Shown piece by piece: positions 1 to 42,087 of a DNA stretch of 42,087 bases. This DNA is from a virus (Duplodnaviria > Heunggongvirae > Uroviricota > Caudoviricetes): IMG/VR virus record IMGVR_UViG_2565956712_000007. One strand, given 5' to 3'. The translations under genes and the position numbers were made by a program. The notes beneath the pieces are model-generated. The model was given only the letters and a program-made list of their open reading frames with translations, was not told the origin of the DNA and made no database searches. Position 1 is the stretch's first letter, and every line of letters begins with the position of its first letter.

Positions 1-516
1 ATGAAATTAAAAAAATGTCTTCTGCCTGTGGCAATGTTAGCGTCATTTACTCTGGCAGGATGCCAGTCAAATGCTGATGATCATGCCGCCGATGTTTATC
101 AAACCGATCAACTGAATACCAAACAAGAAACTAAAACCGTTAATATTATTTCCATTCTTCCCGCAAAAGTTGCCGTAGACAACGCCCAAAATAAACGGAA
201 CGCACAAGCCTTCGGCGCGCTTATTGGCGCTGTCGCTGGCGGTGTTATCGGCCACAACGTCGGGTCTGGCAGCAATTCCGGAACGACAGCAGGTGCAGTT
301 GGCGGCGGAGCTGTTGGCGCAGCAGCGGGTTCTATGGTGAATGATAAAACCTTAGTGGAAGGTGTTTCTTTAACATATAAGGAAGGCACCAAAGTGTATA
401 CCTCCACCCAGGTGGGTAAAGAGTGCCAGTTTACGACAGGTTTAGCCGTTGTTATTACCACGACGTATAACGAAACGCGTATTCAGCCAAATACCAAATG
501 TCCTGAAAAGAGCTAA
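1..516 (+). CDS. Lipoprotein with glycine-zipper segment (YcfJ / Rick_17kDa-like); host or prophage cargo
   Basis: Signal peptide with LAGC lipobox; Gly-rich GALIGAVAGGVIGHNVGSG block; strong RBS of next gene immediately downstream. Confidence 0.6.
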   Translation: MKLKKCLLPVAMLASFTLAGCQSNADDHAADVYQTDQLNTKQETKTVNIISILPAKVAVDNAQNKRNAQAFGALIGAVAGGVIGHNVGSGSNSGTTAGAVGGGAVGAAAGSMVNDKTLVEGVSLTYKEGTKVYTSTQVGKECQFTTGLAVVITTTYNETRIQPNTKCPEKS

Positions 517-531
517 TAATCAGGAGGAGTC

Positions 532-1071
532 ATGAAGAAAGTTTTTCTTTGCGCCATCTTAGCCTCCTTAAGCTATCCGGCTATCGCCTCATCATTGCAG
601 GATCAACTCTCGGCTGTCGCAGAAGCGGAACAGCAAGGTAAAAATGAAGAGCAAAGGCAGCATGACGAATGGGTCGCGGAGCGCAACAGGGAAATCCAGC
701 AAGAGAAGCAACGTCGCGCAAACGCCCAGGCCGCGGCTAATAAAAGAGCGGCAACGGCAGCAGCGAATAAGAAAGCTCGTCAGGATAAACTGGACGCCGA
801 AGCCACTGCGGACAAAAAACGCGATCAAAGTTATGAAGATGAGCTACGTAGCTTAGAGATTCAGAAGCAAAAACTGGCGCTGGCGAAAGAAGAAGCCCGC
901 GTTAAGCGCGAAAACGAATTTATCGATCAGGAACTGAAGCACAAAGCTGCGCAAACCGATGTGGTGCAATCTGAAGCTGACGCAAACAGAAATATGACTG
1001 AAGGCGGTCGCGATCTGATGAAAAGCGTGGGTAAAGCAGAAGAGAACAAATCGGACAGCTGGTTTAACTAA
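532..1071 (+). CDS. Secreted charged coiled-coil protein, hypothetical
   Basis: AGGAGG RBS 8 nt upstream of ATG; N-terminal signal peptide; K/E/Q/A-rich low-complexity body. Confidence 0.6.
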   Translation: MKKVFLCAILASLSYPAIASSLQDQLSAVAEAEQQGKNEEQRQHDEWVAERNREIQQEKQRRANAQAAANKRAATAAANKKARQDKLDAEATADKKRDQSYEDELRSLEIQKQKLALAKEEARVKRENEFIDQELKHKAAQTDVVQSEADANRNMTEGGRDLMKSVGKAEENKSDSWFN

Positions 1072-1110
1072 GCGATGTCAGTAACTTCAAGCCTATGATT
1101 CGTGAGTATA

Positions 1111-1142
1111 AAAAACCCTCTGTAGTAACAGAGGGTTTTGTT
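1111..1142. terminator. Bidirectional intrinsic terminator between convergent genes
   Basis: Stem CCCTCTG / CAGAGGG with 6-nt loop, A-run before and TTTTGTT after. Confidence 0.7.
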
Positions 1143-1289
1143 CATTCATAGTACAGGGTTCAAATCATTCCCACTCAATTATTTACGGATACCATAACTA
1201 ATTGACTGATAACAACTTCCTGCAACATGATTTTCACCGTACCGTTTTATATACCGTCACCGGAAATCAGTACCATGAAAAATGCCATG

Positions 1290-1772
1290 CTATCTTGTCA
1301 GGGTGTCATACTGTTTTTCGCAGACTCTTCCGGCTTCGGCTGCCCGGTCAGCATACTCTGCCAGTTGTCTGTTTCTCTCGAGAGATTTGCTGAGCACGTC
1401 GGCAAGCAAAACTCCGGTGTCTGCGGCTGACGTCCCAGCGCCGACAATGGCGTTATACTGCCTGAGCTGCTCACGGATGGCAAAGAGTTGTTGCTGCAAC
1501 CTGCCAGCGCGAGCGGCAGCATCAAGAGCATCATTGCGCGCCTGGTCGATTCTCTGCTGCGCTTCACGTTCATTGGTCACTTTCTCCTGTTCGTAGTACT
1601 GACGAACTTTGTCTTCTTCGTCTTTGCGGTCTTCTTCCGCCTGCGCATACCCGGCATCGTACTGGCGACTGCCGTGTATATTCCAGGCAACCACTCCGAC
1701 GATGAACAGAGCAGCAAGCATCACCACGATAATCAGTTGTTTCCAATATGCTTTTACGAATGCCCAGATCAT
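1290..1772 (-). CDS. Rz-like i-spanin
   Basis: N-terminal TM segment then charged coiled coil; ATGA overlap with upstream endolysin; contains embedded lipoprotein ORF. Confidence 0.7.
1298..1573 (-). CDS. Rz1-like o-spanin lipoprotein, embedded in Rz in another frame (true start probably an internal Met)
   Basis: LPLALAGC lipobox, Pro-containing short ORF wholly inside 1290..1772. Confidence 0.55.
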   Translation of the reverse strand: MNVKRSRESTRRAMMLLMLPLALAGCSNNSLPSVSSSGSITPLSALGRQPQTPEFCLPTCSANLSRETDNWQSMLTGQPKPEESAKNSMTP

Positions 1773-2398
1773 ATAGCCAGCACCTTACTGGCAGTGACGT
1801 ACCGCGCGCGCCGGTCGTCGATGCCGTTCCGGCCACCATTGATAATCAGAGTTACACGTGCAATATCACCGGTATACTTCATGCATCCTTTGCTGGCAAA
1901 GAACCACGCCGCGCTACGAGCCGCGTATTCGTCCTGCGCCAGCAGTTCAGGATTCTCCAGCAGGTCAACTTTCAGACCGTTTCCGCAGTCACGATAGTTA
2001 TTCAAACCGGTAATCTGGATAAGCCCGCGCCCACGGTAATTCCAGCCATCACCAGGGGCATTGTTCCCCATGCGTTTGCTGTACACCAGATTTGCGATCG
2101 CGCGCTGGCGCTCGAGTGGCAATGGTGGTTCACCAGCACGGCGACCAAGTGCATTAGCCTGCCCCTGAGTGAGACGCCCAGCCCGAACGAAGTTAGCCAA
2201 TCCGGTTACGCTGTAGTTGAAATTTTCCTGCAACCGGGTGAAGCCTCCAGACTCATGCCCGACCTGAGCAATAAACATTGCCTGATCTTCTGGTTTGCTG
2301 ATACCAAACTCTTTCATCGCAGAAGTTATATGCGAGAACCAGCGAGCGGCCAGTTCCTCGCTGATACCAGCAGCTCGCTGGAATTGTTTAATCTCCAT
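1769..2398 (-). CDS. Endolysin, glycoside hydrolase family 19 (chitinase-like)
   Basis: Motifs QVGHESGGF and [12 protein letters not shown] typical of GH19 catalytic core; sits in lysis cassette. Confidence 0.85.
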
Positions 2399-2696
2399 GT
2401 TTAGACCTCGTTATTTTGAAAATCTGAACTACGTTACCGCGCGTTTTAATGACTGCAGCAAGCATGACAGCGTTGATAATGACCTCAGATAAATCCACAA
2501 CCATTGGCGTGCGTAACCAGATTGCATAAGCGACACGAACTGGAATGCTGGCCGCAGCAACAATCAGGAAATAAGCAAGCCACCCACCCCATCGCCTGTG
2601 TTGAGAACCGTTTCTCCGAAATGTGGCAACTCGAACTGCTATACCGGCGCAAATAACCGCATTGGTGGTAAGCAAAAAAAGCTCATGAGTTACCAT
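2388..2696 (-). CDS. Holin-like small membrane protein
   Basis: About 100 aa, hydrophobic segments, immediately upstream of endolysin with overlap. Confidence 0.5.
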
Positions 2697-3096
2697 CGTC
2701 TTTTCTCCCCGGAATTAACTCGCGTGGATTATCGGAACGGTGATAGAGCCAGATCCCAATTCGCACAGCGACGATTGCTGACACAAATGCACCGGCAGAG
2801 AAAACAATCCCTTTCTCGAAAGAATCCTGTGTGATTGTAGGGATCAGGCTGGCTATGCCGATAAGAATTGATGCTGCTGGTTTGTAGAATAGAAGTCCGC
2901 AGAGAAAGCTAAGCATCGACAAGAGCACGCGACGACGAATGGGATACTCTACCGCAGAGGTAACAAAAATCACCGCCCCAGCCAAAGACCCCAAAGCAAC
3001 CTCAGGAGGAACTCCTGCTATCACTGCCGCCAAAGAACTCATGCTAAGCCACTGATTTAAAGTTTCACTGGTTAGTTGAGCTGACATGTTTTCCAC
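2683..3096 (-). CDS. Holin / antiholin-like multi-TM membrane protein
   Basis: Several hydrophobic helices; first gene of lysis cassette; AT-rich promoter region upstream. Confidence 0.5.
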   Translation of the reverse strand: MENMSAQLTSETLNQWLSMSSLAAVIAGVPPEVALGSLAGAVIFVTSAVEYPIRRRVLLSMLSFLCGLLFYKPAASILIGIASLIPTITQDSFEKGIVFSAGAFVSAIVAVRIGIWLYHRSDNPRELIPGRKDDGNS

Positions 3097-3456
3097 CGTT
3101 TATATGCATAACTACCTCCTGAACAGTAAAGCATTACGCATGATAAACCATTTATGGTTTTTTGTTACCCGATATTATCAATCCAATTCGCGATGGTCAA
3201 AACATATCCACAGCGGTAAGTTTGAGTGTTTTCATTTCCAAAACTTTATACAAAAATATATGCAGTCTGTTATTTTTACGCACAATAAAAACACGATACC
3301 AGCTATTTCGCCATAAATACAATTTCCTTTAATGCTGCCAACAGAGCCTGCAAAACATATAACAGAACACATAAATAACAGGCATAATATAGATTTAATA
3401 ATCTAAGTGCATATAAATATCATTTAAGAAGTTAAGAGCATTATTATAATAACAAT

Positions 3457-3480
3457 AACCCCGCTGTTTTATTCGGGGTT
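3457..3480 (-). terminator. Hairpin terminator just 3' of tailspike
   Basis: Stem AACCCCG / CGGGGTT, T/A-rich flanks, 14 nt after the tailspike stop. Confidence 0.55.
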
Positions 3481-3493
3481 ATTGCATTTATTA

Positions 3494-6469
3494 TTACATT
3501 GACATTAATATAAACATGGCTAATTCATCATAGCGAATTCCGTATCGTCCTCCTGCTTTTTTTACAAGAATCATATTTCCTGTTTTATATTGAGAATAAA
3601 TTTTCTCACCTGTATCAGGATCTGTGCTCTCTTCAGTTATCACCTCTTCATCCCATACGTCAGGCCATTCATCGTAACACCAAAAAGCATATTGCTCAGG
3701 ATTTAAACCATGCTTTCTAAGAATATCCCCTACGGTTTGAGCGCCAACGCCAAAATGATACCTGGACGACTCAATTCCTTTGTGATTAATTGAGTCATTA
3801 AATTTAAATTTATAGATGACTGACTTTATTTCAATAGCGGCATCACGCTCTGCATTAAGAATATCATATCTTGTTTTAAGAGTTTCATCTGATGTATTGA
3901 TTGACCCGGTTCCTGCATAGATAACAGAGCATCTGTTTGATGGCTGTCCAATAGCTTTAACATTATCATCAACAGGAGCTATTTTATTAGCATCTGCCAA
4001 CCACCAGTCTGTTCCATCAGCGTGACCGACTCTTACTCTTATCCCACTTCTAATATTTAAACTTCCGGTATTACTCTGTAAATTACAATCTCCTGACGTT
4101 GGTCCAAGCAGTACAGTTTTACCAACACCACATACTACTCTGGCATTTCCTTTTTGTGATACGAGTCTTGACTCACCTCCCGACTGCTCAGGAAGAGATT
4201 TATGGTCTATAAATGCATCGCGGGGGTTAAATACACCGTCTCCAGAATTATATCTTCCTCCTGTATAGTTGTTAAATACAGGACCCCAGTCAACGCCATT
4301 GCCTTCAGAGCACCCGACCATTCTAAGCACTCGTGTATTCCCTGCTGCATATGGTAATGAGCTTGTTGATTGCCGGGAAGCTATCATACGTGCTCCATAA
4401 CCAATAGCATTACCACCATTTATAGTTACATATGCTTGCTGGCTTTCGAAATATGTACTGTAAAAGTTCATATTTCCACAGTCATGCAGATGAATAAGAA
4501 CATCATCCCATCCCTGAATGGTTCCTGCATGTACCTGTACACCGCGAACTGGTTCCCCTGAAACCTCCATACACTCTGATGGCCGGCTGAATGGCTGAGA
4601 CAGGTATTGCGATGTGGCAAGCAGATGTGTGTGGTGATACAGGCTGGTAATGTAGCAATCGAAAAATTGCGTTCCCGCCATACCAAAGTTATCTATGTCA
4701 TTTCGCCGTATAGTAGAACCTACTGTTGCCTCAGAAGCGTTAGACACTCCAGTAAATACTAACTTATCACCGGATACGGATAATCCTGAATAAGTGAAAT
4801 TCCTGCCTCCAGATCTTAAAACCCCGGACGTTTCGAAGGTGTGGCTTGCTGACCATGGGATTTCGATGGTGCTGGACGTTACCGCTGTAATTCGGAATAC
4901 ATCATGGGCGCGGATCGAAACCCCCTTGAATCCCTGGAATCTACAGTGATAATAGTTTTCATCCTCGCCCTGAGCAGCCAGCGTGCCAGATACAGGAATG
5001 TTCGTTTTTAAAAGTGCCGTCTTGCGCCAGTATCCAACCACCTGCAAATTGCGGTATTCATTGCCAAAAGACGCACGTGACCAAATACCTACATCCCACT
5101 CATCGCCAAGACCGGTATTTGCAATGTCTTTATAACCATCCAGACCATTGAAATATGGAACAATACGAAAGTTCTCAAGGCGAACACATCCTGTCTCTGG
5201 CATCAATATTGCGGCAGAGAATGGTTTAAGCGTGGCTCTTGTAGCCCCATTAGCATCACCGTTAGTAAAATCCAATAAATCATATGATGACGCAGGTGCC
5301 GTTGTTGTATACGGGTCTTCGGAAGATGGATTAGAAACCACACCACCACTAACATCCATATTAGAAACACAATCTACAGTATATTTTTTATTTCCTACCC
5401 CGTACATCAGGAATGTGGTCCCTGTGGTAATATCAGGAGCAAATGTTGCAGTATATCCAGAGACCCATTTGCCCACACCAAGACCAATTATCCCACCACC
5501 AGAAACAGGTGTTAACGTATCCGTTATTACATACGCATTATCAGTACCATAAATAACCTTTCCTGTGTTAAGGGCAGCTTGCCACGCGGCCCAGTCTATT
5601 GACTGAGATAATGAGTCAACAAAAGGATATAAGGATTTTGCTTCAGAAATTGAAGAAAACCTCTCAGATAATGGATGATATTTCCCATCCCCAATTGCTC
5701 CGAATTGTTTTACATTTAAGAAAAGAGCATTGTTTTCATGCTGAGTTATAGTTACAGCCCCGGCAAATGGCTGCCTTACACCAATTAATGCATCACCTTT
5801 TCCTTCTCCTGCGCTAGATAATTGCAGAAGAACATCTGCGGCACTGCCAGAAGGCACAGGTACACCTATAGGTTTACCATTGACGATACCAATGACAGTT
5901 TCTTCCAGTAAATGAACTGGAGGAAGTGGTTCAATAAAATTATCTGGAACCCGTAATGTCCTGTTAATATTCACATTAACAATATTATCAACATAATTCT
6001 TTGTAGCTGCATCTTGAGGCTTGGAAGGATCGCGCAAATTGCGGATGTAATTATTCAAAGCATCGTAATAGTTTGCCACAAATGATGGTTTGCGCAGCGC
6101 CAGGCTAAACCAACTGCGGACTTGCTGTATCAGCATCGTCAGCTTATCTAACGCGTCTTCATGCACCTCAGCGAAAAACTTTCCCTGATTTCGCAGATCA
6201 GTTTCCTGCGTAACCGGTAGCTCTCGTGATATAGAAATCTGATAACCGTTAGCTAACGCCTTCGACAGAATTACATTACCGCCATTATATCCACCAGCCC
6301 CTGTGACAGTGTAATCAGTATCAAGAGCCAGCACAGCGATATTTTCGTCAAGGTCAACCACCTGTACTGCCAGATCAGATTCCTTGAAAACCCTAAAGGT
6401 ATACGGAAATGATGTCGTAACGCCGTTACCTGTGTATTCGTTGTGGTCAACTTCGGTTGAGACCGTCAT
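3494..6469 (-). CDS. Tailspike / tail fibre (991 aa): T7-type N-terminal attachment domain, central depolymerase-like body, C-terminal chaperone-like domain
   Basis: N-terminus GNGVTTSFPYTF...LDTDYTV pattern; C-terminal ...YKFKFND...GIRYDELAMFIL; GGAGA RBS. Confidence 0.8.
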   Translation of the reverse strand: MTVSTEVDHNEYTGNGVTTSFPYTFRVFKESDLAVQVVDLDENIAVLALDTDYTVTGAGGYNGGNVILSKALANGYQISISRELPVTQETDLRNQGKFFAEVHEDALDKLTMLIQQVRSWFSLALRKPSFVANYYDALNNYIRNLRDPSKPQDAATKNYVDNIVNVNINRTLRVPDNFIEPLPPVHLLEETVIGIVNGKPIGVPVPSGSAADVLLQLSSAGEGKGDALIGVRQPFAGAVTITQHENNALFLNVKQFGAIGDGKYHPLSERFSSISEAKSLYPFVDSLSQSIDWAAWQAALNTGKVIYGTDNAYVITDTLTPVSGGGIIGLGVGKWVSGYTATFAPDITTGTTFLMYGVGNKKYTVDCVSNMDVSGGVVSNPSSEDPYTTTAPASSYDLLDFTNGDANGATRATLKPFSAAILMPETGCVRLENFRIVPYFNGLDGYKDIANTGLGDEWDVGIWSRASFGNEYRNLQVVGYWRKTALLKTNIPVSGTLAAQGEDENYYHCRFQGFKGVSIRAHDVFRITAVTSSTIEIPWSASHTFETSGVLRSGGRNFTYSGLSVSGDKLVFTGVSNASEATVGSTIRRNDIDNFGMAGTQFFDCYITSLYHHTHLLATSQYLSQPFSRPSECMEVSGEPVRGVQVHAGTIQGWDDVLIHLHDCGNMNFYSTYFESQQAYVTINGGNAIGYGARMIASRQSTSSLPYAAGNTRVLRMVGCSEGNGVDWGPVFNNYTGGRYNSGDGVFNPRDAFIDHKSLPEQSGGESRLVSQKGNARVVCGVGKTVLLGPTSGDCNLQSNTGSLNIRSGIRVRVGHADGTDWWLADANKIAPVDDNVKAIGQPSNRCSVIYAGTGSINTSDETLKTRYDILNAERDAAIEIKSVIYKFKFNDSINHKGIESSRYHFGVGAQTVGDILRKHGLNPEQYAFWCYDEWPDVWDEEVITEESTDPDTGEKIYSQYKTGNMILVKKAGGRYGIRYDELAMFILMSM

Positions 6470-6572
6470 GTTAAATCTCCAGATAGTCGCAGCACCCGTT
6501 GCGCCGCATATCTGGTTATTCTATTACCTGAAAAACCACATATGGATAGAAAGGATGTGAATACGAACAGAT

Positions 6573-6589
6573 ATTACCTTTCAGGTAAT
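6573..6589. promoter_or_regulatory. Operator-like site ATTACC-TTTCA-GGTAAT
   Basis: Perfect 6-bp inverted half-sites, 5-bp spacer; member of a 14-copy family. Confidence 0.6.
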
Positions 6590-6627
6590 TTGCAAAACGT
6601 GCTGGATAGCAAACAAATTATTTGATA

Positions 6628-6643
6628 CTGTATAAATATACAG
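6628..6643. promoter_or_regulatory. LexA (SOS) box CTGTATAAATATACAG
   Basis: CTGT-N8-ACAG with AT-rich centre, flanked tA...tt, 22 nt upstream of the ATG at 6665. Confidence 0.65.
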
Positions 6644-6664
6644 TTATTGCATGGAGAAGATAAG

Positions 6665-6922
6665 ATGCAGCAGTATCACTATCCACTGGAAGACGGATTT
6701 ACCGAAAGGATTCACACGCCGGGAGGCGTCAGGTCACTGGTGGAGGGATCGCACTTGATGAAATTACTCCGGGATCTCGATAAGGATGGATTTAATGTCG
6801 ATGGCCCACTTGCCGAACTGACTGCACTGATTAACTACGTCACCAGCTCACAGATGTCTATGCGGGATCTGCAAACACATCTCGACTATTGTGCCGAACA
6901 ATTACGAAAACAAACCCGGTAA
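6665..6922 (+). CDS. Small SOS-controlled protein (85 aa) carrying the antirepressor C-terminal module; candidate antirepressor
   Basis: GGAG RBS; C-terminal half aligns with the last 77 aa of both Ant proteins (LM.LL..L..DG..V.G..AELT...Y......RD.QTH..Y). Confidence 0.6.
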   Translation: MQQYHYPLEDGFTERIHTPGGVRSLVEGSHLMKLLRDLDKDGFNVDGPLAELTALINYVTSSQMSMRDLQTHLDYCAEQLRKQTR

Positions 6923-6929
6923 ATTTAAA

Positions 6930-6945
6930 GGCCGCAAGAGCGGCC
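6930..6945. terminator. Hairpin terminator GGCCGC-AAGA-GCGGCC between convergent genes
   Basis: Perfect 6-bp GC stem, 4-nt loop, T-rich flanks. Confidence 0.6.
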
Positions 6946-7673
6946 TATCGTTTCGCTTTGTGCTCATCCCAGCACGTTTTGCACCATGCCATTAAGCCGT
7001 CCGCATTTTGATTATTAGGGTAAAAGCTGGTTCGTTTTCTGCGGACATTACAAATTGGGCACCACTTCATATGGCGTGTATTCTTTGGGCCATCGAGACA
7101 CCTTGCACACCATTTAGTCAATCCATCTGGATTTTTTGACGATTTCCTGAATTTTTCATATGGAAGGTTTATTCTGCATCGCAAGCACTGCTTGCTACCA
7201 CTTGAAACTCTGTTAGCTGATTCTTCTTTTGGCGGCGATACAGAAGGTATTCTTGCTGGCTCTGATATTGCCTGAGGTGCTTTTTTAGATGACTGAGACG
7301 ATATGTCATCACCAGGGAATCTTCCATGATATGCCGGACGCGTTGACACTCCAGGTGGAATCTCAGCTGTAAACGGCTTTGGCTGAATCAGTTGCCTCTC
7401 TTTTGCTAACTCCTGCTGTTTATAATATGTCTGGATTACCGCACTATCATAAGCAGGAGGTGCGGAAATATTAGGCGCATTACCTCCAGTTTTTTGAAAC
7501 TGAGTAGAGGTGTGTTCTATCACCTGTGTACGATTAATCGTTATCTCCCCATCTTCGGTCTTTATCGTTTTGTTATGATTAACGACCGTACGATCAGAGA
7601 TCTTAGTCTTGTTCTGGTTGATAACGTAAATAATCACCGCAACCACACCAACAACTATCCAGAAAACTTCCAT
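6945..7673 (-). CDS. Membrane-anchored protein with duplicated Cys-rich (zinc-finger-like) C-terminal repeats; moron
   Basis: N-terminal TM helix; two C-x2-C ... W-C-x2-C repeats; operator-like site in its upstream region. Confidence 0.55.
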   Translation of the reverse strand: MEVFWIVVGVVAVIIYVINQNKTKISDRTVVNHNKTIKTEDGEITINRTQVIEHTSTQFQKTGGNAPNISAPPAYDSAVIQTYYKQQELAKERQLIQPKPFTAEIPPGVSTRPAYHGRFPGDDISSQSSKKAPQAISEPARIPSVSPPKEESANRVSSGSKQCLRCRINLPYEKFRKSSKNPDGLTKWCARCLDGPKNTRHMKWCPICNVRRKRTSFYPNNQNADGLMAWCKTCWDEHKAKR

Positions 7674-7692
7674 TGCTTTTCCTCACAATAAC

Positions 7693-7709
7693 ATTACCTT
7701 AAAGGTAAT
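7693..7709. promoter_or_regulatory. Operator-like site ATTACC-TTAAA-GGTAAT
   Basis: Perfect inverted half-sites. Confidence 0.6.
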
Positions 7710-7785
7710 ATCTTGCTTTCAGGTGATCAAGCGTTAAACGCAATCAACCAAATACGGTTGATTTTAATGTTTCTTCGCGCTTATC

Positions 7786-7802
7786 ATTACCTTTACGGTA
7801 AA
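7786..7802. promoter_or_regulatory. Operator-like site ATTACC-TTTAC-GGTAAA
   Basis: One mismatch to consensus; next to TTTACA -35-like hexamer. Confidence 0.5.
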
Positions 7803-7894
7803 TTTACATCGCACTCCTCTTGTGCCATAGTAATCGGGCACTGGCAAAATCCAGTGCCGGGATTGGCGTCCCGGATTACTACAGAGGCACATAT

Positions 7895-7915
7895 GCCGCA
7901 TAAGCGGTTTTTTTT
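7895..7915 (+). terminator. Intrinsic terminator in the ant leader
   Basis: Short GC stem GCCGC-ATAA-GCGG followed by T8. Confidence 0.5.
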
Positions 7916-8068
7916 ATGTGTAAAGCGCACCTATTCTATGGTGGGCTGTGTGGGGGCACCGAAAGGTGCGCCGGGTCCTTTGTAGCCGGTTACGCCAACC
8001 CTGCACAGTTCACCACCAACCGATTGGCGTCGGTAGTGGTGATTAACCTAACTACAAAGGTGATCACT

Positions 8069-8755
8069 ATGACTGCTAACGTAACCCCATCTGTTTTTCA
8101 TTTTGAATCAGAAGCAACCATTCGAGCCATTGTTATTGATGGAAATCCTTGGTTTGTTGCCAAAGACGTTATTAAAGCTCTTCAACTGACAAACCCCACT
8201 ATGTCAATAAAATCTCTTGATGATGATGAAAGGGCTAAATTTAACTTAGGCCGTCAAGGCGAAACCAATATTATCAACGAGTCAGGCCTCTACACACTGA
8301 TCCTCCGCTGCCGCGATGCGGTGACACCAGGCACTATCCCATACCGCTTTCGTAAATGGGTTACAGGTGAGGTTCTTCCTCAGATCCGCCGCACCGGAAG
8401 TTACATTAAAAACTCGCTCCCGCAAGAAGAACGCATAAAGATGGTTGCCGACCAGGTAGCCAACGCCACGGCGTCAGCAGTAATGCAGGCAATGAAGGTA
8501 GAGAACAAAACCTACAGCGCCCCACTGAAGCCCGGCTACCGCAGCCTGATTCATTCGCCGTCTGGTGTTCTCGGCCTGACAGAGAACTCACTGCTGATGA
8601 ATCTGCTGAACCAGTTACAGGACGACGGGCACGACGTATCGGGCGCGGCGGCGGAGCTGACCACCATGTTCTGCTACATCGTCGGTGTGAGCAAATGCCT
8701 GCGTGATATCCAGACCCACGCGGAGTACATCAACGACAAGGCAGGGTTCTTCTGA
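8069..8755 (+). CDS. Antirepressor, Bro-N-type N-terminal domain (Ant1)
   Basis: N-terminus FHFESEATIRAIVIDGNPWFVAKDV; RBS AAGGTGA; C-terminal 77 aa near-identical to Ant2. Track start 7916 is likely too far upstream. Confidence 0.8.
   Translation: MTANVTPSVFHFESEATIRAIVIDGNPWFVAKDVIKALQLTNPTMSIKSLDDDERAKFNLGRQGETNIINESGLYTLILRCRDAVTPGTIPYRFRKWVTGEVLPQIRRTGSYIKNSLPQEERIKMVADQVANATASAVMQAMKVENKTYSAPLKPGYRSLIHSPSGVLGLTENSLLMNLLNQLQDDGHDVSGAAAELTTMFCYIVGVSKCLRDIQTHAEYINDKAGFF
8522..8755 (+). repeat. Inverted repeat arm A (234 bp, about 96% identical to arm B)
   Basis: Encodes C-terminal 77 aa of Ant1; about 10 mismatches to the reverse complement of 9618..9851. Confidence 0.85.
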
Positions 8756-8825
8756 CGGCGGCGGCGCAGGGACGTGCCTTTAAATAATTCTGTACAGATT
8801 GCAGACTGGGGGTGAATAGCGTACT

Positions 8826-8842
8826 ATTACCTTAAAGGTAAA
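8826..8842. promoter_or_regulatory. Operator-like site ATTACC-TTAAA-GGTAAA
   Basis: One mismatch; directly upstream of an AAGGAGG RBS. Confidence 0.55.
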
Positions 8843-8853
8843 GGAGGCGCGAT

Positions 8854-9021
8854 ATGACAGCGTTGAAAAATCGTACTCAGCACAATGAACAAGCCAAGCA
8901 ATGCTGGGATGTCATTGGAAAAGTTATGCTTGGCCGCGCAAGCAAAGAGCGCGACAAGGATATGGTTTACCAGACAGGAACATCTTTCAGCGACTTCAAG
9001 GCGGCATTTCGCTCCAAATAG
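8854..9021 (+). CDS. Small protein (55 aa), hypothetical; first gene of cassette
   Basis: AAGGAGG RBS 6 nt before ATG; not in ORF track (under 60 aa); opposite-strand track ORF 8827..9027 has no RBS. Confidence 0.5.
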   Translation: MTALKNRTQHNEQAKQCWDVIGKVMLGRASKERDKDMVYQTGTSFSDFKAAFRSK

Positions 9022-9041
9022 AAGCACATTAGGAGTTTGTC

Positions 9042-9482
9042 TTGAAGTTTAACATTAGAATATCTAATAGTTTTCTAAATGGGGAAAGCAACACCCCTTT
9101 CGCTGTAGACGGACCTTTCCTTACTGACGATGAAATAAAAATCATACAAAGGTTTTTAGAAGATGTTGCCAATGGAAGGGCGCTTGTTGGAAAAAACAAG
9201 CCATCGTGGGTTAATGATAACCATGATAAAATTCCCGGCTCAGACAATTATGAGCAAGAGAATTATTGGCATTATCATTGTGGGCCAACATGGTATCCAA
9301 ACACATTTAAGAATTATACCATTAACTTAAATTTCAACCCTGGCGGAATGCATTCTAATGAATGCATTCATTATGCAAAAAATGATAATGAAATTGTCGT
9401 TGTTGGATTTTCAAGAGAACACATACCTTTCCTTTCATCAGATGGAAACGACAATCCGCTTTTTTATGATGAAGAAGAATAG
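9042..9482 (+). CDS. AT-rich hypothetical protein (146 aa, TTG start); moron, function unknown
   Basis: AGGAG RBS 6 nt before TTG; visibly AT-rich versus flanks; strong terminator after stop. Confidence 0.5.
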   Translation: MKFNIRISNSFLNGESNTPFAVDGPFLTDDEIKIIQRFLEDVANGRALVGKNKPSWVNDNHDKIPGSDNYEQENYWHYHCGPTWYPNTFKNYTINLNFNPGGMHSNECIHYAKNDNEIVVVGFSREHIPFLSSDGNDNPLFYDEEE

Positions 9483-9502
9483 CCCGCGGCGCGGGCTTTT
9501 TT
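9482..9502 (+). terminator. Intrinsic terminator GCCCGC-GGC-GCGGGC + T6
   Basis: Perfect GC stem then TTTTTT. Confidence 0.8.
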
Positions 9503-9540
9503 GTGTCTGCGGATTCCCACCCAGGCGGCGGTGGCATTCG

Positions 9541-9566
9541 TTAAAAACAAGGCCGCGAAAGCGGCC
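9541..9566 (-). terminator. Intrinsic terminator downstream of ant2
   Basis: GGCCGC-GAAA-GCGGCC hairpin followed by a U-run on the minus strand. Confidence 0.7.
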
Positions 9567-9567
9567 T

Positions 9568-9579
9568 GTGACATGTCAC
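9568..9579. repeat. 12-bp perfect palindrome GTGACATGTCAC (copy 1)
   Basis: Exact 12-mer, adjacent to the terminator hairpin. Confidence 0.9.
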
Positions 9580-9617
9580 GATAGTTCAGTTTTGCACATC
9601 CCTGTGCCGCCGTTCTG

Positions 9618-9851
9618 TCAGAAGAACCCTGCCTTGTCGTTGATGTACTCCGCGTGCGTCTGGATATCACGCAGGCATTTGCTCACACCAACGATGTAGC
9701 AGAACATGGTTGTCAGCTCCGCCGCCGCGCCCGATACATCATGCCCGTCTTCCTGTAACTGGTTCAGCAGATTCATCAGCAGTGAGTGCTCCGTCAGGCC
9801 GAGAACACCAGACGGAGAATGAATCAGGCTGCGGTAGCCGGGCTTCAGCGG
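9618..9851 (-). repeat. Inverted repeat arm B (234 bp)
   Basis: Encodes C-terminal 77 aa of Ant2; reverse complement matches 8522..8755. Confidence 0.85.
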
Positions 9852-10556
9852 ATAACCATAACATTTTGTCTGTGTTTTAATTGCCTCACGAAGCGCATCT
9901 AACATCTTGACTGCCACTTCATCATTCTCTGATGCAGATCCAGCAGGGAGATACTCCCCTTCAAGCGGAACCCGAGCAACAAGAGACAACGCTTCGGCGA
10001 ATTGATCTTCATCAATTTCTTTGTACGAACAGCCAAAATGAGATTTCAGTGACGACCACATGGTGATCATCGCCTTAGCCTGTTTTTCTTTTGGCAGAGA
10101 CTGACCGCGACTCATGACGAGTTGTTTAATGGCTTCCTGCTGTTCAGTGGTGATTTTACCCGGCAACGCCTTTTTAGCTTTGCGTGGGTTAACTACATGG
10201 CCTTTAGTCCAGTAATCGTAGAGCACATCGTCACACTCTTCCTGATACTGGATTACCTTGTCGCGGATTTCAGGGCGTACTTTGTTTGGACTGATGCTGT
10301 TCAACCAAGCTGCCAATTTTCGTAAAGCCATACAAATCATGGCTTGCACCCCACCGGCAGAAGGTATGGTGATTTCCACCATACCCTTCGAGAAGCGTTG
10401 AGAAATCTTCTTATGTTGAGATTTCCAGTCTAGCCCCATTCCCTCAACGATAGGTTTCATTGGGGTATACGGTTCACCGTTGTGATTGACAACATAAAGC
10501 TCTGCGCCGTGGAATGGCACGTTGATAGTAGATACCGCTGTTGCTATACTCGTCAT
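9618..10556 (-). CDS. Antirepressor, P22 Ant-type N-terminal domain (Ant2)
   Basis: N-terminus VPFHGAELYVVNHNGEPYTPMKPIVEGMGLDW; downstream of arc-like gene as in P22 immI. Confidence 0.8.
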   Translation of the reverse strand: MTSIATAVSTINVPFHGAELYVVNHNGEPYTPMKPIVEGMGLDWKSQHKKISQRFSKGMVEITIPSAGGVQAMICMALRKLAAWLNSISPNKVRPEIRDKVIQYQEECDDVLYDYWTKGHVVNPRKAKKALPGKITTEQQEAIKQLVMSRGQSLPKEKQAKAMITMWSSLKSHFGCSYKEIDEDQFAEALSLVARVPLEGEYLPAGSASENDEVAVKMLDALREAIKTQTKCYGYPLKPGYRSLIHSPSGVLGLTEHSLLMNLLNQLQEDGHDVSGAAAELTTMFCYIVGVSKCLRDIQTHAEYINDKAGFF

Positions 10557-10628
10557 GTCGTTAATTCCTATACGTAGTTTTACGATACTGAAGCCCTGAC
10601 GGTCTGGCCACCGTTGGGCTTCGCTGTT

Positions 10629-10796
10629 TTATGCCACGCTATTCTTCTCACCAGTGAGTCCATACACTTTCCTCAGCTGATAGATAATCTCTGTATTGAA
10701 CTTTCGGCATTCTTTTTCGCCATTTCTTTCAATAGCTAACTTCACATCGTCCGGAAAACGAACTCGTCGTTGACACATCTCTTTTGCTTTTTGCAT
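10629..10796 (-). CDS. Arc-like ribbon-helix-helix repressor (56 aa)
   Basis: RVRFPDDVKLAIERNGEK..FNTEIIYQL resembles P22 Arc; AAGGAG RBS 7 nt before the ATG at 10796. Confidence 0.7.
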   Translation of the reverse strand: MQKAKEMCQRRVRFPDDVKLAIERNGEKECRKFNTEIIYQLRKVYGLTGEKNSVA

Positions 10797-10810
10797 TTCA
10801 TATCTCCTTA

Positions 10811-10825
10811 GCCCCACGGTGGGGC
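10811..10825. promoter_or_regulatory. 15-bp palindrome GCCCCAC-G-GTGGGGC, candidate Arc/Mnt operator
   Basis: Perfect 7-bp arms; between divergent arc-like and mnt-like genes, beside a TTGACA hexamer on the minus strand. Confidence 0.5.
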
Positions 10826-10916
10826 AAAACAATTGTCACACCGTGCGTCATTGATGTCAAGCACACGGTGAGGCATACTTCAATCATTGCAAGTAACTCA
10901 ATATTTGGTGAAGAAC

Positions 10917-11348
10917 ATGAGCAGAGAAGATCCACAACTAAGGATCAGACTTCCCGTTGAAGTAAAAGAAAAAATAGAAATTTCTGCAAAAGCCAATAAG
11001 CGATCAATGAACGCTGAAATAGTACAACGTCTTGACACCAGCTTTCTGAAAGATATTCATGAAGATGACGTAATTTCTGCTTATGAAGCAAAAATTATTG
11101 CAAACAATGCACGGCATGAAATATCAAATATTATTTTCAAAAGAACCTTTAATGAAATTAATAAGAAAATAACACTTGGACATACAAGTTTTTATATAAA
11201 CCTTAATGACCTTGAACTGGAATCACTTGCAGATAATGATTACCAGATCATCTTTGAAAAAACATTTAATAAGCTCAATGAACTAGGTTACATCATCTGT
11301 GAAAACTCATGGGATGCAGATGGTTTTGGAATTGAAATACCTGAATAG
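10917..11348 (+). CDS. Mnt-like RHH repressor fused to an AT-rich C-terminal extension
   Basis: N-terminus DPQLRIRLPVEVKEKIEISAKANKRSMNAEIVQRL matches P22 Mnt; about 60 aa longer than Mnt. Confidence 0.65.
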   Translation: MSREDPQLRIRLPVEVKEKIEISAKANKRSMNAEIVQRLDTSFLKDIHEDDVISAYEAKIIANNARHEISNIIFKRTFNEINKKITLGHTSFYINLNDLELESLADNDYQIIFEKTFNKLNELGYIICENSWDADGFGIEIPE

Positions 11349-11390
11349 GAAGAACAAAAGGCGTGTACATATTACACGTCTTTAATACAA

Positions 11391-12002
11391 TTGAAAAACG
11401 CCACATTACTGATGTATGTTACAACAAGGAGCGATATTTTGAAAACCATATCTATATTAAAGGTTGCATTAGGCGTCGCTATTATTTTGACTCTCTCAAT
11501 ATTGTTTTATTTTTACCACAAAAAAAATGCTATTGCTCTTGATGGTCACGCGGCAAACTCATTTTTCTCAGAGTACATAGTGCCGCTATCAGGAAGCGGT
11601 ATAACAAATAAATATACTGACTATGACATCAAATATGGAATTGATGATGGGGAGACTATTGTATTACATGTAATCATTAAAAACCTAATGACAGTAAATA
11701 AAAATACAGACTTCAACGATAAAAATACAATACATCACAACAACAGCAAAACATTAATTTCTTATAGTAGCAACATCTATACGGATAAATACCTAAAATA
11801 CATCTCAGAAGATACAATAAAAGCAACCAGCGAAAAGTTAAAAAACATATATTGTGCATCCGGCAGTTTTCACAAATTATCGCCGCAGGAGCGTTTATTC
11901 TACGAAGCAAGAAAACAACGTAAGTCAATAATATTACATTATTATGCTGATTCAGGGGAGTCACTCATATTTAATATTGGGGTTTCCCCTGAATCATGCT
12001 AA
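11391..12002 (+). CDS. AT-rich membrane-anchored hypothetical protein; candidate superinfection-exclusion moron
   Basis: N-terminal TM helix (ILKVALGVAIILTLSILFYFY); between ejection-protein gene and mnt-like gene; start uncertain. Confidence 0.45.
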   Translation: MKNATLLMYVTTRSDILKTISILKVALGVAIILTLSILFYFYHKKNAIALDGHAANSFFSEYIVPLSGSGITNKYTDYDIKYGIDDGETIVLHVIIKNLMTVNKNTDFNDKNTIHHNNSKTLISYSSNIYTDKYLKYISEDTIKATSEKLKNIYCASGSFHKLSPQERLFYEARKQRKSIILHYYADSGESLIFNIGVSPESC

Positions 12003-12013
12003 AGGCGTTTAAC

Positions 12014-15000
12014 TCACCGCATCACCGGATCCACCTGGTTTATTAGTGGCGCAATCCAGAACAGGTTATTGCCTGGTATCAGAGTTCGGACATTATGCGC
12101 AATACGATCACCGGCATCACCATTCAACACTCCTGCGGTCACATCAATGATGCTATCCGCAAGACCAAATGACGGTCCGAATAGAGATCCTACGAATCCA
12201 CGACTGGCATACCTAGACTGTGTGCCAGTGCCAAATAAAGCCCCCAGCCCAACAGCACCACCAGTAGCCTTTTCAGCCATGTTGTTATATTCTATCAATG
12301 GCCCAAGAATACCGGATCTATCTATACCCTCAAGCACCAGCTTCTCTGGTGACCAGTCAACATTTTTCCCTTTCGATGCTTCTTTTAGCGCATAGACCAG
12401 TGAGCCAAGAGCAATCTGAAATGCAGTGCCATAATAAAATTGCGCAGTTCCTTCCTGTAACCCACCAAGTAGCGCACGGTTGTATGAAGCCGTTGTGAAT
12501 GATTTAAACTGAAATATCGTTCGCCCCATTGGAGTACTCGCCCATAAAGGTGTGTCACCAATACCGGGGGTGATGATAGTGTTATTAACGTCTTTCAGAA
12601 CCGCTGACTGGAATACTCCGGCAACGTACTGATCGTCCCATTTATCAAAGTTACCAATGTGCCATCCATCAATTACCTCACCATGTTTCTCGAACTCACT
12701 GCGAATACGCGCAGCCATATTGTCGTTGATACCGAGTTTTGCCATGCGACGTGCAGAAAACGCACCGGACAAAATACCGTCTGACGTGAGCATTCCGTTC
12801 ATGGATTTGTTTATGTCATTAAATCGATCCATGAGTGTCAGCTTGCCGAAGGCATCAGTAATTCGCTCCATTCCTGCTTCGACTGCTGTTGTCCTGGAAG
12901 AACTGTCAACAAGATCACCAATTGCACGAGAACGTGAATGTAGTACAGCTTCCAATCCAATCCCCATCTTCAACATATCTTCTTTGCTGGCCTTAAATGC
13001 CGGTGATTGGGATATCTGAGAAGCATAGCCTTTCATGGTGTTACGGAAACCATTAACCATAACCCCTCTGGCCAGATCTGGAATAGCTGATACTGTCATT
13101 CCACCGAGTTTGGTCGTGAAGTTCACATCCCGCAGAAAAGCGCCAGCACGAACAAAAAACGAAGACGGATCATCAGGCATCCCATATGTACCAACAAGAC
13201 GATCGCGTAATGCTGTTATGTCTCTGAGATCATTTGCTCTTGATTTTGAAAGTCTGGACTGTTCTTTCCGTAATTCCTTTTCGTACTTTCGCATTAATGA
13301 ATCGAGTTTACCCTGAGGAACAACTTCACCATTGCTCTCATAACGTGCTTTCAGATTTGCCACACTTTCGTCATATTTCGCCTTTATTTTTTCAGGCACT
13401 TCCCGTAACAGACTGTCATATTCGTCCTCAATTAATTGCAGACGCTCAGTCATAGTTCGTTTGCCAAATGTTCTCGTCAACTCAATTTCTGCTGCCGCTT
13501 CACGGATATGACGTTGCAGCACGTAATTCACATCACTTTCAAGATAATCCCTGATAAGACTATCAGGAACATTTAATGTTCTTTCTTTCGTACTACCTGC
13601 GGCTTTTACAGAAAATACGCTGACAAAATCCTGTGGAACCTTAGCACCAGTAATTTTATTAATTACGATATCCGCTGCAATTTCAGCATCCTCAGGATCC
13701 AGTGTTTTATTTCCTCTCGACCACCAGTCAACCAAAATACGTCGAAATTTATCGCGTTCACTGATTATTTTTCCAACTTTATATATGCGTGGGAAATAGC
13801 TTGCCTGGCCTAATGCTTTCAGTTCTTCATCTGGCGGCAATAAACCAAGCTTTTGCATTTCAACTTTCACCCGATTTAATACAGTTCGCATCGCCTGCGC
13901 CGTTTCCTGAACAACAGGATTAGCATGCACATCACCGCTTCGCATAGCATTCCCAACCTGCTGACGAAATGAATCAAAACTCATGTCACCACCATCAGCT
14001 TTATACTTTGCGTATGCCTGTTTATTTCCGACAACAACAGCAGCTTCTTCACGCTGCCATCCACGTGTACGGGTTTCTACAGCTACCGGTGTTTCAATCC
14101 CCCTTTCATTTCCTTTAAGGGTGAAATTATTTTCGGCTAACTCCAGCGTTGTTTTTCGCACCGTCTTGGACGGAGACTCCATTAACCTTGTCAAAGGAGT
14201 AAGATAGCTCCCTGCTTTCCATGCAGCCTTTCCAACCCACCCACCGGAAACAGGGGTTAAATCATCCAGAGTCGCTGTATCAATTTTCATAGCACCAACA
14301 CTACCACCATCGGAAAGCGAAGCGGCAGCCCTGTCAGTCACTGATGTAATGCTCATATTATCAAGAGCATCAGCAACCTCACGTGTGGCTGCAGCCCGGA
14401 CGGATGGCGAAAGCGCAACACCAGCACTGGCAAACACGCCGCTCATCATCGCACCCGCTGCAACGTGAGCGGCACTTTCACCCCATGAGCGTGTTATTTG
14501 CTGATTATTCAGTACAACCTCGCTTAATGCTGTACCGGCAGCACCAATCGCAATCTGTGAGCCAATACGCGCCAGTGCCCCTCCTTGAGCACCGGGAATA
14601 AACATTGACGCAACAGTAACCGGATCCATTCCCGCAGCAATACTGGCAAGGGTTCCAACTACGCCAGCATCAGACAATAAACGTCTGTCTTCATTTTCAT
14701 CATCTATCTGCTGCTTAATCCACGCCGTTTCCTCTGGCGATCGGGAATCTGCAAATTTCGCCCCCCAGTATTCATAACCGTGCAACTCATTTTTATCAGC
14801 ATATGGGTTATAACCCTCGACCGGTTCAAACTGTCTGGCTGGGCGGAAAAAACCAGACAGAATATTGTTCTGTCGCATTGCAGCCCCCCATACGGAAGGC
14901 TCAGGTGGCAATGGCTCAGGATTAGCCCCTTCCGGAAGGGCAACATCAAACCCAGTTTGTTCCGGCAAAACATTACCTGACGGGATCAGTCCGTTATTAA

Positions 15001-15028
15001 GATCTTCAGCTTGTGCATAAACTGGCAT
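12014..15028 (-). CDS. Large internal virion / ejection protein (1004 aa)
   Basis: Long late-operon ORF after the other internal core proteins; Gly/Ala-rich segments. Confidence 0.7.
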   Translation of the reverse strand: MPVYAQAEDLNNGLIPSGNVLPEQTGFDVALPEGANPEPLPPEPSVWGAAMRQNNILSGFFRPARQFEPVEGYNPYADKNELHGYEYWGAKFADSRSPEETAWIKQQIDDENEDRRLLSDAGVVGTLASIAAGMDPVTVASMFIPGAQGGALARIGSQIAIGAAGTALSEVVLNNQQITRSWGESAAHVAAGAMMSGVFASAGVALSPSVRAAATREVADALDNMSITSVTDRAAASLSDGGSVGAMKIDTATLDDLTPVSGGWVGKAAWKAGSYLTPLTRLMESPSKTVRKTTLELAENNFTLKGNERGIETPVAVETRTRGWQREEAAVVVGNKQAYAKYKADGGDMSFDSFRQQVGNAMRSGDVHANPVVQETAQAMRTVLNRVKVEMQKLGLLPPDEELKALGQASYFPRIYKVGKIISERDKFRRILVDWWSRGNKTLDPEDAEIAADIVINKITGAKVPQDFVSVFSVKAAGSTKERTLNVPDSLIRDYLESDVNYVLQRHIREAAAEIELTRTFGKRTMTERLQLIEDEYDSLLREVPEKIKAKYDESVANLKARYESNGEVVPQGKLDSLMRKYEKELRKEQSRLSKSRANDLRDITALRDRLVGTYGMPDDPSSFFVRAGAFLRDVNFTTKLGGMTVSAIPDLARGVMVNGFRNTMKGYASQISQSPAFKASKEDMLKMGIGLEAVLHSRSRAIGDLVDSSSRTTAVEAGMERITDAFGKLTLMDRFNDINKSMNGMLTSDGILSGAFSARRMAKLGINDNMAARIRSEFEKHGEVIDGWHIGNFDKWDDQYVAGVFQSAVLKDVNNTIITPGIGDTPLWASTPMGRTIFQFKSFTTASYNRALLGGLQEGTAQFYYGTAFQIALGSLVYALKEASKGKNVDWSPEKLVLEGIDRSGILGPLIEYNNMAEKATGGAVGLGALFGTGTQSRYASRGFVGSLFGPSFGLADSIIDVTAGVLNGDAGDRIAHNVRTLIPGNNLFWIAPLINQVDPVMR

Positions 15029-17745
15029 TATTTAGATCCCCACGAAAAGTAATCTTTAAATTTGTCCATACGTTCGTTATGCAGGCGCTGATACTGCTCA
15101 TCCAGAGCGCGATGCTTGTCTTTGAAGTTTCGTATAGCCTGTCCACGCATAATTTCTTCCTGCTCGTACTGCTCCCGTTCCTGCTGCATTTTCTTATAAG
15201 GTTCCCAATCTTCTAGTGATGGTTCCCAACGCATAGGACGCCCATGTTTGTTATAAAACGGCTGGACCCGATCGATGCCATTTTCATCCTTAGTTCTTAC
15301 CATAATGGCGTAATCACCATTACGGGGTGTTAACACGTCAGGGGTTATGAATAATTCTCCATTAATACGACTCTCAGGGGTTTTTGTCTCAACTACAGGA
15401 GCATTACCTGACGTGATCCCAAGCAACGTCGGACTGGTTGTTATAATCTCTTTGCGCTCACCGTACATCAGCCGTTCTTTTTCAGCTTTCCACTGCGCCG
15501 CCTGCCAGCCTGACGGCCCATATTGATAAAGCGCCTCCGGTGCATATTTCATAAACTGCGCTTCTCCGTTAACCTCGCTGATACTCCAAGTGCGGGCTAT
15601 CTGCTGGTTGGTCATTTGCTTCGCTACGTCAGCGTTACCACCAGCAACGCGGTAGTTAATGTCATACATCGTCTGATAGTCATTACGGAATCTAGCTGCT
15701 TCCGGCGTCTGGTCATCCGCAGACGGATCCCAACGGAACCACTGCGCCATATTGCTGACAGCAGAATTCATCGCCTTGCTGCGATCATTTTTGTACTCTT
15801 TTGAACTCTGCGTTGATGCCAATTGAGCTTTAAGTGCATCGGTCTGGTTGTACGTAAGGTTCTGCGCCTGCTCGATAGCCGCATCAGCAGACATGCCAGA
15901 ATCAGTTAGTTGCTTAACAGTCAGATAAAAACCCTGCATATCCTTCGGCATATTTCCAATAGATGCATTGTCTGTTTCATATAACCGACTAAACAGTTCC
16001 GCCGCATTTTTAACCACTTCCTGATTGCTGGATCGGGATACTGCTGAAAGCTGCGTGATGACCTGCGAAGGCATTATGCCAGTCTGAGCCACAAGCCGAA
16101 CAACCCCATCATGAGTGGAGACATCATTAATACGAAAGTTCTGCGCCATTTCTGTGTAATCAGCAGCTTTCTGCATTGACTTGTTGCTTGGGTCTAATTT
16201 TTCACCTATTGTCAGCGCCTCATTGAATCTGCGTGAATCCCGTTGCGCCTGAATTGCTTCATTTGATCTCTGAAGCAATGCAGACAATTTTCCGTAAGCA
16301 TCGAGTTTTAACGCATAGTGAGGATCGTTAACCTCAGGCTTCACTTTCTGCATTTCTTCTTGCTGCTGAGAAGGAGGCAAATACTGAATTGCCTGGAATA
16401 TTCTCGCGTTATCAATCGCTATATCCAGTTGATTGATTATTTTATCTGCGTTTTTTCCATACCCCCTGATGATGGTCTCCTGAGCCGGTATATAATCTGG
16501 AACCTCACCGTTATATAGCTGGGCCATGGTGTTATTAATAGCTGGCTCAAGCTGTTCTAATATTAACTTCCTTTGCTTTTCTATCTGACTATTAGCAAGG
16601 TTATCTATTTGATAAATAGTCAGTGGATCCATTCCAGTTTTATTTTTTCTATATCGGGAAAGCCACCCTTGTGTTTCTGATGGAAGATTTCGGATAAATT
16701 CTTCTTCTGATATTTCACCTTTACGTGGATCACCGACTTTGGCGATCAGTTTATCCACGTTACCCATCCCCCAGTTATATGCTGCTCCGGTCAATATTTC
16801 TGAGCCGTACTTACCATACAGTTGATTTACATAGTCACTGGCAAGCATTTCATGCTGTTGTTCGTCCGTAGGGTTGTATTCAACGCCACGTTTGGCCGCC
16901 AGTTCTTTCCCTGTGCCCGGCATTAACTGGTATTTCCCCTGGGCCCTCTCTCCAGAAGATGTTTTCGGTCCTTCAAGAATACTACCATCAGGATTAAAAT
17001 GACGATCACCTGATTCAACAAGGCGTATGGCACGCATGTCCATGCCTCCAGAATCATTTTTCTGAAACTGACCATTTAACCATCCTTCCGGATTAGCAGC
17101 GGCATAATTCTTCGCCCGCATTTCTGTGGCACTGCGATCATCACTTTCTATTTCTTCCAGAATGCGTTCTTGTGACCATCCCCTGGCTGCTCCATATCTG
17201 GCAATGGCTACCATTCTGGAATTTCTGGCTAAAGTGGCAGTTTGCGGGTCATTCCAGGCATCCGCTTCATTTTGTATCCATAATTTTCTCGTTGCCTGAT
17301 ATTGCTCATCTTCATAGGCATTTGTCTGCCCTATCTCATGTCTGAGAACTCCAGTACTGAACTGAATTTTCTGTGTTCTGGCTTGTTGCAAAAACATATT
17401 TCTTGCTGCTTCATCAGTCAATGAAGCAGCTATTTCTTCCACATCCTGATCAAATCCAGATATGTACTCTTGCCCCTTACCAATCGCATTTTTGCCTTGT
17501 TGTGCATAAAAACCGGTTTGAGGGTTATAAAGACGTTCATTGCTGCGCTGATTAAGCTGAAGGATGGCATCCTGAGACAATGCAACATTCGCTTTCTGCC
17601 TGGCTTCACCATATGCCACCGCATACTGATCTGCGACATTCGCCAGCACCTGACCTGCTTGAGGAACATCGAAGGTTTGAAAACCACCGGTTTGCACACC
17701 ACGACTTTGCACCTGGCGTCCGGATGTAGTAGGAACAACAGGCAT
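15028..17745 (-). CDS. Internal virion protein with lytic transglycosylase domain (905 aa)
   Basis: SLT-like block RLVESGDRHFNPDG...AQGKYQLMPGTG...YNWGMGNV. Confidence 0.8.
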   Translation of the reverse strand: MPVVPTTSGRQVQSRGVQTGGFQTFDVPQAGQVLANVADQYAVAYGEARQKANVALSQDAILQLNQRSNERLYNPQTGFYAQQGKNAIGKGQEYISGFDQDVEEIAASLTDEAARNMFLQQARTQKIQFSTGVLRHEIGQTNAYEDEQYQATRKLWIQNEADAWNDPQTATLARNSRMVAIARYGAARGWSQERILEEIESDDRSATEMRAKNYAAANPEGWLNGQFQKNDSGGMDMRAIRLVESGDRHFNPDGSILEGPKTSSGERAQGKYQLMPGTGKELAAKRGVEYNPTDEQQHEMLASDYVNQLYGKYGSEILTGAAYNWGMGNVDKLIAKVGDPRKGEISEEEFIRNLPSETQGWLSRYRKNKTGMDPLTIYQIDNLANSQIEKQRKLILEQLEPAINNTMAQLYNGEVPDYIPAQETIIRGYGKNADKIINQLDIAIDNARIFQAIQYLPPSQQQEEMQKVKPEVNDPHYALKLDAYGKLSALLQRSNEAIQAQRDSRRFNEALTIGEKLDPSNKSMQKAADYTEMAQNFRINDVSTHDGVVRLVAQTGIMPSQVITQLSAVSRSSNQEVVKNAAELFSRLYETDNASIGNMPKDMQGFYLTVKQLTDSGMSADAAIEQAQNLTYNQTDALKAQLASTQSSKEYKNDRSKAMNSAVSNMAQWFRWDPSADDQTPEAARFRNDYQTMYDINYRVAGGNADVAKQMTNQQIARTWSISEVNGEAQFMKYAPEALYQYGPSGWQAAQWKAEKERLMYGERKEIITTSPTLLGITSGNAPVVETKTPESRINGELFITPDVLTPRNGDYAIMVRTKDENGIDRVQPFYNKHGRPMRWEPSLEDWEPYKKMQQEREQYEQEEIMRGQAIRNFKDKHRALDEQYQRLHNERMDKFKDYFSWGSK

Positions 17746-18323
17746 CAGTAACCTCCTATTTTGAATCGGGAGTCAGAATTCATAAAACCTGAGTTAGATA
17801 ACATTGGCGTCCCACCACTAGATGTACTTCCTTTAGAGAACGGGCTCCACGTTCCGCCGCCCATCTGGTATGCACCGTATGCTTTTAGTGGTGCCGTTAA
17901 CAAAGTGCTGGTCATCGATGATTTAGCAGCCGACTGAGCAGCAGCCCCCTGTGCCTGAGCATTCATTCCCTGAACCTGATACCCATATGCCTCACGCTGA
18001 GCATTATTCACTGTCGTTAACGCATCAAGAGTGCCGAACTGAGCATTATCCGCAAAAACGTCAAGAGCTGTTCCGCTACTTAATTCCGCACCGGTAGCCC
18101 CCATAGTAGCCGCCGCAGTGCCTGAGCGTTGACGCATTTCACGACGACGCTGATCCGCTTCAATATTCCCACGATTGATTGAATCCTGTGCCTGAGCTTC
18201 AGCAATTTCAGCATTCCGATCTGCTATGGCTGACTGGTATTTTGCCTGCTTGCTCTGGCTGTACATTGACGCTGCTGTGGATGCCACTGTGACGGCAACC
18301 AAAGCGATGGCTGGGTTACACAT
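17745..18323 (-). CDS. Internal virion protein (192 aa)
   Basis: Position and size; hydrophobic N-terminus, Ala/Gln-rich. Confidence 0.55.
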   Translation of the reverse strand: MCNPAIALVAVTVASTAASMYSQSKQAKYQSAIADRNAEIAEAQAQDSINRGNIEADQRRREMRQRSGTAAATMGATGAELSSGTALDVFADNAQFGTLDALTTVNNAQREAYGYQVQGMNAQAQGAAAQSAAKSSMTSTLLTAPLKAYGAYQMGGGTWSPFSKGSTSSGGTPMLSNSGFMNSDSRFKIGGY

Positions 18324-18787
18324 TATTTTCTCTCCATGTGAAATCTGTGGAAATTAAGACCAAGAGCACCATAAGGCGCGGCTTCTTCAAGCCTGAATCC
18401 AAGCCAGTGCAGCCATGCTTTGGCAACATGGTTTCGCTCGTCGACGTAGTTTTCCAGGCGCGGATAAACTGCCAGCATCTGCTGCAATACAGGTCGGCAG
18501 TGGCGAAGAAATGTCTTCTGATATTTTTCAATACGGCTGGTTCCGACCAGCCAGGGTGTACCATTGCCACCGATCATTGACGCCGGAGATACACCAAACA
18601 TGGTTACCAGTTCTCCGTTCGCGAACCCTGACCAGGCCATAGTCGCAGTGCGAAGACCAACACGCAGCGCATCTTCGGTAGTCATCAGCGATACCGCATA
18701 CAGTTCGTCAATATCAGCCTGACGAACATCCGGCAAAATCATCTGAAGATGCTCTTCGGTGGCGGGAATAATTCGAACATCGATCAT
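18323..18787 (-). CDS. Virion-associated protein (154 aa)
   Basis: Position in structural operon, overlapping stop/start with neighbours. Confidence 0.5.
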   Translation of the reverse strand: MIDVRIIPATEEHLQMILPDVRQADIDELYAVSLMTTEDALRVGLRTATMAWSGFANGELVTMFGVSPASMIGGNGTPWLVGTSRIEKYQKTFLRHCRPVLQQMLAVYPRLENYVDERNHVAKAWLHWLGFRLEEAAPYGALGLNFHRFHMERK

Positions 18788-21252
18788 CAGAATCCCCCAA
18801 CAGTAAGACGAGGAATAACGGCAAGAACAGACAGCGGCAACGGGTCAAGCTGACGGATTCTTACACGTCCGTTTTTGCCCCAGTTACTGTCCAGTTTCAC
18901 TTCTACTTTTCCGGTAGCGTCATCAACAGGATCATCGTAGAACTCGAATTCACGCTGTGGATATTCGTACCATTTACCGCCGGGCGTAGTCGCCCAGATG
19001 CCACGACTGGCATTCACAACCAGAGTAACGGACGGGATCACCTGTTTTTTGTCCAGCAGCGTTTCCTGTCCGTTAATGTTGATATCCAGTGTTTCGAATT
19101 CAGCAGTTATTGGCAGGCCGATGTGCACTACAGCCCCAGGTGATTCCAGCGTGACGGCACCTCCGGAAACCACTTTCTGTGGTTCCACGTTCGCATCAGA
19201 GAGAATGTTTACGGTCTGGCCTTCAAGATGAGACAGGCCTCCAAATGTCCGGCGCGCCATCTGCCAGTTCGTGGTGGCCACATTCCTGAGGGATGGCGGG
19301 ACGTTCCTGTTAGCACGAACCACTACAGCGGTATTGCTGGTTACAGAAATAATGTCGCAACGTAATTCTTTTGACACTTCAGTATCAGGATCAGTTCCGG
19401 TATAAGGGAACTGTAGTTGCGCGCCGACATCACTACTGGTGAAGTACGCACCACCAGAAACACTGATTGTATATTCCGCACGGTAATCCCATTCACCAGA
19501 ACCACCAGTGATGGTCATCGTTCTGTCAGACGTATTTCTTCCATCATAGCTAAGGCCAGAATCAACAAAGAAAGCATCTTCATCGCTGGTAAATAAACGG
19601 CTGGACAGTCGCTCTATGTATCTCACTGTTTGCCCGTTAACGGTTCGGTTAACGACGAAATACACCGCATCTTCATTGCCTTCGCTGATACTGCATGTGC
19701 TTTCATATTTTCCGGTACTGGATTGTGGTGCCCATGCAAAAACCTGCTGATCACGCAAATAGGTCATCACCAGTAATTTACCGTCATCACGAATGCAGAA
19801 GGCGCTGGAGTAAGGGACAATCGAGAAGCACCAGTCAACAATGCTGTGCTTCTGAAAAAGATGATTGGCAAGGATGGTCAGGTCGTTCCCCTGATAGCCG
19901 TCAACATCGAATGAGTAGGCCAGATCACGGACAACACTGCCTTTCTCCTGGACGAACAGAGCAATATTCGCCACGGCAATTGGTGGGACATTGCTCGAGC
20001 CATTTGATCCCTGAGAGCTGAATGCAAATGATGATGGGGTAAGCACTTTGTTCTGGTCGCCAGTGATGACGTACTCACCTCCGGAAGTCAGCGCCACCAG
20101 CGAACCAACATCAATCAGGTGACGGATCTCATTAACCTGACGCCCGGCATAGGTGTAGATAATTCTGTCGTCATCCTGCGTAGGATTGCTTTTGCCAAAA
20201 TCCTTATAATCCCCGGTACGGCTGGCCCAGATAGTCTGAGGGAACGCAGTCGATGCGGCGAAGTAAAGGCGTTGTTGATAATAAACAACAGTGCCAGGAT
20301 AACCGTTAATACTGTTCCAGGCATATTTAGCCCATTTATAGCTGGCATTATCCTCGCCAACTACCTGCGAAGGGATATAGGAAATCACCTCGGCAGTTGC
20401 AGTAGTTCCATTTGCAGCAGAGATACGGGCAATGCCAAAACCACTGTGCAGATACTCCCACTCAATGCCGGTATCATCATCACCGGATCCGCCCCAGCCA
20501 TCCCATGATGTGCCTTCTGTATGCGAAGGGCGCAAAGTGCCTGTTTTGCCTGCTGTAACGGCGCGATAGTAGTTACTGTCTGCACGGCGAATATCGCCAA
20601 TCGACGTACTCTTACTGGTTTCCCATACCGGCACAGAATCCACTGCAGGCTGTTCCAGATAGAACAATTTGCCTACCTGCTCCGCGCCAAAAATTGAGGC
20701 GCTTGCCGTTAACGTAATTGTCCCGGTGCTGGCGCTGGCATAAACCGTCACTGACTCGTCAATATTGATATCTTCAAATGGCCCGTTCTTCGTTACCACA
20801 TCAACCAGTTGCCAGTTGTCATGCGCATAGCGGCGCAACTCTTTCGGCGGGTATGCCGGATGAACCAGCGTAAGCACGTCTGCGCTTTGCGTGAATTTAA
20901 TTCGGAACAGATCGGCTTCAGTATATGGCGTGGCAATTTCATAAATAACATTGCTGCTGTTCAGCACCAACGCACCATCTTTGATAACGCGCATGTACTG
21001 GTGTCCGAACTCCAGAGCATAAGTCTGAACCGTCGAGAACTGGAACGGGATCAGGCGGCATTTCCGATTTGGGTATTTGGCGGCACCGACAAAACGCGTA
21101 CCAGGTCGATTCTCAACGCCGCCATACTGCCGCACGATAAAGTTATCGCACTTGCGCAATGCCACCTGGTACTTCGCCATGTCGATACGACCGTACAACG
21201 ACGGTCCAATCTCACCACCGGCAAAGCTGGGCTGGATCCAACTGATAGCCAT
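18787..21252 (-). CDS. Tail tubular protein B-like / nozzle protein (821 aa)
   Basis: Size and position after a roughly 200-aa tube-A-like gene in a T7-like order. Confidence 0.65.
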   Translation of the reverse strand: MAISWIQPSFAGGEIGPSLYGRIDMAKYQVALRKCDNFIVRQYGGVENRPGTRFVGAAKYPNRKCRLIPFQFSTVQTYALEFGHQYMRVIKDGALVLNSSNVIYEIATPYTEADLFRIKFTQSADVLTLVHPAYPPKELRRYAHDNWQLVDVVTKNGPFEDINIDESVTVYASASTGTITLTASASIFGAEQVGKLFYLEQPAVDSVPVWETSKSTSIGDIRRADSNYYRAVTAGKTGTLRPSHTEGTSWDGWGGSGDDDTGIEWEYLHSGFGIARISAANGTTATAEVISYIPSQVVGEDNASYKWAKYAWNSINGYPGTVVYYQQRLYFAASTAFPQTIWASRTGDYKDFGKSNPTQDDDRIIYTYAGRQVNEIRHLIDVGSLVALTSGGEYVITGDQNKVLTPSSFAFSSQGSNGSSNVPPIAVANIALFVQEKGSVVRDLAYSFDVDGYQGNDLTILANHLFQKHSIVDWCFSIVPYSSAFCIRDDGKLLVMTYLRDQQVFAWAPQSSTGKYESTCSISEGNEDAVYFVVNRTVNGQTVRYIERLSSRLFTSDEDAFFVDSGLSYDGRNTSDRTMTITGGSGEWDYRAEYTISVSGGAYFTSSDVGAQLQFPYTGTDPDTEVSKELRCDIISVTSNTAVVVRANRNVPPSLRNVATTNWQMARRTFGGLSHLEGQTVNILSDANVEPQKVVSGGAVTLESPGAVVHIGLPITAEFETLDININGQETLLDKKQVIPSVTLVVNASRGIWATTPGGKWYEYPQREFEFYDDPVDDATGKVEVKLDSNWGKNGRVRIRQLDPLPLSVLAVIPRLTVGGF

Positions 21253-21860
21253 CAGGACAACCTCGCAATGGTAAACTCGTCAACCGGTGGCTGTGGTTCC
21301 TGTGATTCATTCTGGCTATGCGAGCCAGCACTAAGAATCACGCGATTGTACATATTGAGGGCAAACGTACCGAGGTCTGCATTCCCAGTGAGCGCCATGT
21401 TAATAGCTGCCGCAAGACGCCAGGCCAACGCCTCCATAAAAATGGCATCAAACATGTTCACATCTGAAACGCGAGAGACATACTTGAGCCATGCCTGCGG
21501 CTGGTCTGTGTAGATCAACTTTCCTGTTCCGTTGGTGTCTGCACCAACTTCGTACTGAACGCGCATTGCTGCTGTTGGATTGCGTACACCAGGAAGCATA
21601 ATTTCAGTAATGCGCAGACAATCGGACGGGTACTGGTACGCATATTCCCAGTCAGGCGGTGGATTGCTCGTATCTGCAAGCGCCACGCGTTTGGTAGCAA
21701 AGTTCCAGTCAAAATCAGAAAGAACAGCATCACGGCAGGCCTCAAAGTGCAGCGAACATTCCCCCGCTTCCTTGCTGGCTTCCGTCAGGCTGTTAATACT
21801 GCGGCTGTTGCCAATATTGGACAGCGCACGATTACAGATCTCTACTACAGAGGCCATCAC
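21252..21860 (-). CDS. Tail tubular protein A-like / adaptor (202 aa)
   Basis: Size and position. Confidence 0.55.
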   Translation of the reverse strand: MMASVVEICNRALSNIGNSRSINSLTEASKEAGECSLHFEACRDAVLSDFDWNFATKRVALADTSNPPPDWEYAYQYPSDCLRITEIMLPGVRNPTAAMRVQYEVGADTNGTGKLIYTDQPQAWLKYVSRVSDVNMFDAIFMEALAWRLAAAINMALTGNADLGTFALNMYNRVILSAGSHSQNESQEPQPPVDEFTIARLS

Positions 21861-22186
21861 TCACCTCCGTTACCGTACAGAGTTTCAGCCGCTGATTTTT
21901 CTACATCCCTGGAAACAGGAGCGATCGCCATATCAGTGATCTGCAGATCGGCGCTGCGATTAACACCATCGTCAGTTTCTCTGGCAGACAGGCCTCGAAT
22001 AACAGCCTTTGCAGTTATCATCACTTCTGTTCCGACGCCCTGAGGTTGCGCCTTCAGCTTATTCAATGTGTCGTTATTAAGAGTGATGCACAGCCCCCAC
22101 GGGTATTCATCGCGAGTTCTGGTTTCTCCGCTCTCATCCTGGTAGCTGTCAGTGCCGGTTTTGAGGTTTACGAGTTCCATATACAC
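21857..22186 (-). CDS. Structural protein, hypothetical (109 aa)
   Basis: Late-operon position, RBS AGGAGTG. Confidence 0.55.
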   Translation of the reverse strand: MYMELVNLKTGTDSYQDESGETRTRDEYPWGLCITLNNDTLNKLKAQPQGVGTEVMITAKAVIRGLSARETDDGVNRSADLQITDMAIAPVSRDVEKSAAETLYGNGGE

Positions 22187-22230
22187 TCCTGCAATAAAGG
22201 GGCCGAAGCCCCTTGTCGGATTCGCGAGGC

Positions 22231-22575
22231 TTACACGCCCAGTTCTTTACGCTTATCTGCGATCTTCTCTCGGAGCGTTTCGGCTTTAGCGTTATGGTGT
22301 GGCTTCTCGTTAAAGAGCAATTCGTACTCTTCACGGAGCTTATCCAGTTCACCATCATCTGACACATCGTTGATGATTTTGGTGCTGGTTGCTGCCATAG
22401 ACACCTTTCCTGCTACCTTTGCTTTTGCCTGTCTGGCTGCATCGTTAACAGGTTCCAGTGCGCTACCAGGCTCACCTTCGTATTCGATTTCTGCCCCCTC
22501 CGGCCACAGTGTGTTATGGATATGAGAGAGGCGCAGAACGCGGTATCTTGGTTTCTCACCTGACATCGATATCAC
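22231..22575 (-). CDS. Structural protein, hypothetical (114 aa)
   Basis: Late-operon position; followed by an intercistronic hairpin. Confidence 0.55.
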   Translation of the reverse strand: MISMSGEKPRYRVLRLSHIHNTLWPEGAEIEYEGEPGSALEPVNDAARQAKAKVAGKVSMAATSTKIINDVSDDGELDKLREEYELLFNEKPHHNAKAETLREKIADKRKELGV

Positions 22576-22576
22576 C

Positions 22577-23014
22577 TTAACCAGTTACTTTTGAGCGGAT
22601 CGGGTACGGCGTATTGGCATCAACATCCAGACTGATACCCGCAGTGAATTTGCCGGCCGTTAGTGGGCCAGTTGCGACGGAGTAGTTAACACGCAGATAT
22701 CGCTGAACACCGGCTGGCACCTTTGCAGAAACAACTCGCTTACCTGCTGTCAGGGTGGCCTTTGCCAACGCACCACTATCATAAATAGTGGTCCAAGAGC
22801 TGTTATTCTCACTCGTCTGCAACTGGATGTTTACAGTTGCCTCACCACTTGCCGTGGCGGCTTCGTTAACCAGCACCCAAAACTCAAGCGGGTAACCCAC
22901 ACCGATATCGCGACGGTTTCCATCAATTGGACCGAGATCGATTACGTCAGTAGAAGCCGCGGTATTCGTAACCGCCTGAGCTTCGGAGAACATCAACAGT
23001 TTGTCGGTGATCAT
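22577..23014 (-). CDS. Head-associated protein, hypothetical (145 aa)
   Basis: Immediately downstream of capsid gene, GGAGA RBS. Confidence 0.55.
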   Translation of the reverse strand: MITDKLLMFSEAQAVTNTAASTDVIDLGPIDGNRRDIGVGYPLEFWVLVNEAATASGEATVNIQLQTSENNSSWTTIYDSGALAKATLTAGKRVVSAKVPAGVQRYLRVNYSVATGPLTAGKFTAGISLDVDANTPYPIRSKVTG

Positions 23015-23065
23015 CTTCTTTCTCCATTAGTGGGTCTGTTACGACCCACAGGTTAATAACAGGCG

Positions 23066-24058
23066 TTACACCACGCGGGCTTCTGTTTCCAGAAGCGCAT
23101 CAGTTTCACGGATTGGTACACCACGGAATGACGTCCACCACTCGCCTTCAGTCTCTTTTACGCTAATCGCCAGAGATGTTTTCTCCAGAGACTGCAGATC
23201 AAGAGCCTGGCCTACAGTGCGGTTCATGTAGAACACCGGGCGACCCATGCCACGGTTTGGAATGCGATGCAGTGCTTTAACCATCAACTTCGCAATATTT
23301 GCGGCAGAGGAAGGTTCTGAAAGATTGCTGACATCGATGTTTGCAATGCGAACAACATAACGCCAGTCACGCAGAGCAAGTCCGTTGTCCCATTTGTAAT
23401 GGGTACGGTAGCCTTCGTACTTGCCGCCATTAGCATCTTCCAGTGTCACCTGGCCTTTATCTTCCATCTGAATGCCAGCCTTCTGCCCTTTCGGGAAGAT
23501 GCCATGCACGGTGTTTTCGCCCCACACCACTAACCAGATTGAGGTGTTATCTGTGCCCGTGCCACCAGCATCAATGATGTTCTGAGCATTACCTGCAGAC
23601 AGGCTGGAATAGCGGGAGGACAGTCCCATAAACTGCTGAGGGTTAACGCTGGAATCACCATAAAACAGCGTCTGCGCCATCTGCTGATTCATCGCTTCAA
23701 TAAATGCGCGGTCTTCAGACAGGCGGAATTCGGCGGTATTGCCGTTCAGATCAGCCAGTGACTTATCGACTTCAGCATAGGTTTCCAGCATGCCAACGGA
23801 ATCGGTTACCTGCACTGTGGTTGATTTGCTTGGCTGTACGCCATAGTTCAGCAAACGCCAGGTAGCTGAAGGTAAACCAGAACGAATGGTGGTTCGGTGT
23901 CCGGTAGGAAGGTTCCCTTCGACAAAAGGCATATCCTGAAGGATCGGGTTAGTTTGACCGAGAAGCTCGATAATCTTATCGACTTTCCCGTTTGGATCGA
24001 CGCGCTTACCCCAGTCAGCCAGCGTTAGCGCAGTTAAGCCTTTAACAGCCATTGTCAT
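23066..24058 (-). CDS. Major capsid protein (330 aa)
   Basis: Position after the scaffold-like gene; size; followed by an intercistronic hairpin. Confidence 0.75.
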   Translation of the reverse strand: MTMAVKGLTALTLADWGKRVDPNGKVDKIIELLGQTNPILQDMPFVEGNLPTGHRTTIRSGLPSATWRLLNYGVQPSKSTTVQVTDSVGMLETYAEVDKSLADLNGNTAEFRLSEDRAFIEAMNQQMAQTLFYGDSSVNPQQFMGLSSRYSSLSAGNAQNIIDAGGTGTDNTSIWLVVWGENTVHGIFPKGQKAGIQMEDKGQVTLEDANGGKYEGYRTHYKWDNGLALRDWRYVVRIANIDVSNLSEPSSAANIAKLMVKALHRIPNRGMGRPVFYMNRTVGQALDLQSLEKTSLAISVKETEGEWWTSFRGVPIRETDALLETEARVV

Positions 24059-24066
24059 TTCCTCTC

Positions 24067-24768
24067 TTATTTGCCATAGAGCACTTCGGCCGCACTACGC
24101 TGGCCTTCATTACCACCGGTGACCATGCCATCTTCAGACATCGCCTTTCCGATTTTCACGAACGTTTTGACCAGGTCAGGGTGATTACCCAGTCCGGTGG
24201 TGTTCAGATATTCTTTGAGTTCAGGTGTCCCGAACTGGTCAAGCGCACGCTGTGCGGCGCTAAGGTTAGAAATCAACTTGTCGCCACCGATTTCTTTGTC
24301 AGCTTTTACATCCGCAGCCCACTGCTCGGTTGTTTTCTGCCAGGCTTCTGCCTGGCGCTGCTGAACACCTGCCAGAATCTTCGGATAAGCATCAACCAGC
24401 TTTTGCGCTTGCTCGTTGGTCAGGTTTAGTTCTCGCGCCACCGGCTCGAATTCCTTCAACGCTTCTGTATCCAGCTCTACGCCTTCGGCAGCCTGAAACT
24501 CGTACTTCTCAGGCGCACCCTCTGGTTTATCGCCGCCCTTTTTTTCATCCTGCTTATCGTTTTCAGGCTTTTTGTCATCAGCAGGTTTATCGCCATCAGA
24601 AACAGGTTGTGGCTTATCACCTTCCTGTTGTGATGGATCACCAACTGGAGCAGGGTTATCATCTGCATGCGCTGACGGTTCTGACGCAGCCGGAGCTGCC
24701 CCACCATCGACTTGTTGCTCATTGCAAAGACGGCGATACAGCAAACGCTCAAATAAACTCATGATCAC
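24067..24768 (-). CDS. Scaffolding protein (acidic, low complexity)
   Basis: Acidic, Pro/Asp/Lys-rich N-terminus with helical C-terminus; between portal and capsid. Confidence 0.65.
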   Translation of the reverse strand: MIMSLFERLLYRRLCNEQQVDGGAAPAASEPSAHADDNPAPVGDPSQQEGDKPQPVSDGDKPADDKKPENDKQDEKKGGDKPEGAPEKYEFQAAEGVELDTEALKEFEPVARELNLTNEQAQKLVDAYPKILAGVQQRQAEAWQKTTEQWAADVKADKEIGGDKLISNLSAAQRALDQFGTPELKEYLNTTGLGNHPDLVKTFVKIGKAMSEDGMVTGGNEGQRSAAEVLYGK

Positions 24769-25061
24769 TCCTGTTCACTGGCCTCTTTGGCCATCTTCAA
24801 ATACTGTTCAGGGCAATGCGCCATAACGCGCTGAAACAGTTCCAGCGCCAGATTGCGTTGCCCCTCATTAAATGCCATTGCCATAGCATCCATCGGAGAG
24901 ATAGCGGAAAACACCCGGCCTTTCTCCAGCACCGACCAGACAACGCGACGCCCCTGTTCACTGCTCATGACAAAGCGAATGTCATCAATTTCACGCTGTG
25001 CCATGTCACGTTGCTTACGGGCGTTTTCTTCTTTCAGTTGATCGTCTTCGTAATCTGTCAT
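24765..25061 (-). CDS. Hypothetical protein (98 aa) between portal and scaffold
   Basis: Overlapping start/stop coupling with neighbours. Confidence 0.5.
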   Translation of the reverse strand: MTDYEDDQLKEENARKQRDMAQREIDDIRFVMSSEQGRRVVWSVLEKGRVFSAISPMDAMAMAFNEGQRNLALELFQRVMAHCPEQYLKMAKEASEQE

Positions 25062-26737
25062 TGTGATTGCCCACCCTGACCACTAACTGCATTCGCCATA
25101 GCTGACAACACACTCGGATCCGAAGTTTTAGCTTCGCTTAGCGTCTTGGCCCCCTGTGCCGCCGCCATCCCCATCGCCATCATTTGTTGCTGCTGTTGTT
25201 GCTGTGCCCGTTGCTGGCGAGCCTGCTCAACCTGTTCCTGCGGAACAATGACGGTTGGAGACACTCCGGACATATCAGCGAATGCATCGATCGCCTGATC
25301 AACGTTGAGTTTGTCGAGAGCTTCTGGTTTCGCTTGCGCAAGTTGACCAATGAAGTTAACCGTGGACGCCAGACTGGACAGGCCGATAGACTTCTGCGCC
25401 TGAGCCATGACGGAAATGTATTCGACCTTCAGGGGCATGCCTTCCATCGCGTCAGGCGGTGGCGGCAGCATGTTTTTGCGCACCATCATCGAGAAAGCGC
25501 GGTCAATGAGAGGATTAAGACATTCGTCGTTCAGACGCTCCAGAACCGGCCCCAACATCAGAAGTTTTTCTTCTTTCATTTCGATCACCGCTTCAACAGG
25601 CATCGAGCGGGTATTGATGTTCTGCAACATCATGAACAGATCGACAAAGTAGGCGCTGTTAATGATTTGACGAGTGTCCTGAATGTCTGCCACCAAATCT
25701 GCTGTACTGGGGTTAACCAGATAAGCAGGCCTGAAGCCATCCTGACCAGTAATCTGATCGATATACGTGATGTCGCCAGGAAGAAGGGAGGCGCGCTGAT
25801 TCTTGAGGGAATTCGGAGCAACCATCGGCGGATTGGTGGCTTTATCAATCAACTGCGACTTGCGCTTCTGGAGAAGCTGCAATGCCTTAACAGGTCCAAG
25901 CGCCAGCATACCCGGGCATGATGATCCATAAACATCTTCGCCGTTAACTTCCCAGCGCGGAGCCATAATTGGAAACTCATCGAATCCGGACTCACGCAAC
26001 AACTTGTCGTTATCTCCACCAACCTCGTAATAAACCGATTTGAATGGCTTGTTCTTGCTATCCAGCTTCGATGTATCGCGGTCAATGTTCGGGTAAACCG
26101 AATGCATCACTTCGATCCACTTCTCGTAGGTGCCGCTTTCCCACATGCTTTTTACGGATTCGCTGACGTTATTTAGCCCGAACTCCTGAACAAGCTGACG
26201 AACAGTCATAGAGAACTTGCGAAAACAGGTGTCAACACTGCCACGAGGTGAGTTAGCCAGGTAGTAACTGCCTATCGGGAATGGCATTGTGCGAATGATG
26301 TCCTCGTCATCCTCCAGCACTGCCATTGCACCAGTGCTGTATGTGCCGAGGCTTCCGTATAACTGCGGAAGAGACTGGTAGAGATTCGACTTATTGAACA
26401 TATCGTTCATGCGGTTCTGAACTGCCTCAAGCCACAACTTAACAGGGCCATAATCCATCATTTCAGGATCTGGCGTAGCCAGGCGAAACCACGGACGCGC
26501 GGGGCTTGTGATGCCTGACATCATGCCGCTGGCGAGAGTGCGCGCCGCCATAGTCCCGGTCGAATCAATAATGCGTGTATTGCGCCGATCGTTACGGTTG
26601 GCCTCAGAAGTCAGAAAGCGGGAACCACGCGGGTTGATGTAATCACTCAACTCGCGCCAGTGCGGCTCGAACGACTGACGCTCGCTTTCAAGTTGTGCGA
26701 ACTGTTTGTTCAATCGCTCTTTAGTTGTTTCCGCCAT
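25058..26737 (-). CDS. Portal (head-tail connector), T7-like type
   Basis: 559 aa; Gln/Ala/Met-rich C-terminal tail (QQQQQQQMMAMGMAAAQG) like podovirus connectors. Confidence 0.8.
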   Translation of the reverse strand: MAETTKERLNKQFAQLESERQSFEPHWRELSDYINPRGSRFLTSEANRNDRRNTRIIDSTGTMAARTLASGMMSGITSPARPWFRLATPDPEMMDYGPVKLWLEAVQNRMNDMFNKSNLYQSLPQLYGSLGTYSTGAMAVLEDDEDIIRTMPFPIGSYYLANSPRGSVDTCFRKFSMTVRQLVQEFGLNNVSESVKSMWESGTYEKWIEVMHSVYPNIDRDTSKLDSKNKPFKSVYYEVGGDNDKLLRESGFDEFPIMAPRWEVNGEDVYGSSCPGMLALGPVKALQLLQKRKSQLIDKATNPPMVAPNSLKNQRASLLPGDITYIDQITGQDGFRPAYLVNPSTADLVADIQDTRQIINSAYFVDLFMMLQNINTRSMPVEAVIEMKEEKLLMLGPVLERLNDECLNPLIDRAFSMMVRKNMLPPPPDAMEGMPLKVEYISVMAQAQKSIGLSSLASTVNFIGQLAQAKPEALDKLNVDQAIDAFADMSGVSPTVIVPQEQVEQARQQRAQQQQQQQMMAMGMAAAQGAKTLSEAKTSDPSVLSAMANAVSGQGGQSQ

Positions 26738-26751
26738 TTCAATGACTCCGG

Positions 26752-26958
26752 TTACTGACCAAGCAGCGTTTTACCGCTGGTATTAGCGGTTGATGTGTCG
26801 CCCTGAGAACCGGTAAGCAGCGTAGAACTACGACCAGCAGCAGCGCGACGGCGACGTGTTTCTTCGTCGCGGGCATCAACAACGGCAGCATCCTGCTCCT
26901 GTGGTGCTGCCTGAACTTCTGGTGTTGCAGGCACTGATGGTGAGCTACCCATGCACAT
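26752..26958 (-). CDS. Small hypothetical protein upstream of portal (68 aa)
   Basis: GGAG RBS; low-complexity sequence; could be spurious. Confidence 0.35.
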   Translation of the reverse strand: MCMGSSPSVPATPEVQAAPQEQDAAVVDARDEETRRRRAAAGRSSTLLTGSQGDTSTANTSGKTLLGQ

Positions 26959-27047
26959 ATCAATGACTCCGTACGCAATTAAATTATTACCAATTTAACC
27001 ACATATGATTTATTTATCGTAGATAGTTGACATTTAACGCGCGAATT

Positions 27048-27064
27048 ATTACCTTTCAGGTAAC
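27048..27064. promoter_or_regulatory. Operator-like site ATTACC-TTTCA-GGTAAC
   Basis: Same half-sites and same spacer as the 6573 site. Confidence 0.55.
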
Positions 27065-27385
27065 TAAAGAGTTCATTCCGGTTACTAACCTGACTGGCTT
27101 GTCGTTAAATTGAACAGGTGGAGTGAGCTTTTATTTTGAGCAGTACGGCGTATGGCACATGCGACGATAGCGGTCTGGATACGTTTAAGGGGCACCCTCC
27201 CTTGCTCGGGCAAACGAACCAGGTAGCCGGAATGTGCAAGTCGAGCGGTTTTATTCCGCGCACGGGGATTCACCATCCCGGCGATTCGGTGTGACGCCTC
27301 GGAAGAGACGAGGGTACAACGATGAGAGCATTTATGGAGCCGCGACAAAGTGTGGTGCCTTAACAGGCTAAGTGCTCTCAGCGTT

Positions 27386-27462
27386 GTGGCATTAGCTCAG
27401 TTGGACAGAGCAACCGCCTTCTAAGCGGTTGGTCGCAGGTTCGAATCCTGCATGCCACGCCA
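27386..27462 (+). tRNA. tRNA-Arg (anticodon UCU)
   Basis: Hand-folded cloverleaf: 7-bp acceptor GTGGCAT/ATGCCAC, D-stem GCTC/GAGC, anticodon stem ACCGC/GCGGT with loop CTTCTAA, T-arm GCAGG-TTCGAAT-CCTGC, discriminator G, encoded CCA. Confidence 0.85.
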
Positions 27463-27505
27463 GAATCACGCCTAAGGACCGTGATGCCAGAAGTTCCAGG
27501 GGCTT

Positions 27506-27547
27506 GGCGGTGATGGTTTCCCTTGAAGGACTATCACCGCCCTTTTT
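27506..27547 (+). terminator. Hairpin + T5 downstream of the tRNA
   Basis: 9-bp stem GGCGGTGAT / ATCACCGCC with large loop, then CTTTTT. Confidence 0.5.
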
Positions 27548-27625
27548 ACAGCAGGACGCCATTGCGATGACTTCATGCTGTAAACCAGTACAGCCACGGA
27601 AGGCATAACTCATTGCTTCCAGTTC

Positions 27626-27650
27626 GCCCGGTTCGCCGGGCATTTTTTTA
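27626..27650 (+). terminator. Intrinsic terminator GCCCGG-TTCG-CCGGGC + T7
   Basis: Perfect stem with tetraloop followed by ATTTTTTTA, 10 nt before the moron RBS. Confidence 0.7.
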
Positions 27651-27660
27651 AGGTGAGATT

Positions 27661-28083
27661 ATGAAGACAATTGATATGTTGGCTAAGTATCTAAATGAAT
27701 GGCCATTAAAATATTCTCGTATCGTTCAGGCTGAAGACTGCGTTTTTTATGGCGTTTTTGCTGGTAATGAAATGCATTACGAAGTAATTCAGAGTGAGGG
27801 ACTGACCGGGTTAACTCTTAGCGAAGACCATGGTACTAGCGTTACGTTCCATGACTGGATAACAGCACAACGTTCTGAAATGGAAAAAGGCGATGTGTTT
27901 GATATTTCTCGCGCTGTATACGCCAAAGAAAAAAGTGATGATGATTACATGCGCGAAAACTTATACAACATGAAGTTACAATGCCTGGCTGAAGTGCTTA
28001 GTAAAAGATCTTTACTTGATGTGGTTGGTGCTGAGCAGGACGCCAAGGCAATCAACGCCGCATTCGATAAAATAACCTTCTAA
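27661..28083 (+). CDS. Moron protein (140 aa), function unknown
   Basis: RBS AAGGTGAG; antisense to late operon; own terminator. Confidence 0.6.
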   Translation: MKTIDMLAKYLNEWPLKYSRIVQAEDCVFYGVFAGNEMHYEVIQSEGLTGLTLSEDHGTSVTFHDWITAQRSEMEKGDVFDISRAVYAKEKSDDDYMRENLYNMKLQCLAEVLSKRSLLDVVGAEQDAKAINAAFDKITF

Positions 28084-28087
28084 CGCA

Positions 28088-28099
28088 GTGACATGTCAC
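28088..28099. repeat. 12-bp perfect palindrome GTGACATGTCAC (copy 2)
   Basis: Exact 12-mer, 4 nt after the moron stop, 4 nt before the terminator hairpin. Confidence 0.9.
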
Positions 28100-28103
28100 A
28101 AAC

Positions 28104-28130
28104 AGCCAGCCGATGAGCTGGCTTTGTTTT
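28104..28130 (+). terminator. Intrinsic terminator AGCCAGC-CGATGA-GCTGGCT + TTGTTTT
   Basis: 7-bp perfect stem and T-rich tail. Confidence 0.75.
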
Positions 28131-28173
28131 ATCCTCATCAGAGGATATCAACGACATTATCCCCACCAGCGGA

Positions 28174-29649
28174 TTAAGCATAGGGATCGTAATCTGTGAT
28201 GGCCTTGCCTTGCTGGTTCTGCTGACCGGGAATTCGCAGACGCTTCGACACAGGGAACGCAAACGTCAGCAGTAGCGCATCGCCTTTACCAGGAGAACGC
28301 CCAAGCCGCTCCTTGATATCTTCCTTCTGTTCGATAATGATTTTACCGTCCACGCGAACTTTGTACTCTGCCGCCGACAGGTCGTCCGCTGTTTCCTGGT
28401 CATCCAGCATGCCGCCCAGCCTCAGCCATGTCTTGCATGAATTGAACATCTCCCCACGCTTGTTGAGCATCTGCGGGTCAGTAGACGCGCCACCGAACGG
28501 AACAAGTTGCCATGTACGACCCCATCCGTCACCGATTGACTTCAAACCGGTTCCGTAACCGAAGTCGATGAACACCGCGTCAGCCTGATACTGGTCTTCA
28601 AAGTCAGCGATACGCTTTGCCATAATCAGATCGTCAGTGGTCTTGTTGCCAGTCCACAGCACCTTACTGTGCAGCCCCTGCCGCAGGTATATCACAGCGT
28701 CATCAACGCCTGAGTATGCCGGGTCAACGCCGATTATCACCGGAGCATGTGCAACCTGCGCAGCGGTGACCACCCGTTTCATTGCCTCGTCAGTAAGTCC
28801 GGTAGGGATAAACTGCAATTCAGATGCATCCGGGAATATGCCGCGCACACGGATTTTAACGAAGTCGCTGTCTTCCCCGTAGTCATCAACCCATTTCTGC
28901 AACTGCTGTTTGTTGGTGCCTTCCACCGTCCGGCTGTCAATCTGCGCAGTTTTCCAGCGGTGTTTATATTTGCGGAAACATTCGCGGAAACGTCCGGTAT
29001 TACGCGTCGGGTTTCCGAACGCCACCCAGATAATCTCAGTGTCTTCGTCCGTTAGCGCACCCTCGGCAACTTCCCACACCAGATCCGCAATGTTCGACGC
29101 TTCATCGAATACCACGATGATGCGTTTGCGCTCGTTGTGTAGTCCGGCGAATGCCTCAGTGTTGTGCTCAGACCAGGGTATTGCGTCAGCTCGCCACCGC
29201 TTGTCGTGTCCAGGATCATTGCTGTACATCGCGGTAGCGGTACAGGTAAACCAGTCTTTCGTGATAGCAAGGTTCGACCACTTGATAATTTCCGGCCAGG
29301 TCTTCGTTCGTAGCTGGTTGTCGGTGTTGGCGGTCACCACAACCTTACAATCCTCGCAAGTGGACATGCCCCAGTTGATCAGCATTGAGATGAATGCGGA
29401 TTTACCAATACCGTGACCCGAAGCGCGTGCCAGCATAAGCGGCTGATAGCGCGTCTCTGGATTCTGCAGGTGATCACGTATCTCTCGGAACGCATCAGCC
29501 TGCCACTGACGTGGACCGGTGGCATGTGCCAGTTCAGTCCCATCTTCCCCCCACGGGAACGCATAGAGGGCATAGCCAAGCGGATCGTGAGTGAACCCTG
29601 CAATATCCTCGATTAACTGCTCTTCAGGAGATAACGCTGTATCTGTCAC
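28174..29649 (-). CDS. Terminase large subunit
   Basis: Walker A-like SGHGIGKS; 491 aa; overlaps small-subunit gene by 4 nt. Confidence 0.85.
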   Translation of the reverse strand: MTDTALSPEEQLIEDIAGFTHDPLGYALYAFPWGEDGTELAHATGPRQWQADAFREIRDHLQNPETRYQPLMLARASGHGIGKSAFISMLINWGMSTCEDCKVVVTANTDNQLRTKTWPEIIKWSNLAITKDWFTCTATAMYSNDPGHDKRWRADAIPWSEHNTEAFAGLHNERKRIIVVFDEASNIADLVWEVAEGALTDEDTEIIWVAFGNPTRNTGRFRECFRKYKHRWKTAQIDSRTVEGTNKQQLQKWVDDYGEDSDFVKIRVRGIFPDASELQFIPTGLTDEAMKRVVTAAQVAHAPVIIGVDPAYSGVDDAVIYLRQGLHSKVLWTGNKTTDDLIMAKRIADFEDQYQADAVFIDFGYGTGLKSIGDGWGRTWQLVPFGGASTDPQMLNKRGEMFNSCKTWLRLGGMLDDQETADDLSAAEYKVRVDGKIIIEQKEDIKERLGRSPGKGDALLLTFAFPVSKRLRIPGQQNQQGKAITDYDPYA

Positions 29650-30242
29650 TGATTACCATCCTGACGTTCTTTGAGTCGCTTCCTGGCTGCTGCTATGCGA
29701 TCAGCAATTGTCACATTCACATTAACATCCAGACGTTCTTTGAATGCGTTGACATCAACATGCTTACCAATCAGCTCAAGGTTCTTCACCTTGTCAGGCC
29801 ATTTAATTTTTTTGAGGATTGTCTCTATTGAATCCTCGTTCATGTTCATGATGGTCGATGACAGATCAAAGCCACTAAGCGTAGTGCGCCAGATTTTCGG
29901 CCACTCACGGATTGGTTTAAGGCTCCCATCGTCGTTGAGGATGTCGATCACGTCCATCTGGTCGATCTCCACCAGGCGCATGAGAACGTAATCAGCACTG
30001 ACACGCATTCGTTTGTTGCGCTCCTCCATCAACTCGGCAATCCGTTTCTGAATGCGTTCATCGCGCATCATGACACTGGCTTTAACTGCCGCTGTATTTG
30101 GGGAGAATCCTGCGTTAATCGCAGCCTGAGTCTGGTTTTCAGGCGTTTTGATGTATGACTGGCAATAAGCCTCCTGCATTGCTGTGAGCGGCTTAAATTG
30201 CGTTGATTTGCGTTTATAGGTTTTAGGTTCAGCAGGCATCAT
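29646..30242 (-). CDS. Terminase small subunit (start probably the ATG-ATG at 30242/30239, not the track TTG at 30320)
   Basis: Terminase_2-like region LTAMQEAYCQSYI...AAINAGFS; upstream 78 nt hold an operator-like site and a terminator hairpin. Confidence 0.7.
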   Translation of the reverse strand: MMPAEPKTYKRKSTQFKPLTAMQEAYCQSYIKTPENQTQAAINAGFSPNTAAVKASVMMRDERIQKRIAELMEERNKRMRVSADYVLMRLVEIDQMDVIDILNDDGSLKPIREWPKIWRTTLSGFDLSSTIMNMNEDSIETILKKIKWPDKVKNLELIGKHVDVNAFKERLDVNVNVTIADRIAAARKRLKERQDGNQ

Positions 30243-30258
30243 AACCACCGTGGTAATT

Positions 30259-30275
30259 GTTACCGTTGTGGTAAT
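30259..30275. promoter_or_regulatory. Operator-like site GTTACC-GTTGT-GGTAAT in the terminase leader
   Basis: Inverted half-sites, 5-bp spacer. Confidence 0.5.
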
Positions 30276-30280
30276 AGTAC

Positions 30281-30311
30281 CATGCAAAATAAAGCCGCCA
30301 TAGTTGGCGGC
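30281..30311 (-). terminator. Hairpin terminator upstream of the late operon (tR'-like)
   Basis: GCCGCC-N6-GGCGGC followed on the minus strand by UUUAUUUUG. Confidence 0.55.
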
Positions 30312-30352
30312 AGTATTCAAAATCCATCAAATTCATCATGCATAATCTACTC

Positions 30353-30364
30353 GTGACATGTCAC
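30353..30364. repeat. 12-bp perfect palindrome GTGACATGTCAC (copy 3)
   Basis: Exact 12-mer overlapping the stop of gene 30361..30702, about 40 nt before the hairpin. Confidence 0.9.
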
Positions 30365-30702
30365 ACTATTAATTTCGTTTCATGCCAGCCTTTAGTCACC
30401 CAGCATTGCGAGTCACCATTACACGGGCATGAATTAACTGGAACTCTCTCGCCGCACTTACCGCAACGTTTTCTGCTGATCGATTTTATACGCCCGCGCA
30501 CGCGTGCATCATCCTGGCGGATCAGTAACGCTATATACTCACCAAATTCGTAAGGCGCACGCCCGGGGCGACGCGTGGCACAGTTACGCTCCAGCATTTC
30601 AATTTCCTGAGCATCAAGCACAATCTCCAGCTTACGCACACCAGATGCAGCTTGTCTGGCTCTCTGAGCGGCTTTGCGCTCTGCTGCTGATTTAGCCATC
30701 AA
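30361..30702 (-). CDS. Small basic protein with C-terminal Cys cluster (zinc-ribbon-like); candidate late regulator
   Basis: CGKCGERVPVNSCPCNGDSQC; last gene before the late operon. Confidence 0.5.
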   Translation of the reverse strand: MMAKSAAERKAAQRARQAASGVRKLEIVLDAQEIEMLERNCATRRPGRAPYEFGEYIALLIRQDDARVRGRIKSISRKRCGKCGERVPVNSCPCNGDSQCWVTKGWHETKLIV

Positions 30703-30973
30703 TATTTACCTTTATCGCGAACACCTTTACCGGTTTATCACCGAAGTGCGGATGTGTGATTGTCTTGATTTCATATCCGTCATACGGAATATCAATTCTG
30801 CGGCTGGAATCGTCGCGCTTCGGATATCCCTTTGTGATAATCAGGCGGTCATACTTACGATTAACGAGGCGTTTATTCCAGTAGTCATTGCACAGGCGAT
30901 ACTCTTCCGTTTTCTCCCCGCGAATCATGGCATCGAAGTATTCACCTTTGACGGCAAGTTGCAGGTTAGTCAC
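30692..30973 (-). CDS. ASCH / DUF3850-like small protein
   Basis: KGEYFDAMIRGEKTEEYR resembles PUA-like ASCH fold proteins. Confidence 0.5.
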   Translation of the reverse strand: MTNLQLAVKGEYFDAMIRGEKTEEYRLCNDYWNKRLVNRKYDRLIITKGYPKRDDSSRRIDIPYDGYEIKTITHPHFGDKPVKVFAIKVNIDG

Positions 30974-31640
30974 GGTTAACCTCCTGCGGCGGCTCCGGTA
31001 GCGGCATCCAGAACAAGGCGTTCCCTAACCACGATAAAGTGCCGTCGCTCAACTCCACGTATTCCCCTTGTACCTGTCCTGCCATATACTCGCCGTGCTT
31101 TGAATAAATTAAAATCCAATCATCTTGAGGGGGCATTCGCTCACTACAGCTTATCCAACCATCCGGAGTTACCGGATAGTTGCCAGCCAGTCTACGCAAA
31201 ACAGCCTTAACAGCCTCAATACGGTCATCATCGCAATTTTCCAGCGTATCTATGCGGTCGAGCATGATGATGGCGTTATCAATATCAGGATTGCCGGTCC
31301 ACTCATTACCGCGATTGGATTCGGCAGCCTGGTTGCGCATAATCTCAGGCGTAAGCTCTTTGTAAGCATAAGCAAGAGGCTCTGATGCATTATCCGGCAC
31401 AACCGACGCAGGCGCGGCAGCATAAACAGGAATAACGTCCGGTTGCTCTTTATTGCTTTCATCCGTTAAAGCCCAGAATAATTTTCCAGCCGGATGTTTG
31501 AAAATATAAGCAACTGGATCTGCTTCCAGCGATGCCAGTGCAATTTCATAAGCCCGGCGTTCAATATTGTCTCGAACGTCCAGGCTGCTGATACGCTCTT
31601 TGATTTCTTTAATCAGTTCTTTGTCGGTGAAAGTGGTCAT
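30966..31640 (-). CDS. Hypothetical phage protein with DUF551-like C-terminus
   Basis: AAAGGAGA RBS 6 nt before the ATG at 31640; C-terminal ...WMPLPEPP; track start 31766 likely too far upstream. Confidence 0.55.
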   Translation of the reverse strand: MTTFTDKELIKEIKERISSLDVRDNIERRAYEIALASLEADPVAYIFKHPAGKLFWALTDESNKEQPDVIPVYAAAPASVVPDNASEPLAYAYKELTPEIMRNQAAESNRGNEWTGNPDIDNAIIMLDRIDTLENCDDDRIEAVKAVLRRLAGNYPVTPDGWISCSERMPPQDDWILIYSKHGEYMAGQVQGEYVELSDGTLSWLGNALFWMPLPEPPQEVNRD

Positions 31641-31641
31641 A

Positions 31642-31833
31642 TCACTCTCCTTTAGTGCGAAAGTGGTTTTTCCTGCGGTTTTGTGCTGCGCTTCTGTTTC
31701 GCCAGACACCGTAAAAACGAATAGAGGAACACCCCCTAAAACCCAGATATCTATAGTAAATAACAAGCCGATTTGAGATACGGATACGCTGCCCGGGCTT
31801 TGCTATCAGCATCTTTGCCTTACGGTTTTTCAT
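31642..31833 (-). CDS. Small basic ORF (63 aa), paralogous N-terminus MKNRKAK
   Basis: ATGA overlap with upstream ORF; shares 19-bp 5' end with the 32006 ORF. Confidence 0.35.
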   Translation of the reverse strand: MKNRKAKMLIAKPGQRIRISNRLVIYYRYLGFRGCSSIRFYGVWRNRSAAQNRRKNHFRTKGE

Positions 31834-32006
31834 CGCACTGCGTACCCCTTCTCTCGTCTGTTCCGCGACGCGGTGGGTTTATAGTTAAATGCGAATACCA
31901 CCCTACCAAACATGCCGATCACCGCCCGTTTGTGATTGCTGATTGGTAGCTTCTCGTACCCCGTCGAACGCGATAAAAGAAGTAATTTTGCTTTACGGTT
32001 TTTCAT
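31830..32006 (-). CDS. Small basic ORF (58 aa), N-terminus MKNRKAK
   Basis: AGGAGA RBS 8 nt before ATG. Confidence 0.4.
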   Translation of the reverse strand: MKNRKAKLLLLSRSTGYEKLPISNHKRAVIGMFGRVVFAFNYKPTASRNRREKGYAVR

Positions 32007-32628
32007 CGTTTTGTTCTCCTGCGTCTCCTTTGATGCGAATGCCAGTAGCGCGGATTGCATCGATGACTTCAGAAACTTTGTATGCCATTACCGTTTGGTA
32101 ATCATCGTGAAAATCTGTTCGATGAAGCATGCTGCTACGTTCCGGGAGCAGTATTTCCCGCTCCTCCAGTTCTGCTATGCGCTTCTCTGCGGCTCCCAGC
32201 TTCTCGCGCATATCGTCAACGTACTCGACCAGAGAACCGCCAGCAGGAATTTCGCACTCCTCGACCAGTTGGAAGTAGATATCAGCTGCGGCCCGTGTGT
32301 TGCTATGCCTAGCGTCGCCCATCTCACCTTCACGAAGAGCATCGCGTTCGGCGGTAAGATTGGCTATTTTGCTGTCTTTGCCTTCCAGCTCAACACGCAG
32401 CTTCCCTACCGTTAGCGCAATATCCTCGTTCTCCTGGTCGCGGCGTTTGATGTATTGCTGGTTTCTTTCCCGTTCATCCAACAATACCAGCGCGATATCT
32501 GGCGAAAAGTGCTTCATAAAATCGTTAAGCGCATTAATTCGCTGATCGAAAGGCATTACAGGTGCTTCACCAGCAATTTTTGTTTTTTCAGCGATTTCAC
32601 GAAGCTTTTGATAATCAATCTTGCTCAC
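31993..32628 (-). CDS. Hypothetical coiled-coil phage protein (211 aa)
   Basis: Charged, heptad-like repeats; nin-like region. Confidence 0.5.
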   Translation of the reverse strand: MSKIDYQKLREIAEKTKIAGEAPVMPFDQRINALNDFMKHFSPDIALVLLDERERNQQYIKRRDQENEDIALTVGKLRVELEGKDSKIANLTAERDALREGEMGDARHSNTRAAADIYFQLVEECEIPAGGSLVEYVDDMREKLGAAEKRIAELEEREILLPERSSMLHRTDFHDDYQTVMAYKVSEVIDAIRATGIRIKGDAGEQNDEKP

Positions 32629-32929
32629 TGGTTGCCTCCTTTGCTGGGCTTTCTATCTTCTGAGTGGTTGTATCAAACTCAAACAACTTAACCACGTCAT
32701 CAAACAGGACATAATCGCCATCAGAATCTTCTGTCATGTCAGCGCCACAATCCTGACCGCACGAGTCACAACCACCCATATCAAGCTCGTATCGCTTGAG
32801 GTTTGCGATATTTGATAAATTCAGCGCCAGTACAGCCAGGTCATAAACCTCTTCGGCAGTGACATCGCTGTTCAGTCCCATTTCATGGCGATATATGATT
32901 TTTTCTACTCGTTGTTTTGTGATTGTCAT
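32615..32929 (-). CDS. Hypothetical protein (104 aa)
   Basis: Operon position, overlapping coupling. Confidence 0.45.
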   Translation of the reverse strand: MTITKQRVEKIIYRHEMGLNSDVTAEEVYDLAVLALNLSNIANLKRYELDMGGCDSCGQDCGADMTEDSDGDYVLFDDVVKLFEFDTTTQKIESPAKEATSEQD

Positions 32930-33471
32930 TTTTGCTCGCCTCCCTGTTCTTCCAGAAAAATGCGCATAGTCTCAAGCATCTCTTCGGTGTCATACGGTGA
33001 CAACTTGTCACGCAGGATGTGTTCAATGCTGTTAATGAACTTTCGGATTGCTTTGCGTTCAATTTCAGTCAGGAAAGCATCGGTGGCTGGAATGGGCTTT
33101 TGTGGTGATATAGCAATGCGAATTGTCTCAAGGTCTGGATCTGTTTCCGCTGCTGGCACCTTGATATAACCCATCTGCACCCCATTCATGATGAATCTGC
33201 GACGGTCATCACATATCGCCTTTAGCCCCGCATTCTCCGCTGCCAGCGTCGAAAACTTCTCGTGTGCCAACTTAACAGCTGCATCAGCCTGCTTAATTGA
33301 CTCAATCGCTCTCTGGTGGTCTTCGGCCAGCTCATTAGCACGCACCAACTGAACTTCCAGTTGCGCTGCCAAACAGCGAACAAGCACGGATGGTGCGCCT
33401 GTCATGTCGTCAGCTAACGCATGCCCTGATGCCACTAAATCTTTGATCATACCTTCAGCCATACTTTCCAT
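32926..33471 (-). CDS. Hypothetical protein (181 aa)
   Basis: Operon position. Confidence 0.5.
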   Translation of the reverse strand: MESMAEGMIKDLVASGHALADDMTGAPSVLVRCLAAQLEVQLVRANELAEDHQRAIESIKQADAAVKLAHEKFSTLAAENAGLKAICDDRRRFIMNGVQMGYIKVPAAETDPDLETIRIAISPQKPIPATDAFLTEIERKAIRKFINSIEHILRDKLSPYDTEEMLETMRIFLEEQGGEQK

Positions 33472-33532
33472 CTTTACCCTCGCTTATCCACATAACTTAT
33501 TGATTACATTGATAACTAAAAAGATCGTCGAT

Positions 33533-33877
33533 TCAGAACTCTTCGATGTTCCAGCCACCACCTGCTTTCTTTGGTTTAACCGTTACCCCGATGATTCGGA
33601 ACGGATACTGATCTGCGGCGACTTTGGTTTTCACCCTGGCGTCGTCGGTCCAGAAACCTTTCACTTCGTGCAGTTCCATCTCTCCGGTGGCGAGCATCAC
33701 AGCGAAATCTGGCGTATAGAACGTGTTGTCAGCTAACCGCAGCTTGATACCCTCGAATCGATACCATGCGATTTCCCCTGCACGTTTACGCAGCTCAAGG
33801 TGCTGGCAATACGCAGATTCTGTTTTGTTCATCTGGCCTGTTTTGAGCCGACCAAGAGCCTGTATCTGTTTTCTCAT
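33533..33877 (-). CDS. DUF1064-like small phage protein (114 aa)
   Basis: Pattern YTPDFAV...HEVKG.W resembles small nuclease-fold phage proteins. Confidence 0.5.
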   Translation of the reverse strand: MRKQIQALGRLKTGQMNKTESAYCQHLELRKRAGEIAWYRFEGIKLRLADNTFYTPDFAVMLATGEMELHEVKGFWTDDARVKTKVAADQYPFRIIGVTVKPKKAGGGWNIEEF

Positions 33878-33879
33878 GA

Positions 33880-33896
33880 TTTACCCCTTAGGTAAT
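33880..33896. promoter_or_regulatory. Operator-like site TTTACC-CCTTA-GGTAAT
   Basis: Between P-like gene stop and next gene start. Confidence 0.5.
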
Positions 33897-33941
33897 TAAA
33901 AACCACATAAGACATGAAATCAATAGATACTAGAATATTTT

Positions 33942-33958
33942 ATTACCCATCAGGTAAT
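33942..33958. promoter_or_regulatory. Operator-like site ATTACC-CATCA-GGTAAT
   Basis: Perfect half-sites. Confidence 0.6.
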
Positions 33959-33994
33959 CATGTGGGCGTAAAAAAATGCGCTATCGCGCTGGTA

Positions 33995-34795
33995 TTACTT
34001 GATAAATCCTGCCGCCTTTCCCCGCCTGTATTCCTCCATCAGCCACTGCGCCGGTGTTATTCCCCCCAGGGTGGCGGCGTTAGGCATACACCCGAAACTT
34101 CGCCCTGGTGGATGGTAAACGTCTCTCCCTGTGTCCGGAGGCGTACTCATGGGTTCTGGCTTTGCCTGTATGCTGATCACCGGATCGGGTATCTGCTGTC
34201 CGGAAGCCACCTTTTTCGCCCAATCATCGAGCAGCCTGCGCGCGTGTTTCTCAACCTCAATCTCGCTAAGCTGGCGCTGATACATTGCACGGCGGGTATC
34301 ACATACGACCCAGTACATAACCGGATGTCGCCACGGGAATCTTTCGGGACCACCAGGATATAAACTTTTTTCCTTGCTGTACCGGTGAAACTCCGCCATC
34401 ACATCGTCAATGGTGACGCCAAGAACCATCTTGCTGTCTTTGCACCACTTGATAAATTGCCCTGGCGACGGCCAGAACGGAGATTCACTGGCGCGGGCGT
34501 GGCGCATACCAGCAGAAACCTGTTCACGGGTTCGGATCCCACCTTCGGCAAACGCAGCAATCCACTGCTGTTTTGCAGCAACTTCCTGCTCTGGCGTCTT
34601 CAGGTTGGTTACCACTGCCGCCGGAAACAGCTGTTTCAGCTGTTTGAAAAGAGCATCAACAAGCCTCTCTGCTGACATGTTCACCACATTGTCATTGTTG
34701 ACGTACTGATGCTCATAACCTGACATGCGAGAAAGGGCTTCTCCGTCACGGTTTTGTATCGCGGTAAAAACGTTGTTCACAAGAAATCCTCCCAT
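33995..34795 (-). CDS. Replication protein, lambda P-like helicase loader
   Basis: Blocks QWIAAF.EGGI.T.EQV.AGMR.AR....PF.PSPGQF..WC, LYP, YW match my recollection of lambda P. Confidence 0.7.
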   Translation of the reverse strand: MGGFLVNNVFTAIQNRDGEALSRMSGYEHQYVNNDNVVNMSAERLVDALFKQLKQLFPAAVVTNLKTPEQEVAAKQQWIAAFAEGGIRTREQVSAGMRHARASESPFWPSPGQFIKWCKDSKMVLGVTIDDVMAEFHRYSKEKSLYPGGPERFPWRHPVMYWVVCDTRRAMYQRQLSEIEVEKHARRLLDDWAKKVASGQQIPDPVISIQAKPEPMSTPPDTGRDVYHPPGRSFGCMPNAATLGGITPAQWLMEEYRRGKAAGFIK

Positions 34796-35592
34796 GCTTC
34801 AGGGCTGTTCCAGTGCGGAACGTTGTTATCAGGTAATGTTGATTGCTTCTGTCTGCTAATCTGCAGCCGCCTTGCCAGCTTCTGCTCCCACTGTGCCTGA
34901 TGGTATGCCTTACCCTCAGCCATCCAGTAAATTCTGAACTCTGCAAGTTCCTGTGCCGTTGGCAGACTGTCCAGGTAGATCCCCTGCAATGAGCTTTTCC
35001 GAAGAAAGTCATCTGATGGCTGCCATTGTTCATGCATGACAAATTTGCCTAATTGCCCTGGCCCACCAGGAGGAACAAAGTTATTCATCACGGCGTTGTT
35101 TGCGCCGGGGTCATGAGGCACAGAATCCCCGCTTTTTGTCCTGCTCTCCCTCTCTTGGTTAAATGACTGGTTATATGACTGGTTCTGGATCCCGTTTTTG
35201 GGATCATTCAACATCCCGTTTTTGGGATCATTCAACATCCCGTTTTTGGGTATATTCCCGTTTCCGGTAACATTACCGTTTTCGGGTTCATTACCCCCTT
35301 CCCGGTTGCCTTTAATGTTCCCGTTTTTGGTTATATTAAGAGAGAAAACCCGTACTCTTTTCGTCGCCCCCTTTCTCTCTCCGGTATCTGAAATAAGCCC
35401 CATTTTCATGAGCGATATAAGCCCGGCCTGCACGGTTTTTTTATTCAGGCAAGTGTCTTTAACGAGGCGTTCTATGCTGGGGTAGCAGAGGTTATATTCA
35501 TCGGCTCTGTCAGCCATCGAGAGCAGTATGAGCTTTAATGACGAGCTACCTGGATCTGTCTCCCAGGCCCAATCTGTTGCATGTCTGCTCAT
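34777..35592 (-). CDS. Replication initiator, O-like, with N-terminal HTH; contains origin iterons
   Basis: N-terminal HTH-like LKLILLSMADRADEYNLCYPSIERL; central Asn/Gly repeats encoded by iterons. Confidence 0.7.
   Translation of the reverse strand: MSRHATDWAWETDPGSSSLKLILLSMADRADEYNLCYPSIERLVKDTCLNKKTVQAGLISLMKMGLISDTGERKGATKRVRVFSLNITKNGNIKGNREGGNEPENGNVTGNGNIPKNGMLNDPKNGMLNDPKNGIQNQSYNQSFNQERESRTKSGDSVPHDPGANNAVMNNFVPPGGPGQLGKFVMHEQWQPSDDFLRKSSLQGIYLDSLPTAQELAEFRIYWMAEGKAYHQAQWEQKLARRLQISRQKQSTLPDNNVPHWNSPEAWEDFL
35189..35337. repeat. Origin iterons: about 7 direct repeats with core CCCGTTTTTGG
   Basis: Two identical 24-bp units ATCCCGTTTTTGGGATCATTCAAC then degenerate units at 19-24 bp spacing. 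Confidence 0.75.
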
Positions 35593-35607
35593 GATTAATC
35601 TCCGCTA

Positions 35608-35877
35608 TCAGCTTGAATGTTGTGGGGAGGAATTAATCATGATCTGCTTAATCTCAGCCCTGATGCGACGGTTTGATTCCATGGTGCACTCAACACAGTG
35701 TCCGTTGTAAACCCAGCGTTCACTGTCATGTCCGTGCTTACATGGTTTTCCGGTGTAGTAGCGTTTAAGTCCGCGCTTTGCGGCATCAATACGTGTAATG
35801 ATTTCCATGGTAAGCCCTGTTATTAGTATTGGGATTACGGTCATTTTGTGCTGACACAAAAAAAAGATCAACCACAT
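35608..35877 (-). CDS. Small Cys/His-containing protein at the cII-equivalent position (start uncertain)
   Basis: KPCKHGH...NGHCVEC; between tR1-like terminator and O-like gene. Confidence 0.45.
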   Translation of the reverse strand: MWLIFFLCQHKMTVIPILITGLTMEIITRIDAAKRGLKRYYTGKPCKHGHDSERWVYNGHCVECTMESNRRIRAEIKQIMINSSPQHSS

Positions 35878-35887
35878 TTGGTTTTTT

Positions 35888-35904
35888 ATTACCCTTAAGG
35901 TGCT
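35888..35904. promoter_or_regulatory. Operator-like site ATTACC-CTTAA-GGTGCT (degenerate right half)
   Basis: Upstream of gene 35608..35877. Confidence 0.4.
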
Positions 35905-35910
35905 AATAGA

Positions 35911-35936
35911 TATTAAAAGACCGCCGGATGGCGGTC
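35911..35936 (-). terminator. tR1-like intrinsic terminator after the cro-like gene
   Basis: GACCGCC-GGAT-GGCGGTC hairpin followed on the minus strand by UUUUAAUA. Confidence 0.7.
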
Positions 35937-35958
35937 TACAGAGGGTTGTAGCTGGATA

Positions 35959-36189
35959 TCATGAGTAGAAGAAGTATGCCAGTTCTGCTTTTGAGCGCAG
36001 CCATTGTCTTGTTTTACAGGCTTTAAAAAGCCCATTCATCAATACTTTACCTGGCATTTTGCGCTTACCTGTTAAGTGAGTCTGGATATAGTGACTCGTC
36101 GTTCCGGCTTCCTGTGCGAAGGCTTCACGCTCATCCGGAGTAAGTGCAAGCCAGTGCTTTTTGAAATCGAAATGTCCGTTATCGCTCAT
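35959..36189 (-). CDS. Cro-like HTH regulator (YdaS-type)
   Basis: Small HTH protein divergent from the repressor gene across an operator cluster. Confidence 0.65.
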   Translation of the reverse strand: MSDNGHFDFKKHWLALTPDEREAFAQEAGTTSHYIQTHLTGKRKMPGKVLMNGLFKACKTRQWLRSKAELAYFFYS

Positions 36190-36224
36190 AGCTATTGCCT
36201 GATATTTATTTCAGATAATAAATA

Positions 36225-36289
36225 TTCACCCATAAGGTAACAAAAATCAAGGATAGTTACCCATGAGGTGCATTTACCTGTTGGGTAAT
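36225..36289. promoter_or_regulatory. OR-like operator cluster of three 17-bp sites (36225-36241, 36256-36272, 36273-36289)
   Basis: TTCACC-CATAA-GGTAAC, GTTACC-CATGA-GGTGCA, TTTACC-TGTTG-GGTAAT between divergent cro-like and cI-like genes. Confidence 0.7.
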
Positions 36290-36343
36290 ATTGCTTTAAA
36301 TTGAATCATCTACTGATTCATATATGAGGCGATTTTCCAGAAA

Positions 36344-36928
36344 ATGAAAAGTATCCAGGACGTCCGCAGGCAAAATCTCAACGACTTGATCGACCGTGAA
36401 TTCAATGGTGTTCAGACGCGGATGGCTGAAAAACTTGGAACTCAGGCAAATCTGGTAAACCGCTGGGCTCTTGGTAAGAAGGTTATCGGCGATCAGGTTG
36501 CGCGAAAAATTGAAGCTGCCGCCAATAAACCCCGTAACTGGCTTGATATCGATCGCTCGCTTTCTCAGGAAGGTTTTCAGCCTGTCGGCCCAAGCGACAT
36601 TGGCCAGCTGGCGGCTCACAACCTGGAACGCTGGATGAGCGAAAGCCGCGACCTTTCAACACAGGGAAAACTTCACCGCGCATCCGGCGTCGCCCAGGTG
36701 ACAATCAGCCGCCTGTTAAACAATGAGGTCAGCGTTTCCATTTCCACCCTGGAGAATGTTGCATCCGCATTCGGGCGTCACGGCTATGAATTACTGATTC
36801 ACCCGCACGACCCTGCGACCATCAACTATGATCGCTCGCGCTACGCATTGTTACCCGAAACCGAGAAAGCAAAGATCGAAAGTTACATTGAATTTGTCAT
36901 CAACCAGAACGAAAAAAACAAACAATAA
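36344..36928 (+). CDS. Prophage repressor, cI-position, HTH (XRE-type) without recognisable S24 autocleavage domain
   Basis: HTH motif TRMAEKLGTQANLVNRWALGKK plus second HTH-like segment; flanked by OR-like and OL-like operator clusters. Confidence 0.7.
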   Translation: MKSIQDVRRQNLNDLIDREFNGVQTRMAEKLGTQANLVNRWALGKKVIGDQVARKIEAAANKPRNWLDIDRSLSQEGFQPVGPSDIGQLAAHNLERWMSESRDLSTQGKLHRASGVAQVTISRLLNNEVSVSISTLENVASAFGRHGYELLIHPHDPATINYDRSRYALLPETEKAKIESYIEFVINQNEKNKQ

Positions 36929-36950
36929 AACCATATTTTTCAGTAAGTAA

Positions 36951-36972
36951 GCCGCCTTATGGCGGCTTTTTT
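36951..36972 (+). terminator. Intrinsic terminator GCCGCC-TTAT-GGCGGC + T6
   Basis: Perfect stem and T-run after the repressor gene. Confidence 0.85.
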
Positions 36973-36984
36973 ATTGCCTATTCG

Positions 36985-37063
36985 ATTACCTAACGGGTAA
37001 TTTTTTTAACTCATATCTATTGACATCAAACCATATACGCATAATTATTACCTCAACGGTAAC
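36985..37063. promoter_or_regulatory. OL/pL-like region: two 17-bp operators (36985-37001, 37047-37063) flanking a TTGACA -35 hexamer (37020-37025)
   Basis: ATTACC-TAACG-GGTAAT and ATTACC-TCAAC-GGTAAC; promoter points into the early-left operon. Confidence 0.65.
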
Positions 37064-37081
37064 AGACCGAGGTAACAAGTT

Positions 37082-37234
37082 ATGCAGTGGAAAATCATCA
37101 ACGGTTGGTACTGCGTTACTGCATGCGGATTCATGAGCTGGAAGTTCCGCACCTTACAGGAAGGCATTAAGTGGGCTTTCGTCAGCAAAGAAGCTCGCGA
37201 TGTGGCCAACGATAACGAGATATGGGAGGGCTGA
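37082..37234 (+). CDS. Small Trp-rich ORF (50 aa), first gene of early-left operon
   Basis: GAGGT RBS 8 nt upstream; not in track. Confidence 0.35.
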   Translation: MQWKIINGWYCVTACGFMSWKFRTLQEGIKWAFVSKEARDVANDNEIWEG

Positions 37235-37236
37235 TA

Positions 37237-37536
37237 ATGAACGTTAATCAGCAGAAAAATCTTCAAAAAATCATGCTGGCATTCGACAAGGACTACCGTC
37301 TGTCAGAACAGCTATATGACCGACAAGTTGAACTGATTGAGAGTATCCGGCTTCATCAACTGGCATCAACTTTCGACGTTGTAACAGTTAAAGGCGTTCG
37401 CCAGGAAGTACTGGAGGCCGCTAAAGACAGCCCTGAGTTCGAAGAACTAATGGATGCCTACCGGCGCGAGGCAATGGCAATTATCGCCCGCTGGGATCTG
37501 GCTGATCAGCTTGATGGGCAGAGGGACGCGGCATGA
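37237..37536 (+). CDS. Hypothetical early protein (99 aa)
   Basis: GGAGGG RBS 7 nt before ATG. Confidence 0.55.
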   Translation: MNVNQQKNLQKIMLAFDKDYRLSEQLYDRQVELIESIRLHQLASTFDVVTVKGVRQEVLEAAKDSPEFEELMDAYRREAMAIIARWDLADQLDGQRDAA

Positions 37537-38354
37537 AACCGGGAATTTATTTCGACATCAGCAACGAAGACTACCACGCCGGTGACGGCGTGAGTAAGTC
37601 GCAACTGGACATGGTTGCCAAGAATCCGGCGCTTCTTAAATGGGTTCAGGCAGCACCAGAAGACGAAGAGAAAAAGTCTGCACTGGATATGGGAACCGCA
37701 TTGCACTGTCTGCTTCTGGAGCCTGGAGAGTTCGACAAACGCTTCATTGTTTCACCGAAATTCGATCGTCGGACGAAACAAGGTAAAGCTGACGAAGAGG
37801 AATTTCTTCGTGATGTGGCGGATATGGGGATTACGGTACTTGATGCCGAGCAGTGGCGGAAACTGGAGCTGATGCGTGATAGCGCAATGGCTCACCCGGC
37901 GGCACGCTGGATGCTGGAAGCACCTGGTTACTGCGAAGCATCAATGTACTGGAACGATGAAGAGACGGGGGAGTTGTGCCGAATTCGTCCAGACAAATGG
38001 CTGAACGAGCACAACGTGATCGTCGACGTGAAAAAGGTTGCAGATATGGACCGTTTTGCACGCCACATCGAGGAATTCCGCTACCACGTGCAGGACGCAA
38101 TGTACCGCGAAGGCGCAATGAGGGTTACTGGTCAGCCGCATGGTTTTTTCTTTCTTGCCGTGAGCGAAAGCATTGATTGTGGTCGGTATCCGGTACGCGT
38201 GTTCGAGCTGGATGCGCAGGATGTCGATGCCGGGCACGCTCTGTTCCGCCGGGATCTGAATACCTATCACGAATGCCGCATCAATGATGAATGGGGCGGT
38301 GTGGAAATCATTAAACGCCCTGAGTGGGCACGCAAACAGGATATGTACATATGA
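37533..38354 (+). CDS. PD-(D/E)XK exonuclease (recombination exonuclease partner)
   Basis: Motif IRPDKW...VIVDVKKV; ATGA-coupled to the annealing-protein gene. Confidence 0.7.
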   Translation: MKPGIYFDISNEDYHAGDGVSKSQLDMVAKNPALLKWVQAAPEDEEKKSALDMGTALHCLLLEPGEFDKRFIVSPKFDRRTKQGKADEEEFLRDVADMGITVLDAEQWRKLELMRDSAMAHPAARWMLEAPGYCEASMYWNDEETGELCRIRPDKWLNEHNVIVDVKKVADMDRFARHIEEFRYHVQDAMYREGAMRVTGQPHGFFFLAVSESIDCGRYPVRVFELDAQDVDAGHALFRRDLNTYHECRINDEWGGVEIIKRPEWARKQDMYI

Positions 38355-39292
38355 GCAACGACATCGCAAACATCAACGCACCAGTAGACACAGCAATCGC
38401 TGGAACTGCTGCAACTATTTTCAGCCCAGACGGCTTGAACCAACTGATGAAATTCGCCGAGGTAATGGCGCAAAGCCGCGTAACGGTACCGGCGCACCTC
38501 GCCGGGAAACCAGCTGATTGCATGGCCGTGGCAATGCAGGCTGCGCAGTGGGGAATGAACCCGTTTGCCGTGGCTCAGAAAACCCATGTTGTGAACGGCA
38601 CGCTAGGTTATGAAGCCCAATTAGTAAACGCAGTTATCTCAACGATGTCGCCAACAAAAGATCGCATCAACTACGAGTGGTTCGGGCCGTGGGAACGCGT
38701 GATCGGTAAGTTTGTTGAGAAAACATCCAAAAACGGCAATCCATATATCGCACCAGGCTGGACTCTAAAAGACGAAGAAGGCTGCGGTGTTCGCGTATGG
38801 GCAACCATGAAGGGCGAGGATCAACCTCGAGTGCTTGAGTTAATGCTGTCTCAAGCACAGGTAAGAAACTCCACACTTTGGGCCAGTGATCCGAAACAAC
38901 AACTCGCATACCTTGCGACAAAACGCTGGTCTCGCCTGCACTGTCCTGACGTAATCATGGGCGTCTACACCCCAGACGAATTACAGGAAACGGCACCGCG
39001 CGTTGAGCGAGACATTACTCCGCAAACGACCACTGCTGCGGGAATGAACAGTCTGATCAACGCTAAACCAGCGAAAAAGCCTGATGAGCAAACGCGTAAA
39101 TCGGACAGCCGTGATCCAGAAGAAATGCTGATGGCCTTTACCAGCGCAGCGATGAATTACAGCACTGTCTCCGAACTGGATAAGGCTTACAAATACATTG
39201 CACAAAAACTTTCAGATGATGACGAACTGCTGGCAAAAGCCACCGACGTTTACAGCGTTCGTCGGGAAGAATTAAACGAAACATCTATGTAA
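38351..39292 (+). CDS. RecT/Red-beta family single-strand annealing protein
   Basis: QWGMNPF...PKQQLAYLATKRWSRL pattern; paired with exonuclease. Confidence 0.75.
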   Translation: MSNDIANINAPVDTAIAGTAATIFSPDGLNQLMKFAEVMAQSRVTVPAHLAGKPADCMAVAMQAAQWGMNPFAVAQKTHVVNGTLGYEAQLVNAVISTMSPTKDRINYEWFGPWERVIGKFVEKTSKNGNPYIAPGWTLKDEEGCGVRVWATMKGEDQPRVLELMLSQAQVRNSTLWASDPKQQLAYLATKRWSRLHCPDVIMGVYTPDELQETAPRVERDITPQTTTAAGMNSLINAKPAKKPDEQTRKSDSRDPEEMLMAFTSAAMNYSTVSELDKAYKYIAQKLSDDDELLAKATDVYSVRREELNETSM

Positions 39293-39341
39293 CCACCACC
39301 GCGGCGCCACGCGCGCCGCACTGCAACCAAGAGAGGTATTT

Positions 39342-39590
39342 ATGAAAGGTGCATTAGGTAAGAAGGAACTCCTGGCGGTGGTTCCACTGTCATGGAGCAC
39401 TATCGACCGTATGGAGCGCGCAGGGGAATTTCCTAAACGCTGGTATATCACCGATAAACGCTGCGCATGGAACCGTGATGAAGTTGAGCGTTGGCTTGAT
39501 GAACGTCAGGCAGCAAGCCCGGCAGAGTTCCAGGGTAAAAAACCTCCTGTTCAGCAACGTGTATATCGTCCCGTGAGCAACGCGGCATGA
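39342..39590 (+). CDS. AlpA-like excisionase / prophage regulatory protein
   Basis: PLSWSTIDRMERAGEFPKRWY...WNRDEVERWL matches AlpA/Xis-type HTH. Confidence 0.65.
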   Translation: MKGALGKKELLAVVPLSWSTIDRMERAGEFPKRWYITDKRCAWNRDEVERWLDERQAASPAEFQGKKPPVQQRVYRPVSNAA

Positions 39591-39699
39591 GTGTGCTGCT
39601 AAGGCACTGGAGCAAATGGTCAGGATGGTACTTATTCCTGGCCTCTGTTTCAGCATGGCTTTATCTGCTGGCATTAATTTTCAGAGAGGGTTGGATTAA

Positions 39700-39999
39700 G
39701 TGAGAAAGTTAAGCCGACTTGAAAAATATCACATGAACAAGGTTTCAATGCGCAGTCCGTCAAAGATTGTCGCCGTTACTCCTGCGGCGATAGAGATCGA
39801 AAAACGCGCGATTGAAAGAGAGAAAAAAGGGCAGTTCCGCATTGCCGCTCACCTTTGGCTTCAGTGTATGGATGTTGCTTCTGGTGATGTTGAGCGTGCA
39901 AGGATCGCGGTTCGCAGGGACCAATGTATCACAAAAGGTAACGGCCTTCGCCGTGGCGACTATAGCGGCATAGGATGTTGTGGGGTGGTTTATGACTAA
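39700..39999 (+). CDS. Hypothetical protein
   Basis: ORF only; start uncertain. Confidence 0.4.
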   Translation: MRKLSRLEKYHMNKVSMRSPSKIVAVTPAAIEIEKRAIEREKKGQFRIAAHLWLQCMDVASGDVERARIAVRRDQCITKGNGLRRGDYSGIGCCGVVYD

Positions 40000-40642
40000 G
40001 AAATACACACTAATCTATGCAGATCCACCCTGGGTATACCGGGACAAAGCCGCAGATGGTAATCGCGGTGCCGGTTTTAAATATCCGGTTATGAGTGTGC
40101 TGGATATCTGCCGCCTTCCTGTGTGGGATTTGGCCGATGAAAACTGTCTGTTGGCCATGTGGTGGGTGCCAACACAACCACTCGAAGCACTAAAAGTTGT
40201 TGAGGCCTGGGGATTCCGTCTGATGACCATGAAGGGATTCACGTGGATAAAATGTGGTAGTCGACAACCAGATAAACTGGTTATGGGTATGGGTCACATG
40301 ACTCGCGCCAATAGTGAAGATTGCCTGTTTGCAGTAAAGGGAAAACTACCTACGCGCATTAATGCAGGGATCGTTCAGTCATTTACCGCACCGCGGCTTG
40401 AGCATTCAAGAAAACCAGATATCGTTCGTGAAAAACTTGTGCAATTGTTAGGCGATGTTTCTCGCATTGAACTGTTCGCCCGCCAGTCGTCTCATGGTTT
40501 CGATGTTTGGGGTAATCAGTGCGAAGACCCGGCAGTGCAACTACACCCTGGATACGCGTTGGATATTGCCAGATTAACAAATGCATTCAGCAATGCTCCG
40601 CTGTCACCAACAGACAACCAGGGGCGGGAGCGTGCAGCATGA
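39992..40642 (+). CDS. MT-A70 family DNA N6-adenine methyltransferase
   Basis: Catalytic DPPW motif in LIYADPPWVY; start ATG 39992 or GTG 39980. Confidence 0.8.
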   Translation: MTKKYTLIYADPPWVYRDKAADGNRGAGFKYPVMSVLDICRLPVWDLADENCLLAMWWVPTQPLEALKVVEAWGFRLMTMKGFTWIKCGSRQPDKLVMGMGHMTRANSEDCLFAVKGKLPTRINAGIVQSFTAPRLEHSRKPDIVREKLVQLLGDVSRIELFARQSSHGFDVWGNQCEDPAVQLHPGYALDIARLTNAFSNAPLSPTDNQGRERAA

Positions 40643-40833
40643 ACAGGGCATCACCATCAGATTTAAGGAAATGCCTTGAAACTGCAAACATGCTTGCACA
40701 CAGCGGGATCAGGTTTGTTCCAATTCCCGCTGTCACTGATGCTGAATTTGCAACACTGTCAGCAATATTCACAGATAAAATTGAATCACTGGCAGCAGAA
40801 GCCGAGATGGAAGAAAATCAGCAGAATAATTAA
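40639..40833 (+). CDS. Small hypothetical protein (64 aa), ATGA-coupled to the methylase
   Basis: Start overlaps methylase stop. Confidence 0.45.
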   Translation: MNRASPSDLRKCLETANMLAHSGIRFVPIPAVTDAEFATLSAIFTDKIESLAAEAEMEENQQNN

Positions 40834-40836
40834 ACG

Positions 40837-42087
40837 TTATTCCCCCGCCATCCACTTCTCAAACTTCGACGGGGAGAACGGAATCAGATCCGTATGCTCC
40901 CCGTTAATCCAGGAATCAATCATATCGGCCCACTGCTGCAACATGTAGGCGCGCTGTCTGGCGTATTCCGCTTTGTTATATACGGCGCGCACACCTTTCT
41001 GCTCATGTGCCAGAGCCTTTTCAATCCAGTCTGAAGGATAACCAGCCTCATGCAACAACGTACTGGCTGTACGGCGCATATCGTGTACGGTGAAATCCTG
41101 AATATGCTCACCATCTTCATTTATTATTTTCACCGTTCTGTCGATCAGAGAGTTCAGCGCGGCATTAGATAATGGCTTCCGGAAATTGTAACGACCAGGA
41201 ACCAGATATTCACTTCCACCAGCGCACATCTGCAACCCGACCAATATATCCTGAGCCTGTTTAGGCAGGTAAATAACATGCGCCCGGCTTCCCTTCATGC
41301 GGTCTGAAGGAATTGTCCATGTCCATTTTTTAAAATCTATTTCATCCCACGTTGCATTGGTGAATTCGCCCTTACGAACCATAGTGATAAGCACCAGTTT
41401 TAAAGCCATTTTCATAGTGCCCATAGCACCAATGGCATCCAACGTGCGGAAGAACAGGCCAATTTCTTCTGGTGTCAGTGTTCGCTCTCGTGGTTTAAAT
41501 ATGGCGATAGACGAAGGCTTAATGTCAGCCGCAGGATTAAACAAACCATGACCACGGTCATTGGCGTGACGGTATACGCTGCTGATGATCTCCCTGGCCT
41601 GCACTGCTGTTGCCCGGCCACCGCGTTCGACAATCCGGTCACACAAATCACGAACCATCGATGTGGTAATTTCAGCCATCATTTTGTTGCCAAGAACCGG
41701 AAGTATGTCACGGTCGATCACTGCCTGCTTCATTGCGCGGGTACTTTCAGCCAGGATGACGTGTTTCATATAACTGTCGGTATGTACCGCAAACGTTTCG
41801 GCACCACGAATCTTTTTGATACCGTCACGTTTAGCCGCAGCCGGTGACTGGCCTGCTTTAAGCAGCTTCTTTGCAGCAATCAGTTCTTCCCGCGCTTCTG
41901 CCAGGCTGATACCGTCACGCCCATACTGCCCGATTACCAGTGTTTCGCGGCGACCGTTGATACGGTAGTCATAACGAAATGAGACCGTGCCTGACGTAAG
42001 CACAGCTACATACAGCCCGTCACGATCGGAGACCTTGTACAGTTTGTCCTGCGGCTTGAGGTTTTTTAATTTTGTATCGGTAAGCAC
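40837..42087 (-). CDS. Tyrosine integrase (P4-type); GTG start at window edge, may be truncated
   Basis: C-terminal catalytic residues HDMRRT...LAH...Y; N-terminal arm-binding-like domain. Confidence 0.9.
   Translation of the reverse strand: MLTDTKLKNLKPQDKLYKVSDRDGLYVAVLTSGTVSFRYDYRINGRRETLVIGQYGRDGISLAEAREELIAAKKLLKAGQSPAAAKRDGIKKIRGAETFAVHTDSYMKHVILAESTRAMKQAVIDRDILPVLGNKMMAEITTSMVRDLCDRIVERGGRATAVQAREIISSVYRHANDRGHGLFNPAADIKPSSIAIFKPRERTLTPEEIGLFFRTLDAIGAMGTMKMALKLVLITMVRKGEFTNATWDEIDFKKWTWTIPSDRMKGSRAHVIYLPKQAQDILVGLQMCAGGSEYLVPGRYNFRKPLSNAALNSLIDRTVKIINEDGEHIQDFTVHDMRRTASTLLHEAGYPSDWIEKALAHEQKGVRAVYNKAEYARQRAYMLQQWADMIDSWINGEHTDLIPFSPSKFEKWMAGE

Follow-up and report, generated by a model that had tools for sequence, protein, structure and literature searches.

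The phage whose DNA fills the window (the whole stretch of 42,087 nucleotides analysed here) most likely replicates from an origin that lies within its own initiator gene, in the part coding for the linker. Six CC-N6-GG units (CCRAAAAYGG on the gene strand) form an array at 35191-35337, and comparison with related genes indicates that this array is preserved as DNA rather than as protein, which makes it the most likely replication origin of the phage. The initial annotation had proposed origin iterons at this place in an "O-like" gene; as far as sequence comparison reaches, the origin part of that proposal holds, through selection at the DNA level, co-inheritance with the N-terminal domain of the initiator and the position of the equivalent block in phage GF-2. 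The features are listed in Table 1.

The source of the window is a phiV10-like (Uetakevirus) prophage of E. coli. It is collinear with Escherichia phage phiV10, in reversed orientation, with the lysis genes at one end and the beginning of the integrase gene at the other. The initiator is 97-99% identical to phiV10 p43, its homologue annotated as "replication initiation protein", and to relatives, and its gene is present in 424 of 5,426 complete E. coli genomes. Pfam recognises HTH_36 at aa 18-67 (E 1.8e-10) and the DnaT DNA-binding domain (PF17948) at aa 184-252 (E 1.2e-15), and searches of PDB sequences with phmmer match the C-domain to that of E. coli DnaT (9zbt, 6aep, 4ou6, 2ru8; E ~1e-19 to 1e-21). 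The stretch aa 86-134, encoded by the repeats, follows the winged helix (aa 1-88) and precedes the DnaT-like domain (aa 180-265), in agreement with the earlier statement that the repeats specify Asn/Gly repeats (N-x-[P/T]-x-N-G) in the linker of the initiator. An alignment-based model of the N-domain predicts a winged helix with confidence, and the repeat-encoded segment is predicted to be disordered. A fold search with the N-domain returned the generic winged-helix fold and no particular tie to any known initiator, and single-sequence AlphaFold2 on the whole initiator reached a pLDDT of only 37. The gene of a P-type helicase loader lies directly downstream and shares 19 bp with the end of the initiator gene.

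Table 1. Features of the putative origin region and neighbouring genes (window coordinates)
Feature	Position	Strand	Remarks
Lambda-P-like helicase-loader gene	33995-34795	minus	Pfam Phage_lambda_P, E 1.5e-56
Replication-initiator gene, 271 aa	34777-35592	minus	ORF; HTH_36 N-domain, repeat-encoded linker, DnaT-like C-domain
DnaT-like C-terminal domain coding region, aa 180-265	34798-35055	minus	phmmer against PDB sequences
11-mer module	35151-35185	minus	GAACCAGTCAT 35175-35185, TAACCAGTCAT 35163-35173, partial TAACCAAGAGA 35151-35161; candidate site for unwinding or for a second factor
Local cluster of three GATC sites	35188-35229		35188, 35202, 35226
Iteron 6	35189-35214	minus	24-bp unit identical to iteron 5; adjoins 11-mers
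Iteron 5	35215-35238	minus	24-bp unit ATG TTG AAT GAT CCC AAA AAC GGG
Iteron 4	35239-35256	minus	AAT ATA CCC AAA AAC GGG; core 35240-35249
Iteron 3	35257-35274	minus	AAT GTT ACC GGA AAC GGG; core 35258-35267
Iteron 2	35275-35292	minus	AAT GAA CCC GAA AAC GGT; core 35276-35285
Variable spacer	35293-35319	minus	holds doubtful "seventh unit" CCGGGAAGGG, 35296-35305
Iteron 1	35320-35337	minus	AAT ATA ACC AAA AAC GGG; core 35321-35330
N-terminal winged-helix DNA-binding domain coding region, aa 1-88	35329-35592	minus	presumed iteron reader

The initial annotation had reported about seven direct repeats at 35189-35337, spaced 19-24 bp apart, the first two being identical 24-mers. The repeats are indeed present there, as four exact and two degenerate copies of the core. 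No base differs between the two 24-mers (35189-35212 and 35213-35236), which Tandem Repeats Finder describes with a period of 24, 2.6 copies, 100% match and a score of 124. Six units are solid, and the seventh has the form CC-N6-GG only formally and is not conserved. The reported spacing does not agree with the measured start-to-start distances, which are 24, 24, 18, 18 and 45 bp, each a multiple of 3; spacings of 18 and 24 bp are without helical phasing. The exact core CCCGTTTTTGG occurs four times on the plus strand of the 42,087-bp window (35191, 35215, 35239 and 35320), always inside the array, and the degenerate copies start at 35257 (CCCGTTTCCGG) and 35275 (ACCGTTTTCGG). The family-derived core CCRAAAAYGG has six matches in the window, five of them within 35192-35330 and the only one outside the array at 38727, against an expectation of 0.55 per window from 100 shuffles, none of which reached six. 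The strongest units are 16-bp dyads (ATCCC-AAAAAC-GGGAT), and two units have perfect 5-bp arms; the full dyad ATCCCAAAAACGGGAT lies at 35213-35228 in iteron 5 and at 35189-35204 in iteron 6. Where at least four initiator-bound direct repeats with internal dyad symmetry are expected of such an array, six CC-N6-GG units have this structure, and the initiator presumably binds them. The encoded peptides are NITKNG, NEPENG, NVTGNG, NIPKNG and, twice, NDPKNG.

Natural alleles carry one to seven copies of the 24-bp unit, and other blocks are duplicated as well. Since the units measure 18 or 24 bp, slippage alters their number and keeps the frame, which explains the variation in copy number among natural alleles; the width of this variation implies that individual units are dispensable. 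Among close alleles the spacer is the most polymorphic stretch, with 6 of 35 sites variable in 35286-35320 and all six of these in 35293-35303, and 3 of 60 sites are polymorphic in the iteron cores. The A-to-G change at 35264 in iteron 3 was found in only 1 of 45 close alleles.

Because all units are in one frame, the classical argument from repeats in different frames does not apply, and synonymous sites were tested instead. About 140 loci encoding the same N-domain were gathered from viral contigs and phage records, and the codon test used 18 genes with N-domains less than 80% identical, in which 60 distinct units were chosen by the amino-acid pattern N-x-[PTSA]-x-x-G only. The P/T/S/A codon was NCC in all 60 units (CCC 41, ACC 13, TCC 5, GCC 1), compared with 206 of 1078 P/T/S/A codons (19%) elsewhere in the same 18 genes (Fisher p = 5e-41). 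At this codon the silent third base is frozen and the amino-acid-changing first base drifts. Likewise, the Lys/Glu codons of the units end in A (AAA or GAA) in 44 of 44 cases, and outside the units 541 end in A and 254 in G (p = 1e-7). The encoded central residues vary (K/E/N/D/V, then N/I/F/Y/S) and the six central bases remain A/T-rich, giving a DNA consensus of AAY-RNW-NCC-RAA-AWY-GGK-A across relatives. This codon usage indicates that the repeats are under selection as DNA, not as peptide. As all units are in frame, a parallel role of the peptide is possible. Among the 45 close alleles third-position polymorphism is lower in cores and 11-mers (1 of 26 sites, versus 36 of 208), but in this underpowered comparison the deficit is a non-significant trend (p = 0.09).

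A second conserved repeat, GAAYCAGTCAT, follows directly after the array in two to three copies. These 11-mers (35151-35185) are absent from the initial annotation. Tandem Repeats Finder returned them with a period of 12 and 2.4 copies, phiV10 has one copy more than the window, and the repeat is also present in Vibrio, Edwardsiella and metagenomic relatives. At least nine relatives have two copies at a distance of 13 bp, a shift that puts one in the frame giving QNQSL and the other in the frame giving EPVI, so their preservation is direct evidence of conservation at the DNA level. Members of the Acinetobacter clade have an equivalent, GAATCTWTCAA twice and then GAATCTAAAAATAAAAAA, with 64-74% AT, and the degenerate family form GAAYCWNYCAW is found right after the last unit in the window, at 35175-35185 and 35163-35173. 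Compared with the rest of the window, the flank at 35140-35200 ranks only at the 83rd-88th percentile for duplex instability, with a GC content of 0.42-0.45. No strong AT-rich unwinding stretch stands out beside the iterons in the instability profile, and the least stable DNA nearby is intergenic (35860-35920 and 36180-36340).

The distribution of the array follows the N-domain of the initiator. Initiators of GF-2 (Edwardsiella), Her (Vibrio), AP22 (Acinetobacter) and PPompW prophages are 46-58% identical to that of the window across ~87 N-terminal residues; their C-termini are unrelated and their partner genes differ (P-like, DnaB-like and others). All have related arrays at the same place, for example GATCCCAAAATTGGGAT three times, CCCGAAAACGGTAC five times, and GAACCCAAAAACGGAAT. 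By contrast, the Uetakeviruses SPN1S and Tyrion share the DnaT-like C-domain with the window initiator but join it to other N-domains, and their initiator genes hold no such repeat array. Among family representatives of at least 200 aa, 85 of 120 have at least two units, and the DnaT C-domain occurs in only 17 of 119 representatives. These comparisons indicate that the array is co-inherited with the HTH_36 N-domain across phages of E. coli, Edwardsiella, Vibrio and Acinetobacter, irrespective of the C-domain. The GF-2 initiator is a natural chimera, with aa 137-280 62% identical to lambda O aa 156-299, a stretch that starts right after the lambda iterons and AT-rich tract. From this match it follows that winged helix, repeats and 11-mers occupy in GF-2 the place of the lambda N-domain, four iterons and AT-rich tract. 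The HTH_36 initiator family comprises 555 clusters (50% identity) matching at E <= 1e-10. A further protein-database search yielded mostly truncated proteins. Present annotation of the family members goes no further than "helix-turn-helix", "DnaT", "primosomal protein" or "pyocin large subunit-like".

In layout the putative origin resembles lambda ori. Both occupy the central part of the initiator gene, with the code for a DNA-binding N-domain on one side and that for a C-domain on the other, and in both a P-type helicase-loader gene is next. The iterons of both are dyads whose arms are C and G tracts and whose centre is rich in A (ATCCCTCAAAACGAGGGA in lambda; ATCCCAAAAACGGGAT in the window phage, with arms ATCCC and GGGA(T)), the A-tract has the same orientation relative to the gene, and iteron number varies between relatives, lambda having 4 and Stx phages 6 (PMC7466680). 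The annotated lambda iterons are ATCCCTCAAAACGAGGGA, ATCCCCTAAAACGAGGGA, ATCCCTCAAATTGGGGGA and ATCCCTCAAAACAGGGGG, followed by the AT-rich tract (PMC7466680). In contrast, the lambda iterons are spaced 20, 24 and 23 bp apart in different frames, whereas the window units are spaced 18 or 24 bp apart in one frame, and the offset from CCC to GGG is 9 bp rather than the 12 bp of lambda, so that the arms are 3 bp closer. Where lambda has an AT-rich tract of ~40 bp, the window phage has two to three copies of GAAYCAGTCAT that are only moderately AT-rich. The proteins differ as well: the N-domain is HTH_36 in the window initiator, with a DnaT-like C-domain, and Phage_rep_O in lambda O. Pfam gives Phage_rep_O for lambda O itself and no match to it in the window initiator at E <= 0.01, and BLASTP of the window initiator against lambda O detected no similarity (best E 0.072, over 17 residues). 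Because protein similarity is not detectable and the Pfam families differ, the element does not qualify as a member of the lambda ori family. By analogy it appears to work like lambda ori, yet it falls outside the lambda-type family on initiator homology, and "O-like" is apt for the layout but does not stand for a detectable homology.

Other known systems share single elements of this arrangement. Iteron plasmid origins (RK2 TrfA, pPS10 RepA, R6K pi, F RepE) and that of Vibrio chromosome II (RctB) are served by winged-helix Rep initiators. The plasmid iteron origins are intergenic, often have DnaA boxes and are read by Rep proteins with two winged-helix domains, whereas the window phage combines a single winged-helix domain with dyads inside a coding region and no DnaA box nearby; the structural likeness of the plasmid Rep initiators to the window N-domain is no greater than that of winged-helix proteins in general. 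E. coli DnaT (primosomal protein I), which acts in PriA-dependent restart, shares its ssDNA-binding domain with the initiator (aa 180-265 match DnaT residues 85-170, E ~1e-20) but has neither a winged-helix N-domain nor cognate repeats. We rejected identity with full-length DnaT, as the N-terminal two thirds of the phage protein are winged helix and repeat linker; the database names "primosomal protein I" and "DnaT" fit only the C-terminal third of the phage initiator. Proteins of the same Pfam family, HTH_36 (PF13730), have been noted in the "Eru" replication modules of Stx phages, which are E. coli prophages (Llarena et al. 2022, PMC8951638), and the homologue in the PPompW prophage carries related units. 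The main text of that paper does not contain the words iteron, "origin of replication" or "repeats" (PMC8951638).

The initial annotation also drew attention to GATC in several units and to its possible relevance for a phage-encoded adenine methylase. Three GATC sites do lie within 42 bp, in or beside the two 24-mers, where GAT meets CCC in the 24-bp units, and only two other places in the window have three or more GATC within 60 bp. Relevance to the methylase finds no support in the comparisons. With 162 GATC sites against an expected 163, the window shows no enrichment, and the units of Vibrio and Acinetobacter relatives contain none; since relatives use GAA, AGT, AGG, ATA or GTA at the GAT codon, the sites are not conserved. 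The methylase encoded by the phage (39980-40642) is an MT-A70 enzyme. Host Dam would methylate GATC sites anyway. A Dam/SeqA-regulated origin of the kind of oriC or the P1 ori, marked by conserved and enriched GATC together with a GATC-specific methylase, is therefore not supported.

Three other explanations of the array were weighed. The units might be binding sites of the initiator that are not an origin, acting as intragenic operators or roadblocks in autoregulation, or in copy control by handcuffing or titration, with the true origin in AT-rich intergenic DNA nearby. DNA-level constraint and co-inheritance with the N-domain would be expected of any cognate binding site, the most strongly AT-rich DNA lies between genes (the two stretches named above) and the gene has no marked unwinding element. 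We nevertheless consider this unlikely, as all the AT-rich intergenic stretches are without the core motif, whose only outlier is at 38727, the GF-2 block sits exactly at the position of lambda ori, a second conserved and frame-independent DNA element flanks the array as an origin would require, and the equivalent sites of lambda serve as origin (PMC7466680). It is very improbable that the array is a flexible Asn/Pro/Gly-rich linker that changes length by slippage, its DNA repeat being a functionless trace of recent in-frame tandem duplication. Such a linker would account for the spacings in multiples of 3, the predicted disorder, the one to seven copies of the 24-bp unit with duplication of other blocks, and the conservation of N, P and G in the peptide. 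However, lineages that are only 40-60% identical in the N-domain should have randomised their silent sites, whereas silent third positions are invariant and amino-acid-changing first positions vary (60 of 60 NCC; Lys/Glu codons 44 to 0 in favour of A), and the adjacent 11-mer has been preserved while being read in two frames.

It is hardly credible that the sequences belong to an antisense gene, form an RNA element or terminator hairpins on the antisense strand, or are bound by some host or phage factor instead of the initiator. There is an antisense ORF of 95 aa at 35198-35485, and on the plus strand adjacent units can form hairpins followed by a T run, resembling terminators (35199-35218, 35223-35242). 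The antisense frames are not consistently open, though, with stops in 8 of 18 relatives even in the best frame, the hairpins are weak (6 pairs, only 3 of them G-C), Rfam gave no matches, and the repeats follow the N-domain of the initiator specifically, not phage type or host. The antisense ORF was rejected as a source of the constraint because no antisense frame is open family-wide, as was an RNA element (no Rfam match at E <= 1). Scans for promoters and terminators found nothing beyond shuffle expectation except the weak hairpins from adjacent units, and no DnaA box lies near the array, the nearest perfect box being 1.7 kb away.

For the preferred reading, that of an origin within the initiator gene, we propose that dimers of the winged-helix domain would bind each dyad, whose half-sites are about one helical turn apart and whose central A-tract would favour bending. 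Several occupied units could then build a nucleoprotein structure similar to the O-some, with strand opening or helicase entry at the adjoining 11-mer module. The DnaT-like C-domain and the lambda-P-like protein encoded downstream would recruit host DnaB, and transcription of the early operon would run through the site, as at lambda ori.

More tentatively, and with somewhat less than even confidence, we suggest that winged helix, CC-N6-GG iterons and the frame-independent GAAYCAGTCAT constitute a portable cassette of "initiator head plus origin" that hundreds of initiator clusters of gammaproteobacterial phages share and that recombines freely with helicase-recruiting C-domains (DnaT-like, lambda-O-like and others). 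The 11-mer would then be a previously undescribed origin element, a site of unwinding, loader entry or a host factor, that takes the role of lambda's AT-rich tract without being AT-rich. The window protein has the HTH_36 N-domain ending in DTGERKG-x-T-K-x-V-x-V by which such a cassette may be recognised, and after it come six in-frame AAY-RNW-NCC-RAA-AWY-GGK units with invariant synonymous sites, where at least two are expected. The RefSeq record of phiV10 has no origin feature. No description of this origin was found in a search of literature that included few subscription journals, and an older mention, for example in the genome papers of epsilon15 or phiV10, is possible.

For the annotation of phage genomes, NCC-RAA-AWY-GG units followed by 11-mers offer a practical rule for locating such origins. 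The repeat array also explains the variation in length of this gene between strains, and may explain why many database entries for the initiator end at ~100-160 aa. If confirmed, the finding would locate the replication origin of the phiV10/Uetakevirus prophages and, by extension, that of a large family of phage initiators (555 clusters). It would also mean that the solution known from lambda, an origin within the linker of the initiator, has been built as well on a DNA-binding domain without detectable similarity to lambda O, and that the origin and the domain that reads it travel as one unit.

Among close relatives, the most polymorphic part of the initiator gene is the spacer that separates iteron 1 from iteron 2; on the gene strand it reads GGCAACCGGGAAGGGGGT. 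In the spacer at 35286-35320, variable sites are confined to positions 35293-35303, and several of the variants found among these relatives change amino acids. In iteron 3 of the window, an A-to-G substitution at position 35264 replaces Glu with Gly and gives the core CCGGAAACGG, not CCGAAAACGG; it is present in just one of the 45 alleles of the same length. A short 11-mer repeat, which adds to the observations of the initial annotation, lies beside the iterons (see table). Phage phiV10 carries one copy of this 11-mer more than the window does, and in distant relatives the 11-mer is kept as DNA, with two reading frames used there.

Features in and around the iteron array, with window positions
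Feature	Position	Strand	Remarks
Perfect DnaA box TTATCCACA	33484-33492		~1.7 kb from iterons
11-mer repeat (G/T)AACCAGTCAT	35151-35185		Period 12 bp, 2.4 copies
Two weak terminator-like hairpins	35199-35242	+	Antisense to initiator gene
Iteron-core match CCAAAAACGG	38727-38736	+	Sole isolated match outside array
Phage DNA methyltransferase	39980-40642	+	MT-A70 family, E 3.4e-22

The isolated match to the iteron core is probably due to chance. The DnaA box, the single perfect one in the window, falls between two minus-strand ORFs, one of which is DUF1064. In the two hairpins, GGGAT from one unit forms the stem with ATCCC from its neighbour, and a T run comes after it. The family to which the phage methyltransferase belongs places it outside the Dam (D12) class.

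Of the 435 matches in E. coli, three fall on records labelled as plasmids. One of these records, NZ_CP079771.1, is 41,027 bp long and thereby about as large as the phage; this suggests that the assembly holds a circular form, either excised or episomal. The Uetakevirus replication module, here lacking one of the 24-bp units, is located at the end of PP488543.1 (phage BP9), a 138-kb record classed as Vequintavirus, and the module is also present in PP350014.1 (phage PH444), an unannotated record of 115 kb; these two records may be assembly chimeras. Many database entries of the HTH_36 initiator family (P0121-P0240) end at 90-160 aa, inside or shortly past the repeat region, and these short entries could result from contigs that break, or genes that are miscalled, at the repeats.

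The window initiator and that of Enterobacter phage Tyrion, which has a different N-domain, end in the same C-terminal tail, VPHWNSPEAWEDFL, encoded at 34777-34824 in the window and at 1657-1707 of the Tyrion locus (L227). A P-like gene comes next after the initiator in both, and SPN1S has a different tail and lacks a P-like gene; this tail may be a contact for the loader. The initiator of Edwardsiella phage GF-2 is chimeric, with an HTH_36 head and repeats fused to a lambda-O-type C-domain at SENS(D/G)ESSD (1867-1914 of the GF-2 locus, L004), a motif that in GF-2 marks a recombination junction directly after the origin block.
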